The position numbers and the translations under genes were made by a program. From the sequence record OL631482.1: a DNA stretch of 64,000 bases. The stretch is one strand, 5' to 3'. The DNA is from Escherichia phage ECML-359. Below, piece by piece: positions 1-64,000 of this stretch. Each line of letters starts with the position of its first letter. Positions within the stretch are counted from its first letter, which is position 1. The notes below the pieces were generated by a model. It made no database searches. It was not told the DNA's origin and saw only the letters and a program-made list of their open reading frames with translations.

Positions 1-603
<603 letters not shown>

Positions 604-632
604 AAGTAAAGCAAACTATTAGAGGACTCAAA

Positions 633-2612
633 ATGGCTTTATTATCCCCGGGCATTGAGCTCAAAGAAACAACGGTACAAAGCACTGTTGTTCGTAACGC
701 GACGGGTCGTGCGGCGCTGGTTGGTAAATTCCAGTGGGGCCCAGCTTTCCAGGTAACTCAAATTACAAACGAAGTTGAACTTGTTGATTTGTTTGGTGGT
801 CCGAATAATGAAACAGCAGATTACTTTATGAGTGGGATGAACTTCCTGCAATATGGTAACGACCTCCGTACTGTACGTGTTGTTAACCGTGACGAAGCTA
901 AAAACGCATCCCCTATTGCTGGCAATATTGAAACTACCATCGTAACTGCTGGTACAAACTATGCTGTCGGTGATGTTATTCAGGTTAAACACAACCAGAC
1001 TGTTGTTGAACCGGCTGGCCGTGTGACCAAGGTCGACGTTGATGGTAAAATTCAGGCAATCTTTATTCCTACCGATAAGATTATTGCATTTGCCAAAACT
1101 ATTAACCAGTATCCTAATTTAGGTAGTGCATGGACTGCAGAAGTTACGACCACTTCTTCCGGTGTATCTGGTACCATTACTGTTGGGAAAATTGTTACCG
1201 ATTCTGGCATTCTGTTGACTGAAGCAGAAAACAGTGAAGAAGCAATTACTTCCCTGGAATTCCAGGCATCACTGGCAAAATATGCAATGCCGGGTGTTGT
1301 TGCTCTTTACCCAGGCGAAATCGGTTCGACTCTGGAAGTTGAAATCGTATCTAAAGCTGAATTTGAAAAAGGCGCAGCTGCAAATCTGAATATTTTCCCG
1401 GGCGGCGGAACGCGTGCTTCTGTGGCTCGTGCCGTGTTTAACTATGGCCCTCAGTCTGAAAACCAATATGCAATTATCGTTCGCCGCGATGGTGCAATCG
1501 TCGAAAACGTTGTTTTGTCTACCAAGCAGGGCGAAAAAGATGTTTACGGTAATAACATTTATCTGGATGACTACTTTGCAAAAGGTACTTCCAACTACAT
1601 CTATGCAACATCTCGCAACTGGCCTGTAGGCTTCAGTGGTATCATCAATCTGTCTGGTGGTATTTCTGCAAACGATAAGATTACCGCTGGTGATTTGATG
1701 CAAGGTTGGGACCTGTTTGCTGACCGTGAAGCACTGCATATTAACCTGCTTATCGCTGGTGCAGTAGCTGGTGAAGGTGATGCGACTGCTTCCACTGTTC
1801 AGAAACACGTGGTTTCTATTGCTGACGAACGTCAGGATTGTCTGGCATTTATTTCCCCGCCGAAAGGTCTGTTGGTTAACGTTCCTCTGACCCGTGCAGT
1901 GGATAACCTGATTGACTGGCGTACAGGTGCTGGCGCATTTGATACTGATAACATGAATATCAGCACGACTTATGCAGCGATTGATGGCAACTATAAATAT
2001 CAGTATGATAAATATAATGACGTTAACCGTTGGGTTCCTCTGGCAGCTGATATGGCTGGTCTGTGTGCTCGTACTGATGACGTTTCTCAGCCTTGGATGT
2101 CTCCGGCCGGTTATAACCGCGGTCAGATTCTGAACGTTCTGAAATTGGCTGTTGAACCACGTCAGACCCAACGTGACCGCATGTATCAAGAAGCTATCAA
2201 CCCGGTTGTTGGTTTCGCAGGTGGTGATGGTTTTGTTCTGTATGGTGATAAGACTGCAACTAAAGTTCCATCTCCGATGGACCATATTAACGTTCGTCGT
2301 CTTACGAATATGCTGAAGAAAAATATCGGTGATGCATCTAAATATAAACTGTTTGAGCTTAACGATAACTTCACTCGTGCATCATTCCGTATGGAAACTT
2401 CTCAATACTTGGATGGTATTCGTGCACTTGGTGGCATTTATGAAGGTCGTGTAGTTTGTGATACTACTAACAACACCCCGTCGGTCATAGACCGAAATGA
2501 GTTTGTTGCTAGCATTTATTTTAAACCTGCACGCAGCATCAACTACATCACTCTTAACTTCGTAGCCACTAGCACTGGTGCTGATTTTGATGAGCTGATT
2601 GGGCCACAATAA
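633..2612 (+). CDS. 18: Tail sheath protein gp18
   Basis: 659 aa, same length as T4 gp18; N-terminus MALLSPGIELKETT...; preceded by late-promoter TATAAATA. Confidence 0.95.
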   Translation: MALLSPGIELKETTVQSTVVRNATGRAALVGKFQWGPAFQVTQITNEVELVDLFGGPNNETADYFMSGMNFLQYGNDLRTVRVVNRDEAKNASPIAGNIETTIVTAGTNYAVGDVIQVKHNQTVVEPAGRVTKVDVDGKIQAIFIPTDKIIAFAKTINQYPNLGSAWTAEVTTTSSGVSGTITVGKIVTDSGILLTEAENSEEAITSLEFQASLAKYAMPGVVALYPGEIGSTLEVEIVSKAEFEKGAAANLNIFPGGGTRASVARAVFNYGPQSENQYAIIVRRDGAIVENVVLSTKQGEKDVYGNNIYLDDYFAKGTSNYIYATSRNWPVGFSGIINLSGGISANDKITAGDLMQGWDLFADREALHINLLIAGAVAGEGDATASTVQKHVVSIADERQDCLAFISPPKGLLVNVPLTRAVDNLIDWRTGAGAFDTDNMNISTTYAAIDGNYKYQYDKYNDVNRWVPLAADMAGLCARTDDVSQPWMSPAGYNRGQILNVLKLAVEPRQTQRDRMYQEAINPVVGFAGGDGFVLYGDKTATKVPSPMDHINVRRLTNMLKKNIGDASKYKLFELNDNFTRASFRMETSQYLDGIRALGGIYEGRVVCDTTNNTPSVIDRNEFVASIYFKPARSINYITLNFVATSTGADFDELIGPQ

Positions 2613-2756
2613 TTATCATCGCTTAGAATGAATTAATCAGTTAGAAACCGTAGAACCATTATACAGTGGTATAAATAAAAGCATAATCGGTTCTACGGGC
2701 TCCTGTGGTTGATTCTGGGAAGCCATTATCTTGAGATGATGAATCATATTACCTAG

Positions 2757-2764
2757 TATAAATA
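2757..2764 (+). promoter_or_regulatory. Late promoter for gene 19
   Basis: TATAAATA about 50 nt upstream of the gp19 ATG; a second TATAAATA lies at about 2670-2677. Confidence 0.7.
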
Positions 2765-2816
2765 CATGCATCAGGGACGCGTTCGCGCGACCTGTGTCTA
2801 TAAAGAGGATTCCTTA

Positions 2817-3308
2817 ATGGAGTTGACCGATATCACACGCGCTTTCGAATCCGGCGACTTTGCTCGCCCTAACCTGTTCGAAGTCGAAATCCCATTCCTG
2901 GGTAAAAACTTTGCTTTCCATTGTAAAGCAGCCCCGATGCCTGCTGGCATTGTAGAAAAAGTTCCTGTCGGTTACATGAACCGTAAAATCAACGTTGCGG
3001 GCGACCGTACATTTGATGACTGGACTATTACGATTTATAACGACGATGCTCATAAAGTTCGTCAAGCAATTGTTGATTGGCAAAACCTGTGTCACGGTAT
3101 GACTAACGAAATCACCGGTGCAGCTCCTGCTGATTATAAGAAAACTGCTACTGTCCGCCAGTTCCATCGTGATGGCAAGACCGTTACGAAAGAAGTTGTT
3201 ATTACCGGCATGTGGCCAACCAACGTTGGGGAAGTCCAGATGGATTGGGACAGTAACAACGAAATTGAAACGTTCGAAGCAACGTTTGCAATTGACTGGT
3301 GGGAATAA
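2817..3308 (+). CDS. 19: Tail tube protein gp19
   Basis: 163 aa when started at internal ATG (MELTDITRAFESGDFARPNLF...); the ORF-track start at 2766 is upstream of the TATAAATA promoter and unlikely to be used. Confidence 0.9.
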   Translation: MELTDITRAFESGDFARPNLFEVEIPFLGKNFAFHCKAAPMPAGIVEKVPVGYMNRKINVAGDRTFDDWTITIYNDDAHKVRQAIVDWQNLCHGMTNEITGAAPADYKKTATVRQFHRDGKTVTKEVVITGMWPTNVGEVQMDWDSNNEIETFEATFAIDWWE

Positions 3309-3309
3309 G

Positions 3310-3317
3310 TATAAATA
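3310..3317 (+). promoter_or_regulatory. Late promoter for gene 20
   Basis: TATAAATA directly after the gene 19 stop. Confidence 0.75.
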
Positions 3318-3325
3318 AAGTTATT

Positions 3326-3343
3326 ATGAGGCTTCGGCCTCAT
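3326..3343 (+). promoter_or_regulatory. 5'-proximal stem-loop with UUCG tetraloop in the gene 20 leader
   Basis: ATGAGGC-TTCG-GCCTCAT, 7-bp stem, starts about 9 nt after the late-promoter -10; not followed by a U-tract. Confidence 0.5.
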
Positions 3344-3365
3344 TTCCCAAACTTCGGAGACTCTA

Positions 3366-4940
3366 ATGGCAGGTTTTAACACAATACTAAATTTTCTTAA
3401 GCCTTGGGCTAAAGAAGATGAACAAGAATATAAGCAACAAGAAAAAAATAATTTAGAGTCAATGACCGGGCCGAAGTTTGACGATGGGGCTCGCGAAATT
3501 GAGTCACAAGAACAAAACGTCCCGTATAATGCATTGATGCAACAGATGTTCGGGAGTAATGAACCTGAAGTAAAAAATACCAGGGAATTAATTGACACAT
3601 ACCGCAACTTACTAAATAATTATGAAGTTGATAACGCGGTGCAAGAAATTGTGTCTGATGCTATCGTTTTTGAAGACGGTAAAGATGTTGTAGCTCTTAA
3701 CCTTGATGCTACCGAATTTAGTCAGAAAATTAAAGACCGAATCCTCGAAGAATTCACGGAAGTTAATAACCTCCTCAATTTCGAGCGTAAAGGTTCTGAC
3801 CACTTTAAACGTTGGTATGTGGATTCTCGAATTTTCTTCCACAAAATTATCAACCCAGCAAAACTTAAAGATGGAGTTCAAGAACTTCGTCGCCTTGACC
3901 CAAGACAAATCCAGTTCATCCGTGAAATCGTTACACGCATGGAAAATGGCACAAAAATTGTCGACGGTTACAGAGAATATTTTGTATACGATACTGGCCA
4001 TGAAAGTTATTGTGCCGATGGTCGTATATATGAAGCAGGTACTAAAATAAAAATTCCTCGTGCGGCGATTGTATATGCGCATTCTGGATTACTCGATTGC
4101 TGTGGCAAGAATATCATCGGATACTTACAACGAGCAATTAAACCTGCAAACCAATTAAAACTATTAGAAGATGCTTTAGTCATTTATCGTATAACTCGTG
4201 CCCCAGACCGCCGAGTCTTTTATATCGATACTGGGAATATGCCGTCTCGTAAAGCAGCAGCACACATGCAACATATTATGAATACGATGAAAAACCGTGT
4301 CGTATATGATGCAACCACGGGTAAAATCAAAAACCAACAGCACAACATGTCTATGACCGAAGACTATTGGTTGCAACGTCGTGATGGTAAAGCAGTCACC
4401 GAAGTTGATACTCTCCCAGGCGCGCAAGGCATGTCGGATATGGACGATGTTCGCTGGTTTAAGAACAACCTATATCAGGCTCTCCGAATTCCATTATCTC
4501 GTATCCCTAATGACCAAAACAGCGGCGTTATGTTTGATGCGGGCGCGACAATTACTCGCGATGAATTGAATTTCTCTAAATGGATTAGGCAGCTACAGAA
4601 TAAATTTGAAGAAGTTTTCCTCGACCCGCTTAAAACCAACCTTATCCTGAAAAAAATTATTTCAGAAGAGGAATGGGAAAAGGAACTAAATAATATTAAA
4701 GTTACGTTCAACCGTGATAGCTATTTCACCGAAATGAAAGACGCAGAAATCATGGAACGCAGAATCAATATGCTAACGATGGCTGAACCGTTTATCGGTA
4801 AATATATTTCGCATCAAACGGCTATGAAGGACTTCCTCCAGATGTCTGATGAAGAAATTAATCAAGAAGCTAAGCAAATTGAATTGGAGTCCAAAGAGGC
4901 TCGTTTCCAAAACCCTGAAGAAGAAGAAGAGGATTTCTAA
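3366..4940 (+). CDS. 20: Portal vertex protein gp20
   Basis: 524 aa, same length as T4 gp20; position after gene 19. Confidence 0.95.
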
Positions 4941-5191
4941 TGGATGATTTATTTGAAGCCATTAAATCAAACGACCTCGTAGCCGTTCGCAAATATTTTG
5001 CTGAAAACATTGGCCCAGTATGCGGTAGTTTGATTGAAGAACGTAAGATTGAAATTGCACGTTCCATCATGATTGAAGGCGAAGAGCCTAAAGAAGATGA
5101 TGAAGACGGTAAAGCAGAAAAGAAAGACAAAAAAGAATCTGATGACGCTGACGAAGGCGACGATGATGAAGATGATGAGGACGATGAATAA
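4940..5191 (+). CDS. 67: Prohead core protein gp67
   Basis: 83 aa with strongly acidic C-terminal tail; ATGA overlap with gene 20 stop; T4 position between 20 and 68. Confidence 0.7.
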
Positions 5192-5619
5192 TGTTTATTA
5201 TCCCTGATGATTACGAATTAACTCTTGAAAACATTGAAAGTGTTTCCGAAGAAGCTCAGGGACAATTTGATTCATTATCTGAAGCTTTAGAAAAAGACGA
5301 TATAAATATTATTGTAGAAAACATGTTTGCAGCTGGTGAATATGAAAAAGCAACGGTTATCGGCGCGCTGAATGAAGGTGTTCAGCTTAACGAATTTATC
5401 GTTAAACATGTATCGTCTCGCGGTGAGTTAACCCGCACAAAAGACCTAGCTACTCGTAAGCGTAATGCTTTCCAAACAACTGGTCTTTCTAAAGCTAAAC
5501 GTCGTCAAATTGCCCGTCTGGCTACTAAAACAAAAAGAGCAAACCCATCTACGCAAATCAGAGCAGAGCGCAAGCGCAAAAAAGCTCGAGCTAAGCGTAA
5601 AGCATTCGGACTTGATTAA
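5191..5619 (+). CDS. 68: Prohead core protein gp68
   Basis: 142 aa, basic C-terminus; overlapping stop/start with neighbours; T4 position. Confidence 0.7.
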
Positions 5620-6257
5620 TGGAACAGAAACCAGAGTTACTAATCGAACACTGGGGTCAACCGGGCGAAATTAAAGATGGTGTACCGATGTTGGAATCTC
5701 ATGATGGTTCCAGCACCGGTTTAAAGCCAGGACTTTATATTGAAGGTATTTTCCTACAAGCTGAAGTTGTTAACCGTAATAAACGACTTTATCCTAAACA
5801 TATTTTGGAAAAAGCCGTTGCTGATTATATGACAGAACAGGTTGCTACTAAACAAGCTTTAGGAGAATTAAATCATCCGCCCCGTGCTAACGTCGACCCT
5901 ATGCAAGCCGCTATTATTATTGAAGATATGTGGTGGAAAGGTAATGATGTATATGGCCGCGCGCGTATTATCGAAGGCGACCATGGCCCAGGTGATAAAC
6001 TTGCTGCAAATATAAGAGCAGGTTGGATTCCAGGTGTATCTAGTCGTGGACTTGGTTCCTTGACTAAATCAGCAAAAGGTTATAGCATCGTTAATGAAGG
6101 TTTTAAATTGACGGTTGGAGTAGATGCAGTATGGGGGCCAAGTGCTCCGGACGCTTGGGTCAAACCAAAGCAGATTACAGAATCACAAACGGCAGTTGCC
6201 GATACCAGTGCCGATGACGCCTTTATGGCTCTCGCAGAGGCTTTAAAGACGTTATAA
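5619..6257 (+). CDS. 21: Prohead core protease gp21
   Basis: 212 aa, same length as T4 gp21; synteny. Confidence 0.9.
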   Translation: MEQKPELLIEHWGQPGEIKDGVPMLESHDGSSTGLKPGLYIEGIFLQAEVVNRNKRLYPKHILEKAVADYMTEQVATKQALGELNHPPRANVDPMQAAIIIEDMWWKGNDVYGRARIIEGDHGPGDKLAANIRAGWIPGVSSRGLGSLTKSAKGYSIVNEGFKLTVGVDAVWGPSAPDAWVKPKQITESQTAVADTSADDAFMALAEALKTL

Positions 6258-6260
6258 ATA
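6253..6260 (+). promoter_or_regulatory. Late promoter for gene 22
   Basis: TATAAATA about 30 nt upstream of the gp22 ATG. Confidence 0.7.
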
Positions 6261-6289
6261 AATGTATATCTTAACAACAGGACTACAAA

Positions 6290-7108
6290 ATGCTTAAAGA
6301 ACAACTCATTTCTGAAGCTCAGAATATCGATGCTTCCGTTGCTCTCGATAGTATTTTCGAATCAGTTAATTTGTCCCCGGAAGCGAAAGCTACCTTCGGC
6401 ACTGTATTCGAAGCTACCGTCAAGCAACACGCCATCAAACTGGCAGAATCTCACATTCACGCCATCGCTGAAAAAGCTGAAGAAGAAGTCGAAAAGAATA
6501 AAGAAGAAGCCGACGAAAAAGCAGAGAAAAAACTGAAAGAATCTGCCGCTAAATTCCTGGACCACGTTGCTAAAGAATGGCTCGCTGAAAATAAACTGGC
6601 TGTCGACCGTGGCATTAAAGCTGACCTGTTCGAATCCATGTTCACCGGCATGAAAGAACTGTTCGTTGAGCACAACGTTGTTGTTCCAGAAGAATCTGTC
6701 GATGTTGTTGCAGAAATGCAGGAAGAACTGGCTGAACAGAAAGAAGAAACCGCTAATCTGTTCGAAGAAGTTGCTAAGCGTGATGCTTATATCAATTATG
6801 TCCAACGTGAAGTTGCGTTGACTGAAGCGACTAAAGACCTGACTGAATCTCAAAAAGAAAAAGTTGGTTCTCTGGTAGAAGGCATGGAATACTCTGATGC
6901 ATTCGGTACCAAAATTGGCGCTATCGTTGAAATGGTTAAAGGTCAGGTAGAACCCACCAACAAACCAATCACCGAAGCCGCTATAAATAAAAATGTAGAC
7001 GATGCTGCGGCACTGAATTACATTTCAGAAGCAGTTGAAGAAAAAGGCGCCAAGCCTACCCTGTCCTTCGCGGACTTGTCTGCTCTCGCAGCATCACGAA
7101 TTTCTTAA
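6290..7108 (+). CDS. 22: Prohead scaffold protein gp22
   Basis: 272 aa, acidic, coiled-coil-like Glu/Lys/Ala-rich composition; preceded by TATAAATA at about 6253-6260. Confidence 0.85.
   Translation: MLKEQLISEAQNIDASVALDSIFESVNLSPEAKATFGTVFEATVKQHAIKLAESHIHAIAEKAEEEVEKNKEEADEKAEKKLKESAAKFLDHVAKEWLAENKLAVDRGIKADLFESMFTGMKELFVEHNVVVPEESVDVVAEMQEELAEQKEETANLFEEVAKRDAYINYVQREVALTEATKDLTESQKEKVGSLVEGMEYSDAFGTKIGAIVEMVKGQVEPTNKPITEAAINKNVDDAAALNYISEAVEEKGAKPTLSFADLSALAASRIS
6983..6990 (+). promoter_or_regulatory. Candidate late promoter for gene 23, inside the gene 22 3' end
   Basis: TATAAATA about 140 nt upstream of the gp23 ATG; no TATAAATA in the short 22-23 intergenic spacer. Confidence 0.5.
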
Positions 7109-7129
7109 TTTAATAAGGTTATACAACAC

Positions 7130-8689
7130 ATGAAAAAGAATGCATTAGTTCAAAAATGGTCCGCTCTGCTGGAAAACGAAGCTCTTCCGGAAATCGTTGG
7201 TGCTTCTAAACAAGCTATCATCGCTAAAATCTTTGAAAACCAGGAACAAGATATTCTGACCGCTCCTGAATACCGTGACGAAAAAATCTCCGAAGCATTT
7301 GGTTCTTTCCTGACCGAAGCTGAAATCGGTGGTGACCATGGTTATGATGCTACCAATATCGCTGCTGGCCAGACCTCTGGTGCAGTAACTCAGATTGGGC
7401 CGGCAGTTATGGGTATGGTTCGTCGTGCTATCCCGCATCTGATTGCGTTTGATATTTGTGGCGTACAGCCTCTGAACAACCCGACTGGCCAGGTATTTGC
7501 CCTGCGTGCAGTTTACGGTAAAGACCCTGTAGCTGCTGGTGCTAAAGAAGCTTTCCACCCGATGTATGCTCCAAATGCTATGTTCTCTGGTCAGGGCGCT
7601 GCTGAAGCTTTCGAAGCTCTGGCTGCAAGCAAAGTTCTTACCGTTGGTAAAATTTATTCTCACTTCTTCGAAGCAACCGGTGCCGCGCACTTCCAGGCTG
7701 TTGAAGCTGTAACCGTTGATGCTGCTGCTACTGATGCCGCTAAACTTGACGCCGAAGTTACCAAACTGCTCGAAGCTGGTAAGCTGGCCGAAATCGCTGA
7801 AGGTATGGCTACCTCTATCGCCGAATTGCAGGAAGGCTTCAACGGTTCTACTGATAACCCGTGGAACGAAATGGGCTTCCGTATCGATAAACAAGTTATC
7901 GAAGCTAAATCTCGTCAGCTGAAAGCAAGTTACTCCATCGAACTGGCACAGGACCTGCGCGCTGTTCACGGTATGGATGCTGATGCCGAATTGAGTGGTA
8001 TTCTGGCTACCGAAATTATGTTGGAAATCAACCGCGAAGTTATCGATTGGATTAACTACTCCGCACAGGTTGGTAAATCTGGTATGACCAACACCGTTGG
8101 CGCTAAAGCTGGTGTGTTTGACTTCCAGGACCCGATTGATATCCGTGGCGCTCGTTGGGCTGGTGAAAGCTTCAAAGCTTTACTGTTCCAGATTGATAAA
8201 GAAGCCGCTGAAATCGCTCGTCAGACTGGCCGTGGTGCAGGTAACTTCATCATCGCTTCCCGTAACGTAGTTAACGTACTGGCTGCAGTTGATACCTCCG
8301 TATCTTATGCTGCTCAGGGTCTGGGTAAAGGTTTCAACGTTGACACCACTAAAGCTGTGTTCGCTGGTGTTCTGGGTGGCAAATACCGTGTATACATCGA
8401 CCAGTATGCTCGTGCAGACTATTTCACCATCGGTTACAAAGGCGCTAACGAAATGGATGCTGGTATCTACTACGCACCATATGTTGCACTGACCCCGCTG
8501 CGTGGCTCTGACCCGAAAAACTTCCAGCCGGTTATGGGCTTCAAAACCCGTTACGGTATCGGTATTAACCCGTTCGCTGACCCGGTAGCTCAGGCTCCGA
8601 CTAAGCGCATTCAGAACGGCATGCCAGACATCGTTAACAGCCTCGGCTTGAACGGTTACTTCCGCCGCGTATATGTTAAAGGAATTTAA
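7130..8689 (+). CDS. 23: Major capsid protein gp23
   Basis: 519 aa; long stretches identical to T4 gp23 as I recall it (e.g. GDHGY.ATNIAAGQTSGAVTQIGPAVMGMVRRAIP, PKNFQPVMGFKTRYGIGINPFA, YFRRVYVKGI C-terminus). Confidence 0.97.
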   Translation: MKKNALVQKWSALLENEALPEIVGASKQAIIAKIFENQEQDILTAPEYRDEKISEAFGSFLTEAEIGGDHGYDATNIAAGQTSGAVTQIGPAVMGMVRRAIPHLIAFDICGVQPLNNPTGQVFALRAVYGKDPVAAGAKEAFHPMYAPNAMFSGQGAAEAFEALAASKVLTVGKIYSHFFEATGAAHFQAVEAVTVDAAATDAAKLDAEVTKLLEAGKLAEIAEGMATSIAELQEGFNGSTDNPWNEMGFRIDKQVIEAKSRQLKASYSIELAQDLRAVHGMDADAELSGILATEIMLEINREVIDWINYSAQVGKSGMTNTVGAKAGVFDFQDPIDIRGARWAGESFKALLFQIDKEAAEIARQTGRGAGNFIIASRNVVNVLAAVDTSVSYAAQGLGKGFNVDTTKAVFAGVLGGKYRVYIDQYARADYFTIGYKGANEMDAGIYYAPYVALTPLRGSDPKNFQPVMGFKTRYGIGINPFADPVAQAPTKRIQNGMPDIVNSLGLNGYFRRVYVKGI

Positions 8690-8712
8690 TCCTAGATTAA
8701 GTTAAATAAAAA

Positions 8713-8740
8713 GGGACCCTTGAGGTCCCTTTCTTGTTTT
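8713..8740. terminator. Bidirectional intrinsic terminator between gene 23 and the opposite-strand ORF
   Basis: GGGACC-cttga-GGTCCC hairpin flanked by an A-run upstream and a T-run downstream. Confidence 0.8.
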
Positions 8741-9021
8741 CATACCATACCATTTAAATGAACTTCTACCCGGCGCTTGATGAGGTCTCTGAAGTTAACA
8801 TTGTTTTCTTGAAGTTTCAACCAGTTACCATTTTTATCTTTAGTGTGAGTAGAATAATTACCATTCCACCAGAAATCAGTGTCATATGCTAAGTTTTCAT
8901 ATTTTTTAACTAGTTTGTTCAGAGCATTACCATTAACACCATTTGGGTATTTGTTGACCAATGCAATAACTTCAATTTCCAATTTTTTAAAGGTGTTCAG
9001 AAGGAAAGTTGCTTTGTTCAT
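8740..9021 (-). CDS. Hypothetical protein, 93 aa, opposite-strand insert between genes 23 and 24
   Basis: Minus-strand ORF flanked by a bidirectional hairpin terminator (8713-8740) and an early-type promoter with conserved leader (about 9040-9092); no motif recognised. Confidence 0.5.
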   Translation of the reverse strand: MNKATFLLNTFKKLEIEVIALVNKYPNGVNGNALNKLVKKYENLAYDTDFWWNGNYSTHTKDKNGNWLKLQENNVNFRDLIKRRVEVHLNGMV

Positions 9022-9049
9022 TTTTAAACTCCAGGTTTTGTTTGTTAAC

Positions 9050-9092
9050 TCAGTATGGAATCATTATGTCTTATCTTAATCTGGTTGTAAAC
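9050..9092 (-). promoter_or_regulatory. Early-type sigma70 promoter (GTTTAC, 18 nt, CATAAT) with conserved leader
   Basis: Minus strand reads GTTTACaaccagattaagataagaCATAATGATTCCATACTGAGTTA upstream of ORF 8740-9021; coordinates approximate. Confidence 0.6.
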
Positions 9093-9098
9093 AACTTT

Positions 9099-9106
9099 TA
9101 TAAATA
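9099..9106 (+). promoter_or_regulatory. Late promoter for gene 24
   Basis: TATAAATA about 27 nt upstream of the gp24 ATG. Confidence 0.75.
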
Positions 9107-9132
9107 AAGTATATCACAAAAGGAAAGCGCAA

Positions 9133-10413
9133 ATGGCAAAGATTAACAAATTACTGCGCGAGTCAACTATTACTACCAGCAACTCCTTGGGCCGCCCGAA
9201 TCTTGTTGCTTTGACCCGCGCTACGACTAAATTGATTTACCGCGATATCATCGCTGAACAACGTACTAACCAACCTGTTGCTGCACTGTATGGTGTTAAA
9301 TATCTTACTCCTGATAACGAATTCAGTTTCCAGACGGGCGCTACTTATGGAGGTGAAGTCGGTTCTAAAGACCGTACAACTATTCCAGAATTAGCTACAG
9401 CCACTCAGCCTGTTGCTAAAGGCGAATATGTAAAATACCAAAATATCGTTTACAAAGCTCTGGTTGATAATCCATTTGCATCGACCACAGAAACAGTGTT
9501 ATCTGATGTTCTGCAAGAAGGTCTTATTGCATCGACTATTCGTTTAGTTCCTGATGCTGCACACACCGAAAAATTCGAAGCTGGTGATGTTGAAATTAGC
9601 AATGCTGTATTCCAGGTTAATAAATGGAATGCTCCGGTTAAAACACGTAAATTGAAAACTGCATTAACTGTTGAACTTGCTCAGGATATGGAAGCAAATG
9701 GTTTTAACGCTCCTGCATTCTTGGAAGACCTGCTTGCCACTATTATGGCAGATGAAATTAACAAAGATGTTCTTCAGTCTCTTATTACCGTTTCCAAGCG
9801 TTATAAAGTAACTGGTGTTTCTGACAATGGCACCATCGATTTAACATACGATGCAGCCCCAGAAGGTGCACGTAAACTGTACGAACTGGTTTGCGAAATG
9901 AACTCCGAAATTCAGAAAACTACATCTTATTCCGGTACCTTTGTTGTTGCCTCTAGCCGTGTTGCTGCTATGTTGGCCGGTTCTGGTTGGTTGAAACACA
10001 GGCCAGAAGACGAACAGTGGCTCCCCGAAACAGCGTACGGTTATTTGATTAATGGCCTCCCTGTATTCTGTGATGTTAACAGTCCATTGGATTATGTAAC
10101 TGTTGGTGTTAAAGAAAATTACGGCGGAAACGAAGTCGTAGGCTCAATTTTCTATGCTCCTTATACCGAAGGCCTGGACTTGGATGATGAAGAGCACGTT
10201 GGTGCGTTTAAGGTCATTGTGGACCCAGACAGCTTGCAGCCATCTATCTCTCTGATGGTTCGTTACGCACTTTCAGCTAACCCGTACACCGTTGCTAAAG
10301 ACGATAAAGAAGCTCGTATTATCGATGCAACCAATATGGATTTAATGGCCGGTCAGAGCAATATGTCTTATCTGCTCGGTGTTAAACTTCCGCCAATCAT
10401 TTATGAGGCGTAA
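9133..10413 (+). CDS. 24: Capsid vertex protein gp24
   Basis: 426 aa; N-terminus MAKINKLLRESTITTSNSLGRPNLVALTRATTKLIY closely matches T4 gp24 as recalled; TATAAATA at about 9099-9106. Confidence 0.9.
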   Translation: MAKINKLLRESTITTSNSLGRPNLVALTRATTKLIYRDIIAEQRTNQPVAALYGVKYLTPDNEFSFQTGATYGGEVGSKDRTTIPELATATQPVAKGEYVKYQNIVYKALVDNPFASTTETVLSDVLQEGLIASTIRLVPDAAHTEKFEAGDVEISNAVFQVNKWNAPVKTRKLKTALTVELAQDMEANGFNAPAFLEDLLATIMADEINKDVLQSLITVSKRYKVTGVSDNGTIDLTYDAAPEGARKLYELVCEMNSEIQKTTSYSGTFVVASSRVAAMLAGSGWLKHRPEDEQWLPETAYGYLINGLPVFCDVNSPLDYVTVGVKENYGGNEVVGSIFYAPYTEGLDLDDEEHVGAFKVIVDPDSLQPSISLMVRYALSANPYTVAKDDKEARIIDATNMDLMAGQSNMSYLLGVKLPPIIYEA

Positions 10414-11697
10414 ATGCAAAAGATTAATGCACTAATTCACGAATCAACATTAACGGCGGCCAACCAGGTCGCCCGTCCTAATTTGCTTTCTTATACCCAG
10501 GCTACGAATAAACGAATTTTTAAAGCACTCGTGGCCGAACAGAAAACTACCCAGCCTGTTGCAGCCCTGTATGGTGTTCGTGTTCTGAACCCAGATGATA
10601 AAATGACTTATCTCGGTGGAGCAACATTTGCAGGTCAGATTGGTATGTTCGAGCGTAAGAATATTCCAGAATTTACAAACAAAGACGAAGCTTATGCAGT
10701 CGGCGATATGTTCCAGTTTGAAAGTGTTGTGTTCAAAGTTTTGGAAGCATCCCCATTCGCCGGTACACTCGAAACTGATTTAGGTGAAGTTATTTCTGAA
10801 GCCATTGCTGCTGGGCATATAAGAATGATGTCAGATGCTGCTTTCACTGATAAATTTGAAAAGGGGCATCCTGAAATTGCTGAAGCTGGTTTTCGTATCG
10901 ATAAATGGCAGACTGAAGTTAAATCCAGAAAGTTGAAAACTTCTTTAACTGTCGAGCTTGCCCAGGACCTGGAAGCAAACGGTTTTGATGCAACAGACTT
11001 CATCGATAATATTCTCGGCATTCAAATGGCAGAGGAAATTAATAAGGATGTACTGCAATCTCTTATTACTGTTAGTTCCCGTTTCAAGGTGCAAGGTGTT
11101 TCTGAAAAAGGTGTATTGAATCTTACTGACCCGAAATATGATAACGCACAGGACCGCGCACGAACCCTGTATTATTATATGTGTGAAATGAATTCTGCAG
11201 TTCAACGTCAGACTTCGTTTGCTGGTACATATGCAGTTGCTTCTTCCCGTTGTGCAGCTATTTTAGCCGCTTCTGGCTGGGTTGAGAAAAAGGAAGACCA
11301 GGATGAATTGGCCTATGGTGTTCTGAAGAACGGTTTGCCTCTTTACGCTGATATGAATAGTCCATGCGATTATGTTATTGTTGGTGTAAATGCAGATATG
11401 GGTGAAGGTCAGACGGTCGCATCTTTATATTATGCGCCTTATACGGAAGGACTTAGCGAAGTTGATGATGAGGGGGATACCTCGGTTGGGGAATTCAAGG
11501 TTATTGTTGACCCTGAAAGCTTACAGCCTACGGTTGCACTGTTAGCTCGTTATGCTTTGACTGCAAACCCTTACACCGTTGCTAAAGATGATAAAGAAGC
11601 TCGCCTTATTGATGGAGCTGATATGGATAAGATGGCTAACCAAAGCCAATTGAGTTCTTATCTTGGCGTTAAACTTCCACCGCTGGAAAAAGAATAA
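10414..11697 (+). CDS. Second, divergent gp24-like capsid vertex paralog
   Basis: 427 aa, starts one nucleotide after the stop of the first gene 24; clearly alignable to it (MQKINALIHESTLTAANQVARPNLLSYTQATNKRIF..., shared LQSLITVS, TANPYTVAKDDKEARLID) but diverged. Confidence 0.85.
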   Translation: MQKINALIHESTLTAANQVARPNLLSYTQATNKRIFKALVAEQKTTQPVAALYGVRVLNPDDKMTYLGGATFAGQIGMFERKNIPEFTNKDEAYAVGDMFQFESVVFKVLEASPFAGTLETDLGEVISEAIAAGHIRMMSDAAFTDKFEKGHPEIAEAGFRIDKWQTEVKSRKLKTSLTVELAQDLEANGFDATDFIDNILGIQMAEEINKDVLQSLITVSSRFKVQGVSEKGVLNLTDPKYDNAQDRARTLYYYMCEMNSAVQRQTSFAGTYAVASSRCAAILAASGWVEKKEDQDELAYGVLKNGLPLYADMNSPCDYVIVGVNADMGEGQTVASLYYAPYTEGLSEVDDEGDTSVGEFKVIVDPESLQPTVALLARYALTANPYTVAKDDKEARLIDGADMDKMANQSQLSSYLGVKLPPLEKE

Positions 11698-11720
11698 GGG
11701 CCTTGCGGCCCTTTTTTATT
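11698..11720 (+). terminator. Intrinsic terminator after the gp24 paralog
   Basis: GGGCC-ttgc-GGCCC followed by TTTTTTATT. Confidence 0.8.
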
Positions 11721-12723
11721 CACTAATTAATGCAATCCATACATGTCTTAATGTTTCTTTTACATTTGCGATAAGTTGCTTTTTAACTTCAACAGGATTT
11801 TCTGTCTGGGTTAATTCAAGTCCTTCACGACCCGCTTCTTCCAGGATATCCTGAACAGTCAAACCCATTACCTTCCCAAAATCCTTCGGCGATACTTCCC
11901 CAATCTTACTGATAACATTGTTAATACGGTTGACAGTCACATAATCAGTAAACTTCCATAAAACATCCAGGTCTTCCTGGGACAACACAACAGCAGCCTT
12001 AATAGGCTTATCAGACTTTTTCTTTTCGCTGAATTTAGAGTTCTTACATTTAATCGCTACACGCTCGCCGTTAGGTAACCATGCAGGAACATCAGGTTTT
12101 AATACAAATCCTTCAGCAGTGAATACTTTACCTTCCACCTTTGCATCAAAATCAGTGGTATTTGCTGTAGTCAATCCTGCGTTATCCACTGTAAAATTGT
12201 AATCAGGGACCACAGAATCCAGGTCATTAGGGAGCTTAATCAAGTCTTCAAAGCTTCCGGTAGCCAGGCGCGGAGCAACTTTAAACTTATGAATAATACA
12301 AAAGGCTTCCATCAGTGTGTCAGTCAGGACGGATTCAGTTCCATCTTCTTTAGTAACGCGAATATCAAACACATAAAAATCTTTATCACCGTAATCCACA
12401 TTCTTCTGGATACCTGCCCCGGCAAACTCACCATAAATCTGATATGCCTGGTAATTAATATCCTGCAAAAGTTTCTGCACAGATTTAATAGAATCTGCGT
12501 AGTTCTTTAATACAATTTCATAACCATAGAAATCTTCTGCAGGTAGGATAGGTCCAGTGCGTTTCGCGCATGTCACATTGTCTTGTTCAATGATTAATGA
12601 AAAGTTGGTACCATGAATTTTCTCACGAGCTACCCATTCACCGCTGGTGAAGCCTTGCAGGCGAATCTTTTCAATGAACTTGTTATTATAGTGATTTTCA
12701 AGGCTGTTGTATTTCTTAAACAT
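11716..12723 (-). CDS. rnlB: RNA ligase 2 (RnlB)
   Basis: 335 aa; [19 protein letters not shown]...[10 protein letters not shown] (nucleotidyltransferase lysine motif KxHGxN) matches T4 Rnl2 as recalled. Confidence 0.9.
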
Positions 12724-12820
12724 AATCTCTCACTTTTGATGTTATAAATATCATTATAAATTAGACCCGCTATACTTTCTTTCTTTGAAAGGAATTAATA
12801 GTCACAAAGGGTCTAGAACC

Positions 12821-12846
12821 ATTATACCGCATTTTTATTTGAAGCA
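12821..12846 (-). promoter_or_regulatory. Middle-type (MotA-box) promoter upstream of rnlB
   Basis: Minus strand reads TGCTTCAaataaaaatgcgGTATAATGGTTCTAGACCC: MotA-box-like TGCTTCA about 12 nt upstream of TATAAT; coordinates approximate. Confidence 0.6.
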
Positions 12847-12853
12847 AAAAGGG

Positions 12854-13117
12854 TCAGAATTTTACATACAGCATTGGCTTGGATTCTTGCCAATCATAAT
12901 TCCAGGTAAAAGATGTAAATTTTTCTGCTCGCAGAAATTCAGATATCTTTGCGCGGTTTCCTTCTTCATACTCTTTTTCAGAAACTGCCATATTAACAGC
13001 ATCTTTGCCGTTCTCGGCGGCGGCAATAGCCACTTTGCGAAATATAGAAATAAAGTCATTTGCAACTTTATCTTGTGACTCTTTGGCTATTTGGCGTAGT
13101 TCTTCTGCGAATGTCAT
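12854..13117 (-). CDS. Hypothetical protein (T4 24.2 position)
   Basis: 87 aa minus-strand ORF between hoc and rnlB; overlaps next ORF by 4 nt. Confidence 0.5.
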   Translation of the reverse strand: MTFAEELRQIAKESQDKVANDFISIFRKVAIAAAENGKDAVNMAVSEKEYEEGNRAKISEFLRAEKFTSFTWNYDWQESKPMLYVKF

Positions 13118-13317
13118 TTCTTCACCTTTTTGTTATTCAAACGTTTACGATAAACAATCTTTTCTTTCGCTTTAAATTTAGCTTTGGCTTGTTCTACATC
13201 AACCCAGGCCTTTGCCATCTCTTTAGCAGTCCCGCCTAATACCTTGGCGATTTCAATAAATGTCATACCAGATTCATGCAGAAAATGTACTTTAACCTTA
13301 TCCATAATGATTCTCAT
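13114..13317 (-). CDS. Hypothetical small basic protein, possible helix-turn-helix (T4 24.3 position)
   Basis: 67 aa; segment MTFIEIAKVLGGTAKEMAKAWVD resembles an HTH; lysine-rich C-terminus. Confidence 0.5.
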   Translation of the reverse strand: MRIIMDKVKVHFLHESGMTFIEIAKVLGGTAKEMAKAWVDVEQAKAKFKAKEKIVYRKRLNNKKVKK

Positions 13318-13451
13318 GTTGAGTTAGTGAAGCTATCTTAACATGGAATTTTTAACTTGTAAACATGATTTTTATGCCAGATGAACAATTGCATGGTATG
13401 GTCACAAAGACTCACTAGAGAAGGGTCCAGGTAACATTTGCCCAGTACCAT

Positions 13452-13480
13452 AAAAATAAAGGGACCAAAGGTCCCTTTTT
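13452..13480. terminator. Bidirectional intrinsic terminator downstream of hoc
   Basis: GGGACC-aaa-GGTCCC flanked by A-run and T-run. Confidence 0.75.
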
Positions 13481-13482
13481 AA

Positions 13483-14616
13483 TTAATAAACGTAATCGTA
13501 TATAATACCAGTTTCTAAAGCGGTGCGATGAATAACTCGACCATTACGAGATTCTTGTACATCAACCTCTGGATAGTCGGTAATCATTTTTTGAAGTGTG
13601 TATCGGTGCAAATAATACGGGCTATCCGGGTCATCAGTTTTCCAGTCTTGGCCGGCAAGAGTCATTTTCTGAATTTCATCCATAACCCACCAACCACACC
13701 AGATATAAGCTGAATTACGTACTGGCAATGGGTGAATATATGGTAATTCGCCATCTGGAACTGGTGCGACTTTAGCCGTGACTGTTACATTACCAGTTTT
13801 GGTAACGGTTACAGGGTTATAATCTGTAGCAGATACAACAACAGAAACTTCAATTAACTGGGAACCTTCGGCGCTTGTATCGATTGCTAAAGTATCCGTG
13901 GTACCAGCGACTGGTGAACCATCTTTCTTCCAAGAATAGGCAAAAGTAGCACCAGCAGGCGCACCGGCTACAGTAGCTTTAAAAGAAGCCGGAGTTCCTT
14001 CAGGAACATTAATAGAGGTCGGTGCTAAAGTAACAGAAACACCCGACATAGTTTTCTTAACAAAAGTTACCGCAGCTCCTTTAGATGCGGTGCCATTATT
14101 ATAATCGGGTGCAGAAACAGTAACTTCACAGTTCAATGTATAATTTGCTTCTGCTGATTCGGTGACGGTAATAGTTTTACCAGTTTGACCTGCGATTACG
14201 CTAGTGTTACGTTTCCAAACGTAAGCGATTGTTGCACCAGAAGGAGCGCCTGTCACGTTAGCAGTAACAACTTGAGATTGCCCCACTTCTTTAGTAACAG
14301 AGGCAGGGTCTAAAGTCAATGTAATAGCAGGCATTGTTTTATTCTGGATAGTTAAAGTTGTCTCAGCCTCAGCAGTTTCCGGTTCACCGTCTGCCGGAGT
14401 GGTAGTTGCAACAACTTTAATAGTCTTACTGCCTGCTGGGCCAACAGCGACATAAGTCATTGCTGCAGTCACAGAAGATTGAGGAACGCCATCAACGGTC
14501 CATACAAATGATTCAACACCTTCAGCTGCAGCGCCAGACCCGGTTGCAGTGAAATTGGTTGTTGCTCCAATAACGGCCGTAGCCGCCAAAGGAGCAATAG
14601 CTACGGTATAAGCCAT
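13483..14616 (-). CDS. hoc: Highly immunogenic outer capsid protein Hoc
   Basis: 377 aa; C-terminal part near-identical to T4 Hoc as recalled (NPVTVTKTGNVTVTAKVAP...YIWCGWWVMDEIQKMT...YYLHRYTLQKM); repeated Ig-like segments. Confidence 0.9.
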   Translation of the reverse strand: MAYTVAIAPLAATAVIGATTNFTATGSGAAAEGVESFVWTVDGVPQSSVTAAMTYVAVGPAGSKTIKVVATTTPADGEPETAEAETTLTIQNKTMPAITLTLDPASVTKEVGQSQVVTANVTGAPSGATIAYVWKRNTSVIAGQTGKTITVTESAEANYTLNCEVTVSAPDYNNGTASKGAAVTFVKKTMSGVSVTLAPTSINVPEGTPASFKATVAGAPAGATFAYSWKKDGSPVAGTTDTLAIDTSAEGSQLIEVSVVVSATDYNPVTVTKTGNVTVTAKVAPVPDGELPYIHPLPVRNSAYIWCGWWVMDEIQKMTLAGQDWKTDDPDSPYYLHRYTLQKMITDYPEVDVQESRNGRVIHRTALETGIIYDYVY

Positions 14617-14625
14617 AATAAACCC

Positions 14626-15291
14626 TTATTTTAAAGTGACAAAAGATGAGTTACGAGTTTCTCGTACTAGAACAGACCCATTACGATTGATGTAATAAAT
14701 CAAACTGAATAGGGTTTGATGCGCGGTGGGATGTGGGAAAGCAGTTGGACGTTCTTTCCAATCCGGAGTCTCAGAAATCCACTGATAAATCCACCATGGA
14801 ACAGTACAGAATCCAGGGTTCTTGCCAATAAGCATAAGATTTGGACTAAAGTTTTTTGGTAGAGCAAATACAGGTTTTTCAGATTCGATAACCTTAGCAA
14901 CAGCTGCTTCGAACTTTTCTTCGATAAAAGGAACATCTTCTTCGACCAAAACAACTGGTTCTTCGATTTCAACAACTTCAACCTTTGCTTCGGTTAGAGC
15001 ATCAAATAAGAGTTTAGCTTCTTCTTTAGCTGACTCATCGCCATCAAATTTAGCACCTGACAATTCATCGTCAGCATCAATAAGGTCGGTGATGCTCAGG
15101 CCTTCATTATCATCAGGCATAGGCATGTCAGCAAATGCTTTAAGTCCTGCTTCCAGGTCAGCCAACATATTATCAAAGGTTTTTGTTTTCTTAACATCAA
15201 CGCCAAGTGATGCTGCGTATTCGGCTAATTTTTCTTTGGCTTCTTTTTTCTCGAGGACACGAATTTCCTCAATGTAGTTCTTGTCAATCAT
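14626..15291 (-). CDS. inh: Putative Inh (inhibitor of prohead protease) homolog
   Basis: 221 aa acidic protein at the T4 inh position between hoc and uvsW; assignment by position and size only. Confidence 0.6.
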   Translation of the reverse strand: MIDKNYIEEIRVLEKKEAKEKLAEYAASLGVDVKKTKTFDNMLADLEAGLKAFADMPMPDDNEGLSITDLIDADDELSGAKFDGDESAKEEAKLLFDALTEAKVEVVEIEEPVVLVEEDVPFIEEKFEAAVAKVIESEKPVFALPKNFSPNLMLIGKNPGFCTVPWWIYQWISETPDWKERPTAFPHPTAHQTLFSLIYYINRNGSVLVRETRNSSFVTLK

Positions 15292-15309
15292 GATGAACCT
15301 CGGTTAGTG

Positions 15310-15317
15310 TATAAATA
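15310..15317 (+). promoter_or_regulatory. Late promoter for uvsW
   Basis: TATAAATA about 29 nt upstream of the MDIK start. Confidence 0.75.
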
Positions 15318-15345
15318 TAGATATATTTATTACCTTGGAATCATC

Positions 15346-16845
15346 ATGGATATTAAAATCAACTTTCTAAATTTTAGTCACGTGCATGTTGAATGTGAAG
15401 ATGGAATCTTCTACGAACTCCGTGATTACTTCAGCTTCGAAGCTGAAAACTATCGCTTCAATCCAAAATTCAAGCAGGGAGTTTGGGACGGACGAATCCG
15501 CCTCCTGGATTACAATCGTAAATTACCATACGGTTTGGTTAATCAAATTAAAAAGTTCGCTGACCAGTTTGGCTATTCATTCTGGATTGACCCACAAATC
15601 ACCGAGAAAGAAGAAATCTCTCGCGAAGAATTCGACAAATGGGTCGAGTCAAAAGAAATCTATTCAGGCAATACTAAGATAACGCCCCATTGGTATCAAT
15701 CTGACGCCGTATATGATGGTCTGGTCAACAGAAGAAAGATTCTGAACTTACCTACGTCTGCGGGTAAAAGCCTCATCCAGGCGCTTCTGGCGCGATATTA
15801 TCTCGAGAACTATGAAGGCAAGGTGCTTATCCTTGTTCCTACAACCGCGCTTGTTGACCAGATGATTAATGACTTTGTTGATTATCGGCTTTTCCCTCGT
15901 GAAGCTTGTCTGGGTATTCGTTCCGGGACTAAACGCGATTCTGATGCGATGATTTATGTATCGACTTATCAGACGGCTGTAAAACAACCTAAAGAATGGT
16001 TTGAACAGTTCGGCCAGTTTATGAATGACGAATGTCACATGGCTACAGGTAAATCAATTTCGACGGTTATCGAAGGCCTTACGAATTGTATGTTTAAATT
16101 TGGTCTGTCAGGCTCACTCCGTGACGGCAAAGCCAACCTTATGCAATATATGGGTCTGTTTGGTGATATCTTTAAACCAGTATCAACATCTAAATTGATG
16201 GAAGACGGTCAGGTCACCGACCTTAAAATAAATAGTATTTTCCTTCGTTATCCTGATGAATTTACCGTTAAAATGAAAGGTAAAACTTATCAGGATGAAA
16301 TTAAGGTAATTACAAAAGCTACACGCCGAAATAAATGGGTAACAAATCTTGCTCTCAAGCTTGCTAAAAAAGATGAAAACGTCTTTTTGATGTTTAAGAA
16401 TATCGAGCATGGCAAATCGATGTTTGAAATGCTTAAGGAAGCTGGTCATGAGAAAGCGTATTATGTTTCCGGGGAAGTTGATACCGAAACCCGTAATGCT
16501 CTGAAGGTCATGGCAGAGAATGGAAAAGGAATTATCGTTGTAGCTTCATATGGTGTATTCTCGACGGGGATTTCCGTTAAAAACCTCCATCACATTATTT
16601 TCGCCCACCCGGTCAAGTCAAAGGTAATTGTACTTCAGACAATTGGTCGTGTACTTCGAAAACATGAATCTAAATCGACCGCAAACGTGTGGGACATTGT
16701 GGATGATATGGGGGTCAAACCCAAATCAGCAAACGCTAAAAAGAAATATGTTCATATTAACTTTGCGCTTAAACATGCATTAGAACGTATTCAGCGGTAT
16801 GCAGACGAACAATTCAATTATGTAATTAAACAGGTGGAAATATAA
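15346..16845 (+). CDS. uvsW: UvsW DNA/RNA helicase
   Basis: Starts MDIKINFLNFSHVHVECEDGIFYELRDYFSFEAENYRFNP; Walker A (PTSAGKS) and DECH box; TATAAATA at about 15310-15317; the ORF-track start at 15307 is upstream of the likely true start. Confidence 0.95.
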   Translation: MDIKINFLNFSHVHVECEDGIFYELRDYFSFEAENYRFNPKFKQGVWDGRIRLLDYNRKLPYGLVNQIKKFADQFGYSFWIDPQITEKEEISREEFDKWVESKEIYSGNTKITPHWYQSDAVYDGLVNRRKILNLPTSAGKSLIQALLARYYLENYEGKVLILVPTTALVDQMINDFVDYRLFPREACLGIRSGTKRDSDAMIYVSTYQTAVKQPKEWFEQFGQFMNDECHMATGKSISTVIEGLTNCMFKFGLSGSLRDGKANLMQYMGLFGDIFKPVSTSKLMEDGQVTDLKINSIFLRYPDEFTVKMKGKTYQDEIKVITKATRRNKWVTNLALKLAKKDENVFLMFKNIEHGKSMFEMLKEAGHEKAYYVSGEVDTETRNALKVMAENGKGIIVVASYGVFSTGISVKNLHHIIFAHPVKSKVIVLQTIGRVLRKHESKSTANVWDIVDDMGVKPKSANAKKKYVHINFALKHALERIQRYADEQFNYVIKQVEI

Positions 16846-17078
16846 TGAAATCCTTTGAAGAAATTATGTACGAAGCATCAATTGAAGGCTTTATGGCTAA
16901 GATTGGTTCCTGTCAGACCATGGACGGTCTGAAGGAGTTGGAAGGCTATTATAAAAAACGCAGCAAAGAAGCTGAACTAAAAGATTCCGATGATATCAGT
17001 GTTCGTGATGCTCTTGCCGGTAAACGCGCCGAGCTTGAGGATATGGACGAAGACGAAGACGAAGACGAAGATTTCTAA
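16845..17078 (+). CDS. uvsW.1: UvsW.1-like small acidic protein
   Basis: 77 aa with DEDEDEDEDF tail; ATGA overlap with uvsW stop. Confidence 0.7.
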   Translation: MKSFEEIMYEASIEGFMAKIGSCQTMDGLKELEGYYKKRSKEAELKDSDDISVRDALAGKRAELEDMDEDEDEDEDF

Positions 17079-17126
17079 ATAAAAAGGCCCCAACCAAAAG
17101 GAAGGGGCAAAACCAAAAAATGGTTA

Positions 17127-17303
17127 ACAACACTAGCTAAATTAAAAGTTGGGTCTCGTTCAGTTGCTCTTCTGTATTTTCCGTAACTGGCAAACTCTGA
17201 ACATAATTATAACAGGCGCCCGGATGCACCGGACCTTGGTCTGTATCCACAACCAATGCAGAATCGATTGGAGTTTTACAGACAACACAAATCTTATCTG
17301 ACA
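17127..17303 (-). CDS. Hypothetical Cys-containing mini-protein (about 58 aa)
   Basis: Hand-translated: MSDKICVVCKTPIDSALVVDTDQGPVHPGACYNYVQSLPVTENTEEQLNETQLLI; below the ORF-track length cutoff; coordinates approximate. Confidence 0.3.
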
Positions 17304-17443
17304 TGATTGTCTCCTCAGTTAAACTTACATATCTATTTAGTGCTCTTCATAATAGCAGCACGAGCTTTCATCTCATTAACAATTTCAGTTATTCGGTTTG
17401 CAGAGATAACCATCTCGTCGAGAATCTTACTAATATTTTTCAT

Positions 17444-17677
17444 TTAATTTTCCTTAAAGTATCTCATACCAGTATCTATCCCCATATTGTGAGAATAGAA
17501 CGCATCATCGATGTATCCTGCAAATTTACCTTTAACATAGATAACATCTTCACCGCAAGGGTGGTCAGCGCAGATACGAATATCTGCACGATTCAATTTC
17601 CATTCCTTCATCATATACTTAATTTCTTCTTCGAACTCTTCGTCTTGGTTAAACGCATCGTCGATAGAATATCGCAT
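17444..17677 (-). CDS. Hypothetical protein (T4 uvsY.-2 position)
   Basis: 77 aa, immediately downstream of uvsY on the minus strand. Confidence 0.5.
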   Translation of the reverse strand: MRYSIDDAFNQDEEFEEEIKYMMKEWKLNRADIRICADHPCGEDVIYVKGKFAGYIDDAFYSHNMGIDTGMRYFKEN

Positions 17678-18111
17678 TATTTGCCTGCCTCGAATTGTCT
17701 TATTTCTAACATATGTTTAAGTGCGAAACTTCGCGACTTAACACCATCTAATGCAGCGCTACAGAAGTCCTGGAGTAGTGCCCAATACTGAATTGAAGTA
17801 TCAATCTTCAGTATGTTTGAATCTGCTGCCATGACTGTTTTCAATTCCGACTTCTCGTATACATCCATGCATACTTCTTCCCCTGGGTCACCTCTTCCCG
17901 TATAATGGTCTAGTCGTTTTTTCAGTGCAGTTTTCTTCTGAATCTCAAGACGCATTATTTCTTTCTTGCAGTTGGTATACAATCTCAACCATTTGCTATG
18001 CAACAAAACGTTGTTTTGTGTTTCATATTGAAGTTGCGTACCATCAATTTTTAAATCTGCATCTAACTCATCCTGAAAGACTTCTAACTTATATTCAATC
18101 TCTGTTTTCAT
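17677..18111 (-). CDS. uvsY: UvsY recombination mediator
   Basis: 144 aa from the internal ATG (MKTEIEYKLEVFQDEL...); C-terminal half matches T4 UvsY as recalled (KSELKTVMAADSNILKIDTSIQYW...KHMLEIRQFEAGK); the upstream ATG of the track ORF lies within the predicted transcription-start region of a middle promoter. Confidence 0.9.
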   Translation of the reverse strand: MKTEIEYKLEVFQDELDADLKIDGTQLQYETQNNVLLHSKWLRLYTNCKKEIMRLEIQKKTALKKRLDHYTGRGDPGEEVCMDVYEKSELKTVMAADSNILKIDTSIQYWALLQDFCSAALDGVKSRSFALKHMLEIRQFEAGK

Positions 18112-18139
18112 AATGTATCCAATGTAAGGGTCTAGAACC

Positions 18140-18166
18140 ATTATACAGCCATAAAATTAAAGCATT
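18140..18166 (-). promoter_or_regulatory. Middle-type (MotA-box) promoter upstream of uvsY
   Basis: Minus strand reads aaTGCTTTAattttatggctgTATAATGGTTCTAGACCC; same cassette as at rnlB. Confidence 0.6.
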
Positions 18167-18554
18167 AACCGTTTTGACTTAACTGAATCCTAATTTGTTC
18201 GAGGGTATCAGGGTCATCAACAATGCTGAACTGAACCGTTACGATAATGGAGTTATCATCATACATAGGGACAACTGCAACCTGTAGATTACTTATTCTT
18301 GGTTCGAAGTTCCGCACCGCGGAGACGATGTTGCGTTTAATGGTATCTGTAATTAACGGTGTGATATTCTCAAAAAGCTGATTACTTATATCACATCCAA
18401 ATTCGGGCATAAAAGGCCGTGACCCTTTTCTTGTGGTGATTATTCCCAGAAGACTGTTCTTAACAGACCTTGCACCAGTTACTTTAGCAACGTCTTTATC
18501 CCAACTTGTAGATAAGTTGGGAGATACATCGCTATACATTTTGTTTATATTCAT
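18165..18554 (-). CDS. 25: Baseplate wedge protein gp25
   Basis: 129 aa; MNINKMYSD...TRKGSRPFMPEFGCD matches T4 gp25 as recalled. Confidence 0.9.
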   Translation of the reverse strand: MNINKMYSDVSPNLSTSWDKDVAKVTGARSVKNSLLGIITTRKGSRPFMPEFGCDISNQLFENITPLITDTIKRNIVSAVRNFEPRISNLQVAVVPMYDDNSIIVTVQFSIVDDPDTLEQIRIQLSQNG

Positions 18555-19178
18555 TTACATAAACTTAAAGAATTCTTTAAGCCCCTTAATTACATGGACA
18601 GAATGCGCTCCGCACTCGCAAGAGATAGGAATAGCCATTTGGACCTGTGGCTTGAGAAGTTCTTCGGTTAGTGCATTTATATCATCGAGGGTAATTGCGT
18701 TGTATAGGTCCTCGATTTCGGCTTCATTTAAGTCATCAACAACGATGCGCTCGCCACCTTCCGTGATAATATATTCGATACAACAAGCAATCATTTTACC
18801 TTTATCGCCGTCTTCAAACAACCCAGGATAACGGAATTTAATTTTAAATGCCCCGAAATCACGAATAACTTCAGACTCATCCACGATGCTTGCACGACTT
18901 ATAGTCACAGGAATATCTTGTTCCTTTCCACATTCGCATACCCATGTATGTTCGACATTAACAACCCCAAGACTATTTGCCCAGAGAATAATAAGAAGCA
19001 GCTCAGCTTCCTGTTTGTTTAACCCTTTAGCATCAGTGCATTTATTAAGCAGTTCAATTATTGCAGGTTCCATACGCTTTTCTAATTTTGCCTGAAGCAA
19101 ATCTTTGTATTCGCGCAATGTAAAAGCCCTACAATTTATAGTTTTATTTTTAATTTGGACAATAAATTCATAAGTCAT
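18555..19178 (-). CDS. 26: Baseplate hub protein gp26
   Basis: 207 aa from the internal ATG (MTYEF...), which is preceded by GGAG at good spacing; T4 position between 25 and 51. Confidence 0.8.
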   Translation of the reverse strand: MTYEFIVQIKNKTINCRAFTLREYKDLLQAKLEKRMEPAIIELLNKCTDAKGLNKQEAELLLIILWANSLGVVNVEHTWVCECGKEQDIPVTISRASIVDESEVIRDFGAFKIKFRYPGLFEDGDKGKMIACCIEYIITEGGERIVVDDLNEAEIEDLYNAITLDDINALTEELLKPQVQMAIPISCECGAHSVHVIKGLKEFFKFM

Positions 19179-19199
19179 AATTTGCTCCTTTACTGTATT

Positions 19200-19207
19200 T
19201 ATAAATA
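19200..19207 (+). promoter_or_regulatory. Late promoter for gene 51 (baseplate hub operon)
   Basis: TATAAATA about 25 nt upstream of the gp51 ATG. Confidence 0.75.
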
Positions 19208-19231
19208 TCAATAAAGATAAAAGGGGATTCT

Positions 19232-19984
19232 ATGGCCAATATCGTAAGATGTGAAATGCCAGACGGAGTTCATCGTTTCAAACCGTTTACAGTCGCTGAT
19301 TACCGTGATTTACTGCTTGTGCGAAACGACATGAACAACAAACCCGTCGAAGAACAAAAACAATTATTAGACGAACTGTTGGAAGATTATTTTGGAGAGT
19401 ATCCAAAAGCATGGAGGCCTTACATATTCCTGAAGGTATTCACTTCCTCTATCGGTAAGACAAAAGTCCCGGTAGCGTTTGAATGTCAAAAATGTAAAAA
19501 GACAAAGCAGACTTTGTTTAATATGAGTCAAGGTCCATTGACAAATCCAACAATGGAAACCGCGGGGATAAAAATACAATTTAAGTTCCCTGAAGTAGAA
19601 TATAAAGATAAGTCGGAGCTTGTTCTAAACACCATCCAGACTGTCGAAGACTCAGAACAAAAATACAATTGGGAAGACCTTCCTGAAGAAACGAAGATGC
19701 AGGTTATTGATGCAATTGATATAGAGAGTCTCGAAGAGCTCCTTAAGAAAATGCATTCAGTTTATATTCCATTTACATATGGTTGCTGCGAAAAACACAA
19801 AACCGAATATACAGACTTGATTGATGTCTTTAAGCTTATCCTTAACCCGGATGAAGTCTTTGTATTTTATCAAATTAACCACTTACTGGTAAAGAATCAA
19901 TATACACTGGATAGCATCATGCACATGATTCCTATCGAACGAGGTATTGCTTTATCGTTAGTTGAGAAGGACTTGAAGAAATGA
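19232..19984 (+). CDS. 51: Baseplate hub assembly protein gp51
   Basis: 250 aa; TATAAATA at about 19200-19207; synteny. Confidence 0.8.
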
Positions 19985-21150
19985 CAGCTAAATCTATGCA
20001 GCGTGAAGGCTTTCCTAATATCAGTATACGCCTTTACGAAGATTATGATGCCTGGCTCGAACACCGTTTTGTAGAACTGGCTGCGACATTTACAACCATG
20101 ACCATGCGTGATTCCCTTTACGGAAGAAACGAAGGTCTGTTGCAATTCTACGACACAAAGAACTTACATACAAAAATGAACGGTGAACAAATTATACAAG
20201 TCTCCGTTAAGAATGCCAACTCAGACCGAACCCAATCCAGAATATATGGAAGCAAACACTTTGCAGTTTCTGTGGATTCAAAAGGCGATAATATAATTAC
20301 AATTCAGCTGGCTCCTATTCACGAAATTGAAGACCTGAAATTTAGTCGTATGTTTTACCCGAGTGTACAGGAAACATTAGTCGAAATGACCGGGGTAATT
20401 TATCAGGATAGACCGTTGCTTTCTCCACCAATAAACGGCATAAACGTTTATGCTCCTAACGTTCCATGGTGTGATTCGATGAACCGATATATGGAATTCA
20501 TAAGGGAAGTTGGTCTGGCAGTAGAAACTGATAAATTTGTTTTTGTATGGGAAGATATTGATGGAATAAGTATCCAGGATTATGAATGGTTAACATCACA
20601 AGAGCCAATTAATTTCGTGGTGGGTGAACCTCGATTGGTTGGCCAGTTTGTACAAAACCTCGAGACTCCATTGGCCTTCGATTTTGAATGGTTAACAAAG
20701 GCGAACCAACACACAAGAAAACCATACGAAAACGCAACCGTGTATGCACATTCATTCCTTGACAAGAACGCAACCAGAATAACTTTTGGGGAAGGACAAA
20801 ACAGCATTCTGGTATCTCGTTCAGGCGGCTATTCGGATTATACATACCGAAACGGTTTCGAAGAAGCGCAACGATTAATAACCATGTCTCAATATGATGG
20901 TTACGCGCATTGCAAAACATACGGGAACTTTGAATTAACCCCGGGTGATAAGATAAATTTCTATGACCCGAAGAACCAATTCAAATATGATTTTTACGTA
21001 GACGAAGTTATTCATGAAGTGAGTAACAATACATCAATTACAAACCTCTATATGTTTACCAATGGTAAGCCTATTGAAGTTGAAGAGCCACCAAAGGTTA
21101 AAAATGAACTTAAAACTGATTCTGCCGACGAAGAAAATACAGCTGGGTGA
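19981..21150 (+). CDS. 27: Baseplate hub protein gp27
   Basis: 389 aa; synteny and size; ATGA overlap with gene 51. Confidence 0.85.
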
Positions 21151-21622
21151 TAAAGAGATTCACATTCCTAAGCTGGGTCTTAAACATCACAATCTGATTA
21201 AAAACGAACCTAACCCATACGCTGCCTTAAAAAAGATTATGCAATCGATATTCCCTAATCTTACAGCAGCTGAATCCGACTTTGTATCTTTACATCTTCT
21301 GGAATTTAATGGTAAGCTAAAAGACAAACGCGAGATTGATGGGTTTACATATAAGCTGGATGATGTTTATATCTGTCAGCGCCTTGAATTCTCTTATCAA
21401 GGAAAAACATTTAAATTCCGCTCTAATAAACCGTATGAAGAATTCGGACCAGTAGACAATCTCCTGGAGACCCTTTATCTCGGGGAAGACGTTCCAGACT
21501 TTCTGGATATGCCTGCTTTTGTTGCTAAGTGGGCAGACGATATCACAAGCACATTAGCAATCCCGGGACCGAATGGTCCTGTTAAGGGGTTACTGAAAAT
21601 AATGGAACTCCTAAATGAATAA
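21104..21622 (+). CDS. 28: Baseplate hub distal protein gp28
   Basis: About 172 aa from the internal ATG ([11 protein letters not shown]...), which has an AAGG ribosome-binding site; overlaps the gene 27 3' end in another frame. Confidence 0.75.
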
Positions 21623-23360
21623 GAACTCCGAACAAACAAGCTTCAGACGCGGTGGACCGAATAAAAAGCTTATTGAAGAATTAGCACCACAAAGGAGGGC
21701 GGAAGCCCTCTCTGCCGAACAGAATGACGAACTATCGAATCTGAATACAACTCTTACAAATACACAAGCTGCAACCGAACTTGTGTCGGAAGCTATTGAG
21801 GATAAGGGTAATCAGATTATCGAGAATATCCAAACCAATAATGGAGTCCTCCAGGATATCAGTGCTGGGGTCGAACTGACGGCCGAAGCCACCGAGAAGA
21901 CTCAACAAGGGATTAAAAACCTCACGGATATTCTCTCGGATAAACTCGACAAACTCAGTGCAATGATAAGTGGTAAACTAGGTGTCACGTCTCCTGTAGC
22001 TGGTTCTGAAAGCCTTAAACCTGTGGAGGATGCATTACCAGAGCCTGAAGAGAATAAGCCCACGGCGAGCGTTCCAGAGCTCATACCGCCAGAAGAACAA
22101 AAGCCAGACGCAGACTTCATTCCAGAACCAGAACAACCAAAAAACGATGCAGAAGGCAAAGAGACTAATACCTGGTCACTTAGCGATAAGCTTGACACCC
22201 TTTCAAAGATAACCGAAAAAGGATTTAAGGCATCGATTTCTGTTGCTGACCGAATCTCTGGGATGTTGTTCAAATACACAATTACGGCCGCTGCCGAAGC
22301 AGCCAAGCTTATTGGTGGATTATTGCTGTTGGTATTTGGTATCGATGCGATACGAGTTTATTTTCAATATTTCATGAAACAATTCGAAAAAGGATGGGCC
22401 GAATTTAATGACAAGTTCAAAGAATGGGGGCCATTACTCGAAGGACTAATGACTTGGGCTAAGAATGCTGAAGCGATGTTTAGTGAAAGGAACTGGTTGG
22501 GATTAGCTGAAGCTATTATCCGTGGGATGGTTAACTTAACGAAGAACATGGCTCAACTTCTTATGCTTGGGATTTCGAAACTGATTTCAGCTATCTTAAG
22601 CAAAATCCCTGGGATGGGTGATTTAGCAGATAATGTGGAAGCCTCGGCTTTGATGTCTTATCAGCAAAATACAGGGGCAACTCTGGATGATGAAGACCAA
22701 ACCAAGATAGCAAAATATCATGACAAACGTTCGGCTGAAGCAATGAAAGCTGCAGAGAAGATGAATAAGAAGTATAAGGATAAGCCTGAACTAATTAATC
22801 AAGCCGAAAAATATGGTAACCTTACCAAGGAACAAGCTGACCAGCTTCGCGCGGGTGGTATTGACACAAGCTTCAGAGACCTTCCAGAAGAAGAACGTCT
22901 GGACTATTTCAAGAAGCGTGACAAAGCACAGGCTGATATTATTCGTTTGACCCAAACTGCTGACAACCTAATGAAGCCAGATGCGACCGATAAAAAGAAT
23001 GCGCTGGAAATGAGAGCTAACATTGAAAAACAATTAGCTGACCCTGCTATGGCAAAAGGTGGAGCTCCGAAAGACTTGAATATGCGTGCTCTCCTGGAAA
23101 AACTTGATAAGTCTCTTGAGAAGTTCAAAGATGAACCAAAGGTTAAACCGCCAGACATTAAGACTTCTCCGGATGCGCAACAAGCCGCGAAGGTTGATGA
23201 AGGCATGAAGGCCAAAGAAAATAAATACAAGGATGTACCAGCTCAGGCCCAAATTAACACGGTCAATAATATTCAGAAGACTTCCAGGACGCACTACAAT
23301 ATGCCTCCCCAAAGTTCAACCCCTGCCCCTGGCATGAGACAGGCTACGAGAATTAACTAA
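21615..23360 (+). CDS. 29: Baseplate hub / tail length determinator gp29
   Basis: 581 aa; long, partly helical, low-complexity protein at the T4 gene 29 position. Confidence 0.85.
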   Translation: MNKNSEQTSFRRGGPNKKLIEELAPQRRAEALSAEQNDELSNLNTTLTNTQAATELVSEAIEDKGNQIIENIQTNNGVLQDISAGVELTAEATEKTQQGIKNLTDILSDKLDKLSAMISGKLGVTSPVAGSESLKPVEDALPEPEENKPTASVPELIPPEEQKPDADFIPEPEQPKNDAEGKETNTWSLSDKLDTLSKITEKGFKASISVADRISGMLFKYTITAAAEAAKLIGGLLLLVFGIDAIRVYFQYFMKQFEKGWAEFNDKFKEWGPLLEGLMTWAKNAEAMFSERNWLGLAEAIIRGMVNLTKNMAQLLMLGISKLISAILSKIPGMGDLADNVEASALMSYQQNTGATLDDEDQTKIAKYHDKRSAEAMKAAEKMNKKYKDKPELINQAEKYGNLTKEQADQLRAGGIDTSFRDLPEEERLDYFKKRDKAQADIIRLTQTADNLMKPDATDKKNALEMRANIEKQLADPAMAKGGAPKDLNMRALLEKLDKSLEKFKDEPKVKPPDIKTSPDAQQAAKVDEGMKAKENKYKDVPAQAQINTVNNIQKTSRTHYNMPPQSSTPAPGMRQATRIN

Positions 23361-23368
23361 GGAATAAT

Positions 23369-24463
23369 ATGAAAGTAAAAGAACTCGATATTGATATTGC
23401 GGGTTTGTTTAACGGAGGTTCTAAGACCTCCGCGGGGCAGTCAAAAGCTGCCCCGACTCAAGCTACTATTGTGGCGCAATATCCAGCAGAACGAGCTTCC
23501 GGTAATGATTCTTCAGATGATATGCGAGTTAATGACCTTTATAAAAATGGTCTGTTATTCACGGCATACAATTTCAGTTCAAGAACATCTCCGGAATTAC
23601 GCTCAGATAGGTCAAGCCAATTGACTTCATTAAAGAACGTTTCAAATGGTGCTTCATTTAACCCGGTTAAAAGTTTAACATCTTTTGCTAAATCGAAATT
23701 AACCGGGGCTGGCTCAACAGGTAAAAGTTTTGATTCAAATGCTGTTGCAAATATCCTGTTGCCTCGTTCGAAGTCTGATGTAGAATCCGTGTCGCATCGA
23801 TTCAATGATGTTGGTGAATCTCTTATTACGAAAGGGGGTGGCTCAGCCACCGGTATTCTTAGTAACATCGCATCGACTGCAGTTTTCGGCGCACTCGAAT
23901 CAGTTACAAACGGTGTAATGGCCGACCACGGTGAACAGATTTACACAACCGCACGAAGCATGTATGCTGGCCCGGACAACAGGACAAAAGTTTATACCTG
24001 GGAAATGACTCCACGTTCGGCCCAGGACTTAATCCAGATAGTGAAGATATACGAGATTTTTAACTATTACTCCTATGGGGAAACAGGTAAAAGTTCGTTT
24101 GCTTCCGAGTTGAAAGATAAAATCGACACATGGTATAAATCCACCTTCAAAAAAGAAGCAATCGATAACTTTGATGGTAAGTTACTCGGTGAAGAGATAA
24201 CAAGCTTCCTAACGAACGTTCTGGTGGTCTCTAACCCTACTATCTGGTATATCCGCAACTTCGGTGATACAAGCTCGTATGATGGTCGTGGGGAGCTATT
24301 TGGGCCATGCCAGATTCAGAGCATAAGATTTGATAAATCTCCGGATGGTCATTTCGGTGGATTAGCTATTGCTCCTAACCTGCCATCGACTTTTGTACTT
24401 GAAATCACTTTCCGTGAAATCATTACGCTTAACCGTGGCTCGTTATATGCGGAGGGTTTCTAA
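23369..24463 (+). CDS. 48: Baseplate tail-tube junction protein gp48
   Basis: 364 aa, same length as T4 gp48; synteny. Confidence 0.85.
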   Translation: MKVKELDIDIAGLFNGGSKTSAGQSKAAPTQATIVAQYPAERASGNDSSDDMRVNDLYKNGLLFTAYNFSSRTSPELRSDRSSQLTSLKNVSNGASFNPVKSLTSFAKSKLTGAGSTGKSFDSNAVANILLPRSKSDVESVSHRFNDVGESLITKGGGSATGILSNIASTAVFGALESVTNGVMADHGEQIYTTARSMYAGPDNRTKVYTWEMTPRSAQDLIQIVKIYEIFNYYSYGETGKSSFASELKDKIDTWYKSTFKKEAIDNFDGKLLGEEITSFLTNVLVVSNPTIWYIRNFGDTSSYDGRGELFGPCQIQSIRFDKSPDGHFGGLAIAPNLPSTFVLEITFREIITLNRGSLYAEGF

Positions 24464-25422
24464 TGTTTACTTTACAAGAATTCCAAACGCAGGCGATTAA
24501 TATCGACTTACAAAGGAATAACCTTTTTAGTGTGGTCTTCGCGACCACACCTTCCTCCAAATCTCAGAATCTTCTGGACCAGTTTGGTGGCGCATTATTC
24601 AGCAACCTTCCTGTTAACTCAGATTGGTTTGGTTTAACGCAAGGCGACTTAACTCAAGGGATAACAACTCTTGTTACTGCTGGGACACAAAAGCTTATTC
24701 GCAAATCAGGGATAAGCAAATATCTTATCGGGGCAATGAGTAACCGTGTTGTGCAATCATTATTGGGGGAATTCGAGGTTGGTACTTACCTGCTTGATTT
24801 CTTTAATATGGCCTATCCAACGGCTGGTCTATTGGTCCACTCTGTTAAGCTTCCGGATAACACGTTGAACTACGAAATGGACCTCAACCATAACGCACCA
24901 AATATCAAGATAACAGGAAGAGAATATTCTCCATTGGTATTGAGCTTTAGAATGGATTCAGAGGCAGGGAACTACAGAGCATTTAACGATTGGGTTAACT
25001 CTGTGCAAGACCCAGTTACCCAGCTAAGGGCCTTGCCTGAAGACGTTGAAGCTGATATTCAGGTTAACCTTCACTCACGTAATGGATTGCCGCATACGGT
25101 TGTTATGCTAACTGGTTGTGTTCCTGTAAGTGTATCAGCGCCTGAATTGAGTTATGAAGGGGATAATCAGATAGCTACATTTGATGTGACTTTTGCTTAT
25201 CGCGTTATGTCAACTGGTGCGGTGGGAAGAGCTGCTGCATTGGAATGGTTAGAAGATAAGGTTATTAAGGGTGTATCTGGTATTAGTTCAGATAATAACT
25301 TGAACGCCGAAGTTGCCAAATTGAGTCGCTTGTCTGGTGCTCAATCTGGATTAACAAGTCTATACAATACGTTCACTGGTTCTGGGAGAACAATCTCCGG
25401 TGGAAGTCAACGTATATTATAA
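24463..25422 (+). CDS. 54: Baseplate tail-tube initiator gp54
   Basis: 319 aa; ATGA overlap with gene 48; followed by a strong hairpin terminator. Confidence 0.85.
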   Translation: MFTLQEFQTQAINIDLQRNNLFSVVFATTPSSKSQNLLDQFGGALFSNLPVNSDWFGLTQGDLTQGITTLVTAGTQKLIRKSGISKYLIGAMSNRVVQSLLGEFEVGTYLLDFFNMAYPTAGLLVHSVKLPDNTLNYEMDLNHNAPNIKITGREYSPLVLSFRMDSEAGNYRAFNDWVNSVQDPVTQLRALPEDVEADIQVNLHSRNGLPHTVVMLTGCVPVSVSAPELSYEGDNQIATFDVTFAYRVMSTGAVGRAAALEWLEDKVIKGVSGISSDNNLNAEVAKLSRLSGAQSGLTSLYNTFTGSGRTISGGSQRIL

Positions 25423-25429
25423 AAAGAAA

Positions 25430-25454
25430 GGGACCCGAAGGTCCCTTTTTATTT
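25430..25454 (+). terminator. Intrinsic terminator after gene 54
   Basis: GGGACC-cgaa-GGTCCC followed by TTTTTATTT. Confidence 0.85.
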
Positions 25455-25739
25455 GCGGAATGAAATGAAACCTGCTGCAGTCATTACAGCTTCTTTCTTA
25501 GCAAAGACTGTAATTGCAATTGGTGCTTCAGATTCAAGTTGTCCAGTTACTACACCATTAAAAATATTTTCTGTTTGTTCAGAATTTACAAAGTTTTCAA
25601 CAGGGCGAAGGTCAAACTTCTTATCTTCACCAAATACACGGCGCAATTCATTACCCACCGCGCTGTCAAACTCTTCTGAAGCCGGGATAACATTCTCAAC
25701 TACCAGTTCCTGACCGTTAAAGCGAAAAGATGATTTCAT
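25449..25739 (-). CDS. Hypothetical protein (T4 alt-upstream region)
   Basis: About 96 aa from the internal ATG (MKSSFRFNGQ...), which has a GAGGAAA ribosome-binding site; an early-type promoter lies upstream. Confidence 0.5.
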   Translation of the reverse strand: MKSSFRFNGQELVVENVIPASEEFDSAVGNELRRVFGEDKKFDLRPVENFVNSEQTENIFNGVVTGQLESEAPIAITVFAKKEAVMTAAGFISFRK

Positions 25740-25802
25740 TTTGTTTTCCTCATGTGTAATTGATATGAACATTGTATCGCACTTCCTTGTGCTTGTAAAC
25801 CC

Positions 25803-27863
25803 CTATGAAAGGAATTTAGGAGGAATAGCTTCCAAATTAATACAACTAGCAAGAATACCAAGCCCTTGATTGACTTTCTTCGTTACCCCAGAGGATGCAA
25901 ACGATGCAAAGTCAACAGATTCTACTGGCTCTTCTGTTTCCTCGCCCTGATAAACGACAAGCTCACCAGTTTCTATCAACACATCACCATCATAGATAAC
26001 TGCATTTTCATCCAGTTGGTCCGTGGTCTGGATATCAGCTTCCAGCATTTTGACGTTCGCGTTTCCTTGATACGAAGCATCAGTAATTTTGGTAATCTTA
26101 ACTACAGTCCCACGAGGAAGAATAACTTCCTGCTCGGATGGGTTGCTTGACAATTCCCCAGGAACAATTACGTTAATTAAGTCCGCCCCAGAAATTTTCC
26201 AACCAACATGCATCATTACGTGGTCGCGGCGTGCTTCCGGCATATCTGGTAAAACAATTTCGTCATCAGCCTGGAAAGATGTCCCATCACGATAGTCCTG
26301 ATGAACTGCAGCCATAGCAACGTTCGCCACCCAGCCACCAAAGATAATCGGTTTAAACGACGTTGATACATAGTTCCTGAAATAAAATAATTTAGATTTC
26401 TTAATTTTATCAAATGTAGGAACGTTTAAATATTGACCACGCCAAAGAGTTGTATTAGGCGGCAACTTATGTCCAATTTCAAAGGCCGAATCCAATTCCT
26501 TAATTGTTTCGACAACTCTGTCTAGATTTAGGAATTCAGCTTCTTCTTCATAATATTTGCCCATCAAATAATTATTAATATCGGCATAGTTTGCTCCACA
26601 ATAATCTGCAATTGCTTCTCGCTGACCATAATGGAAACGGTTGTCAGTATACCCTGCTGTGAAATTAAGAGTATTTTCTGATGCTTCTTCAGCAAAGTCT
26701 TTAACTGCAACACGAATGGCGCTTGTGTATTCTTTTTCCCAGAGCGAGGCTGCATAAGTGGCTGCATCCACATTAGGAGGAGCATCATTCATTTTTCTTT
26801 CGATAAATGCGGCTTTGCGAAGGTTAAGAATCTCTGCGCATGATTCGGCAAAAATCTGCATCTGCTTCATACTACCAACTGGAGCACGTTTAAGTTCGCG
26901 ATGCATACGGTTAAAAATTGGGTCAGAGTCTTCAACACGAATTTCTTCTTTCCAAACACCATTTGCTCGCATAGCCGTATCTGCTGCGCGCATACGAGCC
27001 ATAGTATTCGTTTCGGAAGGTCGAACAAAAATTTCCAGTTCTTCATAATCATCGATAAGTTCTGCCGTAGCCGGTCGACTAAACTTAGCAGCTTCTGCAT
27101 CAATTTCGTCCCAACCTTCTGGCACGGAATCCATTGGGGCGTACTGGGCTTGTGCAATAGCTCGGCGACTGATTTTAGTTTTCTGGGCAACAGCAGCATC
27201 GGTCTTTTTGTTTGCTGCGTCAATCAGAATCTCGGCTGCAATTTCTTGTTTGGATACTTGTGCACCATTATCTTTATTGGTGAATACATCACCAACTTTA
27301 GTTTCGACTTTTTTATATTTCTCAGGGACTGGTGGCATACCATCGACTGAAAGCAGGTCAACACCCCTTTTGTACATAATTACATAAGCGTTCTTTTTAC
27401 CAAGGCCAGAAGCATTCGGAAGAACATGATAACGTCCGCTGGTTTTCATTTGAATCAGTCGATTCATAATACGAATAATAGCTTGGTCTTGTCCTTTCAT
27501 CTTTTTGGATGGGAAACGGAACAAGACTACATCAGGTTTGCCTAGTTTAATGCTTTCCCAGACTGTAGTAAAAATCAAGTTAATTGCATCAAGAGGTTTT
27601 TCACCTAAACCACCCTTCAGAGGAACAGCATGGCCATGTGAAGTCCCGGATAACAGAAATACCTCGGCAATTGCATCACCGCGTTTATATTGTTTAACTG
27701 TTTCTTTGCCCGTGAATTGCATCAAACGGGCCATAAGAGAATTGGTCCCAGGAACACCGAATTGCCAAACCTGTGGGACCTTGTATTTTGGATTCATATT
27801 AATGACAGGATAACCGAAGGTTTCGATATATTTGTCAAAGAGTTCATTTAATTGTTCAGACAT
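25803..27863 (-). CDS. alt: Alt ADP-ribosyltransferase (packaged)
   Basis: 686 aa; KVETKVGDVFTNKDNGAQVSK...KISRRAIAQAQ matches T4 Alt as recalled; minus-strand TATAAATA immediately upstream. Confidence 0.9.
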   Translation of the reverse strand: MSEQLNELFDKYIETFGYPVINMNPKYKVPQVWQFGVPGTNSLMARLMQFTGKETVKQYKRGDAIAEVFLLSGTSHGHAVPLKGGLGEKPLDAINLIFTTVWESIKLGKPDVVLFRFPSKKMKGQDQAIIRIMNRLIQMKTSGRYHVLPNASGLGKKNAYVIMYKRGVDLLSVDGMPPVPEKYKKVETKVGDVFTNKDNGAQVSKQEIAAEILIDAANKKTDAAVAQKTKISRRAIAQAQYAPMDSVPEGWDEIDAEAAKFSRPATAELIDDYEELEIFVRPSETNTMARMRAADTAMRANGVWKEEIRVEDSDPIFNRMHRELKRAPVGSMKQMQIFAESCAEILNLRKAAFIERKMNDAPPNVDAATYAASLWEKEYTSAIRVAVKDFAEEASENTLNFTAGYTDNRFHYGQREAIADYCGANYADINNYLMGKYYEEEAEFLNLDRVVETIKELDSAFEIGHKLPPNTTLWRGQYLNVPTFDKIKKSKLFYFRNYVSTSFKPIIFGGWVANVAMAAVHQDYRDGTSFQADDEIVLPDMPEARRDHVMMHVGWKISGADLINVIVPGELSSNPSEQEVILPRGTVVKITKITDASYQGNANVKMLEADIQTTDQLDENAVIYDGDVLIETGELVVYQGEETEEPVESVDFASFASSGVTKKVNQGLGILASCINLEAIPPKFLS

Positions 27864-27888
27864 AATAGGTTCCTTATAAAATATGATG

Positions 27889-27896
27889 TATTTATA
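27889..27896 (-). promoter_or_regulatory. Late promoter (TATAAATA on minus strand) for alt
   Basis: Minus strand reads TAGTATAAATACATCATATTTTATAAGGAACCTATTATG; consistent with late expression of the virion-packaged Alt. Confidence 0.7.
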
Positions 27897-27898
27897 CT

Positions 27899-27916
27899 AA
27901 AAAAGGGCCGAAGCCC
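27899..27916 (-). terminator. Intrinsic terminator after the DNA ligase gene
   Basis: GGGC-cgaa-GCCC hairpin with flanking A/T runs, between the ligase stop and the alt late promoter. Confidence 0.65.
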
Positions 27917-27921
27917 TTTTG

Positions 27922-29454
27922 TTATTTTAATCCAGTCTTTGACCAGTCGCCAAATACATCTTCGAATGTGTCTGCATGGTCTTTATCAAAACGGAACCCT
28001 TTGATAATCGACAGGAACAATGCAACCGTATTATCTTTACGAGTCTCGGAAGTCAACCAACCATTGCATTCACAGTCGGCAATCATTCCAACCAATTCAC
28101 CTTTACGTGCTTTAACCATCAAGGCTTCACGGTCCATTTCATGACGCTCCTCAATCGGAATAGTAACCCATTTTTTGGTTTTCTTATCTTTGACTTGAGT
28201 TGTGTCTTTAAAACCAGAACCACAGTTATTTGTAATCTTACCACAAGAAGAACGAAGCACCACACCGCCAATCTTATTCGGGTCTTTATCGTGCTCGTAA
28301 TATCCAATGATTTCCATTGCAATGTCAATTACTTCTTTGAACTTATACAGGTTCTTTGAGCGCTTGTTTTCCCAAATCGATGCCATGTTCTTAAGGATAA
28401 TACCTTCAAGGCCTTCATCCACGTATTTCTTATAGATAACTTTCGCTTCATCAAGATTGTTAACAACATGGTTTTCAATCAGAATCATGCGGTCAAAACC
28501 ATGCAGCACCACGTTATCTGCAATCATCTTTTCCAGAACAGCAAAACGCACATCGTATTTCAACGGATTGAGAATCTTAACATCAGAATAGACTTCAATC
28601 AGCGGAACATAATCCCAAACCTGGAATTTCATACAAGAAGCTTCTGCTGCAGAAATAGTTCCTTTCAATGATTTGTTTGCCATACCATTTGAAAAGGTTC
28701 TTGATTCAGCAGTTTCTTTTGCAGGAGCAATCTCATCTGAATCGTCAAAAAGGAAGCCCAAACCGTCATTCTGGGGAGCTATTTTCTGTTCATGGTATAC
28801 TAACTCGCCATCAATTAAAACGCCCTCAGGATGTCTCTCGCGCGCTTCACGAGTAGCTTCAATCAATTCCTTTTTAAGGAGGTCAAGCTTGAGGTACTCA
28901 TTTCCGGCTCGGGATAACAATCGAACATCATCCAACTCATCGCCGCGAACTTCTGCAAAACACCGAGCGCCATCGGCTTTCAATTGTGCAAAGGCCGGGA
29001 ACTTAATGTTCTTAGCAATACCAGCTTCATCATAAGAAGAAGCGAGCATCTGCGGTTGTTCAGGAATTAAACCTTTCCAAACCTTATTCGCAATTGATAC
29101 AGATGCACCACATTCCAGGTCACGCATCATCACACGCCGCAAGACTTCAACATCGGCCTTTTTACCATCTGCAATATAACCAGATAATTCCTCGATTGCC
29201 GCATTACCTGTTAATTTGCGAGAGGCTAATGTGAATTCGATAAAGTCAAGCATATCATCGATATTCAACATACCAAAGCTTTGAGTCGTTGCCCCAGGTT
29301 TTGGCCATTTCTTTATATAGAACTGGATGCCTTTGGAATATGTCAAACGATACACGCGTTTAAGGGTTTCATTATCAGAATACGATTCTAAGATAGCTTG
29401 TTTCTCTTTAGTAGAATCGGTTGCAGCAATTTCATTTAAAATATCTAAAATCAT
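27922..29454 (-). CDS. 30: ATP-dependent DNA ligase gp30
   Basis: 510 aa; MILDILNEIAATDSTKEKQAILE...; adenylation motif KADGARC; extensive identity to T4 ligase as recalled. Confidence 0.95.
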   Translation of the reverse strand: MILDILNEIAATDSTKEKQAILESYSDNETLKRVYRLTYSKGIQFYIKKWPKPGATTQSFGMLNIDDMLDFIEFTLASRKLTGNAAIEELSGYIADGKKADVEVLRRVMMRDLECGASVSIANKVWKGLIPEQPQMLASSYDEAGIAKNIKFPAFAQLKADGARCFAEVRGDELDDVRLLSRAGNEYLKLDLLKKELIEATREARERHPEGVLIDGELVYHEQKIAPQNDGLGFLFDDSDEIAPAKETAESRTFSNGMANKSLKGTISAAEASCMKFQVWDYVPLIEVYSDVKILNPLKYDVRFAVLEKMIADNVVLHGFDRMILIENHVVNNLDEAKVIYKKYVDEGLEGIILKNMASIWENKRSKNLYKFKEVIDIAMEIIGYYEHDKDPNKIGGVVLRSSCGKITNNCGSGFKDTTQVKDKKTKKWVTIPIEERHEMDREALMVKARKGELVGMIADCECNGWLTSETRKDNTVALFLSIIKGFRFDKDHADTFEDVFGDWSKTGLK

Positions 29455-29464
29455 TAATCACCTC

Positions 29465-29746
29465 TTAGTCGTTGACTCTATTATATGCCACGTCTTCCAA
29501 AAGCAAATCCAGCCGCTTATGATAAGTGAACACAAATTTAGTTGCCCCGTCTGGTTTCATTTTGGTCATGAAGTGAATATAGATAAATCCTTGCTCAACG
29601 CATTCACGCCAAACGGGGTTATCTTTAGCCGGATTAATATCAAACGAGTAATTATGATTCACATGACGAATAAACTGATTAACATGACCGTAATCCATCG
29701 TGGTAGTTGGACCATGGTCAGAAATAGTATGAACGACAAACATCAA
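29465..29746 (-). CDS. Hypothetical protein (T4 30.1 position)
   Basis: 93 aa; 4-nt overlap with the upstream ORF. Confidence 0.5.
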   Translation of the reverse strand: MMFVVHTISDHGPTTTMDYGHVNQFIRHVNHNYSFDINPAKDNPVWRECVEQGFIYIHFMTKMKPDGATKFVFTYHKRLDLLLEDVAYNRVND

Positions 29747-30567
29747 TTACCCCCTTGGCCACCGGTCGGTTGATTGTACCAGTATTCAATACCAGTACCT
29801 ACACGCTGGCCATATTGATATGGATATGCTGGATTATATCCAGGAGTCCACGGTTGACCAGGCTGCCAGCCTTGCTGCATTTGTTGTTGAAGGCGTCGAG
29901 TTTCACGAAACAGCTCTTCCAGTTTACGGAGTTCATCTGGAGTGAATTCTGGTTTGACTGGTTCATCTTTGTGTTTCAGTTTAAGCTGTCCAGCAACATC
30001 GTCCCAATTAAAAACTTTGGAAGCTGTTTTAGGAATAGCATCACGTTCGCCGCGGGCCATCCAATAAACCGGAACCTCAAGAATTTCACTCGCATGGTCG
30101 CAATGGTGTGCAAGGTCATCAATATAACAAATGACATTATATTTGTCTTTTGCCTTCTGAAACAAATCCTCTTTAGAGGCTGTATGGCCACACATCATCA
30201 CTTCTTTAAACGCTCCAGGGAACAAAGCATTCAGGTTAAATTGACGATTCAAGCGTGCGTCAATGGAATCACCCAGGGCTGTAACAGCCACAAAATCATA
30301 TTGCTCTTTGAGGTTATTGATAACCCTTAATGCATCCGCATAAGGAGACAAATAGCGAATAAAGTCTGAACAGTTATATTTTTCAATTAACTGCGCGCCT
30401 AACTCTTCATCACAATTGAAAAGTTTACCAGGGGTCACAAATTTTTCGTCCTGAATCATCTTAAGGATATGTTCCAGGGGTAAATTATATTTTTGAGCGA
30501 AATAAGGTAAGCCAGACTGCCATGACAAACATACGCCATCAATATCTGTTAAAATAACGGGTTTCAT
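29743..30567 (-). CDS. HAD-superfamily-like protein with Q/G/P/Y-rich tail (T4 30.2 position)
   Basis: 274 aa; N-terminal ILTDIDGV resembles HAD motif I (DxDG); C-terminal about 45 aa is low complexity. Confidence 0.6.
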   Translation of the reverse strand: MKPVILTDIDGVCLSWQSGLPYFAQKYNLPLEHILKMIQDEKFVTPGKLFNCDEELGAQLIEKYNCSDFIRYLSPYADALRVINNLKEQYDFVAVTALGDSIDARLNRQFNLNALFPGAFKEVMMCGHTASKEDLFQKAKDKYNVICYIDDLAHHCDHASEILEVPVYWMARGERDAIPKTASKVFNWDDVAGQLKLKHKDEPVKPEFTPDELRKLEELFRETRRLQQQMQQGWQPGQPWTPGYNPAYPYQYGQRVGTGIEYWYNQPTGGQGGN

Positions 30568-31031
30568 AATGCATCTCTCAATTGGTTAAGTATGTCAATA
30601 AATTCTTGTTCAGTCAATATTGTATCATGAACAGTAAGGTGGCTCGCCATCGAATGCTTTAAAACTTTGCCTTTTGTGGATTGTAACGCATTGCGGAATC
30701 CTTGGTTCTGGAGCGCTGCTTCAAAATATGCATTTGTATACAGCTCTTTCCATGCTGCAGAGTATCTTGAAAAGGGAATTCCAAGCCAGAAAAGCGTCCC
30801 ACGGTCCGCAGCTCTTGCATAAGCTCTTCCACTTTGCTGGGCGGCCAATCCGGACATCCCAAATATACGTTTTTGTTGTTCATGATTTCTCACCTTGCAC
30901 CCTTGTAGGAAGCCTTCAAGACCTCCAAACTGGATACCCTCCATAACAAAAGGCCATTTAGCAAAGTTACTTAATGCACATGATGGCCATGGGAAATTGC
31001 TTCTGATTTCTAACTCAGACATTTTTGACAC
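30564..31031 (-). CDS. Possible NADAR/YbiA-like domain protein (T4 30.3 position)
   Basis: 155 aa; SNFAKWPF...G.EGFLQGCK resembles the SNF..WP...E..FQ..K core of YbiA/NADAR proteins; family call from memory, unverified. Confidence 0.55.
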   Translation of the reverse strand: MSKMSELEIRSNFPWPSCALSNFAKWPFVMEGIQFGGLEGFLQGCKVRNHEQQKRIFGMSGLAAQQSGRAYARAADRGTLFWLGIPFSRYSAAWKELYTNAYFEAALQNQGFRNALQSTKGKVLKHSMASHLTVHDTILTEQEFIDILNQLRDAL

Positions 31032-31227
31032 TGATAATCTCTACATCAGCCCAATGACCATAACCAGGTAAACGGTCTTTAATAGATAATCCGCCGTCAG
31101 ATTTCAGCATTTTAATTGTTTTAGTATATGGTTCAATATTTCGGGCCCATGGACTTACGTCAGTCACGCGATAAGTAACTTCAACCATTTCTGTTCCCAA
31201 AATTTTCTGAATCAGTTTCTTAAACAT
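31015..31227 (-). CDS. Hypothetical protein
   Basis: 70 aa ORF in the 30.x accessory cluster. Confidence 0.4.
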   Translation of the reverse strand: MFKKLIQKILGTEMVEVTYRVTDVSPWARNIEPYTKTIKMLKSDGGLSIKDRLPGYGHWADVEIISVKNV

Positions 31228-31228
31228 A

Positions 31229-31423
31229 TTATCCTCGCTTTAAACATTTGATTACAGACAACTCACCACCCATGCGAACGTCTTCAGTTCCATCAACCCA
31301 CAAGACTGCATATGCTTCTTTAATTTGGGTATTGCCTAATTTAAACGCAGGCAGGACCTTTGAAATCATTCCAGGAATACCCACACCTTTTAACTGAACA
31401 GTTTGTGATAAGAATAATTTCAT
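31229..31423 (-). CDS. Hypothetical protein
   Basis: 64 aa ORF in the 30.x cluster; adjacent start/stop arrangement. Confidence 0.4.
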   Translation of the reverse strand: MKLFLSQTVQLKGVGIPGMISKVLPAFKLGNTQIKEAYAVLWVDGTEDVRMGGELSVIKCLKRG

Positions 31424-31764
31424 TAGAACCTCATCTGGAAACCGTGTGATTTAACATTACCGCCATTAATATCAGATGAATTAATTTCACGTGCTGCAAT
31501 TGGGGCAATATCAATGTCGCGTCTAAGCTTGGTGATTGCCAGAGTATCGCGTCCATTAACAGTCCGGAATTCTAGTGGGCAAACTACATCAACATAGTTC
31601 TTAATGGAATCACGTGTTGGTTCACACCCAGCAGGAACATTAGGGCCTTTTTTAGAGAAAACAACTTCACAGAAATTTTTACGTGTATCAAAGTAAGTAG
31701 TCATAAACATAGTATTTTCCTCAAGGGGCTTTCGCCCCCATTTAAGATTAGATATCAAATTCAT
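31423..31764 (-). CDS. Hypothetical protein
   Basis: Up to 113 aa; true start may be an internal ATG (MFMTTYFD...). Confidence 0.5.
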   Translation of the reverse strand: MNLISNLKWGRKPLEENTMFMTTYFDTRKNFCEVVFSKKGPNVPAGCEPTRDSIKNYVDVVCPLEFRTVNGRDTLAITKLRRDIDIAPIAAREINSSDINGGNVKSHGFQMRF

Positions 31765-32113
31765 TAAGAACTACATCAAAGATTGCTTCCAGGTGTTCAG
31801 GTTTTGCTTTGTTGCTCAGGATGTGACGAATCCAAGTTTTAACCAGAAGCTTGCGATTAACACCATTCCAGCAAGGATGAGTCCCTAAATCACGTTCACG
31901 GAAATCATCATCTAATGCGATTTTGAATACCGAACCTTCCATCGTGATTGAAAGAGTGATACCATTTTCAAATCGCATATAAACGTAGTTAGGAGTCATA
32001 TATTGTTCAATTTCACACACTGAACCGTTTTGATGTTTCCACAAGCAAATAACTTCAGAAGAACCTGGGATGCAGTTAGAAACATATTTGCGTTCAAAGT
32101 TGATGTAGTTCAT
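31748..32113 (-). CDS. Hypothetical protein
   Basis: 121 aa ORF in the 30.x cluster. Confidence 0.5.
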   Translation of the reverse strand: MNYINFERKYVSNCIPGSSEVICLWKHQNGSVCEIEQYMTPNYVYMRFENGITLSITMEGSVFKIALDDDFRERDLGTHPCWNGVNRKLLVKTWIRHILSNKAKPEHLEAIFDVVLNEFDI

Positions 32114-32184
32114 TTTATTCTCCAGTTGTTTTCATTTGTTGGTACAGGTCTATAATATCATAACCTGTACCAAAGTAAACTGTT

Positions 32185-32553
32185 TTATGCGACTTTAATC
32201 CAATTATCTAAATTTAATTCACCTTTAGCTTTCATTTTTTCAATCAGAAGGTCTGCAGTGGTGCGACCATTTTGATACCATGTAACATCTTCAGAATAAC
32301 CAGTTTCTTCATCTTCATAGGTCTTACAACGAATCTTACCCAAAATCAAAGTTTTCAGTTCGTAGGTATCACCAGTAAAAAAGTTTGTTACCATAATTTT
32401 CCAGGAGAAGTCATCAGAAGGACCTTCAGGAGTCATACAACCAACAAATTCAAACTGTTCTTTATACAAGTGCCATTGCATTTCTTTAGTTTCAATGGCT
32501 TTGTAACCGTCGTGGTCTTTACCTTTGATGTATGAGTTAAGATTGATTTTCAT
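32185..32553 (-). CDS. Hypothetical protein
   Basis: 122 aa; preceded by an early-type promoter with the conserved 23-nt leader. Confidence 0.55.
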   Translation of the reverse strand: MKINLNSYIKGKDHDGYKAIETKEMQWHLYKEQFEFVGCMTPEGPSDDFSWKIMVTNFFTGDTYELKTLILGKIRCKTYEDEETGYSEDVTWYQNGRTTADLLIEKMKAKGELNLDNWIKVA

Positions 32554-32589
32554 TTTATTCTCCAGTGTTTTATTGTGTAACTCAGTATG

Positions 32590-32624
32590 GAATCATTATG
32601 CACTGGGCAAATCCTGTTGTAAAC
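32590..32624 (-). promoter_or_regulatory. Early-type promoter with conserved 23-nt leader, upstream of ORF 32185-32553
   Basis: Minus strand reads GTTTACaacaggatttgcccagtgCATAATGATTCCATACTGAGTTAC. Confidence 0.6.
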
Positions 32625-32633
32625 CCCTTTATG

Positions 32634-32663
32634 GAAAATAAAAAAGGGACTCCGAAGAGTCCC
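32634..32663 (-). terminator. Intrinsic terminator after the small basic ORF
   Basis: Minus strand reads GGGACTC-ttcg-GAGTCCC followed by TTTTTTATTTT. Confidence 0.8.
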
Positions 32664-32668
32664 TGAAC

Positions 32669-32830
32669 TTATGCTTTCGGCTTACCAAAGCAAGCTGCAT
32701 CGGCGCGCAATACCGCACGAGCACGAGCCTGAAGTTTATCAGTCACCTGATTGATTCGCTTGTTGGACGCACGCTTGTAACCAGCGCGTTTGGAGGAGCC
32801 ATCAACAACTTTAACTTCTTTCTTAGCCAT
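32669..32830 (-). CDS. Hypothetical small basic protein (53 aa)
   Basis: Hand-translated MAKKEVKVVDGSSKRAGYKRASNKRINQVTDKLQARARAVLRADAACFGKPKA; weak ribosome-binding site; followed by a strong hairpin and U-tract terminator; coordinates approximate. Confidence 0.35.
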   Translation of the reverse strand: MAKKEVKVVDGSSKRAGYKRASNKRINQVTDKLQARARAVLRADAACFGKPKA

Positions 32831-33227
32831 ATTAAATTCTCTTTAAAATAGAAGCAGGACTTATTGGCATTGCCTGCGCAAGCCCTCGAAGGGAACATTA
32901 GGTTTCGGATATTTAACGACAGGATAACCATAAACCTCGTCATCATACCTTATAGCTCTTATCTGTTGCACACCGTTAGCTTAAAGGTTCCGGGTTCGAT
33001 TTCTCGAGGATAAGATATATACTGATGGATATATAGGCCTTGAGGCGTACTCCCGATTGGCCATCACCTCGGGGTAGCATGCACTTGCCGCTATAAGAAT
33101 AACATTCAAGAGGTACACCGTAAAACTGCCGGGGTCTTAAAACTATAATGATTCGCAAATCATTAATCAGACGGTTCGACGGCTCCTCGATTTTCTAGCC
33201 GCACTAAGGTAGCGAATCACCTACAGC

Positions 33228-33482
33228 TTACTTCAGGGTTACGACAAAATGGCGAACAGCTTTACGGGCAGCAGATGCCAGCGGCTTAGCAAATTTCAGT
33301 TCATCTTTTGCTTCGAGCACTGCGCGAAGGTCGGTTTGAACCGGGTTAAGATGTTTGAAATACTGCAGAATTTCCAGTGCTTCGGCTTCAACATCAATAG
33401 ATGCGCCGTAGTTTTCGTGACCGTTATTCCATGCAGTGCGTTGCAGTTCGAGAGCGTGTTGTAATTGTTTGTTTAAAGACAT
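33228..33482 (-). CDS. rIII: rIII lysis-inhibition accessory protein
   Basis: About 84 aa from the internal ATG (MSLNKQLQHALELQRTAWNNGHENYGASIDVEAEALEILQYFKHLNP...), matching T4 rIII as recalled. Confidence 0.85.
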   Translation of the reverse strand: MSLNKQLQHALELQRTAWNNGHENYGASIDVEAEALEILQYFKHLNPVQTDLRAVLEAKDELKFAKPLASAARKAVRHFVVTLK

Positions 33483-33636
33483 TTTAGAAGCCTCAATATG
33501 AGGTGAATATTTGGTGGACACGTTCTTCTGAATTTCACTTCCTTTCGGCAAGTCTCTCAGTTGTAGTCCACCGTTTAGGATTAGCTAACCCCATACACCA
33601 GCAAAGCTCTGTATGACATCAACCAATCCATATTAT

Positions 33637-33644
33637 TATTTATA
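33637..33644 (-). promoter_or_regulatory. Candidate late promoter (TATAAATA on minus strand) upstream of rIII
   Basis: TATAAATA on the minus strand just downstream of the gene 31 stop, about 150 nt upstream of the rIII ATG. Confidence 0.5.
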
Positions 33645-33653
33645 ACGCTAATT

Positions 33654-34001
33654 TTACTTATAAAGACAAGGAACAGCTTTATAATGACAGGTCACAAATT
33701 TCTGCTTAACTTCTTTAGCCTGCTTAAGTCCCAGTGCAACCAGAGGATGTGGAACGTTTGCAATCTTGCCAACCGGAAGAGGAGTCAAATCACCTACTTC
33801 GCAGAATCCTTCAGGAACATCCGGACCAACCGAAAATACTTCACACATCTCCGGGATTTCACCCTGATGGAGTTTTCCGATAACGATACCTGATGCCGTA
33901 GTTTCTTCATCACCAGCTTGCTTTGGCTCAGAAACCAAAATAATATATTCACCTACTGCTTTAATTGGTAATTCCATATTTAATCCATGTTGTTTGGTCA
34001 T
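33654..34001 (-). CDS. 31: Co-chaperonin gp31 (GroES analogue)
   Basis: 115 aa; [18 protein letters not shown]...[16 protein letters not shown]...[15 protein letters not shown] matches T4 gp31. Confidence 0.95.
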
Positions 34002-34032
34002 GTATTAATAATAACATGCATTGTTTGAAGCA

Positions 34033-34332
34033 TTAAAGGACTAGCAAAGTCTCGGTCTGCAGTCCATTCACGGAAATCAATTTATTGAAACAGAATGAAC
34101 GCCATTCATTAAGCTTGGTATCAAATACCCGGATATAGCTAACTGGTTCTTTATTGACTTCTGGTCCAGGGGCCTGGATTTCTTTATACGGAAGCAGGTC
34201 CAGGTCGCGAGTACAAGTCATACGACGGATGCTACCATCTGCTTTTTCAAACAGAACTTCATGAAAGCCGACAGACAAGATAGTCTTGACTTTTTCGCGA
34301 AGGCGAATTGTTTCTTGTTCAGTTAAAATCAT
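34033..34332 (-). CDS. Hypothetical protein (T4 31.1 position)
   Basis: 99 aa ORF. Confidence 0.5.
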   Translation of the reverse strand: MILTEQETIRLREKVKTILSVGFHEVLFEKADGSIRRMTCTRDLDLLPYKEIQAPGPEVNKEPVSYIRVFDTKLNEWRSFCFNKLISVNGLQTETLLVL

Positions 34333-34334
34333 AA

Positions 34335-34568
34335 TTATTCCAAAACAGTTTTAATAGTGGTTGCATTACGCTCTTTTAGAGCACTCAGCAGGGATTTACA
34401 TTTTTCAAAAACCGGGTCCGTTTTATACCGGATGCTTTCGTCAATCCATTCGGATTTATAGTAAGACTTCCAGCGAGAGAAGAAATACTTTTTGTATTCC
34501 ACCGAAAAAGAGATTATACCCGTCCCCCGAGGACTAAGGCTGGTTATTTTAACCATACGAAATTTCAT
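34335..34568 (-). CDS. Hypothetical protein (T4 31.2 position)
   Basis: 77 aa ORF; adjacent to the cd stop. Confidence 0.5.
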   Translation of the reverse strand: MKFRMVKITSLSPRGTGIISFSVEYKKYFFSRWKSYYKSEWIDESIRYKTDPVFEKCKSLLSALKERNATTIKTVLE

Positions 34569-35149
34569 TATTCACCACAAAATTCGTTAATGTTTTCCCA
34601 GTTCAATTTGTCTAGACTACGCTTAGGCACATTGAACACCTCAATTCCCGCGTTCTTCAGGATATCATCCCAACCAGGAATATTCTTATCATACGTTTCA
34701 CAGTAAACCAATTTCTTGATTCCTGATTGAGAAATTGCCTTTGCACAGTCAGGACAAGGGGAAAGCGTCACATACATAGTAGCGCCTTCAATTGACGAAC
34801 CCATCCTTGCTGCAAACAGAATTGCATTAAGCTCAGCATGGATTTCGTTGTTCTTTGACCAGGCAGAATGGGCTTCGCGATGGGCTTTCGCCAATACAAA
34901 ACGGTCAACATTACTGAATCTCACACATTCTGGCTTGTGACCGGGGACGAGAACGGGTTTAGGTTTATTCAGTAACCAACCTTGCTCTTCCGCATGCTCG
35001 CAACAGTTGACCCCACCTGCAGGGGAACCATTATACCCTGTAGAAATAATGCGCCCATTCTTTTCAATAACAGCTCCCACTTTCCAGGAGCAACATTTGG
35101 ATTCTTGAGATACAAGGTATGCGATTTGCAGAACAGTAGTTGGTTTCAT
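34568..35149 (-). CDS. cd: dCMP deaminase
   Basis: 193 aa; cytidine/deoxycytidylate deaminase zinc motifs (CAE...PCxxC: VNCCEHAE, LSPCPDCA). Confidence 0.9.
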   Translation of the reverse strand: MKPTTVLQIAYLVSQESKCCSWKVGAVIEKNGRIISTGYNGSPAGGVNCCEHAEEQGWLLNKPKPVLVPGHKPECVRFSNVDRFVLAKAHREAHSAWSKNNEIHAELNAILFAARMGSSIEGATMYVTLSPCPDCAKAISQSGIKKLVYCETYDKNIPGWDDILKNAGIEVFNVPKRSLDKLNWENINEFCGE

Positions 35150-35485
35150 TTACATCACCACGAGATAATTGGTTTTAATAGTTTCAACACGATATAATTC
35201 ATGTCGCAATTTAGTAATGCTCTTAACATGTGTTGTAATTATACTATCACCGTCGCTGAAGCGTTTTTTCTTATCGTCAAAAATCACCCCAAACATTCGC
35301 TCACCAATTTCTACAGGAGCTTCTGTGATAACAACCGCATCATAATTACTTGGGTGAATACTTTTAAACAGAGCATCATTCGCAAGCGTTACTTTGATAA
35401 ATGCAGTTGTTTCTGGGTCCAACTTACGATGGTCACCTAAATCATTTTTAAGTGATTCTTTGAAAATATCCATTAAATTCATCAT
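35150..35485 (-). CDS. Hypothetical protein (cd.x cluster)
   Basis: 111 aa ORF. Confidence 0.5.
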   Translation of the reverse strand: MMNLMDIFKESLKNDLGDHRKLDPETTAFIKVTLANDALFKSIHPSNYDAVVITEAPVEIGERMFGVIFDDKKKRFSDGDSIITTHVKSITKLRHELYRVETIKTNYLVVM

Positions 35486-35727
35486 TGAATATACACTCGC
35501 TGCGCTTCAACCAGACCATCAGAACCCAATTTTAGTTGGGTCAACTGGTCACCACCTTTTAGAGTAATTTTAGGATTAATGACAATCATAAAACTGCGTG
35601 CAGATTCCTGAATAACTTGCAAAGTCGCGGCAGGGAATCGCTGTGATACGCGGTTAATCATCTCTTGAGCAAATGCCTTCACTTTTTCGTGAAACTCTTC
35701 AACAGTAATTGGGGTTTCGCTAAGCAT
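35482..35727 (-). CDS. Hypothetical protein (cd.x cluster)
   Basis: 81 aa ORF; 4-nt overlaps on both sides. Confidence 0.5.
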   Translation of the reverse strand: MLSETPITVEEFHEKVKAFAQEMINRVSQRFPAATLQVIQESARSFMIVINPKITLKGGDQLTQLKLGSDGLVEAQRVYIQ

Positions 35728-36269
35728 CAGATTGTCTCCTGTTTAACTTGTTTAACGATAGAAACTTTTGCGATATCGCCTTTGATAATATAGCAATCTT
35801 CTGCAGTACCACGGTTTAACAGACGCTCGGCTTCGCCTTCCGCATATTCTTTTGACACATGACGAGAGTTAATCTCAATCTTGCCATTTTTAACCACAAG
35901 CAATTTCCAAACTGATGCAAGTTTTACTGGCACAGGTTCAACTTCTGGCTTAACACCAACTTCCGCCTGGATGAAATAATCAAATTCATCTGACAATGGA
36001 CCAGCGGAAACAAACATTGCTCCACGATGCCTATTCTGTGCGCCAGATATTTTTGCCAAATCCACAAAATCATTTTCATCAATCAAACGAATCTCACAAA
36101 CTTTTTTACCGCCGCTAACAGTATCAGGTAAAATCTTAACTTCAAACGGAGTCATACCGATGTATCCAGCAATTTGGTAATTAGCTGCCCAACCACCGGA
36201 GACAAATTGTTTTTTGGCATTTTCAGATACAAATTTGTAAAACTTACCTTCTTCAAAGAAATTACTCAT
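35727..36269 (-). CDS. Hypothetical protein, 180 aa (cd.x cluster)
   Basis: GAGGAAAACAAA ribosome-binding site and early-type promoter upstream. Confidence 0.55.
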   Translation of the reverse strand: MSNFFEEGKFYKFVSENAKKQFVSGGWAANYQIAGYIGMTPFEVKILPDTVSGGKKVCEIRLIDENDFVDLAKISGAQNRHRGAMFVSAGPLSDEFDYFIQAEVGVKPEVEPVPVKLASVWKLLVVKNGKIEINSRHVSKEYAEGEAERLLNRGTAEDCYIIKGDIAKVSIVKQVKQETI

Positions 36270-36329
36270 TTTGTTTTCCTCATGTGTCGATGAAATTCAT
36301 TATACACCATCCGTGGTGAAAGTAAACAC

Positions 36330-36608
36330 TTAAATTGCTTCTGCAATTGCAGTTTGATTCTGGAAGTCAACCTTGCACGAAACGGTCAAAGTGGCTCCAT
36401 CAATTTTAAACGGAACAATTGCGAATGCTGCACCAGACGTGAGTTTGACAGTGATTGCATCAACTGCATCCGGGAACATGATTTCCAGAATAGCAGACAA
36501 ACGACCGTGCACCTTTAGTTCAGTCGACACGTCGACGCTTTCGTATAGATAATCAGATACAATCTGACTAAAAACTACTTTAACAATTTCAGAATACGTA
36601 GGAAACAT
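36330..36608 (-). CDS. Hypothetical protein (cd.x cluster)
   Basis: 92 aa; middle-promoter-like cassette upstream. Confidence 0.5.
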   Translation of the reverse strand: MFPTYSEIVKVVFSQIVSDYLYESVDVSTELKVHGRLSAILEIMFPDAVDAITVKLTSGAAFAIVPFKIDGATLTVSCKVDFQNQTAIAEAI

Positions 36609-36654
36609 TTCTTTTCTCGCTTAGTTATTGGGGTTATCCAAAGGACCTAGACCC

Positions 36655-36681
36655 ATTATAACATAAAATTTTTAAAGCGTT
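36655..36681 (-). promoter_or_regulatory. Middle-type promoter cassette upstream of ORF 36330-36608
   Basis: Minus strand reads CGCTTTAaaaattttatgtTATAATGGGTCTAGGTCC; variant of the rnlB/uvsY cassette. Confidence 0.5.
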
Positions 36682-36895
36682 AATGGACGGTATGCACCTT
36701 GACATTAACGATGAATCGGTCAATGACTTCAGTCAGCGGAACGAATTCAACATAATATTCGCCCTTGTATCGTTCGTTGATATCATTACGCAGTGCAGCC
36801 AGGTTGTTGATAAGAGCAGGAGACATATTCTGCCCTACCAGTTTCTGAAGCTCTTTATAAGCTTCTTCTTCAACTTCATGGTGTTTGTTATACAT
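36680..36895 (-). CDS. Hypothetical protein (cd.x cluster)
   Basis: About 71 aa from the internal ATG (MYNKHHEVEEE...); overlaps the stop of the upstream ORF. Confidence 0.45.
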   Translation of the reverse strand: MYNKHHEVEEEAYKELQKLVGQNMSPALINNLAALRNDINERYKGEYYVEFVPLTEVIDRFIVNVKVHTVH

Positions 36896-37084
36896 AATGT
36901 TCTTCCAAGAAGGCCAAGAGTTCTGGAGCGGATTTAAAGATACCGCCATCAACCTTGTCTTCATCTTTATAGTCCATTACATCCAGGCCAATACGTCCAT
37001 CGGTTAAAGGCCACACGCCGAAGAAAAAGCATTTACGTTTTTCAATTTCTTCGATTGTACGAAAAATCTTTTCGATATTATTCA

Positions 37085-37085
<1 letters not shown>
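36888..37085 (-). CDS. Hypothetical protein (cd.x cluster)
   Basis: 65 aa ORF directly downstream of pseT. Confidence 0.45.
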
Positions 37086-38303
<1,218 letters not shown>

Positions 38304-38307
<4 letters not shown>

Positions 38308-38822
38308 ACACCAAGCTCCTTATAAAGTTCTTCGCGGCAGGTTTTAAGGATTTTACCAGTTTCATAAGCTGCACTTTCAGAAACATCACCAAGTGCAGCG
38401 GCAGATTGCATTTGACCATGGCGTTTAGCTGCATATTCAAAACTTTTTACTAGCTCACGAATACGTTCTTTTTCATTGTACTCTTCAATGAATTCAGGGT
38501 ATTCCCAAACTGGGCGCATCATACGATACCACTGTTGGATGGTAATATAATTACTTCCATCCAGATTAATAATTTGCGAAGGCTTAATAGCGCCCGGGGC
38601 ATAAAAAGTTACCTGTCTTACTACATCAATACCGTCCACAATAGCCCAAGCAAAATCGAAAGTTGCCTTCTTTTCAATTGGTGTACTTGCACAGGACCCT
38701 AATTTTAAGAGCTTTTGTAATGCAGGGGATTTAACACCTGAAATGTATTCAGGATTAGCTACAAAAGAATTGTCACGTAAAGTCATAGTCATTTCCTCAA
38801 ATTTTATAATCCGTAGGAGCAT
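38304..38822 (-). CDS. Hypothetical protein (pseT.x position)
   Basis: Up to 172 aa; real start probably at an internal ATG about 10-12 codons in, after a GAGGAA ribosome-binding site. Confidence 0.5.
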
Positions 38823-38953
38823 TATACTCTGCTCCCATGAGTTTGTACACTACTTTCCAAAAAGACCTTGAACACATAAAGTGGCCGCAATTCCAAAACA
38901 AAAACAGAATGCACCAAATCTAACAATATCCCAACCAAGGCTACAGGTCTCTA

Positions 38954-39244
38954 TCATTTGCAACGTTCCTCTTTTAGTTCAGAACGATAATAACATAACA
39001 TACCTTTTTGGTCACGTACATATCTTTTTACATCATTCATCCAAATCCTGAATTCTTGCGATGCTTCAAAAGGCATACCAACCCAGGCTTGGCCCTCAAT
39101 TACCTTCACTTCCCATTGCTGTTTGTAATCAGCCAATGCAACAGGCCAATTAGGATGAACTTGGATTGTGGGCTCCACAACGGGCTTCTGGGCACATGAA
39201 ACGAGTCCAATAGCCAAACATACTGCCATGATAGATTTCATCAT
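38954..39244 (-). CDS. Outer-membrane spanin (o-spanin lipoprotein)
   Basis: 96 aa; signal peptide with lipobox LVSC; immediately downstream of the i-spanin; corresponds to the T4 pseT.2 position. Confidence 0.75.
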   Translation of the reverse strand: MMKSIMAVCLAIGLVSCAQKPVVEPTIQVHPNWPVALADYKQQWEVKVIEGQAWVGMPFEASQEFRIWMNDVKRYVRDQKGMLCYYRSELKEERCK

Positions 39245-39594
39245 TTGGTGAGCTCCTGGAAGTCCTGGGCGAACTTATCAAAAGACTGATTAATCTGTTT
39301 TTCAACTAATTTAGGCTTCGCTGCCACAACCTTAGTACGTTTTGCATCTGCACGAAGTTTATCATTTTCCTTCTGTAAGTGTTCAACATATTCCTGGCGC
39401 TGTTGGTCAAGGAGATTAATTTGATTAACCTGGTCTTTTATTGATTGCAGATTTTTCGCATTATCTTCTGCGACTTTGGTGACTTCCGCCACCGCTGTCT
39501 TGAGATTATCCACTTTTGCTTTTAGATAGAAACCACTACCAGCAGTTACTACCAGGGCGAGCATAAGCCCTGCAGTGAGATTACTTATTTGCAT
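39241..39594 (-). CDS. Inner-membrane spanin (i-spanin)
   Basis: 117 aa; N-terminal transmembrane helix then coiled-coil-like periplasmic domain; corresponds to the T4 pseT.3 position. Confidence 0.75.
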   Translation of the reverse strand: MQISNLTAGLMLALVVTAGSGFYLKAKVDNLKTAVAEVTKVAEDNAKNLQSIKDQVNQINLLDQQRQEYVEHLQKENDKLRADAKRTKVVAAKPKLVEKQINQSFDKFAQDFQELTK

Positions 39595-40085
39595 AACTTG
39601 ATGATTACCTCAACAATATCATCCTGGGATAAACCATTCAGGAGGATGTGATTTGTACTGTCAGATGCTGAAATGCGGAACTGATTACCAACTTCATCCG
39701 CCATATCATCCTGGGTTAACACTGGGTGTTTAATTCCCAGGCGGTGTTGAAGTGTCAGGGGTTCAACCACAACATAACAAACACATCCATTGATATGCAC
39801 ATTAGGTTGGGTCTGATTGATGAACACTTCTGCATCATATTTAACCAAATGGTTCTTTAAGAAGTCAACCATTTCAGGAACAGATTCATGCAGTGCTTCT
39901 TTCCGCTCTTCTGATTTTTTATCGCGGTATTCTTTTTGTTTCGCTTTCAACTTTTTATTGGAGGCGAGTTTTTTCCGCAAGTCAGTCATGAGACCAATTT
40001 TCTTGGTCCCTTTATAGACATAAATTCCGTCATGACGGTCACCATATTCATTGACAATCATTTCATTTGAAATCAGTTGCATATC
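39585..40085 (-). CDS. alc: Alc-like protein (assigned by position and size)
   Basis: About 166 aa from the internal ATG (MDMQLISNE...), which has a GAGG ribosome-binding site; sits between the i-spanin and rnlA like T4 alc; identity not verifiable from memory. Confidence 0.55.
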   Translation of the reverse strand, partial: DMQLISNEMIVNEYGDRHDGIYVYKGTKKIGLMTDLRKKLASNKKLKAKQKEYRDKKSEERKEALHESVPEMVDFLKNHLVKYDAEVFINQTQPNVHINGCVCYVVVEPLTLQHRLGIKHPVLTQDDMADEVGNQFRISASDSTNHILLNGLSQDDIVEVIIKLCK

Positions 40086-40101
40086 CATAATATTTTCCTC
40101 A

Positions 40102-40335
40102 TTAGTAGCGGTTATAACCCCGGGGACCAAAAGAGTTGGCACCCAGGCGCTCATCTTTCTTTTTGGCTCTTGCTCTAAACCCAGAATCACCTGTTTGAGC
40201 TTTCAGTTCTTTTAACAATTTGGCCTTCAGGTCAGTAATGAAACCAATCCGGCGGTCTCCCTTGTAGACATAGATTCCATCATTTCTGTCACCATATGCC
40301 TGTGTAACTCTTTCATTTGTAATTAAGTTTAACAT
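40102..40335 (-). CDS. Small ORF paralogous to the N-terminal module of the downstream alc-like gene
   Basis: 77 aa; LITNERVTQAYGDRNDGIYVYKGDRRIGFITDLKAKL vs LISNEMIVNEYGDRHDGIYVYKGTKKIGLMTDLRKKL; early-type promoter upstream. Confidence 0.5.
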   Translation of the reverse strand: MLNLITNERVTQAYGDRNDGIYVYKGDRRIGFITDLKAKLLKELKAQTGDSGFRARAKKKDERLGANSFGPRGYNRY

Positions 40336-40406
40336 GTTTTAGTCCTCATCAGTAGTTGATGGAACCATTATGTATAGAAAGGAGGGGCTTGTACACCCCT
40401 TTTTTA

Positions 40407-41543
40407 TTATTCAGGAAGGATTACTTCCGCTTGGTAGTCCGACGGAATGTAAAGTTTATGATTTTTAAGGAAAACTTTATTGATTTGAGCAATCGTTTGT
40501 TCAGTTTCCTGTGGGCGTTGATAGGTGTTCATTAATACGGAGAACAATCCCGGGTACGGTTTGCACAACTCTTGACCTTTAATCGCGAACTCGCGACGGT
40601 CTTTCCCTGCTAACTGTTTCTGGGCATCAAGCAACAATCCAAGAGTGTTGGACAGATAATCCAGATGCGTTACAGTAAAGGCATTAACTTTTTCGCGAGC
40701 ATATGTATCGCCAGTAAACATGGCAATAACATCATCAGCGCCGCCAGCAACAACAACTTCAAACAGACGCTCATTATTATTAATGGAGTCTTTAGTATGA
40801 TGTAGAGCACAATACCATTCTGTTTTCATCTTGAACTTCTGACCGTTAGCCAGCTCATAGACGAAGCCTTCAATCTCTTTCATACCACGAACATTCTCAA
40901 TGCTCGCCGGGTCATATGCTTCAACCAGGAAAGGACGGAGCGCAGCATCTTTGAACAGTTCCTGATAAGGAATATATTCACCAGTTTCATTATGGCGAAC
41001 GTTCAGTAAAATCAGGTCACGTTCCTGGTAAGGCAAAACAATGCGGTTGGTTGGTGCAACATATTCCATATTGCATGTATAACCAGCTTCAGTGATTTCA
41101 GTTACGCGAGCCCTGAATGCACTGCGATGCTCTTGTTTAAACACCTGCAAGGATTCAGCGGCCTGTGAGCTTTTGATTGACCCTTTGGATTTAAAGGCGA
41201 TATTAGTCTGGTCCATATAAGTAGAAACCAAACTACCATCAGCTTTTGCAGTAACCAGGACAACCTCATCAAGGTTAAGGTCCATGGTCATTGGATTCTC
41301 ACCCAGATTAAAGAATTTTTCCATAGGCCGGGCGGCAATGCGAACTGGACCATTGTCATCCATTTCAAACATAATGCCACGGCACTCCAGCGCATCATCA
41401 AGAAGCCAATCACTATAGGAAGCATAGTTATAGCTAAAGATGCGGAACTTAGTTTCAAATGGAGAAACAAAATCCGTATAGAAAAACTTACCTTTATCGG
41501 ATTCGGCGCAAAGCTTCATTAAGTTATCATATAATTCAATCAT
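40407..41543 (-). CDS. rnlA: RNA ligase 1 (RnlA)
   Basis: 378 aa; FFYTDFVSPFETKFRIFSYNYASYSDWLLDDALECRGIMFEMD matches T4 Rnl1 as recalled. Confidence 0.9.
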   Translation of the reverse strand: MIELYDNLMKLCAESDKGKFFYTDFVSPFETKFRIFSYNYASYSDWLLDDALECRGIMFEMDDNGPVRIAARPMEKFFNLGENPMTMDLNLDEVVLVTAKADGSLVSTYMDQTNIAFKSKGSIKSSQAAESLQVFKQEHRSAFRARVTEITEAGYTCNMEYVAPTNRIVLPYQERDLILLNVRHNETGEYIPYQELFKDAALRPFLVEAYDPASIENVRGMKEIEGFVYELANGQKFKMKTEWYCALHHTKDSINNNERLFEVVVAGGADDVIAMFTGDTYAREKVNAFTVTHLDYLSNTLGLLLDAQKQLAGKDRREFAIKGQELCKPYPGLFSVLMNTYQRPQETEQTIAQINKVFLKNHKLYIPSDYQAEVILPE

Positions 41544-41956
41544 TTCTTCACCTTATGTTGGTAATTCCACGGGGGATTAAAAAGCTTGATGAACATCGGC
41601 TCTTCCAGAGACATCGTTTCGACTGACATTGTGCCAAGTTCATTGGTCATTGACAGATTGAAACATTGTCGTGCATAGAATATCACCTTTTTACCTTCTT
41701 GTAAAGCTTCATGTATCATCCGGGATTTGTTTGAATCACTCGTCTGTTCGATTCGGTTAATTGCAGTCCGGTAATAGTTGATACGCTTCTTAAGGTTGTT
41801 CGTCTTACCAATATACACTAGTTCATCATCAACTGAAATAGCATAGATAACATTTTTCTTGTTTGCGAGAGTAAGGATAGGGATTTTACCATCGACTAAC
41901 TCTAACTCCGCGTATTTTATAAAACTGTATTCATCAGCGATTTGTTTCATGGGCAA
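41540..41956 (-). CDS. denA: Endonuclease II (DenA)
   Basis: 138 aa; GIY-YIG-like region (VIYAISVDDELVYIGKTNNLKKRINYYR); matches T4 DenA. Confidence 0.9.
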   Translation of the reverse strand: MPMKQIADEYSFIKYAELELVDGKIPILTLANKKNVIYAISVDDELVYIGKTNNLKKRINYYRTAINRIEQTSDSNKSRMIHEALQEGKKVIFYARQCFNLSMTNELGTMSVETMSLEEPMFIKLFNPPWNYQHKVKK

Positions 41957-41976
41957 AAAGGGCCGAAGCCCTTTCC

Positions 41977-43155
41977 TTATAGATATTTACGGAAACCAGC
42001 AAGAACATTCTCATCGACGTCATTGTCAATCTGGGCTACCAGGTAAGCAGACAACTCAACTTCTTGTGGCGCAGATTGCACATTATCAGAGTTAAGATAT
42101 TCACGAATCCATGGAATCGGGTGCTTAGTAGATTCTAACACGATTTCACAAGGGAGACCGCATTGCTTCATACGAGAAACTGTCAAATAATCGATGAACC
42201 GGTTAAGAATCTCGACGCTCAACCCGGGGAGTCCACCATCTTTAAACAGATGCACGGCCCATTCTTTTTCCTGGCGGTTAACTTCCATGAAAATGGCTGC
42301 GGCTTCTGCTTCACATTCGTGTGCGATTTTAACCCATTCGTCACCGTCTACACCAGTTTGCAGCTGACGAAGAATATATTGTGTCCCCTTAAGGTGAAGC
42401 TGTTCATCACGGGCGATGAACTTCATTATTTTCGCATTACCTTCCATGATTTCCATGTTCTTATGGAAGTTGAAAGTACATGCAAAAGATACATAAAAAC
42501 GAATAGCTTCCAGTGCGTTAATAACATGCAGGCAGAGATAAAGAGACTTCATCAATGCTCGTTTGGCGATAGCTTCTTGTTTGATAGCTCGTTCCAAACG
42601 TTCGTCCGCTTCGGGAGTTTCTTTGGCCAGTTCAACAAAAGCAATCTGGTTTTGCCATTGACGAGTTTTATTCAGAACATCATCATAGTAATGACCAATG
42701 GATTCTGCGCGCTTCATGATTGCATCATCTAACAGGATTTCGTCGAATACCTTCGCCGGGTCCGTATAGAGATTTCGCATTATGTGCGTATAAGAACGAG
42801 AGTGAATTGTCTCGCTGAATGTCCAGGTCTGAATCCATGTATCAAGACTCGGGTCAGAAACTAATGCGGCTAATGCTGCAGCTGGAGCACGACCCTGAAT
42901 ACTATCCAGAAGTGATTGGTATTTCAGGTTATTTGTAAAAATATTTTGCTGATGGACAGGAAGCTTATTAAATTGAGCTCCGTCCATCATCAGGTTTACT
43001 TCCTCTGGGCGCCAGAAGAATGATAATTGCTTTTCTGTTAATTCTTCGAAAACTTTATGACGCTGGATATCATAACGTGCGATGCCCAATCCAGAACCGA
43101 AGAACATCGGCTCGGCTAAAACATCCACTGGAGTGGTATTAAAAACTGTACTCAT
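41977..43155 (-). CDS. nrdB: Ribonucleotide reductase small subunit NrdB (uninterrupted)
   Basis: 392 aa continuous ORF of the di-iron R2 family; no intron interruption. Confidence 0.95.
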   Translation of the reverse strand: MSTVFNTTPVDVLAEPMFFGSGLGIARYDIQRHKVFEELTEKQLSFFWRPEEVNLMMDGAQFNKLPVHQQNIFTNNLKYQSLLDSIQGRAPAAALAALVSDPSLDTWIQTWTFSETIHSRSYTHIMRNLYTDPAKVFDEILLDDAIMKRAESIGHYYDDVLNKTRQWQNQIAFVELAKETPEADERLERAIKQEAIAKRALMKSLYLCLHVINALEAIRFYVSFACTFNFHKNMEIMEGNAKIMKFIARDEQLHLKGTQYILRQLQTGVDGDEWVKIAHECEAEAAAIFMEVNRQEKEWAVHLFKDGGLPGLSVEILNRFIDYLTVSRMKQCGLPCEIVLESTKHPIPWIREYLNSDNVQSAPQEVELSAYLVAQIDNDVDENVLAGFRKYL

Positions 43156-43193
43156 TTTATTTCCTCAATAGCTCATCCATGAGCATAATTATA

Positions 43194-45449
43194 TCAAAGT
43201 TTACAGGCGGAGCAGTCTTCTGCTTTAGGAGCTTCGATTTCGTAATCGTCTGTTCCGGAACCATCTCTAGTGTTATGATAATAAAGGTTTTTTCCACCAA
43301 AATACCAGAAGTACATCAGGTCGTCAAGCATAACTGACATCGGAACTTTTCCTTTCGGATAATTCTGCGGGTCATAATACGTATTTGCTGATGCTGACTG
43401 ACAAATCCATTTCAACATAATCGCGACTTGGGTCAGATAAGGTTTGTTACCTTGCTTAGCTAGCACCCATGCGTAATCGTACAATCCTTTATTGTGCTCA
43501 ATATTGGGCACGACTTGATTAAAGGAACCCTCTTTTGACTCTTTAATAGAGACTGGCCCACGCGGAGGTTCGATACCGTTTGTACTGTTAGAAACTTGGG
43601 AAGATGACTCACAAGGCATAAGTGCTGATAATGTGCTATTACGGATGCCATGTTCAACCAGGTCTTCCCGCAACTGCGCCCAGTCACAAACGTAGTTTGG
43701 AGCTGCGATTTGGTCAATCTTTTTATTGTACCAGTCGATAGGTAATTCGCCTCGAGCCCAACGAGTGTCTGAATAATATTCGCAAGGTCCTTTTTCTTTG
43801 GCGAGCTTGATTGATGCTCGGATAAGGCCATATTGTAATCTCTCGAACAGTTCATGCGTTAAATCGTTTGCATCAGCGTAGGAAGCGAAATTGCTTGCCA
43901 ACCATGCAGCATAGTTAGTAACCCCAACACCCAGGTTGCGGCGTTTTTTGGCTTTCAGAGCTTCTTTAACCGGATAACCCTGGTAGTCCAACAGGTTATC
44001 AAGAGCACGAACCTGAACTTCAGCCAGCTCGTTAATCTTATCTTGGTCCTGCCAGTCAAAACTATCCAGAACAAATGCAGAGAGGGTGCACAATCCGATT
44101 TCAGCGTCTTCGCTGTTCACATCAGTAGTCGGGATTGCAATTTCACAACAAAGGTTCGATTGACGAATCGGAGCCTTATCGCGGATGAACGGAGTATAGT
44201 CATTCACGTTATCAACGAACTGTGGATAAACCCTGGCTGTACCGGAACGTTCGGTCATGAATAATTCGAACAGGTCTTTTGCTTTGATGCGCTTCTTACG
44301 AACTGTCGGGTCTTTTTCCAAGGCTTCGTATAACTCACGGAATTTATCCGGGTTATCAAAATATGAATAATACAATTCACCACCGGCTTCGTGCGGACTA
44401 AACAGAGTGATGTAATCATTCTTAGCCAGTCGTTCCATCATCAGGTTATTCAACTGGACACCATAGTCCATATGTCTGATGCGGTTTTCTTCAACACCCT
44501 TGTTATTCTTTAGAACGAGTAAATTTTCAACTTCCAAATGCCAAATAGGATAATAAGCAGTAGCAGCGCCGCCACGGATTCCACCTTGTGAACATGATTT
44601 AACAGCCGTTTGGAAATGTTTCCAGAACGGAATAACACCAGTATGCTTGACTTCGCCCATACCGATTTTAGAACCTTCAGCACGAATCATGCCAACGTTG
44701 ATACCGATACCTGCACGCTTACTGATATATTCGATGATTGAATTAGCAGTCTTATTGATTGACTTCAGGGAGTCCGCCGCTTCGATAACCACACAGGAAC
44801 TGAACTGCCTGGTAGGTGTTCTGGCGCCCGCCATGATAGGTGTGGGCAACGAAACCTGACGTGTGGATACTGCATCATAAAAACGGCAAACGTGCTTCAG
44901 ACGGTCCGTTGGTTCATCCTGGTGCAGTGCCATGCCGATAGCCATGATAGCGAATTGCGGAGTCTCGTAAATTTTACCGGTGGTTTTATCTTTAACCAGG
45001 TATTTCTCTTTCAACTGCATCGCGCCTGCATAAGTCAGGTCAAAATCACGTTCGTGCTTGATACGAGATTCCAGATAAGTAATCTCTTCGGCAGAATAAC
45101 TTGATAACAGTTCCGGGTCATATTTGCCTTCATTGACACAATAAGAAATCTGGTCAATAAAAGAACGCGGTTCGAACTGGCCATAAACATCTTTACGCAG
45201 AGCAAACATCGTAGCCTTCGCTGCAACGTATTGGTAATCTGGTTCTTCAACCGAGATAAGCCCAGCAGACACTTTGATGATAACCGTCTGAATATCGCGG
45301 GTAGTCATACCATCGCGCAGATGTGGTTTGATTGTTTCGTATAATTCATACGGGTCGATATTAGTTCCTTCGCATGACCAGGAAAGAACTTTAATAATTT
45401 TCTGGCCATCAAAATCTTGAGAGACGCCACTACTTTTTTGTACTTGCAT
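43194..45449 (-). CDS. nrdA: Ribonucleotide reductase large subunit NrdA
   Basis: 751 aa; class I RNR alpha features including the C-terminal redox cysteine pair (CSACKL). Confidence 0.95.
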   Translation of the reverse strand: MQVQKSSGVSQDFDGQKIIKVLSWSCEGTNIDPYELYETIKPHLRDGMTTRDIQTVIIKVSAGLISVEEPDYQYVAAKATMFALRKDVYGQFEPRSFIDQISYCVNEGKYDPELLSSYSAEEITYLESRIKHERDFDLTYAGAMQLKEKYLVKDKTTGKIYETPQFAIMAIGMALHQDEPTDRLKHVCRFYDAVSTRQVSLPTPIMAGARTPTRQFSSCVVIEAADSLKSINKTANSIIEYISKRAGIGINVGMIRAEGSKIGMGEVKHTGVIPFWKHFQTAVKSCSQGGIRGGAATAYYPIWHLEVENLLVLKNNKGVEENRIRHMDYGVQLNNLMMERLAKNDYITLFSPHEAGGELYYSYFDNPDKFRELYEALEKDPTVRKKRIKAKDLFELFMTERSGTARVYPQFVDNVNDYTPFIRDKAPIRQSNLCCEIAIPTTDVNSEDAEIGLCTLSAFVLDSFDWQDQDKINELAEVQVRALDNLLDYQGYPVKEALKAKKRRNLGVGVTNYAAWLASNFASYADANDLTHELFERLQYGLIRASIKLAKEKGPCEYYSDTRWARGELPIDWYNKKIDQIAAPNYVCDWAQLREDLVEHGIRNSTLSALMPCESSSQVSNSTNGIEPPRGPVSIKESKEGSFNQVVPNIEHNKGLYDYAWVLAKQGNKPYLTQVAIMLKWICQSASANTYYDPQNYPKGKVPMSVMLDDLMYFWYFGGKNLYYHNTRDGSGTDDYEIEAPKAEDCSACKL

Positions 45450-45482
45450 GTTTTCCTCTATAGTTCAAAAGGGTTGGGAACC

Positions 45483-45728
45483 TTAAATTGTCTCTGGCAG
45501 TTCCGAAGACATTTCATCATTATATTCTTCTTCTGACTGGACGGTGATGTCAAAATATGACTGGACGTCACCGGCTGCATCATGACAGTAGACACGTTCA
45601 TGACGTTTGGCCAGAAATTTGATTCCGTCAATAGTGATATAAGAATTTGGTGCCGGTAAATCCTGTTCGGTAAATTGTATCATTTCAAAAATGACTTCGC
45701 CAGTCTGGCGTTTAAATCGTAAATTCAT
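45483..45728 (-). CDS. Hypothetical protein (nrdA-td intergenic cluster)
   Basis: 81 aa ORF. Confidence 0.5.
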   Translation of the reverse strand: MNLRFKRQTGEVIFEMIQFTEQDLPAPNSYITIDGIKFLAKRHERVYCHDAAGDVQSYFDITVQSEEEYNDEMSSELPETI

Positions 45729-45787
45729 AATTTCCTCTCATTAAATTTTAAATAATTATATCACAGTGCCCTGAAGCGGAATCGTAT

Positions 45788-46087
45788 TTATGTTCCCAAA
45801 TCCTCGAGCGAAAAGGTGTCTTTGAAAAGTTTATTAACGACCAGGGCGATAACATCACCATGACATGACTTTGGTTTGCATGTACAGGCTAATCGCATTC
45901 CGCGGAGGGTTTCAAGGTGTTCTCTTTTAATTTCACCCGATTTAATCTTTGATATGAAATATTCTTTAAAGTTCTTTATGTTTTCTTCTCGGGTACCATC
46001 TTTATATGGGTTTCCCCACATGGTACCCCGTTGAATATTCACATCAAAGTCAGATTGATATTTGTTAACAACCCGACATGCTTTCAT
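45788..46087 (-). CDS. Hypothetical protein, possibly DUF4326-like
   Basis: 99 aa; WGNPY...ACTCKPKSCHGDV resembles the DUF4326 signature as I recall it; unverified. Confidence 0.5.
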   Translation of the reverse strand: MKACRVVNKYQSDFDVNIQRGTMWGNPYKDGTREENIKNFKEYFISKIKSGEIKREHLETLRGMRLACTCKPKSCHGDVIALVVNKLFKDTFSLEDLGT

Positions 46088-46148
46088 AGTAGGAAGTTAA
46101 GTCCGACCATTACGACCAGAAATAAAATACCGGCAATTTGAATTTTCA

Positions 46149-46345
46149 TTAGACCTCGACAATAAACCAGATAGACCGATTGAAATCATCATATTCATAC
46201 GATTTAACCACACGCATAACATAAAGTTCTTTGTTCTGGACAAAAATCGTTGTTTTCTCTTTAGGCAGTTCATCGAGACTTATGTTCATTTTTTCAAACA
46301 GCACCTCATTGGTACCGTATCTATTGTTTACTATACGAATATTCA

Positions 46346-46346
<1 letters not shown>
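46149..46346 (-). CDS. Hypothetical protein
   Basis: 65 aa ORF abutting the td start. Confidence 0.45.
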
Positions 46347-48161
<1,815 letters not shown>

Positions 48162-48214
48162 TTTTTAAAGCATTGCATAATAGAATTCATCATTCATAAA
48201 CTCAAATACAAAAA

Positions 48215-48574
48215 TTATATTATCTCCCATCGAAAAGGGTCAGGAGCATATCCGATAGAGTTAATCATTTTAACTAAAGTTACCATTCCTTTGTTAACTG
48301 CTTGTGCGATTTCATCAAAAACTTCATCGCTATCATCATAAAGGTCATTAAAAAGTTCTAACACGTTCTTCTGAACTTTTAATTTATGACCAACAATCTC
48401 GCCTACAGTAAATTCGTTTCCGCCGATTCCAGTGTAAAACGTAATTACACCAGTTAACAGACTTTCGCGAGAATCTAGGTCATGTGATAAATTAATATAA
48501 GCCATCCCGGGTGCAGTTTTAAGTTGGCAACGAATTCTTACTTGGGTAATTCCGGTTACATGAATGTCGGACAT
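48215..48574 (-). CDS. Hypothetical protein (frd.x cluster)
   Basis: 119 aa ORF. Confidence 0.5.
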   Translation of the reverse strand: MSDIHVTGITQVRIRCQLKTAPGMAYINLSHDLDSRESLLTGVITFYTGIGGNEFTVGEIVGHKLKVQKNVLELFNDLYDDSDEVFDEIAQAVNKGMVTLVKMINSIGYAPDPFRWEII

Positions 48575-48584
48575 ATTATTTTCC

Positions 48585-48827
48585 TCAAACAGACTTTTTC
48601 ACAATTTTCCAGTCAGCTTTAAATTGGTCAACATCAGAGTGGTGAATCCAGAAACCAGATGAGCTACCATCTTCATAAAGAGGGCAACCATCACACTCAT
48701 CTTTCCAACCCATTGCACACAAAGTTTCTTCAGCTTTTTCCAGAGCTTCTGGATTGTTACCCTGGATTGTGAAGTACCATTTACCTTTAACTTCTGAATC
48801 TTTGATGCTCTCACGTTGTAATTTCAT
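48585..48827 (-). CDS. Hypothetical protein (frd.x cluster)
   Basis: 80 aa; early-type promoter upstream. Confidence 0.5.
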   Translation of the reverse strand: MKLQRESIKDSEVKGKWYFTIQGNNPEALEKAEETLCAMGWKDECDGCPLYEDGSSSGFWIHHSDVDQFKADWKIVKKSV

Positions 48828-48885
48828 TTTATTCTCCTCAAGTTGGTAAGGCTATAGTATCATTACCATAGCCTGTTGTAAACAT

Positions 48886-49131
48886 TTATTTTTGGATTAA
48901 GCCCATATAAAATTCAGCATCTTCAACATGCATACCATCACAATACTCGTCAGTCATAAAACGAGTAAGGTCTTCAAGAGGACCTTGGATTTCAATTTGG
49001 ATACTGAAGAATTGGGTATCTTTAATATAAGTCATACTCAAAGAAGGATAACGATTACGGATAACTTCGTAAGTGTATTCAAAATCAACAATATCAATAT
49101 TAACTTTAGCCATTTTATTTTCCTCACTCAT
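48886..49131 (-). CDS. Hypothetical protein (frd.x cluster)
   Basis: 81 aa ORF. Confidence 0.5.
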
Positions 49132-49180
49132 TAGTTGATAGGTCTATAATAACATAATCATAGACATTATACACTACTTT

Positions 49181-49447
49181 TTAAATTTTGTCGAGCCATT
49201 TACCAAGTTTGGTCATTTCTTTGGTAGCTTTTTCCAGACTTCTGAACTTGACTAACAAAGGATAAGTATCTACACCCATAACTAAAGTGGTTACAAGACT
49301 ATGCTCGCCTACAAGCCATAGAGAATACGTTTGAACATCAAGTCCGTAATTTCGGTCTTTATGGACACGTACACCCATCACTTCAAACTGTTCGCTGGCT
49401 TTTTCTACTGCATCCAGGAAATCATCTTTAGTCATATTAAATTCCAA
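49181..49447 (-). CDS. Hypothetical protein (frd.x cluster)
   Basis: 88 aa ORF. Confidence 0.5.
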   Translation of the reverse strand: MEFNMTKDDFLDAVEKASEQFEVMGVRVHKDRNYGLDVQTYSLWLVGEHSLVTTLVMGVDTYPLLVKFRSLEKATKEMTKLGKWLDKI

Positions 49448-49802
49448 AGGTAGCTTTAATCAAGGCAATGACTTCAGCAGCATTTTTGTGATTAACCTGC
49501 ACATGAATGGTTTGCGTGTCAACAACAGGAGCATCTTCATCAACTTCCAGGAAGTGGCGGAATTCCCATTCAGCGAGTTCAAAGTACTCATCAGCATCAT
49601 CCATACTATCCAAGATGGTACCATCTTTCATTTCAACTTTTTCAACAAAATAATCGCCATCAATAAAGCACATATCCAGGACTTTGAAGGAACTGCCATG
49701 CTGTTCCATCAGCTTGACCATGCGCGAATTATCATCAGGACTACCAGCGATGAAATGTTTTTTAGCAGCAGGGTCTAATACGTAAGTTTTACCAGTTTCC
49801 AT
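49437..49802 (-). CDS. Hypothetical protein (frd.x cluster)
   Basis: 121 aa; preceded by an early-type promoter with the conserved 23-nt leader. Confidence 0.5.
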   Translation of the reverse strand: METGKTYVLDPAAKKHFIAGSPDDNSRMVKLMEQHGSSFKVLDMCFIDGDYFVEKVEMKDGTILDSMDDADEYFELAEWEFRHFLEVDEDAPVVDTQTIHVQVNHKNAAEVIALIKATFGI

Positions 49803-49839
49803 TTTGATTTCCTCGGTTGTTTATCGTGTAACTCAGTAT

Positions 49840-49885
49840 GGAATCATTATGCCTTAGCTCAAAGGACTTGTACACTACTTTTTGA
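49840..49885 (-). promoter_or_regulatory. Early-type promoter with conserved 23-nt leader, upstream of ORF 49437-49802
   Basis: Minus strand reads GTGTACaagtcctttgagctaaggCATAATGATTCCATACTGAGTTAC. Confidence 0.55.
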
Positions 49886-49912
49886 AAATAAAAAAGGGAC
49901 CCGAAGGTCCCC
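49885..49912 (-). terminator. Intrinsic terminator after gene 32
   Basis: Minus strand reads GGGACC-ttcg-GGTCCC followed by TTTTTTATTTT. Confidence 0.85.
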
Positions 49913-49917
49913 TTATA

Positions 49918-50829
49918 TTAAAGGCCAGCCAGAAGGTCGTCAAGACCATCATCAGAAGGCTCTGGAGTGCTTGGAGCAGTCGCAGTGCGTTCAGACTTAG
50001 CAGGTTTACTGGAAGTGAAATCTTCCATATCTTTATCAAAATCGTCCAGGTCAGCGCCCAGTTTATCAGCTTGTGCAGCAGCTTTAGAAGCAGCACCGCC
50101 GAGAGCAGCCGTACCCATTACTTTAGAGAATTTCTTCTGATTCTCTTCAAGGGATTTAAACACCAGCAATTCATTCAGGTCAGACATTTCGTCCCAAAGT
50201 TTTTTCTGGAATGCTTCATCATTGATACCAGCGATTTCGGACTGGTTCATGAATTTGGAATCATCGTAGTTTTTATAACCGGAAACCAGTTTAGATTTCA
50301 GTACAAAGTTTGCACCTTCAAAAGGACAAGTTACGTCAATAGCTGTTTCGCCCATGTCAACATCGACTTCAACCATCTGGTTAATTTTGTCCATGATTTT
50401 CTTGCCGAAGCGATATTTGAATACTTGGCCTTCGTTAGACGGAACAGCAGGGTCTTTAATGACCAGGATGTTAGCCCAGTAAGAAGTATTACGCTTCAGT
50501 TTACGATATTCGGATTCGTTTGTATTGTACAGGTCATTCTTATTCATGTACGCACACACAGGGCAGTTTTCATAGTCACCGTGAGTGGAAGTACAGTTTT
50601 CAATATACCATTGACCCGCATTTTTAAAGCCGTGGTTAACGAGCTTAATGAACGGAGATGGATTTTCTTCATTCTTAGAAGGCAGGAAACGAATAACCGC
50701 AGAGCCGACGCCATCAGTATCTTTCAGTTTCCATTCTTTTTTATCGTCAGAAGAGAAACCAGAACCACCTTTCAGAGCGTTAAGGGAAGCAGCCAGGTCA
50801 GCAGGGTTTTTACGTTTAAACATAGACAT
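49918..50829 (-). CDS. 32: Single-stranded DNA-binding protein gp32
   Basis: 303 aa; [17 protein letters not shown]...[15 protein letters not shown]...[10 protein letters not shown] matches T4 gp32; acidic C-terminus. Confidence 0.95.
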
Positions 50830-50889
50830 ATGATTTTCCTTAGATTATTTGATTTTTAGCAGTTGTTTTGATTACGTATTAATTATACT

Positions 50890-51558
50890 TCAAAGTGTTT
50901 GAAGCGTTATTTGACAGTTTTTAACGGTCTCAATGAACAATTTACGAGCTTCAAGAGAATCGATATTTAAGATTTTCTTATAGGCATTTAGTTTGGTTGA
51001 ATACTTTTCCCAAACCAAGTCGTTAGTCTGTTCATCATGTTTATTTATAATATCTAAAAATGAATCAAGCAAACAAAACGTTTCAAATGAGATAACATTC
51101 GATTGGAGAAGTTTGAAAATATAACTTGTGTTCACTTTAGTGTTATACTCGAAAATCTCTTGAAGCGATTTGACTTCGACTTTCTTACTGAAGTAATAGA
51201 TATTCTTTATATCATCTTCGTATACTTGTTTAATTCTTTTAAGTCTGCCAATGTATTCTCGATAAAATATCAGAGCATCAGCATCACTTATATCACCTAT
51301 CCATGCATCCTGGTTCGCAACCAGGTTTGACATGAATATTAACGTTAATTCTTTGAGAGTGTACTTATCACTAAGCTTTTCGAAAAAATACTTATCGCGA
51401 CGTTTTTGATAAGCACTATCGGAGATTCGCATGGTCCAGTTATATTTGATAATATCATAACGACCCGAAAAATGCTGTTTGATGGATAAGTACAGTTGAT
51501 ATACTGATTTACCATTTATGTATCGGTTGTTATTTGGAGGCATGCGAATCGTAATCAT
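50890..51558 (-). CDS. 59: Helicase loader gp59
   Basis: 222 aa; YNWTMRISDSAYQKRRDKYFFEKLSDKY...DAWIGDISDADALIFYREYIGRLK matches T4 gp59. Confidence 0.9.
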   Translation of the reverse strand: MITIRMPPNNNRYINGKSVYQLYLSIKQHFSGRYDIIKYNWTMRISDSAYQKRRDKYFFEKLSDKYTLKELTLIFMSNLVANQDAWIGDISDADALIFYREYIGRLKRIKQVYEDDIKNIYYFSKKVEVKSLQEIFEYNTKVNTSYIFKLLQSNVISFETFCLLDSFLDIINKHDEQTNDLVWEKYSTKLNAYKKILNIDSLEARKLFIETVKNCQITLQTL

Positions 51559-51875
51559 AACAAAAAGTCCAGCGTATTAGTTTTCTGTGTACGAGACATA
51601 CTCGGACGAAGCAGGTTATCATCATAGGCTTCGTTCATAATCTTATCAATGATTCCCGCAGGAATGTATCGCGCAAAATTACCTTCAGGAATTCCACGTT
51701 CTTCCAACCAGGCAGTCGCAGCTTCCAGATAAGACATTTCAGTTGACTCAACCATGGCTTCAATATCAAGCCCGTTTTGCTGCTTACTAATCGCCCCGGA
51801 AGGCGATTCAGTTTTCTGTGTATCAAAATTAACTAAAGAGGACATCATAGAGCTCCACAGCTTCGGTTTTTTCAT
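51555..51875 (-). CDS. 33: Late transcription accessory protein gp33 (start uncertain)
   Basis: C-terminal KTNTLDFLL and MSYLEAATAWLEE match T4 gp33; the ORF-track start is a non-ATG codon further upstream (51941); I chose an in-frame ATG giving about 106 aa. Confidence 0.7.
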   Translation of the reverse strand: MKKPKLWSSMMSSLVNFDTQKTESPSGAISKQQNGLDIEAMVESTEMSYLEAATAWLEERGIPEGNFARYIPAGIIDKIMNEAYDDNLLRPSMSRTQKTNTLDFLL

Positions 51876-52098
51876 CTTCAAAACGTTCACGAGTGCCTTT
51901 ATGATACAGGCCGAGCTGTGTATTGAACATCTTACCGTCAACGCCTAATTCAGTTTTTGCCTTATCTTTAAGGTCTTTAATTTCGTCTGCATATGCTTCC
52001 ATTTTTAATTTGGTATCGGAAGCAGCTTTAATCAGCTTGGCTAGCTCAGCACCATGAGTATCAGGACAAAATTCAACTTTCACTTTTTTCTCTTTCAT
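51829..52098 (-). CDS. dsbA: DsbA (late-gene dsDNA-binding protein)
   Basis: 89 aa, same length as T4 DsbA; between rnh and gene 33 as in T4. Confidence 0.7.
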   Translation of the reverse strand: MKEKKVKVEFCPDTHGAELAKLIKAASDTKLKMEAYADEIKDLKDKAKTELGVDGKMFNTQLGLYHKGTRERFEDEKTEAVELYDVLFS

Positions 52099-52106
52099 AA
52101 TATACC

Positions 52107-53051
52107 TTAATAAAATTCAGCAATGTTTGCAGTTAGTTTAGACAGACCAGACTTAACAAAGTAAGGATAAACTTTACTTTTGGCTGGGATAACGTAGTTA
52201 TTATATCGTTCTAAGATTGAAGCAGATATTTCCGTTGGGATAAAGTCCATATCAATCAACAATTGGTTTTCACAGAATCTATTATATTGCTCTTCTGTTA
52301 AAAGCGTTTTCAGCACGTCATGGTCGTAATAGTTGAGTGCAATTTGTTCAAGCTCAGCTGCGCGGGTCGGCGGAGTACGTTCACCTTCTTCACGAGTGTA
52401 ATAAAAATCACCGCGAACCTTGATGCTTGACACGTTATCTTTTTTGTCACCTTTAACAACCTTTGTCACGCAATCCATAAGAGCATCGCCTGATTTAGTT
52501 TTGACATATTTTTTCTGCATCGGTGACCATTGTTTCACCCCAGGGAATTTATGTAACTGGGTAAAGTCGCCATCCGAAGAAACAATCATAACCGGATGCC
52601 CGAGACCAGTGAGCAATTTCGTTAATACTGCAATATGGTCGTCAGCCTCAATTTTATCCATATTCATCACGATGTAAGGCATATGTTTTTCCATTTCATC
52701 AATGATAATGTGCATGGCAGCATGTAGGCCTTCCCAATCAAATTGTGACTCTTCACGAGCTTTTGCACGGTTTTTCTTATAATAATAAGATTTCGTGCGT
52801 CGCCAATAACCATTCTTCGAATTATCAACACAAATAATCGGAATCGTATAACCGAGCTTCTTGAACTGCACAATATTTTTTCGGATGGAGTTCAGAACCA
52901 AGTGTCTGGTCATTGCAGTTGTTACTTTCGGAAAGCCTGCGTCTTTGCCGAATTCCTGGAAGGCAGCAGCCATGATAAGCTGACTAAAATCGAGTAACTG
53001 AAAACCTTCTTTTTGACGGTCTTCTTCAGGGAGTAAAAAATCTAAATTCAT
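52107..53051 (-). CDS. rnh: RNase H (5'-3' exonuclease / flap endonuclease)
   Basis: 314 aa; GYWRR..SYYYKKNRAKAREES.FDWEG...ADDHIAVL...VSSDGDFTQLHKFPGVKQWSPM matches T4 Rnh. Confidence 0.9.
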   Translation of the reverse strand: MNLDFLLPEEDRQKEGFQLLDFSQLIMAAAFQEFGKDAGFPKVTTAMTRHLVLNSIRKNIVQFKKLGYTIPIICVDNSKNGYWRRTKSYYYKKNRAKAREESQFDWEGLHAAMHIIIDEMEKHMPYIVMNMDKIEADDHIAVLTKLLTGLGHPVMIVSSDGDFTQLHKFPGVKQWSPMQKKYVKTKSGDALMDCVTKVVKGDKKDNVSSIKVRGDFYYTREEGERTPPTRAAELEQIALNYYDHDVLKTLLTEEQYNRFCENQLLIDMDFIPTEISASILERYNNYVIPAKSKVYPYFVKSGLSKLTANIAEFY

Positions 53052-53108
53052 ATGAACCTCTGTTCAATTAATTGACTCGATTATATTAGCATAAAAATTT
53101 TAAAGCAA

Positions 53109-53116
53109 TATAAATA
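53109..53116 (+). promoter_or_regulatory. Late promoter for gene 34
   Basis: TATAAATA about 31 nt upstream of the gp34 ATG. Confidence 0.75.
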
Positions 53117-53146
53117 CACATATACCAATCAATAAGGATAAAGCAC

Positions 53147-56100
53147 ATGGCCGATATTTTAAAACCAGCATTCAGAGCAACATCCGGTCTCGATGCTGCT
53201 GGTGAGAAAGTCATTAATGTCGCAAAAGCTGATTACTCAGTTTTATCAGACGGCGTTAACGTAGGTTTCTTTATAGAAGAAAACACAGTTCAACAATATG
53301 ATGCAACACGCGGATACAAAAAGAACTTTGCAGTTATTAATGATAACCGTATTTGGGTTGCTCAACGTGATATTCCGGCACCAGCTGGAGCATTTACCCC
53401 TCAGTATTGGTTAGCAACTCGTACTGACCCGAAATGGGAAACTGTTGCATCTCCAACTCGTCAGCTTAGCTCCGGGGAATTTATCGCAGTCGACTCAGCT
53501 GCAAGCTTTACCACATTTACATTGCCTCCGAACCCGACTGATGGTGATACCATCGTTATTAAAGATATCGGCGGTAATACCGGTTATAATGAAATTAAAA
53601 TCCAGTCAAGCAACGTGCCTGGCCAAGGTAACCAAAAGATTGTTCGCTTTGGTAATCAGTATTCAGAAGTTTTAATTACCAAACCATTCTCTTATAACAT
53701 GCTTATCTTTTCAAACCGCTTATGGCAATTTTGGGAAGCAGGTAACGAAGAACGTGGTATCAGAGTAGAACCGTCGACCGGACGTTTCCATGCACAAGCT
53801 GGCGACTTTATTATGCGTCGTTATACAACTGGTGCACCGATTACTTTCATTCTTCCTAAGTATGCAAACCAGGGTGATATTGTCAAATCTGTTGATATCG
53901 ATGGCATGGGGCCAACGTTCCACCTGATGGTTGAAACCTTTGACACCAGTTCCAGTCTTGGTAAAGCTGGCCAGCATCAAATGGAATTCCGTACCACAGG
54001 TGATGGTTTCTTCGTTTATAATGCTGCCGAAAAACTCTGGTATGTTTGGGACGGTGATTTTAAAACTCGTCTTCGCGTTATTCGCGACAGCGTTAAACTT
54101 TTACCAAACGAAAGTGTCATTGTATTTGGCGAAGATAACTCAACTCCAGCAACGATTAATATCGATTTGCCAACTAATGTTTTGCAAGGCGACATTGTTA
54201 AAATTGCATTGAACTATCTCCGTAAATCACAGACTGTTAATATAAGAGCTGCTGTTGGCGATAAGATTGCAACTGACATTAAATTACTGCAATTCCCTAA
54301 ACGTTCCGAGTATCCACCAGATACAACTTGGGTGCTGGTTGATTCATTGACCTTTAATGGCAACATCAGTTATACTCCGGTTATTGAATTATCATATGCA
54401 GAAGATACAGTGTCTGGAACAAGTTATTGGGTTGTCGCTCAGAACGTCCCGACTGTCGAACGAGTTGACTCATTAAATGATTCCACGCGTGCACGTCTTG
54501 GTGTTATTGCTCTGGCAAACCAGACTCAGGCAAACGTTGACCATGAAAATAACCCAGAAAAAGAACTCGCAATTACCCCTCAGACTTTAGCCAACCGTGT
54601 TGCTAAAGAGAACCAACGAGGCATTGCCAGAATCGCAACGACTGCCCAAGTAAATCAGAACAGTGATTTTGCATTTGTTGATGATGTAATTATTTCTCCG
54701 AAAAAACTCAATGAACGTACGGCAACAGAAACGAGACGTGGACTCGCAGAACTCGCCACACAGCAAGAAACCGATGCGGGTGTAGATGATACCACAATTA
54801 TAACTCCAAAGAAACTGCAAGCTCGCCAGGGCTCAGAATCGCTATCCGGTATTGTAACTTACGTTTCAACGACTGGTGCAACTCCTGCTGCTTCGCGTGA
54901 ATTAAATGGTACAAACGTTTATAATAAAAATACGGTTAATCTGGTTGTTTCTCCGAAAGCTCTTGACCAGTACAAAGCTACTTACACTCAACAAGGTGCG
55001 GTTATTCTTGCGGTTGAAAGTGAAGTAATCGCTGGTACTTCTCAATCTGGCTGGGCAAACGCAGTCGTTACTCCAGAAATGTTGCATCGCAAAACTGCTC
55101 TTGATTCCCGTATCGGTTTAATCGAGATTGCTACTCAGGTTGAAACAGATGCAGGAACCGATTATACCAGAGCTGTGACTCCTAAAACGTTAAATGACCG
55201 TAAAGCATCAGAAACGTTAACCGGCATAGCCGAGATTGCTACGCAATCAGAATTTGATACTGGAACTGATGATACTCGTATCTCAACTCCATTAAAAATT
55301 AAAAATAGATTTAATAATACTGCTCGTACTTCTGTTAATGCATTAAGTGGTTTAGTAGAAACAGGGACGCTCTGGGACCATTATAGCCTGAATATTCTTG
55401 AAGCAAATGAAACTCAACGTGGTACAGCAAGATTAGCGACTCAGGGTGAAGTCAATACAGGCACTGACGATAAAACAATCGTTACTCCGCTTAAATTGAT
55501 GTCGAAAAAAGCCACTGAAAACGCCGAAGGTATTGTTCGCATCGCGACAAACACAGAAGCAACAGCAGGCACATCAAAAGTCTTGGCCATTAGTCCGTCT
55601 GCGCTGAAATATATTGCCCAAACGGAAACAACTTGGGAAGCATCTGAAACACTGCGTGGATTTGTTCGTTTATCTTCCGGTGCAGCTACTTCGGCCGCAA
55701 CTACAACGACGGGCGCGGGATTTACATATGAAAATGGTGTGTATACCCCGGACCCAAGTAAACTGGTTAGCTATGCGAAATCTGGATATGCAGTTTCGCC
55801 TTACGAATTAAACCGCATATTGCAAAACTTCTTACCGATAAATGCGATGGCTGTTAATGCTGAAAAACTGGATAACCTCGATTCGACCCAGTTTATTCGT
55901 CGTGATATTGCTCAGACCGTTGAAGGCGTATTAACCCTTACTAAGCAGACAAATATCTCTGCTCCGGTTGTATCGACGAGCACTGCGGTGTTTACTGATG
56001 TAACGGCTGGTACTTCGACGTTCGGAACTGTGAATGTTGTTAATGGAACTAACAAGTGGAAAATCACTGCTCCTTCCACCGGAACGACAATGACTATTGG

Positions 56101-57103
56101 TGATACGACTAACGTATTGACATTAAACACCGCCTCGGGTAATGCTGCAGTATTGAACAACCTTAGCGCCGGAAATGATGTTCAAGCCAAAAATAATTAC
56201 GTTCTAAATGGTCGTACTATCGCAACCACGACGGGTGAAGTTTCTGGTGCAACTTTGTCTCTGGGTGATAACTCACAGAATTTAGTGCTCAAAACTCTTG
56301 ATGCTGGTAATATCATAGCAAATGGTGGCGGTGCATTTAAAGTTCTGACCGAGAAAAACGCAGTAGAAATTGTTGATAGAAACTTTGTTAACCAGGCTGG
56401 TGATACAATGTCTGGTGTACTCCGTGTGAATGCTCCAGTCCGTGTATTCGGTACGAAACCAAGTCTTATCGCACAAGCTCCGACTGCGGATACTGTTGGT
56501 TTCTGGTCTGTCGATATCAATGATGAACCGACTTATAGCCAGTTCCCTGGTTATTGGACAATGAAGTTAAAACGTCAAGTAAACATTGATACGGTTCAAA
56601 CTAAACCTGCTGGGGTAACTGATGAAGTTTGGAATGCTTCTGGTTGGTTAACTGAAAACGGAACTTTTGCCTCGCCCGCTATTCGTTATCGTACTGATGA
56701 TGGTACACTCGGTGATGAAGTATTAGGTAGCTCCGGACAGAAACTGCGCGGAACCTGGTTTGACTATTCAGTTCGTGATAAACAAATTAAATATCCTGGT
56801 ACATTGACTCAGTTTGGTAATACGCTGGATTCGTGCTATCAAGATTGGGTTTGTTATCCAACTGGATTGAACGGTGGTACTATTCGTTATACTCGTACAT
56901 GGCAGAAAAATAAATCAGCATGGACGACTTTCGCAATGGTTTATACCGCGGATAACCCTCCGTCTGCAGAGGATGTTGGCGCATTACCGGCTGACAACAC
57001 AACGATGGGGAACTTAACCATTCTTGATTGGTTGCGTATCGGTAACGTGCGTATCATCCCAGACCCGACCACTAAATCCGTTAAGTTTGAATGGATTGAA
57101 TAA
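53147..57103 (+). CDS. 34: Long tail fibre proximal subunit gp34
   Basis: 1318 aa; TATAAATA at about 53109-53116; internally repetitive fibre sequence; synteny. Confidence 0.95.
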   Translation: MADILKPAFRATSGLDAAGEKVINVAKADYSVLSDGVNVGFFIEENTVQQYDATRGYKKNFAVINDNRIWVAQRDIPAPAGAFTPQYWLATRTDPKWETVASPTRQLSSGEFIAVDSAASFTTFTLPPNPTDGDTIVIKDIGGNTGYNEIKIQSSNVPGQGNQKIVRFGNQYSEVLITKPFSYNMLIFSNRLWQFWEAGNEERGIRVEPSTGRFHAQAGDFIMRRYTTGAPITFILPKYANQGDIVKSVDIDGMGPTFHLMVETFDTSSSLGKAGQHQMEFRTTGDGFFVYNAAEKLWYVWDGDFKTRLRVIRDSVKLLPNESVIVFGEDNSTPATINIDLPTNVLQGDIVKIALNYLRKSQTVNIRAAVGDKIATDIKLLQFPKRSEYPPDTTWVLVDSLTFNGNISYTPVIELSYAEDTVSGTSYWVVAQNVPTVERVDSLNDSTRARLGVIALANQTQANVDHENNPEKELAITPQTLANRVAKENQRGIARIATTAQVNQNSDFAFVDDVIISPKKLNERTATETRRGLAELATQQETDAGVDDTTIITPKKLQARQGSESLSGIVTYVSTTGATPAASRELNGTNVYNKNTVNLVVSPKALDQYKATYTQQGAVILAVESEVIAGTSQSGWANAVVTPEMLHRKTALDSRIGLIEIATQVETDAGTDYTRAVTPKTLNDRKASETLTGIAEIATQSEFDTGTDDTRISTPLKIKNRFNNTARTSVNALSGLVETGTLWDHYSLNILEANETQRGTARLATQGEVNTGTDDKTIVTPLKLMSKKATENAEGIVRIATNTEATAGTSKVLAISPSALKYIAQTETTWEASETLRGFVRLSSGAATSAATTTTGAGFTYENGVYTPDPSKLVSYAKSGYAVSPYELNRILQNFLPINAMAVNAEKLDNLDSTQFIRRDIAQTVEGVLTLTKQTNISAPVVSTSTAVFTDVTAGTSTFGTVNVVNGTNKWKITAPSTGTTMTIGDTTNVLTLNTASGNAAVLNNLSAGNDVQAKNNYVLNGRTIATTTGEVSGATLSLGDNSQNLVLKTLDAGNIIANGGGAFKVLTEKNAVEIVDRNFVNQAGDTMSGVLRVNAPVRVFGTKPSLIAQAPTADTVGFWSVDINDEPTYSQFPGYWTMKLKRQVNIDTVQTKPAGVTDEVWNASGWLTENGTFASPAIRYRTDDGTLGDEVLGSSGQKLRGTWFDYSVRDKQIKYPGTLTQFGNTLDSCYQDWVCYPTGLNGGTIRYTRTWQKNKSAWTTFAMVYTADNPPSAEDVGALPADNTTMGNLTILDWLRIGNVRIIPDPTTKSVKFEWIE

Positions 57104-57111
57104 GAGGTAAT

Positions 57112-58242
57112 ATGGAAAAATTTATGGCAGAGTTTGGACAAGGATACGTCCAAACGCCAGTTATATCAGAAAATAATGCCGTTAAATTTAAAATGAGTAT
57201 AGCAGGGAGCTGTACTCTTTCCACGGTGAAATCGTATATCAAATTTCAGGATGAACGAATTGGACCAACTACTTTTGGTAATGGTCTGACTCTATTGGAA
57301 ATTGATACAACTACGAATAAAATTGTTAACACGAAAAACTATTCATTAACTAGCACACATGATGCAATCAGTCAGGCATTAATCACCTTTGTGGAATCTG
57401 TTCCAGCCGGAAGATTGATTGCTTTTATTTCTTCAGGGAAACTAAACGCATCACAGCCATTAATTGATTGGTTCCGTAAATGTGGTTCAAGAGCATTCCC
57501 AGATAAATGGCTGATTGATAAAGTTGATACATCGTACTCGGCTTTTTACATAACCGGCCGGAATGTAATTGTTTCGGAGCATGTTAAGTATAATGACGGG
57601 AAGTTAGTTGAGGATGTTTCGACTCCGCTTGAAGTCATTTATGATACCTTTAGTGATATAGGAGCAACAGGCTATCCTGTACGCATAACGGAAGACGAGA
57701 GCACGTATTCATCAACAGGTGATGGAACATCAACCACAATTAAAAGGTTCCCCACAGAGGACCTGGTGACTCCTATGGACACCTATAACCTTTTACCTTT
57801 GGATGTGCTTTACTTGAAGTTTCAGATGTCATTTGACGCTGCACTGAAAGCTGCGGGGACCGTAAGGACTTCGGTTCGATTCTTTAAAAGCCCCAGCACT
57901 TCGCCGATATCAAATACAAACATCGATATCGCAGCAAACGTTCCTGCCGGGGCTTGGGCGAGTTTCGAAAGATATGTCGAGATTCCGCCAGGAGCTGATG
58001 GCTTTACAGTAGTAACATCAAGAACTGTAGCTACCGGAACTGGGTCAATACGCAATATTGTTATTGGTGAGATAACCAGAGGTGACTCTGCGTTCAAACC
58101 GGCTGAATTTGGTGTCAACGGCATAAGGATGTCATATGCAAACGATGCAACAAATACAGGCAATACAATTGTAACATTCCCGGATGCGCAAGCTCCAAGA
58201 GCCGGCAAGATATACGCAGCCGAACTACGAGAAAAACAATAG
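57112..58242 (+). CDS. 35: Long tail fibre hinge protein gp35
   Basis: 376 aa; synteny; followed by a hairpin and T-run terminator. Confidence 0.85.
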   Translation: MEKFMAEFGQGYVQTPVISENNAVKFKMSIAGSCTLSTVKSYIKFQDERIGPTTFGNGLTLLEIDTTTNKIVNTKNYSLTSTHDAISQALITFVESVPAGRLIAFISSGKLNASQPLIDWFRKCGSRAFPDKWLIDKVDTSYSAFYITGRNVIVSEHVKYNDGKLVEDVSTPLEVIYDTFSDIGATGYPVRITEDESTYSSTGDGTSTTIKRFPTEDLVTPMDTYNLLPLDVLYLKFQMSFDAALKAAGTVRTSVRFFKSPSTSPISNTNIDIAANVPAGAWASFERYVEIPPGADGFTVVTSRTVATGTGSIRNIVIGEITRGDSAFKPAEFGVNGIRMSYANDATNTGNTIVTFPDAQAPRAGKIYAAELREKQ

Positions 58243-58264
58243 GACTCTTCGGAGTCCTTTTTTC
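58242..58264 (+). terminator. Intrinsic terminator after gene 35
   Basis: GGACTC-ttcg-GAGTCC followed by TTTTTTCGTT. Confidence 0.85.
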
Positions 58265-58266
58265 GT

Positions 58267-58274
58267 TATAAATA
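58267..58274 (+). promoter_or_regulatory. Late promoter for gene 36
   Basis: TATAAATA immediately after the gene 35 terminator. Confidence 0.75.
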
Positions 58275-58309
58275 CAAAATATCATATGCCGGTTGAAGAG
58301 GACTTATAA

Positions 58310-58957
58310 ATGGCAGATTTAAAACTAGGCTCAACAGCCGGAGGTTCGGTCCTCTGGCACCAGGGTAATTTCCCATTAACACCAGTCAGTAATGACTTAT
58401 ATTTCAAAACTTATAAAATTTATTCCGAATATAACAAGCCACAAGCAGTCGATAACGATTTTGTTTCTAAAGCTCTGGGTGGTAATTATAAAGCAAATGT
58501 GTATTTCGAACAGGGTCTGACATTTAACGATTCAAATGGTTACGGGATTAAGTTAGGAGCAAGAACAGGCGGAACACCATTTACAGCATCTTTCCGTATT
58601 AAAGGACCATTCGGATTTGAGACTGAAACGGGAACACCATTTGTTATTTTTGACCCTGATACTACGACAGGAGCAAAACGTCTTACTGTTATGGGTGATA
58701 CGTTAGCTCGACAAATTTATGATGAAACAGGTCGTGTATTTTCTCCAGGGAATACTCCGTCAAAAGCTCAAGTTGGTCTTGGTAATGTAACTAACCAGCA
58801 ACAGGTAGAACTAAATAATAGTACATTGCAAACAATGACAGGTAACTTGTCAGCACCTAATTTCTTCTCTAGGAACCCAGCATCAGACCCGGCCCATGTG
58901 CCTCGTTTTGACCAAATCGTTCTTAAAGACTCCGTACAAGATTTTGGATATTATTAA
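58310..58957 (+). CDS. 36: Long tail fibre distal connector gp36
   Basis: 215 aa; TATAAATA at about 58267-58274; synteny. Confidence 0.85.
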   Translation: MADLKLGSTAGGSVLWHQGNFPLTPVSNDLYFKTYKIYSEYNKPQAVDNDFVSKALGGNYKANVYFEQGLTFNDSNGYGIKLGARTGGTPFTASFRIKGPFGFETETGTPFVIFDPDTTTGAKRLTVMGDTLARQIYDETGRVFSPGNTPSKAQVGLGNVTNQQQVELNNSTLQTMTGNLSAPNFFSRNPASDPAHVPRFDQIVLKDSVQDFGYY

Positions 58958-58965
58958 GAGGCATT

Positions 58966-61900
58966 ATGGCTACTTTAAAACAAATACAATTTAAAAGAAG
59001 TAAGGTTGCCGGCGTTCGTCCGGCGCCAACAGTTCTTGCTGAAGGTGAACTGGCTATCAACCTGAAAGACCGCTTACTTTTTACTAAAGATGACACCGGC
59101 GCCATTATCGACCTTGGTTTTGCCAAAGGCGGTAATATTGATGGTAATGTTATTCATAACGGTAATTACAATCAAACTGGTGATTATACCCTGAATGGTA
59201 CTTTTACCCAAACTGGTGATTTTAATTTAACCGGCATTGCTCGTGTAACTCGCGATATTATTGCCGCGGGTCAGATAATGACTGAAGGTGGTGAACTTAT
59301 TTCTAAGAGTGCATCGACTTCGCATCTTCGTTTTTTTGATGGTGCATCACGCGAACGCGGTATTATCTTTTCTCCTAACAATGCGGGTTTGACAACTCAG
59401 GTAGTTAATATACGAGTGCAAGATTATGCCGCTGGTAGCGAAAGCACTTACGCGTTTTCAGGCAATGGTCAATTTACTTCACCTGAAGTATCAGCATGGA
59501 AATCTATTTCATCCCCACAAATTCTGACTGATAAAGTTATTACAAATGGTAAGAAAGCTGGTGATTATGATATCTATTCATTAGCAAATAATAATTCTAA
59601 CACAGATAAAAATAATTTACGTGTTGTGCGTACTGATGCAGCCGCCGCAATGCTCCATGAAATTTGTGAAAATAACGGTATCAGTTGGTATTCTGGTTCA
59701 ACCCCTACTGATTATATGTTATCTTTTGCTTATTCAGGTGGTTTTCAAGCTGGACATTCGATTGCAGTGGGTATGGAATCAGGGCCTATGACATATTCAG
59801 CCTTAGGTAAGGGTTCTATTGCTCTTGGTGATAATGACACCGGGTTAAAATGGTACCAAGATGGTTATTTCTATGCAGTAAACAATGGTACGAGAACTTT
59901 CCTTTACAGCCCTGAATCAACTGTAAGCCTTAGAAAAATGGTCATGGGTTATTCTGTAAACGGTAACGATTTAACTACGCCGCCGACAGAAAACTATGCG
60001 CTTGGTACCGTTGTTACTTATCATGATAATAATGCCTTCGGTGATGGACAAACTCTTTTAGGATATTATCAAGGTGGAGCATATCACCACTATTTTCGTG
60101 GTAAAGGCACTACAAACATTAACACCACGGGTGGTTTGTTGGTTACTCCGGGTAATATCGATGTGATTGGCGGTTTAATTAATATCGACGGCCGCAGTAA
60201 TGCTTCAACCTTACTGTTTAGTAGCTATACGTCTGGTCAAAGCTCTGTCGATAATATGAATATACGCGTTTGGGGCGATACTTTTACCACTGTAGACGGT
60301 ACTCGCAAAAACGTAATGGAAATATCTGATGCTACTAGCTGGATGCAATATATTCAACGAACAACTGCTGGTAAAGTCGAATCGGTTCTAAATGGCTCCC
60401 AGATTGTTAATGAAAACCTGACCGTAGTAAAAAATGCTACATTTGATGGTACAATCAGCGCACATGGTGAAATTGCAGGTAATGCTGTTAATGCCCTTAG
60501 AATTTGGAACGACGATTACGGTGCTATTTTCCGTCGCTCAGAAGGAAGTCTTCATATTATTCCTACAGCGTTTGGTGAAGGACAGGGCGGTGATATCGGT
60601 CCACTTCGCCCATTTAGTATGGCTTTAGATACTGGTAAAGTTACTATTCCAGATTTACAATCAAGTTACAATACGTTCGCAGCAAACGGCTATATTAAAT
60701 TTGTTGGTCATGGGGCTGGTGCAGGCGGTTACGATATTCAATATGCACAAGCAGCTCCTATTTTCCAAGAAATTGATGATGCCGCAGTAAGTAAATATTA
60801 TCCTATTGTTAAGCAGAAATTCTTACAAGGAAAAGCTGTTTGGTCTTTAGGTACTGAAATTAATTCCGGGACTTTTGTTTTACACCATCTTAAAGAAGAC
60901 GGGACCGAAGGACATACCTCAAGATTTAATGCCGATGGTACAGTTAACTTCCCCGATAACGTGCAGGTTGGTGGTGGTGAAGCTACTATTGCCCGAAATG
61001 GTAATATCTGGTCCGATATTTGGAAAACGTTTACTTCAGCAGGCGATGTAACTAATATTCGCGATGCCATTGCTACTCGTGTTGCTAAAGAAGGCGATAC
61101 AATGACAGGCAAGCTGACAATAGAAGCCCCTGGTGATGCTTTAGTATTAAGAACAACTACAGGTAATAGTTCACATATCCGTTCTGATGTAAATGGTACC
61201 GGCAACTGGTATGTCGGTAAAGGTGGCAGCGATAATGGAATAGGCCTTTACAGCTATGCTACTAACTGTGGCCTGTATATCACCAATAACGGTGAATTCA
61301 ACGTAGACCTTTCTGGTGCTGGTCTGGCAATGCAAATGAATTATTATCGCATGTATGTTAACGGTCGAGCATGGGTTAATACTCAAGGTCATGGTTACGG
61401 AAACCAATGGCAAACAGAAGCTCCTTATTTCGTTGACTTTGGTGAATCCGTTCCTAAAGATAGTTATATGCCAATTATCAAAGGAAAAAGCACTCTAGCT
61501 ACTGAAGGATATTCTACTAAAGCAGACTTCGGTATTATTCGATTAGGTGGAGCGGCTACCTGGGGTTCTGCTGTTATTCGTGTGGGTTCTGCTGAAAGCG
61601 GCGATGCAAGCCATCCTAATGCGATATACGTTTTTGGCGCCGACGGCACCTTAACCGCCCCTAATGCTTTGAATGCTGCGTCTCGAATGGGCATTGGTAC
61701 ATCATGTTCATTACCAAATGCTTCTATTGCTATTGGCGATAACGATACAGGTCTTGCTACTAGAGGTGATGGTAGTCTAGGCGCGTATGCTAATGCGCAG
61801 AGTGTATTTTTCTGGGAAGCTGGCGGTATTACGACCGAGCAAAATAAGTTTCTAAACGTTAACGCCGGTATGTATGTTCGTGACAACATCGATGTTAACG

Positions 61901-62232
61901 ACGTTTATATCCGTTCTGATATTCGCTGTAAGTCAGAAATTAAGCTTATAGAAAATGCCCAAGAGAAATCTAAACTCTTAGGCGGTTATACTTATCTGCT
62001 TAAAAACTCTGTCACAGATGAAGTTAAACCGTCTGCTGGTTTAATTGCTCAGGAAGTTCAAGAAGTATTGCCTGAACTTGTGACTGAAGATAAAGAGACC
62101 GGCTTACTTCGTTTAAACTATAACGGTATTATCGGTTTAAATACTGCTACTATCAACGAGCATACTGACGAAATCAAGGAATTGAAATCTGAAATTGCTG
62201 AGTTGAAAGCATTAATTAAATCATTATTATAA
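58966..62232 (+). CDS. 37: Long tail fibre distal subunit gp37 with C-terminal intramolecular-chaperone-like domain
   Basis: 1088 aa; N-terminus [13 protein letters not shown] matches gp37; last ~100 aa ([30 protein letters not shown]...[19 protein letters not shown]) resemble the self-cleaving chaperone domain of fibre/endosialidase proteins. Confidence 0.9.
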
Positions 62233-62236
62233 GAAA

Positions 62237-62250
62237 GGGCCTTCGGGCCC
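62237..62250 (+). promoter_or_regulatory. GC hairpin with UUCG tetraloop between genes 37 and 38, abutting the gene 38 Shine-Dalgarno
   Basis: GGGCC-ttcg-GGCCC then tGGAGGttttt-ATG; no long U-tract, so more likely an RNA structural element than a strong terminator. Confidence 0.5.
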
Positions 62251-62261
62251 TGGAGGTTTTT

Positions 62262-63041
62262 ATGGCAGTAGTAGGAATTCCTGGTTGGATTGGAACATCA
62301 GCAGTGGCTGAAACAGGCCAGCGATGGATGTCTGCAGCGGCTGGACAGTTAAGATTGGGACTACCGGTATCAATGTCGCAATTTGCTGGTCGGTCCCGTG
62401 AGATTATTCACACACTTGGTGCGGACCACAACTTTAACGGGCAATGGTTTAGAGACCGTTGCTTTGAAGCCGGCGGTGCTCCTATAGTGTTTAATATCAC
62501 AGGCAACTTAGTATCATATACTAAAGATGTTCCGTTGTTCTTTATGTACGGTGATACCCCTAACGAATATGTTACTTTGAATATTCATGGTGGTGTTCAT
62601 ATGTGGGGCCGAGGTGGCAACGGTACAGTAAATGGAAGCCCGGGCACTAATGGTGGTGACGTAATCCAAAATGATATTGGTGGACGACTTCGCATTTGGA
62701 ATTATGGTGTGATAGCCTCCGGTGGTGGTGGCGGCGGTGCCGCATCATTACAGAATAGTTGGCCTGCAAATGCTACAGCAGGTGGCGGTGGCGGCAGACC
62801 ATTTGGTCTCGGCGGCGGTGGTGTTAATTGGCCAGGCGGCAATGCTAGTTATGATGGTCCAGGTGGCGGTGGTAATGCAAGCCAATTTGGCGGTGGCAAT
62901 GGCGGTGATGCTGGAGGCGCTGGTGGCGCTGGATGGGGTAATAACTTATCCAGGTCGGGTGGTGGTGCTCCTGGTAGAGCAGTATTCGGTTCCTCCCCAT
63001 CATGGGGCGCGACAGGCACTATCTACGGCTCATGGTTATAG
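62262..63041 (+). CDS. 38: gp38 receptor-recognising adhesin (T2 type, glycine-rich motifs)
   Basis: 259 aa; conserved N-terminal attachment domain ([11 protein letters not shown]...[15 protein letters not shown]...[41 protein letters not shown]) then poly-Gly motifs separated by variable segments. Confidence 0.85.
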
Positions 63042-63052
63042 TACATAAGCGC

Positions 63053-63060
63053 TATAAATA
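63053..63060 (+). promoter_or_regulatory. Late promoter for holin gene t
   Basis: TATAAATA about 18 nt upstream of the t ATG. Confidence 0.75.
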
Positions 63061-63078
63061 TCTTTAAAGGAGAAAAGT

Positions 63079-63732
63079 ATGGAACCAAAAGTAGGAATAT
63101 CAATACCCGACCTACTTTTTGGACTTCTTGATAGAATTTTTAAAGATAATGCGACCGGGAAAGTTGTTTTTTCCCGGGTACTAGTTATTGTTCTATTATT
63201 TTTAATGGCGGTAATCTGGTATAAAGGTGATGCACTTTTAGATGCGTACAGGGATGCTTCATATGCCTCATACACTGAAATGATAAGGCAAGACCAGGAT
63301 AACAGATTTAAAATTGCAGCTATCGAGCAAATCCAGATAGTCCACTCGTCAAGTGGGGCAGACTTTACAGCAATATATTCTTTTAGGCCAACTAACCTTA
63401 ACTACTTTGTGGATATGGTGGGTTACGAGGGGATATTGCCTGATACAGTCGACGAAAAAAATTTAGGTGGGTTTCCAATAGATAAGACTTCAGCGGAATA
63501 TTTGGCGGGGGTTAATGGTAATTATTTTGAATCCAGTGTGGAATCTGTATTCTTACCAACAAAGAAAAAAAGCAGCTTCACATATATGTTCAGCTGCCCA
63601 TTCTTTAATTTGGAAAACGTTTATGCAGGCACAGTCTCACTGTACTGGTATAAGCAAAAACCCGACCTTGGTTTTGATAGGCTTTCTTCTATGTGTGGAC
63701 AAGCAGGTCGTACGCTCGGGCGTACACGTTAG
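63079..63732 (+). CDS. t: Holin T
   Basis: 217 aa; LLFGLLDRIFKDNATGKV...single transmembrane segment...large periplasmic domain; matches T4 holin; TATAAATA at about 63053-63060. Confidence 0.9.
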   Translation: MEPKVGISIPDLLFGLLDRIFKDNATGKVVFSRVLVIVLLFLMAVIWYKGDALLDAYRDASYASYTEMIRQDQDNRFKIAAIEQIQIVHSSSGADFTAIYSFRPTNLNYFVDMVGYEGILPDTVDEKNLGGFPIDKTSAEYLAGVNGNYFESSVESVFLPTKKKSSFTYMFSCPFFNLENVYAGTVSLYWYKQKPDLGFDRLSSMCGQAGRTLGRTR

Positions 63733-64000
63733 AATCCGGAGGTATACATCATAAGATAACGGTGTATATCTTCGAATCCTTCGTTAAATTGTTCAATGAT
63801 TTGTTCAATTTCATCTTCAGATAAACTTTTAAACAATTTGTTAAACGATACATTGTTTAACTCATTCCCATTCTCATTTCTCAATCCCAACTCATTCAAA
63901 AACGCGATAAACACATCGCGCTTCATCGTAATATCTTCCCGGTCGGTTTTAATCAAAATTGAAGTTATAGTAACAATTTCAGAAACGATTTCAAATTTAG
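63729..64000 (-). CDS. asiA: Anti-sigma70 protein AsiA, 3' part (start at or beyond window edge)
   Basis: FIAFLNELG...FNEGFEDIHRYLMMYT matches T4 AsiA residues about 18-90; the ORF-track ATG at 63956 is probably internal. Confidence 0.75.
   Translation of the reverse strand, partial: KFEIVSEIVTITSILIKTDREDITMKRDVFIAFLNELGLRNENGNELNNVSFNKLFKSLSEDEIEQIIEQFNEGFEDIHRYLMMYTSGF

What the first reader, a model, noticed from the sequence alone, without database searches (positions are those of the whole stretch)
12811..12846. Recurrent middle-promoter cassette ending in a near-palindromic GGTTCTAGACC
At rnlB (about 12811-12846), uvsY (about 18131-18166) and in a variant at 36643-36681, the minus strand reads MotA-box-like TGCTT[CT]A, about 12 nt, TATAAT, immediately followed by GGTTCTAGACCC (variant GGGTCTAGGTCC). 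The box and spacing fit T4 middle promoters, but the conserved near-palindrome at the transcription start is not part of that consensus. It could be an operator for a dimeric regulator or a conserved 5' RNA hairpin.
Basis: partly seen in the sequence, partly recalled or inferred. Interest (0 to 1): 0.5.

Follow-up and report, generated by a model that had tools for sequence, protein, structure and literature searches.

The report
Extended start-site element of middle promoters
The repeated "palindrome" is real, but it is the start-site part of a conserved sub-family of T4-type middle promoters, which includes the counterparts of T4's two promoter-driven replication origins; transcription should begin in its centre, so it cannot be an RNA hairpin and is unlikely to be a separate operator.

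Summary
The window comes from a Gaprivervirus, an SP18/VR20-like T4-type coliphage. The reported cassette is present at all three sites and is far beyond chance. All five read MotA box, 12-13 nt, TATAAT, GGNYCY, A.

The same family sits at orthologous places in T4, JS98 and Citrobacter phage Merlin. In T4 it includes PuvsY (oriF), P34i (oriG) and PnrdC.7. Their mapped starts are the A seven bases after TATAAT.

By homology, the window's transcripts start at the central A of TCT-A-GA. Half of the palindrome is therefore untranscribed, which excludes an RNA hairpin.

What is conserved across genera is a -6 to +9 element, G-G-N-Y-C-T-A-R-R-N-Y-C-C-T-T. The dyad symmetry is not conserved: T4 spells it TCTAAGTCC, JS98 TCTAGGTYC and Gaprivervirus TCTAGACC. 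The element occurs only directly after a -10 hexamer.

Best reading: an extended core-promoter element of a paralogous promoter family, homogenised within each genome. The consensus descriptions I could read end at the -10 hexamer; the primary promoter papers were not held. A phage factor that co-evolves with the element, or a link to origins, is not excluded.

The parts
12806..12846 (-). Cassette upstream of rnlB. MotA box TGCTTCA 12846-12840, 13-nt spacer, -10 TATAAT 12826-12821, start element GGTTCT-A-GACCCTTT 12820-12806. The inferred start is A at 12814.
   Evidence: gene context from SP18 and VR20 annotation
18125..18164 (-). Cassette upstream of uvsY, the positional orthologue of T4 PuvsY/oriF. 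MotA box TGCTTTA 18164-18158, 12-nt spacer, TATAAT 18145-18140, start element 18139-18125. The inferred start is A at 18133. The likely uvsY start codon is the ATG at 18111.
   Evidence: the T4 rep_origin oriF annotation
36640..36679 (-). Cassette upstream of cd.3. MotA box CGCTTTA 36679-36673, 12-nt spacer, TATAAT 36660-36655, start element GGGTCT-A-GGTCCTTT 36654-36640 (the JS98-type spelling). The inferred start is A at 36648. CAATAAC follows at about +19.
2643..2683 (-). MotA box TGCTTTT 2683-2677, 13-nt spacer, TATAAT 2663-2658, GGTTCT-A-CGGTTTCT. The inferred start is A at 2651. There is no credible ORF downstream.
   Evidence: also present in VR20 and JS98, absent in T4
55365..55405 (-). 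It is the orthologue of T4 P34i, the promoter of origin oriG/ori(34). MotA box TGCTTCA 55405-55399, 13-nt spacer, TATAAT 55385-55380, GGTCCC-A-GAGCGTCC. The inferred start is A at 55373.
12763..12768 (-). GGGTCT in the rnlB leader, complementary to the first six transcribed bases AGACCC (12814-12809). It closes a 5'-terminal helix. This is specific to the rnlB site.

Best explanation
The sites are MotA/AsiA-dependent middle promoters of a T4-type phage. They belong to a conserved, paralogous sub-family in which conservation runs on past the -10 hexamer, through the discriminator (-6 to -1), the start base and roughly the first nine transcribed bases: TATAAT G-G-N-Y-C-T A(+1) R-R-N-Y-C-C-T-T.

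MotA binds the box near -30 and sigma-70 region 2 binds TATAAT. The G-G at -6/-5 is placed where sigma region 1.2 contacts the non-template strand. C-T-A fixes initiation at the A seven bases after the hexamer. A pyrimidine-rich initial transcribed stretch follows.

The 'palindrome' GGTTCT|AGACC is the Gaprivervirus spelling of this element. Its left arm is promoter DNA and its right arm is the 5' end of the RNA (AGACCC...).

What is shown: the family, its fixed register after the -10, its conservation across genera, and the orthology to mapped T4 promoters. What is inferred: the start base in this phage, the RNA polymerase contacts, and the idea that the element tunes open-complex stability, start selection or promoter escape.

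Copies within one genome resemble each other more than they resemble their orthologues, so the family is also homogenised within each lineage, by short-patch recombination or by co-evolution with a reader. Two of the five window members (uvsY, gene 34) are homologues of the promoters that prime T4 origins oriF and oriG by R-loops. Two (18/19 and gene 34) can only make non-coding antisense RNA.
For: 1. Statistics: 3 hits against 0.11 expected, and 5 against 0.04.
2. The whole VR20 genome holds 8 members, each with a MotA box. T4 holds 5 and JS98 holds 7, at orthologous places: srd/modA, nrdC.6-7, the gene 3/2 spacer, 18/19, rnlB, uvsY, cd.3 and gene 34.
3. T4 PuvsY, PnrdC.7 and P34i have mapped starts at 115371, 53325 and 153011 (PMC2988021 Table 1). 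In each case this is the A seven bases after TATAAT.
4. Among the 58 mapped T4 middle promoters the discriminator is otherwise A/T-rich. Only these three have G-R-N-Y-C-Y-A.
5. The uvsY promoter was taken from 31 loci without selecting on downstream sequence. Nearly all keep GGNYYTA..YCCTT, in Gaprivervirus, Dhakavirus, Tequatrovirus, Moonvirus (Merlin) and Enterobacter-phage lineages.
6. The information profile of 32 members shows a low-information spacer, a conserved stretch from -6 to +9, and nothing beyond +10.
7. Exact or near-exact copies of the element occur only directly after TATAAT, in both VR20 and T4.
Against: There are no 5'-end data for this phage; the start base rests on homology with T4. 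T4, JS98 and VR20 are all coliphages, so the same host RNA polymerase serves them, yet each lineage has its own spelling at +2 to +5 (AGT, GGT, GAC). A pure polymerase optimum would not predict that. T4 PuvsY has A rather than G at -5, so the sigma-1.2 argument is not general. The role of +3 to +9 is unexplained. Members were partly collected with patterns that required G-G/A after the hexamer, which inflates conservation at -6/-5; the uvsY set does not have this bias.
Confidence: 0.55

Rival explanations
1. Copy-and-paste relic. The cassettes are paralogous copies of one about 60-bp promoter-plus-leader segment, spread and kept alike by short-patch recombination (gene conversion), perhaps helped by homing-endonuclease traffic in the same spacers. 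On this view the sequence after the -10 has no function of its own.
For: Spelling is shared within a genome and differs between genomes. Gaprivervirus has TCTAGACC at rnlB, uvsY and 3/2. T4 has TCTAAGTCC at uvsY, srd/modA and 3/2. JS98 has GGTCCTA at uvsY and 3/2. Similarity sometimes runs further downstream. CAATAAC lies at +10 to +22 in uvsY (T4, Merlin), in 3/2 (VR20, JS98, Merlin) and in cd.3 (window). JS98 3/2 and 18/19 share CTGGGATAATAGATTAT. Homing endonuclease genes sit beside the 3/2 cassette and in the cd.3-pseT region in some strains. Promoter-based recombination cassettes (PeSL/PmSL) are documented in T4-like phages (PMC4122927).
Against: Orthologous sites in genera whose UvsY is only 56-60% identical still keep -6 to +9, while the adjacent 12-13-nt spacer has randomised. 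That is purifying selection, not recent copying. The identical patches are only about 20-28 nt long with sharp edges, which is short for homologous exchange.
Confidence: 0.22
2. Operator. The element is the binding site of a phage- or host-encoded protein, dimeric in the Gaprivervirus spelling, that sits over the start site and regulates this promoter subset. Its specificity co-evolves with the element.
For: Near-dyad GGTTCT|AGACC has 5 of 6 symmetric pairs at three Gaprivervirus sites. A loose GGnnCTAGnnCC frame appears in many lineages. L116 differs from L115 by two adjacent changes that create a perfect GGACTAGTCC. Lineage-specific spelling under a shared host polymerase is what co-evolution with a phage factor would give.
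Against: The dyad is not conserved: T4 sites score 3 of 6, and JS98/L111/L112 uvsY sites carry an extra base and look like direct repeats. The element is always in one register with the -10 and never free-standing. No candidate regulator was identified.
Confidence: 0.12
3. Origin or primer signature. The element marks middle promoters whose transcripts are meant to stay on the DNA as R-loops that prime replication, as at T4 oriF and oriG. The orphan antisense members would then be further origins or entry sites for the replication machinery.
For: Both T4 middle promoters known to drive origins (PuvsY, P34i; PMC2988021 and PMC3016281) fall in the three-member family among 58 mapped promoters. 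By my own post-hoc arithmetic that is 3 of 1653 possible pairs, about 0.002. Four of eight VR20 members have no gene to express. The gene-34 promoter is kept inside conserved gp34 codons in three genera.
Against: nrdC.6/7, rnlB and cd.3 members look like ordinary gene promoters. The T4 record assigns oriA and oriE to other promoters. In T4, R-loop formation at oriF was reported not to need specific sequence, and the unwinding element is replaceable (PMC3016281). My A+T-richness test for an unwinding element could not even single out T4 oriF, which fell at the 56th percentile.
Confidence: 0.1
4. Conserved 5' RNA hairpin formed by the palindrome.
For: Only at rnlB: the first six transcribed bases AGACCC pair with GGGUCU 46 nt downstream. 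A 5'-terminal helix is kept in VR20, VR25 (in a shifted register) and JS98.
Against: The start lies in the centre of the palindrome, by homology with three mapped T4 starts, so the two arms are never on one RNA. The +1..+50 RNAs of all five sites have fold z-scores from -0.6 to +0.9.
Confidence: 0.01

Closest known systems
Bacteriophage T4 MotA/AsiA-dependent middle promoters, specifically PuvsY, P34i and PnrdC.7
   Same: MotA box ((a/t)(a/t)(a/t)TGCTTtA), 12±1 bp, then TAtaaT. The genomic positions match (uvsY, inside gene 34, nrdC.6/7). The same G-R-N-Y-C-Y-A follows the hexamer, with the start at that A.
   Different: The consensus as summarised in the papers I could read stops at -7 and does not mention the -6 to +9 block. 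Gaprivervirus spells it TCTAGACC (near-palindromic) where T4 has TCTAAGTCC. The window also has members that T4 lacks (18/19 antisense, cd.3, this rnlB site).
T4 replication origins oriF (uvsY) and oriG (34): a middle promoter plus a downstream unwinding element, primed by an R-loop
   Same: The window's uvsY and gene-34 cassettes are positional and sequence homologues of the two origin promoters. The gene-34 transcript is antisense and non-coding in both phages.
   Different: Origin activity is not shown for this phage. The review literature says oriF and oriG share little beyond a middle promoter, whereas here they share the start-site block with at least three other promoters. Most family members precede ordinary genes.
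Sigma-70 discriminator / region 1.2 element (optimal GGGA after the -10) and the core recognition element; lambda PR reads GATAAT GGTTGC A. This comparison is recalled from my own knowledge and was not tested here.
   Same: G-G directly after the hexamer, a 6-nt discriminator, a pyrimidine at -1 with A at +1, and often G at +2.
   Different: Those elements do not explain conservation from +3 to +9 or the lineage-specific spelling. T4 PuvsY has G-A rather than G-G.
PeSL / PmSL promoter-stem-loop cassettes of T4-like phages (Arbiol et al. 2010; Comeau et al. 2014)
   Same: Short conserved promoter-containing repeats in intergenic spacers that can support recombination. A middle-promoter version (PmSL) was described in phage nt-1.
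   Different: PeSLs pair a terminator-like stem-loop with an early promoter and cluster in hyperplastic regions. The cassettes here have no same-strand stem-loop, carry the conserved block downstream of the -10, and sit at syntenic core-genome positions.

Membership tests
T4-type MotA-dependent middle promoter | MotA box (core GCTT within TGCTTtA) centred near -30 | tested here: met
   The boxes read TGCTTCA, TGCTTTA, CGCTTTA, TGCTTTT and TGCTTCA at the five sites.
T4-type MotA-dependent middle promoter | 12 ± 1 bp between the MotA box and the -10 hexamer | tested here: met
   The spacers are 13, 12, 12, 13 and 13 nt.
T4-type MotA-dependent middle promoter | Sigma-70-type -10 hexamer TAtaaT | tested here: met
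   All five sites have a perfect TATAAT.
T4-type MotA-dependent middle promoter | The phage encodes MotA and AsiA | tested here: met
   Both are annotated in the close relative VR20: motA at 162959-163567 and asiA at 160643-160918. I did not check whether they lie inside the window itself.
T4-type MotA-dependent middle promoter | MotA/AsiA-dependent transcript with a mapped 5' end | not testable with these tools
   Mapped only for the T4 orthologues PuvsY, P34i and PnrdC.7 (PMC2988021 Table 1; aligned).
R-loop replication origin of the oriF/oriG type | Middle promoter at the position of a known T4 origin | tested here: met
   Met for the uvsY and gene-34 sites only.
R-loop replication origin of the oriF/oriG type | [quoted passage not shown] | tested here: inconclusive
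   The maximum-A+T scan ranks the window sites at the 91st-100th percentile, but T4 oriF itself falls only at the 56th. The test does not discriminate.
R-loop replication origin of the oriF/oriG type | Persistent RNA-DNA hybrid, or autonomous replication of a plasmid carrying the site | not testable with these tools
   Needs an experiment.
Operator of a dimeric DNA-binding regulator | Dyad symmetry kept in orthologous sites | tested here: not met
   T4 sites score 3 of 6 symmetric pairs. JS98, L111 and L112 uvsY sites have an extra base. Only Gaprivervirus (5 of 6) and L116 are palindromic.
Operator of a dimeric DNA-binding regulator | A cognate regulator, and sites that can occur independently of the promoter register | tested here: not met
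   Copies with 0-1 mismatch occur only directly after TATAAT in VR20 and T4. No regulator was identified.
5' RNA hairpin | Both arms transcribed, and folding better than chance | tested here: not met
   The inferred start is in the centre of the palindrome. Fold z-scores run from -0.6 to +0.9.
PeSL / PmSL mobile promoter cassette | A terminator-like stem-loop joined to the promoter on the same strand | tested here: not met
   No such hairpin lies upstream on the promoter strand in the stretches read at the rnlB, uvsY and cd.3 sites. The only formal terminator scan, at the 18/19 site, found a nearby hairpin on the opposite strand, after gene 18. The definition is from PMC4122927.

The most novel reading that the evidence does not exclude
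The -6 to +9 block is a functional signature read by a phage-encoded factor, or by the phage-modified polymerase, that co-evolves with it; hence the lineage-specific spelling. It marks a special class of middle promoters whose RNAs act on DNA rather than as messages. These would be the R-loop primers of oriF and oriG, plus conserved 'orphan' antisense promoters after or inside late genes (3/2, 18/19, srd/modA). The orphans would then be unrecognised origins, or clamp-loading entry sites on the non-transcribed strand of late genes.
Probability: 0.15. Interest if true: 0.75.

Novelty: new variant of a known kind. Interest (0 to 1): 0.42.

Why it matters
T4 middle promoters and the R-loop origins oriF and oriG are textbook systems. 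The reviews state that the two origins share little beyond a middle promoter, and that no local motif is common to the T4 origins. This scan shows that their promoters, and a handful of others, share a conserved block across the transcription start. Some of those others are conserved promoters pointing antisense into late genes, with no gene to express, and are absent from the list of 58 mapped T4 promoters. The block is kept across several genera.

If the block affects open-complex stability, promoter escape or R-loop formation, it would give a concrete sequence handle on why only some middle promoters act as origins. It would also predict new non-coding transcripts in T4 itself, starting near 11897(+) and 76000(+). 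If it does nothing, it is a clean example of concerted evolution of short regulatory cassettes in a highly recombinogenic phage.

Tried and rejected
- RNA hairpin: rejected from the start-site position and from folding.
- Unwinding element by A+T richness: the measure could not single out T4 oriF, so I dropped it as a test.
- Exact-motif scan of IMG/VR for the JS98 uvsY spelling TATAATGGTCCTATGG: 22 hits, mostly in unrelated contigs. I estimated this to be near chance and did not test it formally; it carries no information.
- Four non-T4-like IMG/VR hits to TATAATGGTTCTAGACC lack a properly spaced MotA box and look like chance matches.
- Literature search for the motifs as text strings: no relevant paper.
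- T4 dRNA-seq start-site table (bioRxiv 10.1101/2024.04.04.588121, 150 T4 starts of which 22 are antisense): the supplementary table is not held, so I could not check starts at 11897 and 76000.
- Miller 2003 and Brister & Nossal 2007 are not held.
- Genome-wide enrichment of CAATAAC is weak. Only its recurrence at +10 to +22 within the family is notable.
- Coincidence of the five T4 members (11.9, 53.3, 76.0, 115.4, 153.0 kb) with the five origins: oriA 16.8, oriE 79.4, oriF 115.3 and oriG 152.9 kb from the T4 record, and oriC near rI.-1 at about 59 kb from the review. Apart from oriF and oriG the distances are 3-6 kb, and the record names other primer promoters for oriA and oriE. I treat this as unsupported.
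- Coding explanation (ATG inside TATAATG opening an ORF): the second codon varies non-synonymously between lineages and the start lies downstream, so I rejected it.

Full report
**What the window is.** A 2-kb stretch around site 1 is 94-98% identical to Gaprivervirus phages such as SP18, VR20 and pEC-M719-6WT.2. Their annotation names the neighbouring genes: rnlB, hoc, uvsW, uvsY and genes 25/26, and cd.3/pseT around site 3. The minus strand of the window is the early/middle strand.

**Checking the observation.** All three reported sites read as described.
- Site 1: TGCTTCA 12846-12840, a 13-nt spacer, TATAAT 12826-12821, GGTTCTAGACCC 12820-12809.
- Site 2: TGCTTTA 18164-18158, 12 nt, TATAAT 18145-18140, GGTTCTAGACCC 18139-18128.
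- Site 3: CGCTTTA 36679-36673, 12 nt, TATAAT 36660-36655, GGGTCTAGGTCC 36654-36643.

Sites 1 and 2 share an exact 21-mer between unrelated flanks. TATAATGGNTCTAGNNCC occurs 3 times against 0.11 expected. No copy of the 12-mer with two or fewer mismatches lies anywhere else in the window.

One is at 2683-2643, in the spacer between genes 18 and 19, pointing antisense into gene 18 with no credible ORF downstream. The other is at 55405-55365, inside gene 34 and antisense to it. The remaining MotA-type promoters of the window have A/T-rich sequence after the hexamer.

**The family in whole genomes.** I assembled the complete VR20 genome. It holds eight members, each with a MotA box:
- srd/modA spacer, on the + strand and antisense to its neighbours;
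- nrdC.6;
- gene 3/gene 2 spacer, on the + strand and antisense;
- gene 18/19 spacer, antisense;
- rnlB;
- uvsY;
- cd.3;
- gene 34, internal and antisense.

T4, assembled, has five members at matching places:
- +11885, srd/modA antisense: TATAAT GAATCTAAGTCCTTCC
- +75988, 3/2 antisense: TATAAT GGGTCTAAGTCCCTTCC
- -115383, PuvsY: TATAAT GAATCTAAGTCCATCC
- -53337, PnrdC.7: TATAAT GGTTCTAAGCCCTT
- -153023, P34i: TATAAT GGTCCCAGAGAG

T4 lacks the 18/19 and cd.3 members. JS98 has seven, mostly spelled GGYYYT-A-GGTYC. Merlin (Moonvirus) has the uvsY, 3/2 and srd members.

**Where transcription starts.** Hinton's review lists 58 mapped T4 middle promoters with their start coordinates (PMC2988021 Table 1). 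I extracted all 58 from the T4 sequence. For most of them the hexamer falls at -12 to -7, which validates the coordinate system. For PuvsY (115371), PnrdC.7 (53325) and P34i (153011) the start is the A seven bases after TATAAT.

By homology, the window's transcripts begin at the A in TCT-A-GA: 12814, 18133, 36648, 2651 and 55373. The near-palindrome GGTTCT|AGACC therefore spans -6 to +5. Its left arm is never transcribed, so it cannot be an RNA hairpin. The +1..+50 RNAs also fold no better than shuffles, with z-scores from -0.6 to +0.9.

**What is conserved.** One search also shows that T4 middle promoters normally have an A/T-rich discriminator. Only the three family members carry G-R-N-Y-C-Y-A.

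For an unbiased set I took the uvsY promoter from 31 loci found through the UvsY protein, without selecting on downstream sequence. Nearly all keep the block. Examples:
- GGTTCTAGACCCTT (Gaprivervirus)
- GGTCCTATGGTTATT (JS98 group)
- GGGTCTATGGGTT and GGGTCCATGGGTC
- GGTTTTAGGTCCTTCC
- GGTTCTAGTCCTTCC
- GGTTCTAGTTCCTTTC (Merlin and its group)
- GAATCTAAGTCCATCC (T4 group)
- GGTTTTGAGTTCCTTGC (Enterobacter phages)

The 3/2 antisense promoter is likewise kept in Gaprivervirus, the JS98 group, the T4 group and two further lineages, and is absent in some others.

An information profile of 32 members shows the MotA box, an uninformative spacer, G at -14/-13, the hexamer, and then a conserved -6 to +9 block (G G t T C T A g G t C c T T). 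Nothing is conserved beyond +10. Positions -6 and -5 are partly inflated by how I collected members.

The element occurs only in register with a -10. In VR20 and T4, copies with zero or one mismatch are all directly after TATAAT.

**Palindrome or not.** Counting symmetric pairs around -1/+1 gives these scores:
- Gaprivervirus rnlB, uvsY and 3/2: 5 of 6
- window cd.3 and JS98 rnlB: 4 of 6
- T4 sites: 3 of 6

The JS98, L111 and L112 uvsY sites carry an extra base and look like direct repeats instead (GGGTC-CAT-GGGTC).

Two things keep a small probability on an operator. A loose GGnnCTAGnnCC frame is common. And L116 differs from L115 by two adjacent changes that give a perfect GGACTAGTCC.

**Concerted spelling.** Copies inside one genome agree with each other better than with their orthologues:
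- TCTAGACC at three Gaprivervirus loci;
- TCTAAGTCC at three T4-group loci, three copies per genome in IMG/VR Tequatrovirus contigs;
- GGTCCTA at uvsY and 3/2 in the JS98 group.

T4, JS98 and VR20 are all coliphages and use the same host polymerase. This pattern therefore points to short-patch homogenisation or to co-evolution with a phage-specific reader.

Some pairs share more sequence downstream. CAATAAC lies at +10 to +22 in uvsY (T4, Merlin), in 3/2 (VR20, JS98, Merlin) and in cd.3 (window). A 17-mer is shared by JS98 3/2 and 18/19. This argues that the cassettes are paralogues of about 60 bp. Against a pure relic, the spacer next to the block has randomised between genera while the block has not.

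**Link to origins.** T4 oriF and oriG are a MotA-dependent promoter plus a downstream unwinding element, and their transcripts form R-loops that prime leading-strand synthesis. The review says the two share little homology, and that no local motif is common to the T4 origins (PMC3016281; also PMC2988021).

The window's uvsY and gene-34 cassettes are clear homologues of those promoters. The gene-34 promoter is embedded in conserved gp34 codons (LWDHY, LEAN) in three genera.

Both origin promoters fall in the three-member family among 58. By my post-hoc arithmetic that is 3 of 1653 possible pairs. However:
- other members precede ordinary genes;
- the T4 record assigns oriA and oriE to other promoters;
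- my A+T test for an unwinding element was uninformative.

I keep this as a minority reading.

**Literature.** The MotA box through -10 consensus, as summarised in the papers I could read, ends at -7. The primary promoter papers (Truncaite 2003, Stoskiene 2007) are not held, and Miller 2003 could not be fetched. No held paper contains the motifs as strings. The T4 GenBank and RefSeq records annotate nothing in the two antisense spacers, and those promoters are not among the 58. PeSL/PmSL cassettes are a different construction, a terminator stem-loop plus a promoter. A review of T4 mobile elements notes that endonuclease insertions can leave antisense promoters (PMC2988022). In VR25 the endonuclease gene beside the 3/2 cassette is on the gene-2 strand, so the cassette reads antisense to it.

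**Verdict.** It is a conserved sub-family of middle promoters with an extended start-site element. The palindrome is a local spelling of that element, not the conserved feature. The RNA hairpin is excluded and the operator is unlikely.

The most likely role is as part of the core promoter: discriminator, start selection and initial transcribed sequence. Homogenisation within each genome is layered on top. Function beyond that, whether in origin priming, in antisense RNA or through a co-evolving factor, is open and testable.

Noticed in passing
window 18111-18141 (minus strand); VR20 KP007360.1 114111-114575: The longest uvsY ORF, and the VR20 and SP18 annotation, start at the ATG inside the -10 hexamer (TATAATG). 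That ATG lies upstream of the inferred transcript start. The in-frame ATG at 18111 (MKTEIEYK...) matches where the JS98 and T4 UvsY proteins begin, so the annotated start is probably 10 codons too long.
   Followed up: partly
window 12763-12814 (minus strand); VR20, VR25 (L004) and JS98 (L077) rnlB leaders: In the about 91-nt rnlB leader, the very 5' end AGACCC pairs with GGGUCU 46 nt downstream and closes a 52-nt hairpin. VR25 has different bases but keeps a 5'-terminal helix in a shifted register (ACCUUC/GAGGGU), and JS98 also pairs its 5' end. This could be a 5' stem that protects the rnlB mRNA.
   Followed up: partly
T4 NC_000866 + strand 11885-11912 and 75988-76015; JS98 +11207 and +74902; Merlin +10948 and +77671: Well-formed MotA-type promoters point clockwise, antisense to srd/modA and to genes 2/4, and are conserved in several genera. 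They are absent from the published list of 58 T4 middle promoters and from the T4 records.
   Followed up: partly
+10 to +22 downstream of family promoters: window 36624-36630; T4 115346-115362; VR20 75191; JS98 3/2; Merlin uvsY and 3/2: The heptamer CAATAAC recurs shortly after the start in three independent locus types (uvsY, 3/2, cd.3). In T4 it is the repeated unit CCAATAACAA inside the oriF unwinding region. Genome-wide it is not enriched.
   Followed up: partly
JS98 NC_010105 about 74930-74950 (+) and about 99715-99730 (-): The 3/2 and 18/19 antisense cassettes of JS98 share a further 17-mer, CTGGGATAATAGATTAT, that abuts the stop codons of late genes 2 and 18. The whole spacer after these late genes therefore looks like one repeated unit of about 80 bp.
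   Followed up: no
T4 -7191, JS98 -39442, L047 (JS98-like contig): Early-type promoters (GTTTACA at -35) have an inverted repeat embracing the -10: GGGACCAGAG TATAAT GGTCCC. This is a different conserved arrangement, and the window has no copy.
   Followed up: no
T4 P24.3 (start 110108) and P52 (start 165227); VR20 -165412: A second small group of middle promoters has a G-rich discriminator of another type, (TATAAT/TATTAT) GGCAC(C/T) A.
   Followed up: no
VR25 L007 3995-4669; also VR7, UPEC07, P479; SP18, P896 and others near cd.3-pseT: Homing-endonuclease genes are inserted in some strains right next to two of the cassette loci (the gene 3/2 spacer and the cd.3-pseT region). In VR25 the endonuclease gene lies on the gene-2 strand, so the cassette reads antisense to it.
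   Followed up: partly
window 35030-35035 (minus strand); T4 -132585; JS98 -133211: TATAAT GGTTC(C/A/T)CC occurs inside the cd (dCMP deaminase) gene in three genera with no MotA box. It is most likely just a conserved coding sequence that mimics the motif.
   Followed up: no
VR20 KP007360.1 132978 compared with window 36654: VR20 has one extra G in the cd.3 discriminator (GGGGTCTAGG, against GGGTCTAGG in the window). That should shift or relax start-site selection at this promoter.
   Followed up: no

Follow-up and report, generated by a model that had tools for sequence, protein, structure and literature searches.

Gene order around ECML-359 gene 30.3

We analyzed a 64,000-nucleotide stretch of DNA (the window) from Escherichia phage ECML-359 (sequence record OL631482.1), in which a block of same-strand genes follows the phage T4 order: alt, 30, 30.1 (coding for DUF3045), 30.2, 30.3, 30.4, homologues of 30.5/30.6, 30.7, and 30.8 (Table 1). 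The 4 kb around gene 30.3 are 98–99% identical to T-even Gaprivervirus phages of Escherichia, including pEC-M719-6WT.2, EAWsc9, and UPEC07, and the alt-30-30.1-30.2-30.3-30.4 order is identical in T4 and RB69. Gene 30.3, renamed adfN (anti-DarT factor NADAR) in T4 (Johannesman et al., Nat Commun 2025; PMC11825919), lies between 30.4 and 30.2, with the genes for DNA ligase and Alt both downstream of it on the same strand, in keeping with a prediction made from the sequence alone (the original prediction) that put the three genes in one cluster. It overlaps its upstream neighbor by 8 nt and its downstream neighbor by 4 nt, and the 30.2/adfN/30.4 junction sequences are the same in T4; the 8-nt overlap with 30.4 is annotated likewise in RB69.

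Table 1. Features of the adfN locus of phage ECML-359, in window coordinates
Feature	Position	Strand	Description
alt	25803..27863	-	ADP-ribosyltransferase; Pfam ADPrib_exo_Tox, E = 2e-19
Gene 30	27922..29454	-	ATP-dependent DNA ligase; Pfam DNA_ligase_A_M, E = 2e-28
Gene 30.2	29743..30567	-	274 aa; ATG overlaps adfN TGA (ATGA); phrog_420, annotated as function unknown
adfN (gene 30.3)	30564..31022	-	Predicted 152-aa NADAR-fold DNA ADP-ribosylglycohydrolase, ATG to TGA
C-terminal helix	30567..30611	-	Last 15 residues, EQEFIDILNQLRDAL; helix in the model, block pLDDT 87–90
His123	30654..30656	-	End of last beta-strand; marks the phage gp30.3 branch of NADARs
30.3' ORF	30659..30883	-	74 aa, in another frame of adfN; Pfam DUF2883, E = 2e-26
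Lys43	30894..30896	-	Catalytic residue; aligned to T4
GLEGFLQGCK motif	30894..30923	-	
Glu36	30915..30917	-	Catalytic residue; aligned to the YbiA Glu
SNFAKWPF motif	30948..30971	-	Residues 18–25; S18 and N19 are the NADAR N-terminal motif; aligns with YbiA SNFA
GTG-TCA-AAA	31023..31031	-	Three extra codons of the GTG reading; also last sense codons of gene 30.4
Gene 30.4	31015..31227	-	70 aa; last codons AAT GTC TGA contain the adfN ATG (8-nt overlap)
30.6 homologue	31423..31764	-	Listed ORF, 113 aa
Hairpin and promoter-like site	32595..32664	-	Upstream of 30.8

The product of gene 30.2 has no Pfam family match. Its N-terminus is HAD-like (DxDGV), with a weak match to 5'(3')-deoxyribonucleotidase (E = 0.28), and its C-terminus is a Q/P/G/Y-rich low-complexity tail; the protein is found in 1,448 phage records, across the same range of taxa as 30.3. 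The PHROG match of the 30.6 homologue begins at residue 19 of the listed ORF, and translation probably starts at an internal Met (MFMTTYF...), for a product of about 95 aa like that of T4.

A promoter and terminator scan of positions 29400–33700 gave counts no higher than in shuffled sequence, and we therefore claim no transcription unit. Within the scanned region lies a strong hairpin of the terminator type, AGGGACTCTTCGGAGTCCCT, with a T run after it and then a promoter-like site (10/12 match), which may mark the start of a 30.8-to-30.1 transcription unit.

Several annotations in related records are problematic. The EAWsc9 record leaves its intact adfN ORF unannotated (5565–6023 of the compared locus) and labels a 53-aa ORF '1,4-alpha-glucan branching enzyme', and in UPEC07 30.4 is mislabeled 'putative baseplate hub' and 30.1 'baseplate tail tube cap protein'.

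Start codon and reading frame of adfN

Among the open reading frames listed for 27–35 kb, a minus-strand ORF at 30564..31031 codes for 155 aa if it is read from a GTG, and its translation contains ALSNFAKWPFVMEGIQFGGLEGFLQGCK; the ORF is as the original prediction described it, and both sequence motifs quoted there could be located. The adfN start is likely not this GTG at 31031 but an ATG (31020–31022) lying three codons, or nine bases, inside it. Because T4 gene 30.3 is annotated from the equivalent ATG (459 nt, 152 aa), and the ATG reading aligns with T4 gp30.3 end to end over 152/152 positions with no gaps, we place the gene as in Table 1; the three upstream codons are probably not translated as part of AdfN. 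The ORF is far beyond what chance would give, matching Pfam PF08010 (Phage_30_3; E = 1.1e-62, 210 bits against a cut-off of 36, profile positions 2–138 of 138) and PHROGs family phrog_652 (E = 8e-50; annotated as function unknown), with homologues in 1,510 phage records.

T4 annotates a second ORF within 30.3, 30.3', as an 'internal translation' product, and this frame is also open in ECML-359. We considered whether 30.3' is a real overlapping gene and rejected it: an alternative-frame ORF of at least its length arises in 33–37% of synonymous-codon resamplings of adfN, and the reading frame is broken in RB69. It is probably a by-product ORF, and may be one that has gained a Pfam family.

The gp30.3 family has a NADAR fold

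The original prediction assigned the protein from its motifs to a NADAR/YbiA-like fold, to be dropped if profile searches failed to place it there. With the single ECML-359 sequence, Pfam returns PF08010 and not NADAR: PF08719 gives no match even at E <= 10, and single-protein searches of NCBIfam and of PDB sequences found no NADAR match either. Profile and structure comparisons succeeded where these searches failed, and the missed matches are thus a limit of sensitivity rather than absence from the superfamily; a plain Pfam search taken as the refuting test would have given a false negative.

The relatives were found with an exhaustive profile search, which gave 1,389 clusters at 50% identity (E <= 1e-3); a word-index search returned only close relatives and fragments. 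A profile built from 72 single-domain members, 29–59% identical to ECML-359 gp30.3, has YbiA as its top PDB sequence match (E = 0.0012), with the SNF, Glu, and Lys positions aligned, so that the deeper family profile does reach YbiA. Individually, 13 of the 72 members match PF08719 weakly (best E = 3.5e-6); among multidomain relatives with listed scores, PF08719 reaches at most 27.3 bits, below the cut-off of 35.1. An AlphaFold2 model of gp30.3, built on ten homologues (mean pLDDT 85.2, pTM 0.82), shows the NADAR alpha+beta fold, and its only meaningful PDB matches are NADAR structures, namely YbiA, PnNADAR with ADP-ribose, and G. lovleyi DarG1-NADAR. Membership in the NADAR superfamily is thus supported by the modeled fold, the motifs, and the profile-to-YbiA match, and together with the catalytic residues these bear out the predicted fold. 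The assignment of gp30.3 to the NADARs is itself not new and traces to comparative genomics cited in papers of 2023–2024 (PMC11543638, PMC11125620).

The PF08010 family is far wider than the T4-like phages, as its 1,389 clusters indicate, and includes tandem duplications of about 290 aa and fusions to BspA-type LRRs, to prolipoprotein diacylglyceryl transferase (LGT), and to FtsW/RodA-like domains. These duplicated and fused proteins could be cellular members or gene-calling fusions.

Catalytic residues and intactness of the ECML-359 allele

Across the 72 family members N19, E36, H123, and T137 are invariant, and S18, Q40, and K43 are at least 90% conserved. Absence of catalytic residues would have counted against the original prediction, and it is not the case: E36, K43, and H123 are all present and aligned to T4. 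The E36A and K43A substitutions impair T4 AdfN, E36A doing so both in vivo and in vitro (PMC11825919).

The residue in the last strand distinguishes NADAR types, being Glu in YbiA-type proteins, Asp in the DarT1-associated proteins (DarG1/BC4488), and His in phage gp30.3 (PMC11125620, PMC11543638). ECML-359 gp30.3 carries the phage-type His at position 123, one residue beyond the point at which the last strand of the model stops. This residue bears on whether gp30.3 could instead have a housekeeping role like that of YbiA, as an N-glycosidase that removes reactive riboflavin-pathway intermediates or other small molecules and takes no part in DNA repair. In the PDB, YbiA comes first by both structure and sequence, and YbiA-type NADARs do possess such an activity (cited in PMC11125620, PMC11543638); however, the Glu that defines their subfamily is His in gp30.3 and in all 72 members, DNA has been demonstrated as a substrate of the T4 orthologue, which also shows a defense phenotype, and the T4-type group is phylogenetically nearest DarG1, not YbiA. 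We consider a housekeeping role extremely improbable, and with His123 in place of Glu we do not file gp30.3 as YbiA-type.

ECML-359 gp30.3 and T4 gp30.3 share 84% identity (94% positives), differing at 25 of 152 positions without gaps, and the ECML-359 protein is 100% identical to gp30.3 of UPEC07 (GenBank, Gaprivervirus). The C-terminal helix is also intact, as seen in the full-length alignment and in the model; C-terminal truncation of gp30.3 lowers activity (PMC11825919). The RB69 sequence carries one additional T, at nt 411, which creates a stop after 137 aa (...DTILT), so that the last helix is lost, and removing this T restores a 152-aa ORF. ECML-359 adfN lacks the RB69-type extra T.

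The natural frameshift in RB69, and the truncated or fused gp30.3 fragments of 86–126 aa that are common in databases, raise the question of whether the ECML-359 allele is likewise inactive or decaying. We think this scarcely probable, given an ORF that aligns to the last residue of T4 AdfN with E36, K43, H123, and the C-terminal helix in place, an identical protein in UPEC07, and an intact adfN ORF in EAWsc9. By sequence, the gene is an intact orthologue of T4 30.3/adfN.

Many database gp30.3 entries are such fragments or carry 30.3', 30.7, or 30.8 domains. This suggests recurrent frameshifts or deletions within 30.3–30.8 of natural T-even phages, assembly errors, or both, and other phages besides RB69 may carry a defective adfN.

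A predicted role for ECML-359 AdfN against DarTG1

The biochemistry and genetics of this family have been established with other proteins, above all that of T4. Schuller et al. 2023 found that the ADP-ribose which DarT1 attaches to guanine can be removed by NADARs, and drew attention to the His variant of the phage proteins (PMC11543638). Cihlova et al. 2024 counted gp30.3 proteins among the phage NADARs and reported hydrolysis of guanine-ADPr, but not thymidine-ADPr, in vitro, with no rescue of DarT1 toxicity in uninfected cells (PMC11125620). The methods of that paper describe a construct 'E. coli T4 phage NADAR (gp30.3; residues 1-208)', whereas T4 gp30.3 has 152 aa, and the construct may include tags or derive from another phage. 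Johannesman et al. mapped the DarTG1 resistance of T2 and T4 to 30.3; deletion of adfN sensitizes T4 and T2 to DarTG1, expression in trans rescues RB69, and purified T4 AdfN removes guanine-linked ADP-ribose from DNA (PMC11825919). In a T4 transposon screen (HIDEN-SEQ preprint), 30.3/adfN is conditionally essential on DarTG1.

We propose that ECML-359 AdfN would work in the same way. During infection of a DarTG1 host, the DarT1 toxin would put ADP-ribose on guanines of the phage DNA and so block its replication; AdfN, as a small stand-alone NADAR-fold N-glycosidase, would act on the DNA lesion and not by binding the toxin. It would use Glu36, Lys43, and the phage-specific His123 to cleave the N-glycosidic bond between guanine and ADP-ribose, releasing ADP-ribose and restoring unmodified DNA so that replication proceeds, and it would not act on the thymidine-ADP-ribose made by DarT2. 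Gene identity, intactness, fold, conserved catalytic residues, and synteny are established here, and the enzymatic activity, the guanine specificity, and the anti-DarTG1 phenotype are taken from the 84%-identical T4 protein, with the ECML-359 allele expected to behave likewise. On the strength of sequence, model, and analogy, it is very probable that this allele is an intact adfN orthologue that works against DarTG1 as T4 AdfN does.

Some evidence could point beyond catalysis. Another phage NADAR needs no enzymatic activity (Retron-Eco1, cited in PMC11825919), Iyer et al. 2022 suggested that phage NADARs prefer soluble ADPr derivatives as substrates, and rescue by the E36A and K43A mutants is partial, not zero (PMC11825919). 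The protein might then be wholly or additionally non-catalytic, binding ADP-ribose or a defense protein, or might degrade soluble ADPr-derived immune signals. We regard this as quite improbable: a two-hybrid assay gave no AdfN-DarT1 interaction, mutating the catalytic residues impairs function in vivo, the E36A protein no longer removes ADPr in vitro (PMC11825919), and the data can be explained without an extra target.

In Acinetobacter phage DLP3 (922–1446 of the compared locus), a distant T4-like phage, the adfN-30.2-ligase-alt block is kept, and a putative ADP-ribose pyrophosphatase (Nudix) is encoded about 2.5 kb upstream on the same strand. This enzyme could dispose of the ADP-ribose released by AdfN.

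Proximity to alt reflects conserved gene order

The original prediction had also suggested a functional link to Alt, and one might suppose that gp30.3 is paired with the Alt writer and erases the phage's own Alt/ModA/ModB ADP-ribosylation of host proteins or RNA. The two genes are only 2.7 kb apart on the same strand, and Iyer et al. 2022 described T4-like phage NADARs as early genes expressed along with ARTs. On the DarTG1 sheet of the T4 transposon data (HIDEN-SEQ preprint; log2FC values), however, alt insertions are neutral (-0.01, not significant) and 30.3 insertions are lost (-7.25, adjusted p 0), so the known phenotype is independent of Alt. Furthermore, all characterized NADARs act on guanine-ADPr, with negative tests on thymidine-ADPr, and the alt-30-30.x order is conserved across the Straboviridae, as expected from ancestry alone. 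We judge a role in erasing Alt modifications to be very unlikely, and by analogy with the T4 protein AdfN would act on guanine-ADPr made by host DarT1, not on the protein targets of Alt. The proximity of alt and adfN, which is also seen in RB69 and in an Acinetobacter Lazarusvirus, is conserved gene order and not a demonstrated functional pairing. Insertions in 30.1 are likewise neutral (-0.01, not significant), and with 61.2/adfA at -0.34 (not significant) we rejected a functional link of adfN to AdfA as well as to Alt.

Gene 30.4 and the T-even context of AdfN

Full activity of T4 AdfN is confined to T-even infection, suggestive of an additional phage factor; in uninfected cells the protein leaves DarT1 toxic, and its rescue of T5 and Bas25 is only weak (PMC11825919). 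The picture of an enzyme acting alone is thus incomplete, and a T-even factor or context is needed. We considered gp30.2 as such a cofactor on account of the ATGA overlap, its HAD-like N-terminus, and a spread among phages similar to that of 30.3, and rejected it for T4, in which 30.2 insertions are neutral on DarTG1 (log2FC -0.12, p = 0.61).

Exactly two genes are significant genome-wide on DarTG1 in the T4 screen, 30.3 and its upstream neighbor 30.4 (log2FC -1.79, p = 1e-4, adjusted p = 0.014); searching the text of the HIDEN-SEQ preprint for 30.4 gave nothing. The product of 30.4 is found in 721 phage records, all of enterobacterial T-even types and RB69 among them, and is 49% identical between ECML-359 and T4, yet its C-terminal YGHWADVEIIS is invariant. 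The T-even-only spread, the presence in RB69, and the invariant C-terminal motif are compatible with gp30.4 being the T-even 'potentiating factor' that T4-type AdfN needs for full activity, a role that we nonetheless hold to be unlikely. Translational coupling is at least as good a reading and probably explains the screen result for 30.4. We found no Shine-Dalgarno sequence upstream of the adfN ATG in either ECML-359 or T4, and the 8-nt overlap suggests that adfN translation is coupled to that of 30.4; the adfN ATG lies inside 30.4, and the transposon of the T4 screen has stop codons in each of the three reading frames, so that an insertion in 30.4 would break this coupling and less AdfN would be made.

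Significance and comparison with known systems

The original prediction proposed that the protein reverses ADP-ribosylation of nucleic acids or counters a DarTG-like defense, and this role has been shown for the 84%-identical T4 gp30.3 (PMC11825919, PMC11125620, HIDEN-SEQ). Its interpretation is supported as correct and was already in the literature (2023–2025), and we add nothing new on the biology, with the in vitro activity reported in 2024 and the anti-DarTG1 role in 2025; it illustrates that a correct functional call is possible from a sequence motif. With its intact copy of a validated anti-defense enzyme, the Gaprivervirus-type phage ECML-359 should resist DarTG1 hosts, which would be useful in choosing therapeutic phages; the genus name Gaprivervirus is absent from the text of the AdfN paper (PMC11825919).

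T4 AdfN is the closest known system, sharing with ECML-359 gp30.3 the PF08010 family, 84% identity over 152 residues, E36, K43, and H123, the C-terminal helix, the position between 30.4 and 30.2, and both gene overlaps; the differences are the 25 substitutions and the host genome, T4 being a Tequatrovirus and ECML-359 Gaprivervirus-type. RB69 gp30.3 is a natural loss-of-function allele of the same gene at the same locus, with a lesion that is absent from ECML-359.

The DarG1/BC4488-type NADAR antitoxins (E. coli C7, G. lovleyi 8BAT) have a last-strand Asp and an N-terminal extension and adjoin darT1 (PMC11543638), and ECML-359 gp30.3 has none of these features. As an orphan NADAR of a lytic phage, AdfN stands alone, whereas DarG1 is encoded beside darT1, and in uninfected cells T4 AdfN cannot take the place of DarG1. 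E. coli YbiA (2B3W) and P. nicotianae NADAR (8BAU) differ in having a last-strand Glu instead of the His of ECML-359 gp30.3, and YbiA has a housekeeping role in riboflavin metabolism and gives no protection against DarT1 in vivo (PMC11125620, PMC11543638). AdfN-Bas32 and AdfN-Bas60 (of T5-like phages and Vequintavirinae) are likewise phage orphan NADARs that neutralize DarTG1, but unlike T4-type AdfN they belong to other NADAR clades, were independently acquired, and work without the T-even context.

What the first reader, a model, noticed from the sequence alone, without database searches (positions are those of the whole stretch)
31015..32553. Cluster of five uncharacterised small early ORFs in the 30.x hyperplastic region
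Five tightly packed minus-strand ORFs of 64 to 122 aa with no motifs I recognise lie between the NADAR-like gene and the small basic ORF. In T4-like phages this interval is highly variable and enriched for host-interaction and anti-defence genes. These are the most likely places in this window for uncharacterised functions, though the sequence alone does not say which.
Basis: inference. Interest (0 to 1): 0.45.

Follow-up and report, generated by a model that had tools for sequence, protein, structure and literature searches.

The report
Conserved T4 early genes 30.4–30.8
The five small genes are the ordinary, widely conserved counterparts of phage T4 genes 30.4 to 30.8, which are made early in infection and are dispensable in the laboratory, and only one of them (30.5) has a known host partner, so this window adds nothing new.

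Summary
The five minus-strand ORFs exist where stated. They are one-to-one, same-order orthologs of T4 genes 30.4, 30.5, 30.6, 30.7 and 30.8, at 47, 71, 81, 91 and 40% amino-acid identity. The phage is a Gaprivervirus-type T-even phage. The flanks are 30.3 (AdfN, the NADAR anti-DarTG1 factor) and 30.9 (the small basic ORF).

All five are real genes: dN/dS against T4 is 0.08–0.29, and each occurs in 721–1037 phage records. Their T4 orthologs give early RNA and early protein. All are non-essential in T4 transposon sequencing, and four of five show no effect on CRISPRi knock-down.

Only T4 30.5 has a reported activity. It binds host polyphosphate kinase and triggers the bNACHT11 defence. Structure models of 30.8 (pLDDT 89) and 30.7 (pLDDT 75) have no convincing solved relatives. 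An 'Imm63' label in one public record is not reproduced.

Gene content matches T4. Plasticity is confined to promoter/stem-loop (PeSL-type) intergenic slots and to allele replacement of 30.8.

The finding is ordinary and already catalogued, so interest is low.

The parts
31015..31227 (-). Gene 30.4 ortholog, 70 aa, pI 9.4. It is the fastest-evolving of the five.
   Evidence: ORF. It is 47% identical to T4 gp30.4 over 68 aa, E=5e-21. phrog_2042, E=1e-34. SP18 annotates gp30.4 at the same place. Found in 721 phage records. dN/dS is 0.20 against T4 and 0.65 against SP18. Its stop overlaps the 30.3 start by 8 nt.
31229..31423 (-). Gene 30.5 ortholog, 64 aa, pI 9.6. The T4 protein binds host polyphosphate kinase and activates the bNACHT11 defence.
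   Evidence: 71% identical to T4 gp30.5, E=3e-31. phrog_1690. Found in 735 records. T4 30.5 co-purifies with Ppk, activates bNACHT11, and its deletion is viable. Its start overlaps the 30.6 stop (TAATG).
31423..31710 (-). Gene 30.6 ortholog, 95 aa. The longest ORF runs to 31764, but the real start is most likely 31710.
   Evidence: 81% identical to T4 gp30.6 over 95/95 aa. phrog_2153. Homologs carry PF26902. Found in 806 records. The SD GAGGAAAA lies 5 nt upstream of the ATG at 31710. Scored Semi-Fit in T4 CRISPRi-ART but Non-essential in Tn-seq.
31724..31739 (-). Conserved GC hairpin (GGGGGC-GAAA-GCCCCU) between 30.7 and 30.6.
   Evidence: Fold dG -12.4 kcal/mol, z = -3.0. T4 has the same stem with a different loop. 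A Klebsiella phage has an extra gene inserted in this intergenic slot.
31748..32113 (-). Gene 30.7 ortholog, 121 aa, pI 5.8. It is the most conserved of the five.
32111..32125 (-). SD/start context CTGGAGAATAAAATG of 30.7, with GGAG as a RegB-type cleavage motif.
   Evidence: The exact 15-mer occurs only twice in the window, here and before 30.8; 0 are expected by chance. T4 30.7 mRNA is a documented RegB target cleaved at GGAG in its SD (PMC9409239).
32141..32180 (-). T4-type early promoter (GTTTAC-N16-TATTAT with TG) embedded in a 12-bp-stem hairpin, located between 30.8 and 30.7.
   Evidence: Promoter scan. Unique 40-nt motif. Nearly identical in T4 and SP18. Fold dG -17.4 kcal/mol, z = -4.2. 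DNA similarity to T4 ends here, at 32180.
32185..32553 (-). Gene 30.8 ortholog, 122 aa, pI 5.1. It is a divergent allele relative to T4.
32551..32565 (-). SD/start context CTGGAGAATAAAATG of 30.8, with a GGAG motif.
32595..32623 (-). Early-promoter-like site TTTACA-N17-CATAAT upstream of 30.8.
   Evidence: Promoter scan, 10 of 12 matches. The GTTTACA -35 region is conserved with T4. It fits the PST/T4 PeSL promoter consensus TTTACW-N17-TAYWAT except at the first base of the -10.
32635..32664 (-). Intrinsic-terminator-like UUCG stem-loop plus T-run after 30.9. It is the upstream half of a PeSL-type composite element and the site of a cassette indel.
   Evidence: Terminator scan. Fold dG -14.2 kcal/mol, z = -4.0. 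T4 keeps the hairpin through compensatory changes. SP18 has a 378-nt insertion (gene 30.6A) here, bracketed by two similar stem-loops.
30564..31022 (-). Flank: gene 30.3 = adfN (NADAR), full length.
   Evidence: 84% identical to T4 gp30.3 over 152/152 aa. PF08010. T4 30.3/AdfN counters DarTG1.
32669..32830 (-). Flank: gene 30.9 ortholog, 53 aa, pI 10.8 (the 'small basic ORF').
   Evidence: 70% identical to T4 gp30.9. phrog_1427. pI.

Best explanation
The five ORFs are this phage's copies of T4 early genes 30.4, 30.5, 30.6, 30.7 and 30.8.

Shown:
- They are orthologous and syntenic with T4.
- They evolve under purifying selection.
- They encode small soluble proteins with no membrane segment.

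Read from the sequence and its conservation with T4 (not measured):
- 30.8 and 30.7 each sit behind their own T4-type early promoter. Each has a GGAG Shine-Dalgarno, the motif RegB cleaves in T4 30.7 mRNA.
- 30.6, 30.5 and 30.4 are translationally coupled to one another and to adfN (30.3) downstream.

Taken from T4 experiments, transferred by orthology:
- RNA and protein appear early in infection.
- All five are dispensable on laboratory E. coli and on one clinical isolate.
- gp30.5 binds host polyphosphate kinase (Ppk) and is sensed by the bNACHT11 immune receptor.

Inferred:
- The other four work the same way as 30.5. That is, they are small accessory proteins that each bind a host protein to tune host metabolism or host defences, and they matter only in particular hosts or conditions.
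- The locus evolves by cassette gain, loss and allele swapping at the conserved promoter/stem-loop intergenic elements (PeSL-type), not by change inside the scaffold of five genes.
For: Identity and synteny: blastp to T4 gives 47/71/81/91/40% identity in T4 order, from 30.1 to 30.9. SP18 annotates gp30.4-30.8 at the same positions. Pfam PF06919 and PF06019, and one PHROG family per gene.

Real genes: dN/dS against T4 is 0.08-0.29. Each has an SD. They occur in 721/735/806/994/1037 phage records, against 1003 records whose gp23 is at least 80% identical.

Expression signals: promoter, terminator and hairpin elements are conserved with T4. T4 30.7 mRNA is an early RegB target. All five T4 orthologs are early-RNA / early-protein.

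Dispensability: T4 Tn-seq calls all five Non-essential, with 19-28 of 20-29 TA sites hit per gene. There is no depletion on clinical isolate CFE299 or in the ΔrnlA-host library versus the reference library. CRISPRi-ART scores 30.4, 30.5, 30.7 and 30.8 Not Fit. A natural T4-like sewage contig lacks 30.4-30.6.

30.5 mechanism: Ppk co-IP, bNACHT11 activation and a viable deletion.

Cassette behaviour: the SP18 30.6A insertion lies between two stem-loops. The 30.8 allele is swapped between conserved elements. The Klebsiella phage insertions lie in the 30.8|30.7 and 30.7|30.6 slots.
Against: - No function, partner or phenotype is known for 30.4, 30.6, 30.7 or 30.8, so 'binds a host protein' is an extrapolation from one neighbour.
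- The window's gp30.5 is only 71% identical to T4's, and neither Ppk binding nor bNACHT11 activation was tested for this allele.
- 30.6 scored Semi-Fit in CRISPRi-ART (0.72, p=0.067). This conflicts mildly with 'dispensable'. It may be a polar effect on the coupled downstream genes, including the essential ligase, but that is my inference.
- Promoters, the terminator and RegB cleavage are read from sequence and conservation, not measured in this phage.
- The -10 of the 30.8 promoter (CATAAT) departs from the published PeSL consensus at one base.
Confidence: 0.85

Rival explanations
1. One or more of 30.4, 30.6, 30.7 and 30.8 is a dedicated counter-defence (anti-immunity) protein, like the adjacent AdfN. 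It would be needed only in hosts that carry the matching defence system.
For: - The genes are immediately upstream of, and translationally coupled to, adfN, a shown anti-DarTG1 factor.
- They are early, small, non-essential on K-12 and widely conserved.
- 30.4 and 30.8 evolve fast or exist as divergent alleles that cross genus borders, as arms-race genes often do.
- Other T4 genes of unknown function turned out this way in the same study: nrdC.1 against Septu and tk.4 against DarTG2.
Against: - The main text of the T4 Tn-seq study names specific hits under RexAB, RnlAB, CBASS, DarTG1, DarTG2, Mokosh I and clinical isolates, and none is 30.4-30.8.
- In the two tables I read, the reference library versus the ΔrnlA-host library and K-12 versus CFE299, all five have adjusted p = 1.0.
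- There is no similarity to any known family beyond their own.
- 30.5, the only characterised member, is an immune trigger and a binder of a metabolic enzyme, not an inhibitor of immunity.
Confidence: 0.25
2. gp30.8 is an Imm63-type immunity protein of a polymorphic-toxin system, as labelled in the public record of phage EAWsc9.
Against: - Pfam scans of the window protein and of 36 family members at E<=10 return only PF06019 and never Imm63. Distant family members also hit only PF06019.
- A profile search of 1.84 billion representatives finds 32 hits. These are small proteins of the same family plus a few long repeat proteins; the two of those I scanned are SprB-repeat proteins.
- The same record.9 a '1,4-alpha-glucan branching enzyme'.1 and 31.2 'tail fibers protein', so its labels are unreliable.
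Confidence: 0.04
3. Some of the five ORFs are not genes but chance reading frames in a non-coding or regulatory spacer.
Against: - dN/dS is well below 1 for all five against T4.
- Each has an SD and a conserved start.
- There are hundreds of homologs, including at 30-60% identity.
- T4 proteomics detects all five proteins.
- The 30.8 structure model is confident.
Confidence: 0.01

Closest known systems
Bacteriophage T4 genes 30.4, 30.5, 30.6, 30.7, 30.8 (NP_049818-NP_049822; Pfam PF06919 Phage_T4_Gp30_7, PF06019 Phage_30_8; PHROGs 2042, 1690, 2153, 1582, 1507)
   Same: Same order, orientation, lengths, overlaps and neighbours (30.3/adfN and 30.9). The promoter and hairpin elements are the same. 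Identity is 47-91% for four of them.
   Different: 30.8 is a different allele: 40% identical, 122 versus 110 aa, with no DNA similarity to T4. 30.4 is strongly diverged in its middle part, at 47%.
T4 gp30.5 as a bNACHT11 activator and Ppk-binding protein (bioRxiv 10.1101/2024.12.17.629029)
   Same: The window's 64-aa protein is the positional ortholog at 71% identity, with an almost unchanged N-terminal half.
   Different: Binding to Ppk and recognition by bNACHT11 are shown for the T4 protein only and were not tested for this allele.
PeSL (promoter-early stem-loop) cassettes of T4-type phages (Arbiol et al. 2010, PMC2839356; Comeau et al. 2014, PMC4122927)
   Same: A stem-loop plus T-run is followed by TTTACA-N17-CATAAT, an SD and a start codon upstream of 30.8. 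An optional gene in SP18 is bracketed by two such stem-loops. The 30.8 allele is exchanged between conserved elements.
   Different: The 30.8|30.7 element has its hairpin wrapped around the promoter rather than upstream of it. The 30.7|30.6 element is a hairpin without a recognisable promoter. No recombination was observed directly.
AdfN (T4 gp30.3, NADAR anti-DarTG1 factor; PMC11825919)
   Same: It is the adjacent gene, translationally coupled, and is early and non-essential on K-12.
   Different: AdfN has a recognisable enzymatic fold and a matched defence system. None of the five ORFs has either.

Membership tests
T4 gp30.7 family (Pfam PF06919) | Full-length match to the family profile above the gathering score | tested here: met
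   176.5 bits against a cut-off of 27, covering residues 1-120 of 121. 91% identical to T4 gp30.7.
T4 gp30.8 family (Pfam PF06019) | Full-length match to the family profile above the gathering score | tested here: met
   147.6 bits against a cut-off of 25, covering residues 2-121 of 122. 40% identical to T4 gp30.8, E=3e-20.
T4 gp30.4 / gp30.5 / gp30.6 orthologs | Significant full-length similarity to the T4 protein, and the same position between 30.3 and 30.7 | tested here: met
   E = 5e-21, 3e-31 and 3e-57 with full-length alignments. PHROGs 2042, 1690 and 2153. Synteny with T4 and SP18.
T4 early gene / RegB-regulated transcript | T4-type early promoter upstream and GGAG in the Shine-Dalgarno region | tested here: met
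   GTTTAC-type promoters lie before 30.8 and 30.7, and CTGGAGAATAAAATG lies at both starts. Both features are conserved in T4.
T4 early gene / RegB-regulated transcript | Early transcription and RegB cleavage in vivo | not testable with these tools
   Shown only for T4 orthologs: 30.7 mRNA cleavage and early RNA / early protein for all five.
bNACHT11 activators / host-kinase binders (T4 gp30.5) | Orthology to T4 gp30.5 | tested here: met
   71% identity over 63 of 64 aa, at the same position.
bNACHT11 activators / host-kinase binders (T4 gp30.5) | Physical binding to Ppk, and activation of bNACHT11 through beta-augmentation | not testable with these tools
   Reported for T4 gp30.5 only. No complex prediction is available here.
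Imm63 immunity proteins | Match to the Pfam Imm63 profile | tested here: not met
   No Imm63 hit at E<=10 for the window protein or for any of 36 family members. The eight distant family members scanned also hit only PF06019.
Imm63 immunity proteins | Fold similarity to Imm63 structures or models | tested here: inconclusive
PeSL composite terminator-promoter elements | Stem-loop just upstream of a sigma-70-like early promoter (TTTACW-N17-TAYWAT), followed by an SD and a start codon | tested here: met
   32664-32645 stem-loop plus T-run, then 32623-32595 TTTACA-N17-CATAAT, then GGAG and ATG. The first base of the -10 is a mismatch.
PeSL composite terminator-promoter elements | Association with insertions, deletions or replacements between close relatives | tested here: met
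   The SP18 378-nt 30.6A cassette is inserted at this element between two stem-loops. The 30.8 allele replacement is bounded by it. The Jiaodavirus insertions lie at the next two intergenic slots.
Valyl-tRNA synthetase modifier (T4 Vs), as labelled for a 30.6 homolog in OR106137 | Similarity to the Vs protein family | tested here: not met
   30.6 hits only PHROGs of unknown function. No Pfam or NCBIfam family matches. The labelling record also calls neighbouring small ORFs baseplate proteins. A direct comparison with the T4 Vs sequence was not run.
Known anti-phage defence proteins (PADLOC) | Match to any defence-system profile | tested here: not met
   No hit at E<=1 for any of the five.

The most novel reading that the evidence does not exclude
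At least one of the four uncharacterised proteins is a conditionally essential factor with a specific, still unknown host target. It could be a counter-defence protein against a system not yet screened, or a metabolic reprogrammer in the manner of 30.5 and Ppk.

gp30.7 is the best candidate. It is 91-93% identical across genera, more conserved than the major capsid protein at about 84%, yet dispensable in the laboratory. Its synonymous divergence from T4 is also low (pS 0.44 against 0.59-0.71 for the other four ORFs), so recent exchange between genera could explain part of that conservation. gp30.8 has a confidently predicted fold with no known relative.
Probability: 0.25. Interest if true: 0.5.

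Novelty: already known. Interest (0 to 1): 0.15.

Why it matters
As it stands, little. The window simply carries the standard T-even 30.4–30.8 block, and everything known about it comes from T4.

The wider question is real. Why do about a thousand sequenced T-even phages keep five early proteins that are dispensable in the laboratory? One of them even betrays the phage to an NLR-like immune sensor.

That question is being addressed in T4 itself, and this sequence offers no new handle on it. The practical value here is annotation. These ORFs should be named 30.4–30.8, 30.5 should carry the Ppk/bNACHT11 note, and labels such as 'Imm63 domain-containing protein' should not be propagated.

Tried and rejected
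- **Imm63 identity of gp30.8.** Not reproduced by Pfam on 36 members at E<=10, or on distant members. There is no structural support in the PDB.
- **30.7 and 30.8 as an old tandem duplication.** They have the same size, the same SD 15-mer and a beta-plus-helix architecture. But hhalign gives probability 0.3%, so the shared 15-mer is a regulatory motif, not a trace of duplication.
- **Paralogs of the five elsewhere in the window.** None at E<=0.1.
- **Zinc binding by gp30.7 through C23/C33/H79/C81.** C33 and C81 are replaced by A and S in 58-59%-identical homologs.
- **Structured RNA in the region.** No Rfam family matches; the best hit has E=0.65 and is far below the gathering score.
- **Solved structures by sequence.** Nothing significant for any of the five.
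- **NCBIfam and PADLOC.** Nothing.
- **BFVD fold search with the 30.8 model.** Only family members.
- **'Valyl-tRNA synthetase modifier' label for a 30.6 homolog.** It comes from a record with evidently unreliable names and has no profile support.
- **Literature sweeps.** Searches by gp names, RefSeq accessions, locus tags and UniProt accessions found no functional report for 30.4, 30.6, 30.7 or 30.8.
- **AlphaFold-database fold search.** Could not be run because the library was absent.
Full report
**What is there.** The window comes from a T-even-type phage of the genus Gaprivervirus. The 5-kb region around the finding is 98.4% identical to Escherichia phages TH22, TH55 and UPEC07, and about 93% identical to Shigella phage SP18 and phage VR7. 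ORF listing confirms five minus-strand ORFs at 31015-31227 (70 aa), 31229-31423 (64 aa), 31423-31764 (113 aa as the longest ORF), 31748-32113 (121 aa) and 32185-32553 (122 aa).

**Identity.** SP18 annotates gp30.4, 30.5, 30.6, 30.7 and 30.8 at the corresponding positions. T4 has the same genes in the same order between 30.3 and 30.9. Direct blastp of the window proteins against T4 gives:
- 30.4: 47% identity, E=5e-21
- 30.5: 71%, E=3e-31
- 30.6: 81%, E=3e-57
- 30.7: 91%, E=6e-87
- 30.8: 40%, E=3e-20

The flanks are 30.3 (84%) and 30.9 (70%). Pfam has dedicated families for 30.7 (PF06919) and 30.8 (PF06019). PHROGs has one family for each gene, all of 'unknown function'.

The third ORF should be shortened to 31423-31710 (95 aa). 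That ATG has a GAGGAAAA Shine-Dalgarno and matches the T4 and SP18 starts. The extension would run through a conserved hairpin and into 30.7.

**They are real genes.** Nei-Gojobori dN/dS against T4 is 0.20, 0.16, 0.09, 0.08 and 0.29 for 30.4 to 30.8. Against SP18 it is 0.65, 0.33, 0.39, 0.09 and 0.10. All five proteins are small and soluble with no hydrophobic segment. 30.4-30.6 are basic (pI 8.9-9.6) and 30.7-30.8 are acidic (pI 5.1-5.8).

tblastn finds them in 721, 735, 806, 994 and 1037 of 50,697 phage records. For comparison, 2066 records carry a gp23-type capsid protein, and 1003 of those are at least 80% identical to this one. So 30.7 and 30.8 occur in about as many records as there are enterobacterial T-even phages. 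30.4-30.6 occur in roughly three quarters as many.

**Expression architecture, read from the sequence.**
- After 30.9 there is a UUCG stem-loop with a T-run at 32664-32635 (dG -14.2 kcal/mol, z -4.0). T4 keeps it through compensatory changes.
- Next comes TTTACA-N17-CATAAT at 32623-32595, then CTGGAGAATAAAATG at the start of 30.8.
- Between 30.8 and 30.7 lies a T4-type early promoter, GTTTAC-N16-TATTAT, embedded in a 12-bp-stem hairpin at 32180-32141 (dG -17.4 kcal/mol, z -4.2). It is almost identical in T4. The same 15-mer SD/start context follows it.
- GGAG in the SD is the RegB cleavage motif, and T4 30.7 mRNA is a documented early RegB substrate (PMC9409239).
- Between 30.7 and 30.6 there is a GC hairpin whose stem is conserved in T4 while the loop differs.
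- 30.6, 30.5, 30.4 and 30.3 are joined by overlapping or 1-nt-spaced stop and start codons.

**What is known from T4.**
- Time-resolved omics class all five orthologs as early RNA / early protein (PMC9697503 supplement).
- Transposon sequencing (HIDEN-SEQ).4, 30.5, 30.6, 30.7 and 30.8 Non-essential, with 21/21, 19/20, 22/22, 28/29 and 25/25 TA sites hit.
- Insertions show no depletion in the ΔrnlA-host library versus the reference library.
- Insertions show no depletion on clinical isolate CFE299 versus K-12: log2FC is -0.53 to +0.36, with adjusted p = 1.0.
- The main text of that study names no 30.4-30.8 hit under RexAB, RnlAB, CBASS, DarTG1, DarTG2, Mokosh or clinical isolates.
- CRISPRi-ART scores 30.4, 30.5, 30.7 and 30.8 'Not Fit' and 30.6 'Semi-Fit' (0.72, p=0.067) (PMC11879866 supplement). 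30.6 heads a translationally coupled string that ends in the essential ligase, and 30.1 is also Semi-Fit. I therefore suspect a polar effect, which is my inference.
- T4 gp30.5 has the only reported activity. It co-purifies with host polyphosphate kinase and activates the NLR-related defence protein bNACHT11. [quoted passage not shown] Its deletion, together with two other activators, lets T4 evade bNACHT11 without affecting growth otherwise (bioRxiv 10.1101/2024.12.17.629029).
- The adjacent gene 30.3 is AdfN, the NADAR enzyme that counters DarTG1 (PMC11825919). The window's copy is full length.

**Attempts to get at function for the rest.**
- Sequence searches of the PDB, NCBIfam and PADLOC are empty.
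- Homolog searches in 5.8 billion proteins return only proteins of the gene's own Pfam family; those with a source name are phage or hypothetical proteins.
- A profile of 30.8 searched against 1.84 billion representatives finds only 32 proteins. These are small proteins of its own family plus a few long repeat proteins; the two I scanned are SprB-repeat proteins.
- AlphaFold2 gives a confident model for gp30.8 (pLDDT 89, a long beta meander plus a C-terminal helix). It gives a moderate model for gp30.7 (pLDDT 75, seven strands plus two C-terminal helices).
- BFVD returns only family members for 30.8.
- The label 'Imm63 domain-containing protein', attached to the identical 30.8 protein in record PQ341120, is not reproduced by Pfam on 36 members at E<=10. 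That record also mislabels its neighbours.
- 30.7 and 30.8 are not detectably related to each other. None of the five has a paralog in the window. No Rfam family lies in the region.

**Is the interval 'hyperplastic'?** Not at this scale. Gene content from 30.1 to 30.9 is the same as in T4.

Against SP18, the only content difference is a 378-nt insertion carrying gene 30.6A at about 32640. That is inside the stem-loop/promoter element between 30.9 and 30.8. In SP18 the insertion is bracketed by two similar UUCG stem-loops.

Against T4, DNA similarity runs from 30.2 through 30.7, stops at the promoter-hairpin at 32180, is absent across 30.8, and resumes at the terminator at 32632. The window's 30.8 allele is 95.9% identical to that of a Tequatrovirus (teqskov) but about 40% identical to T4's.

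In a Klebsiella Jiaodavirus the order is 30.9, 30.8, a new 169-aa ORF, 30.7, a new 160-aa ORF, 30.6, a 56-aa ORF, 30.5, 30.2, 30.1, ligase. 30.4 and 30.3 are absent. The two larger new ORFs lie in the 30.8|30.7 and 30.7|30.6 intergenic slots.

This is the published PeSL (promoter-early stem-loop) pattern of cassette shuffling in T4-type phages (PMC4122927). A sewage-metagenome contig 96-98% identical to T4 carries a 1,076-bp deletion that fuses 30.7 to 30.3 and removes 30.6, 30.5 and 30.4. If it is not an assembly artefact, it agrees with natural dispensability.

The best-supported mechanism is that these are small early accessory proteins acting by binding host proteins. That is shown only for the T4 30.5 protein with Ppk and is inferred for the others. 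The locus appears to evolve by cassette exchange at promoter/stem-loop elements.

Nothing in this window goes beyond what T4 already shows. Novelty: already known. Interest: low.

Noticed in passing
L004 (ENA sewage metagenome contig, 2021 nt); corresponds to window about 30800-31870: A T4-like contig, 96-98% identical to T4, has a clean 1,076-bp deletion. It fuses the first 82 codons of 30.7 in frame to the C-terminal part of 30.3 (adfN) and removes 30.6, 30.5 and 30.4. The fusion protein P0046 stands for 6 member sequences, and the contig is seen in 2 samples. It could be a natural deletion variant or an assembly artefact at a short microhomology.
   Followed up: partly
window 32185-32553 (gene 30.8): 30.8 exists as sharply different alleles that cross genus borders. 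This allele is 95.9% identical to that of the Tequatrovirus 'teqskov' but about 40% to T4's. Homologs at about 40% also occur in ~146-kb phages such as 'muut', whose genomes are smaller than the ~165-175-kb T-even genomes.
   Followed up: partly
window 32635-32664, and L001 (SP18) 4642-5019: SP18 carries an extra 116-aa gene (30.6A) inserted between the 30.9 terminator and the 30.8 promoter. It is bracketed by two near-identical UUCG stem-loops with T-runs, whereas the window has a single stem-loop and no such gene. 30.6A has no relative in the window.
   Followed up: yes
window 32831-33227: A roughly 400-nt stretch between 30.9 and rIII has no convincing ORF and a higher G+C (0.44-0.46) than its surroundings (0.33-0.39). 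SP18 has a similar gap and T4 a shorter one of about 245 nt. No Rfam family matches. Its function was not examined.
   Followed up: partly
window 30564-31022: The adfN (30.3, NADAR) copy is full length, aligning 152/152 aa with T4 at 84% identity. It does not have the C-terminal truncation that the AdfN paper links to DarTG1 sensitivity in RB69. By orthology, this phage is predicted to resist DarTG1.
   Followed up: partly
window 30659-30883 (-): A 74-aa ORF lies in another frame inside 30.3. Its offset from the 30.3 stop is the same as that of T4's internal gene 30.3'. Homology was not checked.
   Followed up: no
window 9133-10413 and 10414-11697 (+): Two adjacent ORFs of 426 and 427 aa both match the major-head/vertex protein family (phrog_138) downstream of gp23 (7130-8689). 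This looks like a tandem pair of gp24-like vertex protein genes.
   Followed up: no
L002 (PQ341120) and L005 (OR106137): Public records carry evidently wrong product names in this region. Examples are '1,4-alpha-glucan branching enzyme' for 30.9, 'tail fibers protein' for 31.1 and 31.2, 'Imm63 domain-containing protein' for 30.8, 'putative baseplate hub subunit' for the 30.7 homolog, and 'putative valyl-tRNA synthetase modifier' for a 30.6 homolog.
   Followed up: partly
L005 (Klebsiella phage ValerieMcCarty03) 1004-1513 and 2006-2488: Two ORFs of 169 and 160 aa, with no counterpart in the window or T4, sit in the 30.8|30.7 and 30.7|30.6 intergenic slots. 30.4 and 30.3 are absent from that phage.
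   Followed up: partly
window 31748-32113 (gene 30.7): gp30.7 is more conserved between this phage and T4-like Tequatroviruses (91-93% aa) than the major capsid protein (about 84%) or gp31 (77%). Its synonymous divergence from T4 is also lower (pS 0.44) than that of the other four ORFs (0.59-0.71). This suggests either recent exchange between genera or extra constraint.
   Followed up: partly

Follow-up and report, generated by a model that had tools for sequence, protein, structure and literature searches.

The 397-bp spacer between the genes rIII and 30.9 (32831-33227) encodes no protein; on the gene-sense (minus) strand it is a structured RNA made of several modules. It holds an orphan ToxI-family unit, identified by homology and here called pseudo-ToxI, together with a 147-nt core built around a four-way junction and an H-type pseudoknot, M2. 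As for its function, we consider it fairly probable that the ToxI unit of this multi-module RNA is an antitoxin mimic directed against ToxN-type abortive infection. The original prediction offered a structured RNA as one reading of this gap, and that reading was borne out, with compensatory pair changes in three modules that far exceed shuffled and slid controls; neither the ToxI homology nor the minus strand as the relevant one formed part of it.

Both flanking genes lie on the minus strand, as do the RNA modules, hairpins, promoter motif and terminator described below. The upstream gene of the unit, rIII (33228..33482), encodes a lysis-inhibition accessory protein (phrog_1457, E = 2.4e-42) and is called rIII in near-identical phages. 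The downstream gene, 30.9 (32669..32830), encodes a small, very basic protein of unassigned function (phrog_1427, E = 2.9e-26), for which the Pfam search returned no family. The boundaries originally given for the gap are exact, as rIII ends at 33228 and 30.9 starts at 32830, and the claim that it lacks a credible ORF held as well, none longer than 60 codons being present within the 397 bp and none being conserved in relatives. The description of the gap as a GC-rich island of about 55% was not confirmed: its G+C content is 43.8% versus 41.1% in the window (the whole 64-kb stretch of DNA that was analysed), and a single 50-nt bin reaches 56%. In the window, just one further stretch of at least 200 nt is without an ATG ORF of at least 60 codons, and no repeats of the gap sequence were found elsewhere. 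Part of the gap was matched by 998 phage records; a promoter-like repeat of family D3, located outside the gap (32578-32636), is the source of apparent multiple matches per record.

Searches for known RNA classes in the gap were negative. ARAGORN found no tRNA, in agreement with the earlier failure to fold a cloverleaf by eye, and no tmRNA was detected. The Rfam search proposed with the original prediction was run with the Rfam 15 covariance models, and no family was matched, either at the gathering score or at E <= 10. The minimum free energy of the whole gap was no better than that of shuffled sequences (z = -0.11). Since the folding energy is neutral, the evidence for structure is comparative and not thermodynamic.

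One further possibility is that a coding gene decayed here, or that a mobile element or a homing-endonuclease gene left a scar or remnant behind. In favour of such an origin, the core is polymorphic for presence and absence, one site has three alternative alleles, and some GenBank records annotate small ORFs in the spacer. We nevertheless regard it as extremely unlikely. The only long ORF in the gap (60 codons, TTG start, 32976-33158) matched no Pfam or PHROG family, each of 18 core homologues contains at least one stop in each of the six frames, and the lengths of the homologues (144, 146, 147, 148 and 154 nt) differ by numbers that are not multiples of three. On these grounds a protein-coding gene or pseudogene was rejected. 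An intact gene that is only frameshifted in this genome also failed to appear in T4-like relatives, the T4 reference genome included, which have an unannotated gap of 244-398 bp at this place. For a decayed mobile element or homing-endonuclease scar, suggested earlier, we found no ORF remnant, protein remnant or family match; the core is present once per genome and always at this locus, and substitutions in its helices are compensatory. Moreover, the inverted repeat flanking the optional core is itself a covarying RNA helix (P1), which counts against a mobile-element scar. A group I intron was likewise rejected as an explanation of the optional core, its architecture being different and without Rfam support. 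Several GenBank records carry spurious proteins here, e.g., a "glycogen branching enzyme", which can now be corrected.

The core (32950..33096, 147 nt) was defined with alignment A2 and RNAalifold. Helix P1 closes a perfect four-way junction, from which P2-P3, P4 and P5 extend as the remaining arms. P5 in turn carries P6, a hairpin with a GNRA-type tetraloop, and P7. Of 44 pairs, 22 are compensatory, and 97.7% of cells are paired, a level reached by none of 500 shuffles and compared with 28-42% in slid controls; all seven helices have at least one compensatory pair. The ATATAT hairpin reported in the original prediction is real and corresponds to P4, in which compensatory changes occur. Invariant single-stranded stretches include AAG-GCAU, AGCUAA and GCAACA. 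A possible tertiary pairing of the AAGUGCAU loop with GCAACA, checked by eye, was dropped, as variation at column 14 gives no support to it. Identity in the core, counting its closing stem, is 77-93%, compared with 65-78% for rIII and 64-75% for 30.9. From this pattern of conservation and covariation, we conclude that the core is an independently folded RNA under strong purifying selection.

With the covariance model R1 the core scored 176 bits and was found in one copy only; no divergent or extra core was detected by this model in T4/VR7-type loci or in the rest of the 64-kb window. It matched no Rfam family even at E = 10, and its invariant 20-mer had 0 matches in 100,044 bacterial and archaeal species genomes. 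The part of the gap outside the ToxI unit had no BLAST match in plasmids and E. coli genomes. A metagenome scan for the core returned just near-identical T4-like copies and two chance matches, and thus added no diversity.

The strand of the core can be read from its pairs: of its 789 pair cells some 45 hold G-U, and these would read A-C if the opposite strand were the RNA; the GAAA/GUAA loops likewise exist on the minus strand only, so that the RNA sense is the minus strand. The same observations bear on the idea that the conserved elements act as DNA, e.g., as a replication origin, a recombination hotspot or protein-binding sites. Module shuffling (described below) does imply frequent recombination at the locus, and T4-type genomes have recombination-prone regulatory cassettes, with the repeated promoter-like family at 32578-32636 lying nearby. 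Strand-specific G-U pairs and loops do not fit such a role. Nor does the preservation of pseudoknots and a four-way junction through compensatory change, for which a function in double-stranded DNA gives no need; a role at the DNA level is therefore highly improbable.

We take the core to resemble, in architecture, four-way-junction RNAs with docking loops, such as the hairpin ribozyme, and GNRA tetraloop/receptor folds. As in such four-way-junction RNAs, there are no unpaired nucleotides at its junction, internal loops are conserved in two arms and a GNRA-type hairpin is present. In contrast to the hairpin ribozyme, its loop sequences are unlike known catalytic loops, and no Rfam match was obtained. 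Another possibility is that the core has a catalytic or ligand-sensing function, either as a ribozyme that processes the transcript by self-cleavage or as a riboswitch-like aptamer that controls 30.9. The compact architecture, with its perfect junction, conserved internal loops and a tetraloop able to dock, the length of the invariant single-stranded stretches and the location upstream of a structured ribosome-binding region are all compatible with this. However, no ribozyme or riboswitch family of Rfam was matched even at E = 10, the distance from the core to 30.9 and the modules in between vary, and the same gene arrangement is expressed in T4 and VR7, which have no core. We thus find a catalytic or sensing function distinctly unlikely.

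The second module, M2 (32901..32948), is an H-type pseudoknot found in alignment A3 of 26 variants and preceded by a conserved GUAUGAUG. Its stem S1 is formed by GAC-G-AGG/CCUGUC and S2 by GGUU/AACC, and its third loop, CGUUAAAUAUCCG, is A-rich. In A3, 82.7% of cells are paired in comparison to 34-49% when the structure is slid, the covariation score is 0.42 versus 0.17 in shuffled alignments, and compensatory pairs make up 4 of 6 in S1 and 5 of 7 in S2. As two of five shuffle measures were not exceeded, support for M2 is good but weaker than that for the core. Comparative data thus indicate that M2, too, is an independently folded RNA under strong purifying selection. The layout of the ToxI family has been described as "short loop 2a-1b, long loop 1b-2b" (PMC3401426), and M2 fits it: a short linker joins stem 1 to stem 2, and a 2-nt loop and an A-rich loop of 13-14 nt with AAAU follow. 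Unlike ToxI, M2 has longer stems (6-7 bp), never occurs in tandem and shares no sequence similarity with it. No bacterial homologue of M2 was found in plasmids, E. coli genomes or the 100,044 species genomes, where a pattern search gave 35 matches, equal to the number estimated by chance and none with the M2 fold. Ten of these 35 belong to an unrelated Methylobacter element. Since no bacterial counterpart was found for the core or M2, nothing direct backs a decoy role for either.

A bacterial counterpart does exist for the module nearest to rIII. This unit, AGGUGAUUCGCUACCUUAGUGCGGCUAGAAAAUC (33189..33222), starts 5 nt past the rIII stop and was recognized by BLAST, reciprocal search and covariation; it is followed by AUCGAGGAG, which resembles just the first ~10 nt of a second unit. 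In a BLAST search against plasmids it showed 85% identity over 39 nt to tandem ToxI arrays on toxN plasmids of Pectobacterium and E. coli. These arrays, with 13 and 4 units adjoining toxN, immediately precede toxin genes of the ToxN/AbiQ family and run in the same direction, and the orientation of pseudo-ToxI relative to the gene order is that of toxI relative to toxN. A reciprocal search with a bacterial ToxI query retrieved both this site and the annotated PhiTE pseudo-ToxI. The absence of an Rfam match is uninformative for ToxI, as Rfam also misses genuine ToxI arrays.

The ToxI pseudoknot consists of two short interleaved helices, whose pairing register we deduced from the sequences and the loop-length pattern of PMC3401426 and not from the crystal structure; in this register 94.1% of cells are paired versus 19-66% when slid. 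Pairing is complete (100%) in stem 2 (helix 9-11/23-25), which has the variants CGC/GCG, CAC/GUG, UGC/GCA and AGC/GCU and compensatory changes at two of three positions, and stem 1 is 88% paired, the T4-lineage copy breaking one of its three pairs. The unit keeps C27 and U28, which are reported to be essential for ToxI activity (PMC3475682). An AAAU motif is present on its 3' side (GAAAAUC), and the 5' side has GCUGU instead. Homology and shared fold thus identify an orphan ToxI-family unit in the spacer: it is not tandem, and since its flanks are rIII and 30.9 with no toxN, it is no bona fide toxin-antitoxin locus and fits only the orphan, phage-borne form. T4 itself carries an unannotated ToxI-shaped copy (NC_000866, ~130744-130778). 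In the host such DNA is rare, being present in 2 of 5,426 complete E. coli genomes. This rarity, the broken T4 pair and the missing AAAU on the 5' side of the unit all weigh against a role as antitoxin mimic.

The closest known relative is the pseudo-ToxI of the Pectobacterium phage PhiTE, annotated as an ncRNA (NC_020201, 106714-106772). Both are toxin-less, phage-borne ToxI copies in sense orientation in intergenic DNA of lytic myoviruses, both consist of approximately one unit and a partial second one, and both have the same two-stem pseudoknot register. They differ in type, the PhiTE element having 1.5 units of the GGGACG type and the window one unit of the GCUAG (C27 U28) type, in which the loop (CCUUAG) is shortened. 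Unlike the PhiTE copy, the unit in the window is placed 5 nt past a stop codon inside an mRNA, beside other structured modules, and is kept with compensatory variation across several T4-like genera. In comparison to bacterial ToxI (P. atrosepticum pPA21A and E. coli pU90-1), it is 85-88% identical over the ~36-nt unit and shares the pseudoknot pairs and the A-rich AAAU tail, the ToxN cut site; the bacterial arrays, however, comprise 4-13 units in tandem, with a promoter and a terminator of their own and with toxN immediately downstream, whereas the phage copy is a single unit and lacks a toxin gene.

What is known of PhiTE also sets limits to the activity that may be expected of a single unit. 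The PhiTE pseudo-ToxI is expressed and suppresses ToxN once expanded (PMC3475682). The phage was protected only after expansion to 4.5-5.5 units or recombination with toxI (PMC3475682, Blower et al. 2012), and neither did the 1.5 units of the wild type protect it nor did a single cloned pseudo-ToxI unit inhibit ToxN (PMC3475682). E. coli toxIN still restricts wild-type T4, which has its own variant; the locus that T4 amplifies to escape is tifA and not rIII/30.9. In view of this sensitivity, inhibition of ToxN by pseudo-ToxI would be at best partial or specific. TifA (T4 gp61.4), the protein inhibitor of ToxN in T4-like phages, shares with pseudo-ToxI the putative target and the phage group, but it is a protein encoded at a different locus that acts by another mechanism, trapping ToxN on RNA (PMC9391042, PMC10853763). 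These two papers make no mention of a toxI-like sequence near rIII, and no toxI-like element or structured RNA between rIII and 30.9 was found in the part of the literature open to searching.

Several smaller elements accompany the modules. A hairpin AAUGAUU-UGCG-AAUCAUU (33147..33164), which includes the GCGAATC arm, is kept in T4 and Gaprivervirus lineages, with too little variation for a covariation test. The long-range pairing GATTCGC...GCGAATC proposed originally is not conserved, as T4 has GATTCAC without compensation; the first arm is part of the ToxI-like pseudoknot and the second of this local hairpin. The CCCTcgaAGGG hairpin is, by contrast, real: it is the S hairpin GUUCCCUUCGAGGGCUUG (32879..32896), a conserved stem that covaries (CCC/GGG, CCUC/GAGG, GCC/GGC) and lies directly after the rIII stop in some phages and beside 30.9 in others. 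A weaker candidate is the hairpin ACCCCG-GCAGUUUUA-CGGUGU (33115..33135), variants of which (L030, ACCUCG/UGGUGU) are pairable via G-U only. Towards 30.9, the stem-loop GCAGG...CCUGC with a variable interior (32854..32877) has its stem swapped in other genera for GGGAGC/GCUCCC, GGCGA/UCGCC or GAACUGG/CCAGUUC, and the interior ranges from ~14 to ~50 nt. In the adjoining 30.9 leader and ribosome-binding region (32828..32853), which ends at the ATG, UUCU...AGAGAA can pair, and analogous UCUCC...GGAAGA pairings occur in other genera. The hairpins adjoining the 30.9 start probably tune 30.9 translation. A possible hairpin read from the sequence and kept in T4, UCGA-GGAGCCG-UCGA (33176..33190), presents GGAG, the RegB cleavage motif, in its loop; one may speculate that it has a role in processing.

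These elements form the basis of a simpler account, according to which the spacer is a plain rIII 3' UTR joined to a 30.9 5' leader. The hairpins would set mRNA stability, RNase processing (e.g., by RegB at GGAG) and 30.9 translation, and the ToxI-like piece would be a selectively neutral remnant of recombination with a toxIN plasmid long ago. Several facts agree with it: the spacer separates two genes of the same orientation that share one terminator, located after 30.9; pairing is able to mask the 30.9 ribosome-binding region; GGAG is located in a hairpin loop; PhiTE-F is a phage able to recombine with toxI; and toxIN is not evaded by wild-type T4. A relic would be expected to decay, yet in several genera compensatory changes have maintained the pairing of the ToxI pseudoknot, and the ToxI module moves independently of its neighbours. 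Furthermore, conservation is higher in the core than in the coding sequence on either side, yet the core is optional, being absent from T4 and VR7, and is thus a poor fit to a required leader element. Nor would a relic at this locus account for single ToxI-like units in unrelated lytic phages. On balance, we consider the plain UTR/leader account unlikely.

The modules are separate units that are present, absent or reordered among T4-like phages. Of 50 rIII loci, 39 have M2, and pseudo-ToxI and the core are each present in 20; the modules follow one another in at least five different ways. An alternative module, M5, is also among those shuffled. T4 has M2 and, like VR7, lacks the core. The whole spacer could be pictured as an RNA counter-defence island in which pseudo-ToxI, M2, the core and M5 are each a decoy or inhibitor of a different host RNA-binding immune effector, the cassettes being recombined among phage genera as protein anti-defence genes are. 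We hold so broad a version to be rather doubtful. If it were true, the core would be the first of a new class of structured anti-immune RNA.

In the narrower reading that we prefer, the antitoxin mimic, the RNA would be supplied by the rIII-30.9 unit. The spacer is most likely co-transcribed with rIII and 30.9. A T4-type late-promoter motif, TATAAATA (33628..33644, read from the minus strand), lies upstream of rIII and is likely one source of transcript through the gap; in T4, early, middle and late promoters all drive rIII expression (PMC9409239). An intrinsic terminator after 30.9 (32635..32664), with an 8-bp stem, a UUCG loop and a U tract in a terminator scan, is the probable 3' end of the unit, at which the spacer-containing transcript would end. 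During infection, host transcription shut-off would deplete the labile bacterial ToxI and free the ToxN endoribonuclease. The phage transcript would then supply a ToxI-shaped pseudoknot with an AAAU cleavage/binding tail, and the occupation of ToxN by this unit would blunt abortive infection. The core and M2 would most likely have an accessory role, as a counter-defence decoy or as an element that processes or stabilises the transcript.

T4 is the reference lytic phage and ToxIN versus T4 is a current model of abortive infection, and a ToxI-shaped RNA is kept in T4 and T4-like genera. If pseudo-ToxI works, antitoxin RNA mimicry, for which PhiTE is so far the sole demonstrated case, may be common among phages and of ancient origin, and T4-like phages would have an RNA-based layer in addition to TifA. 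The core and M2 are in turn well-supported structured RNAs without an Rfam family in one of the best-studied genomes. Outside the T4-like group, single ToxI-like units were observed in T5-like, SE131-like and KP2025 phages, in quite different contexts, and point toward a wider use of antitoxin mimicry.

The gap between rIII and 30.9 (397 bp, 32831-33227) is bordered exactly by the rIII stop and the 30.9 start, in a T4-like phage with ~99.5% identity to Escherichia phages pEC-M719-6WT.2 and vB_EcoM_RZ and with Gaprivervirus VR7 and SP18 as near relatives. On the minus strand lie gp31 (33654-34001), rIII (33228-33482, phrog_1457), 30.9 (32669-32830, phrog_1427, unknown function), an intrinsic terminator (32664-32635) and 30.8 (32185-32553, PF06019). 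The absence of a credible reading frame, on which the original prediction was built, is real, as the longest ORF present (60 codons, TTG start) has no family match. The gap also stands out in this tightly packed genome, as the 64-kb window has a single further stretch of at least 200 nt that lacks an ATG-initiated ORF of at least 60 codons (17079-17302; it appears to consist of a hairpin resembling a terminator and, after it, a short minus-strand ORF with its start at 17305). Its description as a GC-rich island did not hold: G+C is 43.8% (window, 41.1%), and a level of 56% is seen in a single 50-nt bin. Searches of the gap for a tRNA (ARAGORN) or a known RNA family (Rfam 15, at gathering scores or at E ≤ 10) were both empty.

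Several features of the neighbourhood were recorded in passing. The gp31-rIII spacer (33483-33653, 171 nt) is also non-coding, and it holds the late-promoter motif and possibly more structure. In Shigella phage SP18 an additional gene, 30.6A (116 aa; comparison sequence L002, 1597-1947), is inserted between 30.8 and 30.9, thus the neighbourhood is plastic. A direct repeat (TAACTCAGTATGGAATCATTATG...TTGTAAAC) occurs in three copies (32578-32636, 9046-9104 and 49829-49887), whose minus strand reads like a promoter of the sigma-70/T4-early type; because of this repeat family, BLAST of the wider region hits several places per phage genome.

The gap is an old, conserved feature. With the gap as query, 998 phage records were matched by BLAST, and an unannotated 30.9-rIII interval is present in many genera: it measures 244 bp in the T4 reference (Tequatrovirus; NC_000866, 130541-130784), 296 bp in VR7 (Gaprivervirus), 317 bp in PG7 (Karamvirus), 321 bp in EcS1 (Kagamiyamavirus), 291 bp in PEi20 (Kanagawavirus), 332 bp in Cronus (Roskildevirus) and 338 bp in Klebsiella phage TNG87, whose record gives no genus. 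The possibility of a protein gene merely frameshifted in this genome is not supported, because an intact gene was found at the site in no relative. The 18 homologues of the central segment carry stops in all six frames, and their length differences are not multiples of three. Several phage records label the gap '1,4-alpha-glucan (glycogen) branching enzyme' and others contain hypothetical ORFs of 30-60 codons (protein annotations in PQ341120, OL362041, PP445228, OR352952, OR539220 and ON229909); these annotations look spurious. The region is non-coding, partly homologous to ToxI, and forms RNA folds on the sense strand.

The ToxI homology lies in a 34-nt unit, 33222→33189 (AGGUGAUUCGCUACCUUAGUGCGGCUAGAAAAUC), which starts five bases past the rIII stop. 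A 48-nt query spanning this unit matched plasmids of Pectobacterium atrosepticum (13 places), Lelliottia (10) and Hafnia (7), as well as plasmids of E. coli and E. albertii (2 places each). Inspection of two of these plasmids showed that the matches form tandem repeats of AGGTGATTCGCTACCTT(T)AAGTGCGGGACGAAAATCC, and that each array lies immediately upstream of a co-oriented gene with the annotation 'type III toxin-antitoxin system ToxN/AbiQ family toxin'. In the reciprocal search, two bacterial ToxI units retrieved the site downstream of rIII in T4-like phages from the phage collection, together with the positive control, the annotated 'pseudo-ToxI' ncRNA of Pectobacterium phage PhiTE. Directly 3' of the window unit there is an AAAU motif, which we take to be the AA^AU cleavage context of ToxN, and the following bases (AUCGAGGAG) are similar to the beginning of a second unit (AUCCAGGUG). 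The interleaved short helices 2-4/13-15 and 9-11/23-25 fit the loop-length pattern of ToxI homologues (PMC3401426). Among 17 phage and bacterial variants, the pseudoknot pairs are 94% paired, in comparison to 19-66% in controls with the pairing partner slid along the alignment. Helix 9-11/23-25 is paired in all variants (window, CGC/GCG; T4, CAC/GUG; Klebsiella phages, UGC/GCA; sequence L049, AGC/GCU). In three phages A:U replaces G:C at position 2:15, and the T4 lineage lacks one stem-1 pair. With the numbering set to put C27, U28 and U17 at their published positions, the window unit retains both C27 and U28, mutation of either of which abolished ToxI activity (PMC3475682). The homology, the pseudoknot and the partial second unit together identify this element, at the level of sequence, as an orphan ToxI antitoxin unit of ~1.3 repeats, kept under structural constraint. 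Genuine plasmid ToxI arrays (L078, L079) were undetected by Rfam 15 even at E ≤ 1, so the silence of Rfam on the unit carries no weight; screens that rely on Rfam are in effect blind to type III antitoxins.

The largest fold is a 147-nt core, 33096→32950, consisting of seven helices. P1, formed by the paired flanks, closes a four-way junction with zero unpaired nucleotides, whose other arms are P2-P3 (long, with a conserved internal loop AAG-GCAU/CUCAAG), P4 (the ATATAT hairpin of the original prediction) and P5. The last bears P6, whose four-base loop is mostly GAAA or GUAA, with UAAA or UAAU in a few sequences, and P7, whose loop contains an invariant AGCUAA. In an alignment of 18 distinct sequences, 97.7% of pair cells hold standard pairs (28-42% in slid controls), two-sided changes occur in 22 of the 44 pairs, each helix includes one or more compensatory pairs, and none of 500 shuffled alignments attained any of the five measures. 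The RNA strand is the minus strand, because about 45 cells hold G-U, which would read A-C on the other strand, and the tetraloops are of GNRA type on the minus strand only. The core stretch including its closing stem is 77-93% identical between the window and its relatives, against 65-78% for rIII and 64-75% for 30.9, with the two most distant phages as an exception. A covariance model built from the alignment found one copy in the window (176 bits) and none in T4- or VR7-type loci or in ToxIN plasmids. The invariant 20-mer GCTAAYGGTGNGCAACAGAT occurs in IMG/VR only in contigs of ~93-178 kb, the size of T4-like genomes, and in metagenomes as 14 near-identical copies plus two chance matches; it had no match in 100,044 bacterial and archaeal species (one genome per species).

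M2, 32948→32901, is a 48-nt H-type pseudoknot in which S1 pairs GAC-G-AGG with CCUGUC and S2 pairs GGUU with AACC (up to 7 bp in other phages). Two nucleotides separate S2 from the S1 return strand, and the crossing loop is 13-14 nt long and A-rich (CGU(U/A)AAA...). Over 26 variants, the share of paired cells is 82.7% (slid controls, 34-49%) and the covariation score 0.42 (shuffled, 0.17), with compensatory pairs in both helices. M2 is the commonest module, and it is found in T4 too. Its layout is like that of ToxI-family pseudoknots, but there is no sequence similarity between them. The searches for a bacterial counterpart found none: six variants had no significant BLAST match among plasmids, and the non-ToxI parts of the gap matched neither plasmids nor any of 5,426 E. 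coli genomes. A degenerate M2 pattern matched bacterial genomes 35 times, which is the number estimated for chance, with the fold in none. The same pattern met a conserved element, AATAATCCTC(C/T)CGTTAAA(T/C)A(A/G)GCAAAACAAG, in ten methanotroph contigs (Methylobacter/Methylococcaceae; L083, L085, L088, L089, L091, L095, L099, L100, L106, L115), which is unrelated to the M2 fold.

These folds, with their compensatory changes, support the structured-RNA reading of the original prediction and make it specific. Two of the hairpins noted there were confirmed, whereas the long-range GATTCGC/GCGAATC pairing is lost in T4 and missing wherever the hairpin is missing; the prediction is thus partly confirmed. 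Neither the core nor M2 matches a curated family, and the core could be placed in no known class. By architectural resemblance, the perfect junction, conserved loops and potentially docking tetraloop suggest that the core may adopt a compact tertiary fold. Our first guess for the core and M2 is an accessory counter-defence or RNA-stabilising role, with a ribozyme or riboswitch ranked second.

Smaller structures accompany them. Three local hairpins lie between the ToxI-like unit and the core, where variation is too low for a covariation test. In the S hairpin (32896→32879) and the next stem-loop (32877→32854) the stems are kept while the sequences differ by genus, and upstream bases can pair with the 30.9 ribosome-binding region. 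Immediately 3' of the ToxI-like unit, one of the three local hairpins (33176-33190), small and conserved in T4, presents GGAG in its loop, the recognition motif of the T4 endoribonuclease RegB. RIII was recently reported to modulate RegB via ribosomal protein S1 (PMC9409239).

The modules were mapped by aligning the gaps and placing the pieces by BLAST and profile search. They are short, present or absent independently of each other, and vary in order. Read 5' to 3', the minus-strand RNA of the window has, in order, ToxI-like unit, three-hairpin stretch, core, M2, S hairpin, stem-loop and 30.9 leader. Klebsiella phages have M2, ToxI-like unit, core, and other phages show core-M2, M2-core or M2-ToxI-like unit. 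Of 50 rIII loci from IMG/VR, 39 contain M2, 20 the ToxI-like unit and 20 the core; 11 loci, from the more distant T4-like contigs, lack the modules altogether. Three alleles exist at one insertion site, bounded by CUCUUGAAUGU and AUGAUG: it is empty in T4, which has neither insert, holds the core in the window, SP18 and U115, and holds a different structured module, M5, in VR7 and relatives. M5 occupies the site of the core in L003 (VR7, ~1880-1930), L028, L031, L035, L039 and L040. It folds into an outer stem ACUAUCACG...CGUGGUUGGU and an inner hairpin CAGA/UCUG, which covary with GGCUCUA/UAGAGCUC and CAGC/GCUG in the L044 variant. The folds are exchanged as cassettes.

A late-promoter motif (TATAAATA) lies upstream of rIII, the sole terminator follows 30.9, and T4 rIII is reportedly expressed from early, middle and late promoters, which suggests that the gap would be transcribed together with rIII and 30.9. 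By analogy with the expanded pseudo-ToxI of PhiTE, which acts on ToxN, the ToxI-like unit would bind ToxN-type toxins set free in infection. Against a strong effect count the single unit in the window, the lack of protection by the 1.5 units of wild-type PhiTE, and the rarity of ToxI-like DNA in E. coli (2 of 5,426 genomes). Moreover, E. coli toxIN still restricts T4, which has its own, more degenerate copy and escapes by tifA amplification. The ToxI-like unit may be adapted to other ToxN homologues, or the relief it gives may be only partial. The locus matters as it is present in T4 itself and touches an actively studied defence, and it also provides two well-supported RNA folds, the core and M2, without an Rfam match.

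The nearest known system is the PhiTE pseudo-ToxI, an element of the same kind from a different virus family. Unlike it, the window element is a single unit within an mRNA spacer, is conserved with covariation across genera and is accompanied by other structured modules. The full-text literature searched, with the T4/toxIN papers of the Laub lab and the T4-family study of the Salmond lab among it, describes neither a toxI-like element nor a structured RNA in the rIII-30.9 interval; its coverage is incomplete, so an earlier description is possible.

Orphan ToxI units seem to be widespread in unrelated lytic phages. Salmonella phage SE131 (MG873442, ~53236-53295; L117, ~606-660) has one full AGGTGATTTGCTACCTTTAAGTGCAGCTAGAAAT-type unit, preceded by AAATTC and directly followed by an intrinsic terminator (GCCCTCTTCGGAGGGC and a T run), in an intergenic spacer that carries no annotation; it looks like a stand-alone small RNA gene. 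In PhiTE (L116, 301-380) a sequence resembling the T arm of a tRNA, GGTTCGAACC, comes after the pseudo-ToxI. A ToxI-like unit of Vibrio phage JSF10 (L134, 401-435) lies in a tRNA array, flanked by and co-oriented with tRNA-Lys and tRNA-Arg, and Klebsiella phage KP2025 (L135, 401-446) carries 1.5 ToxI-like units between tRNA-Leu and tRNA-Val, again co-oriented.
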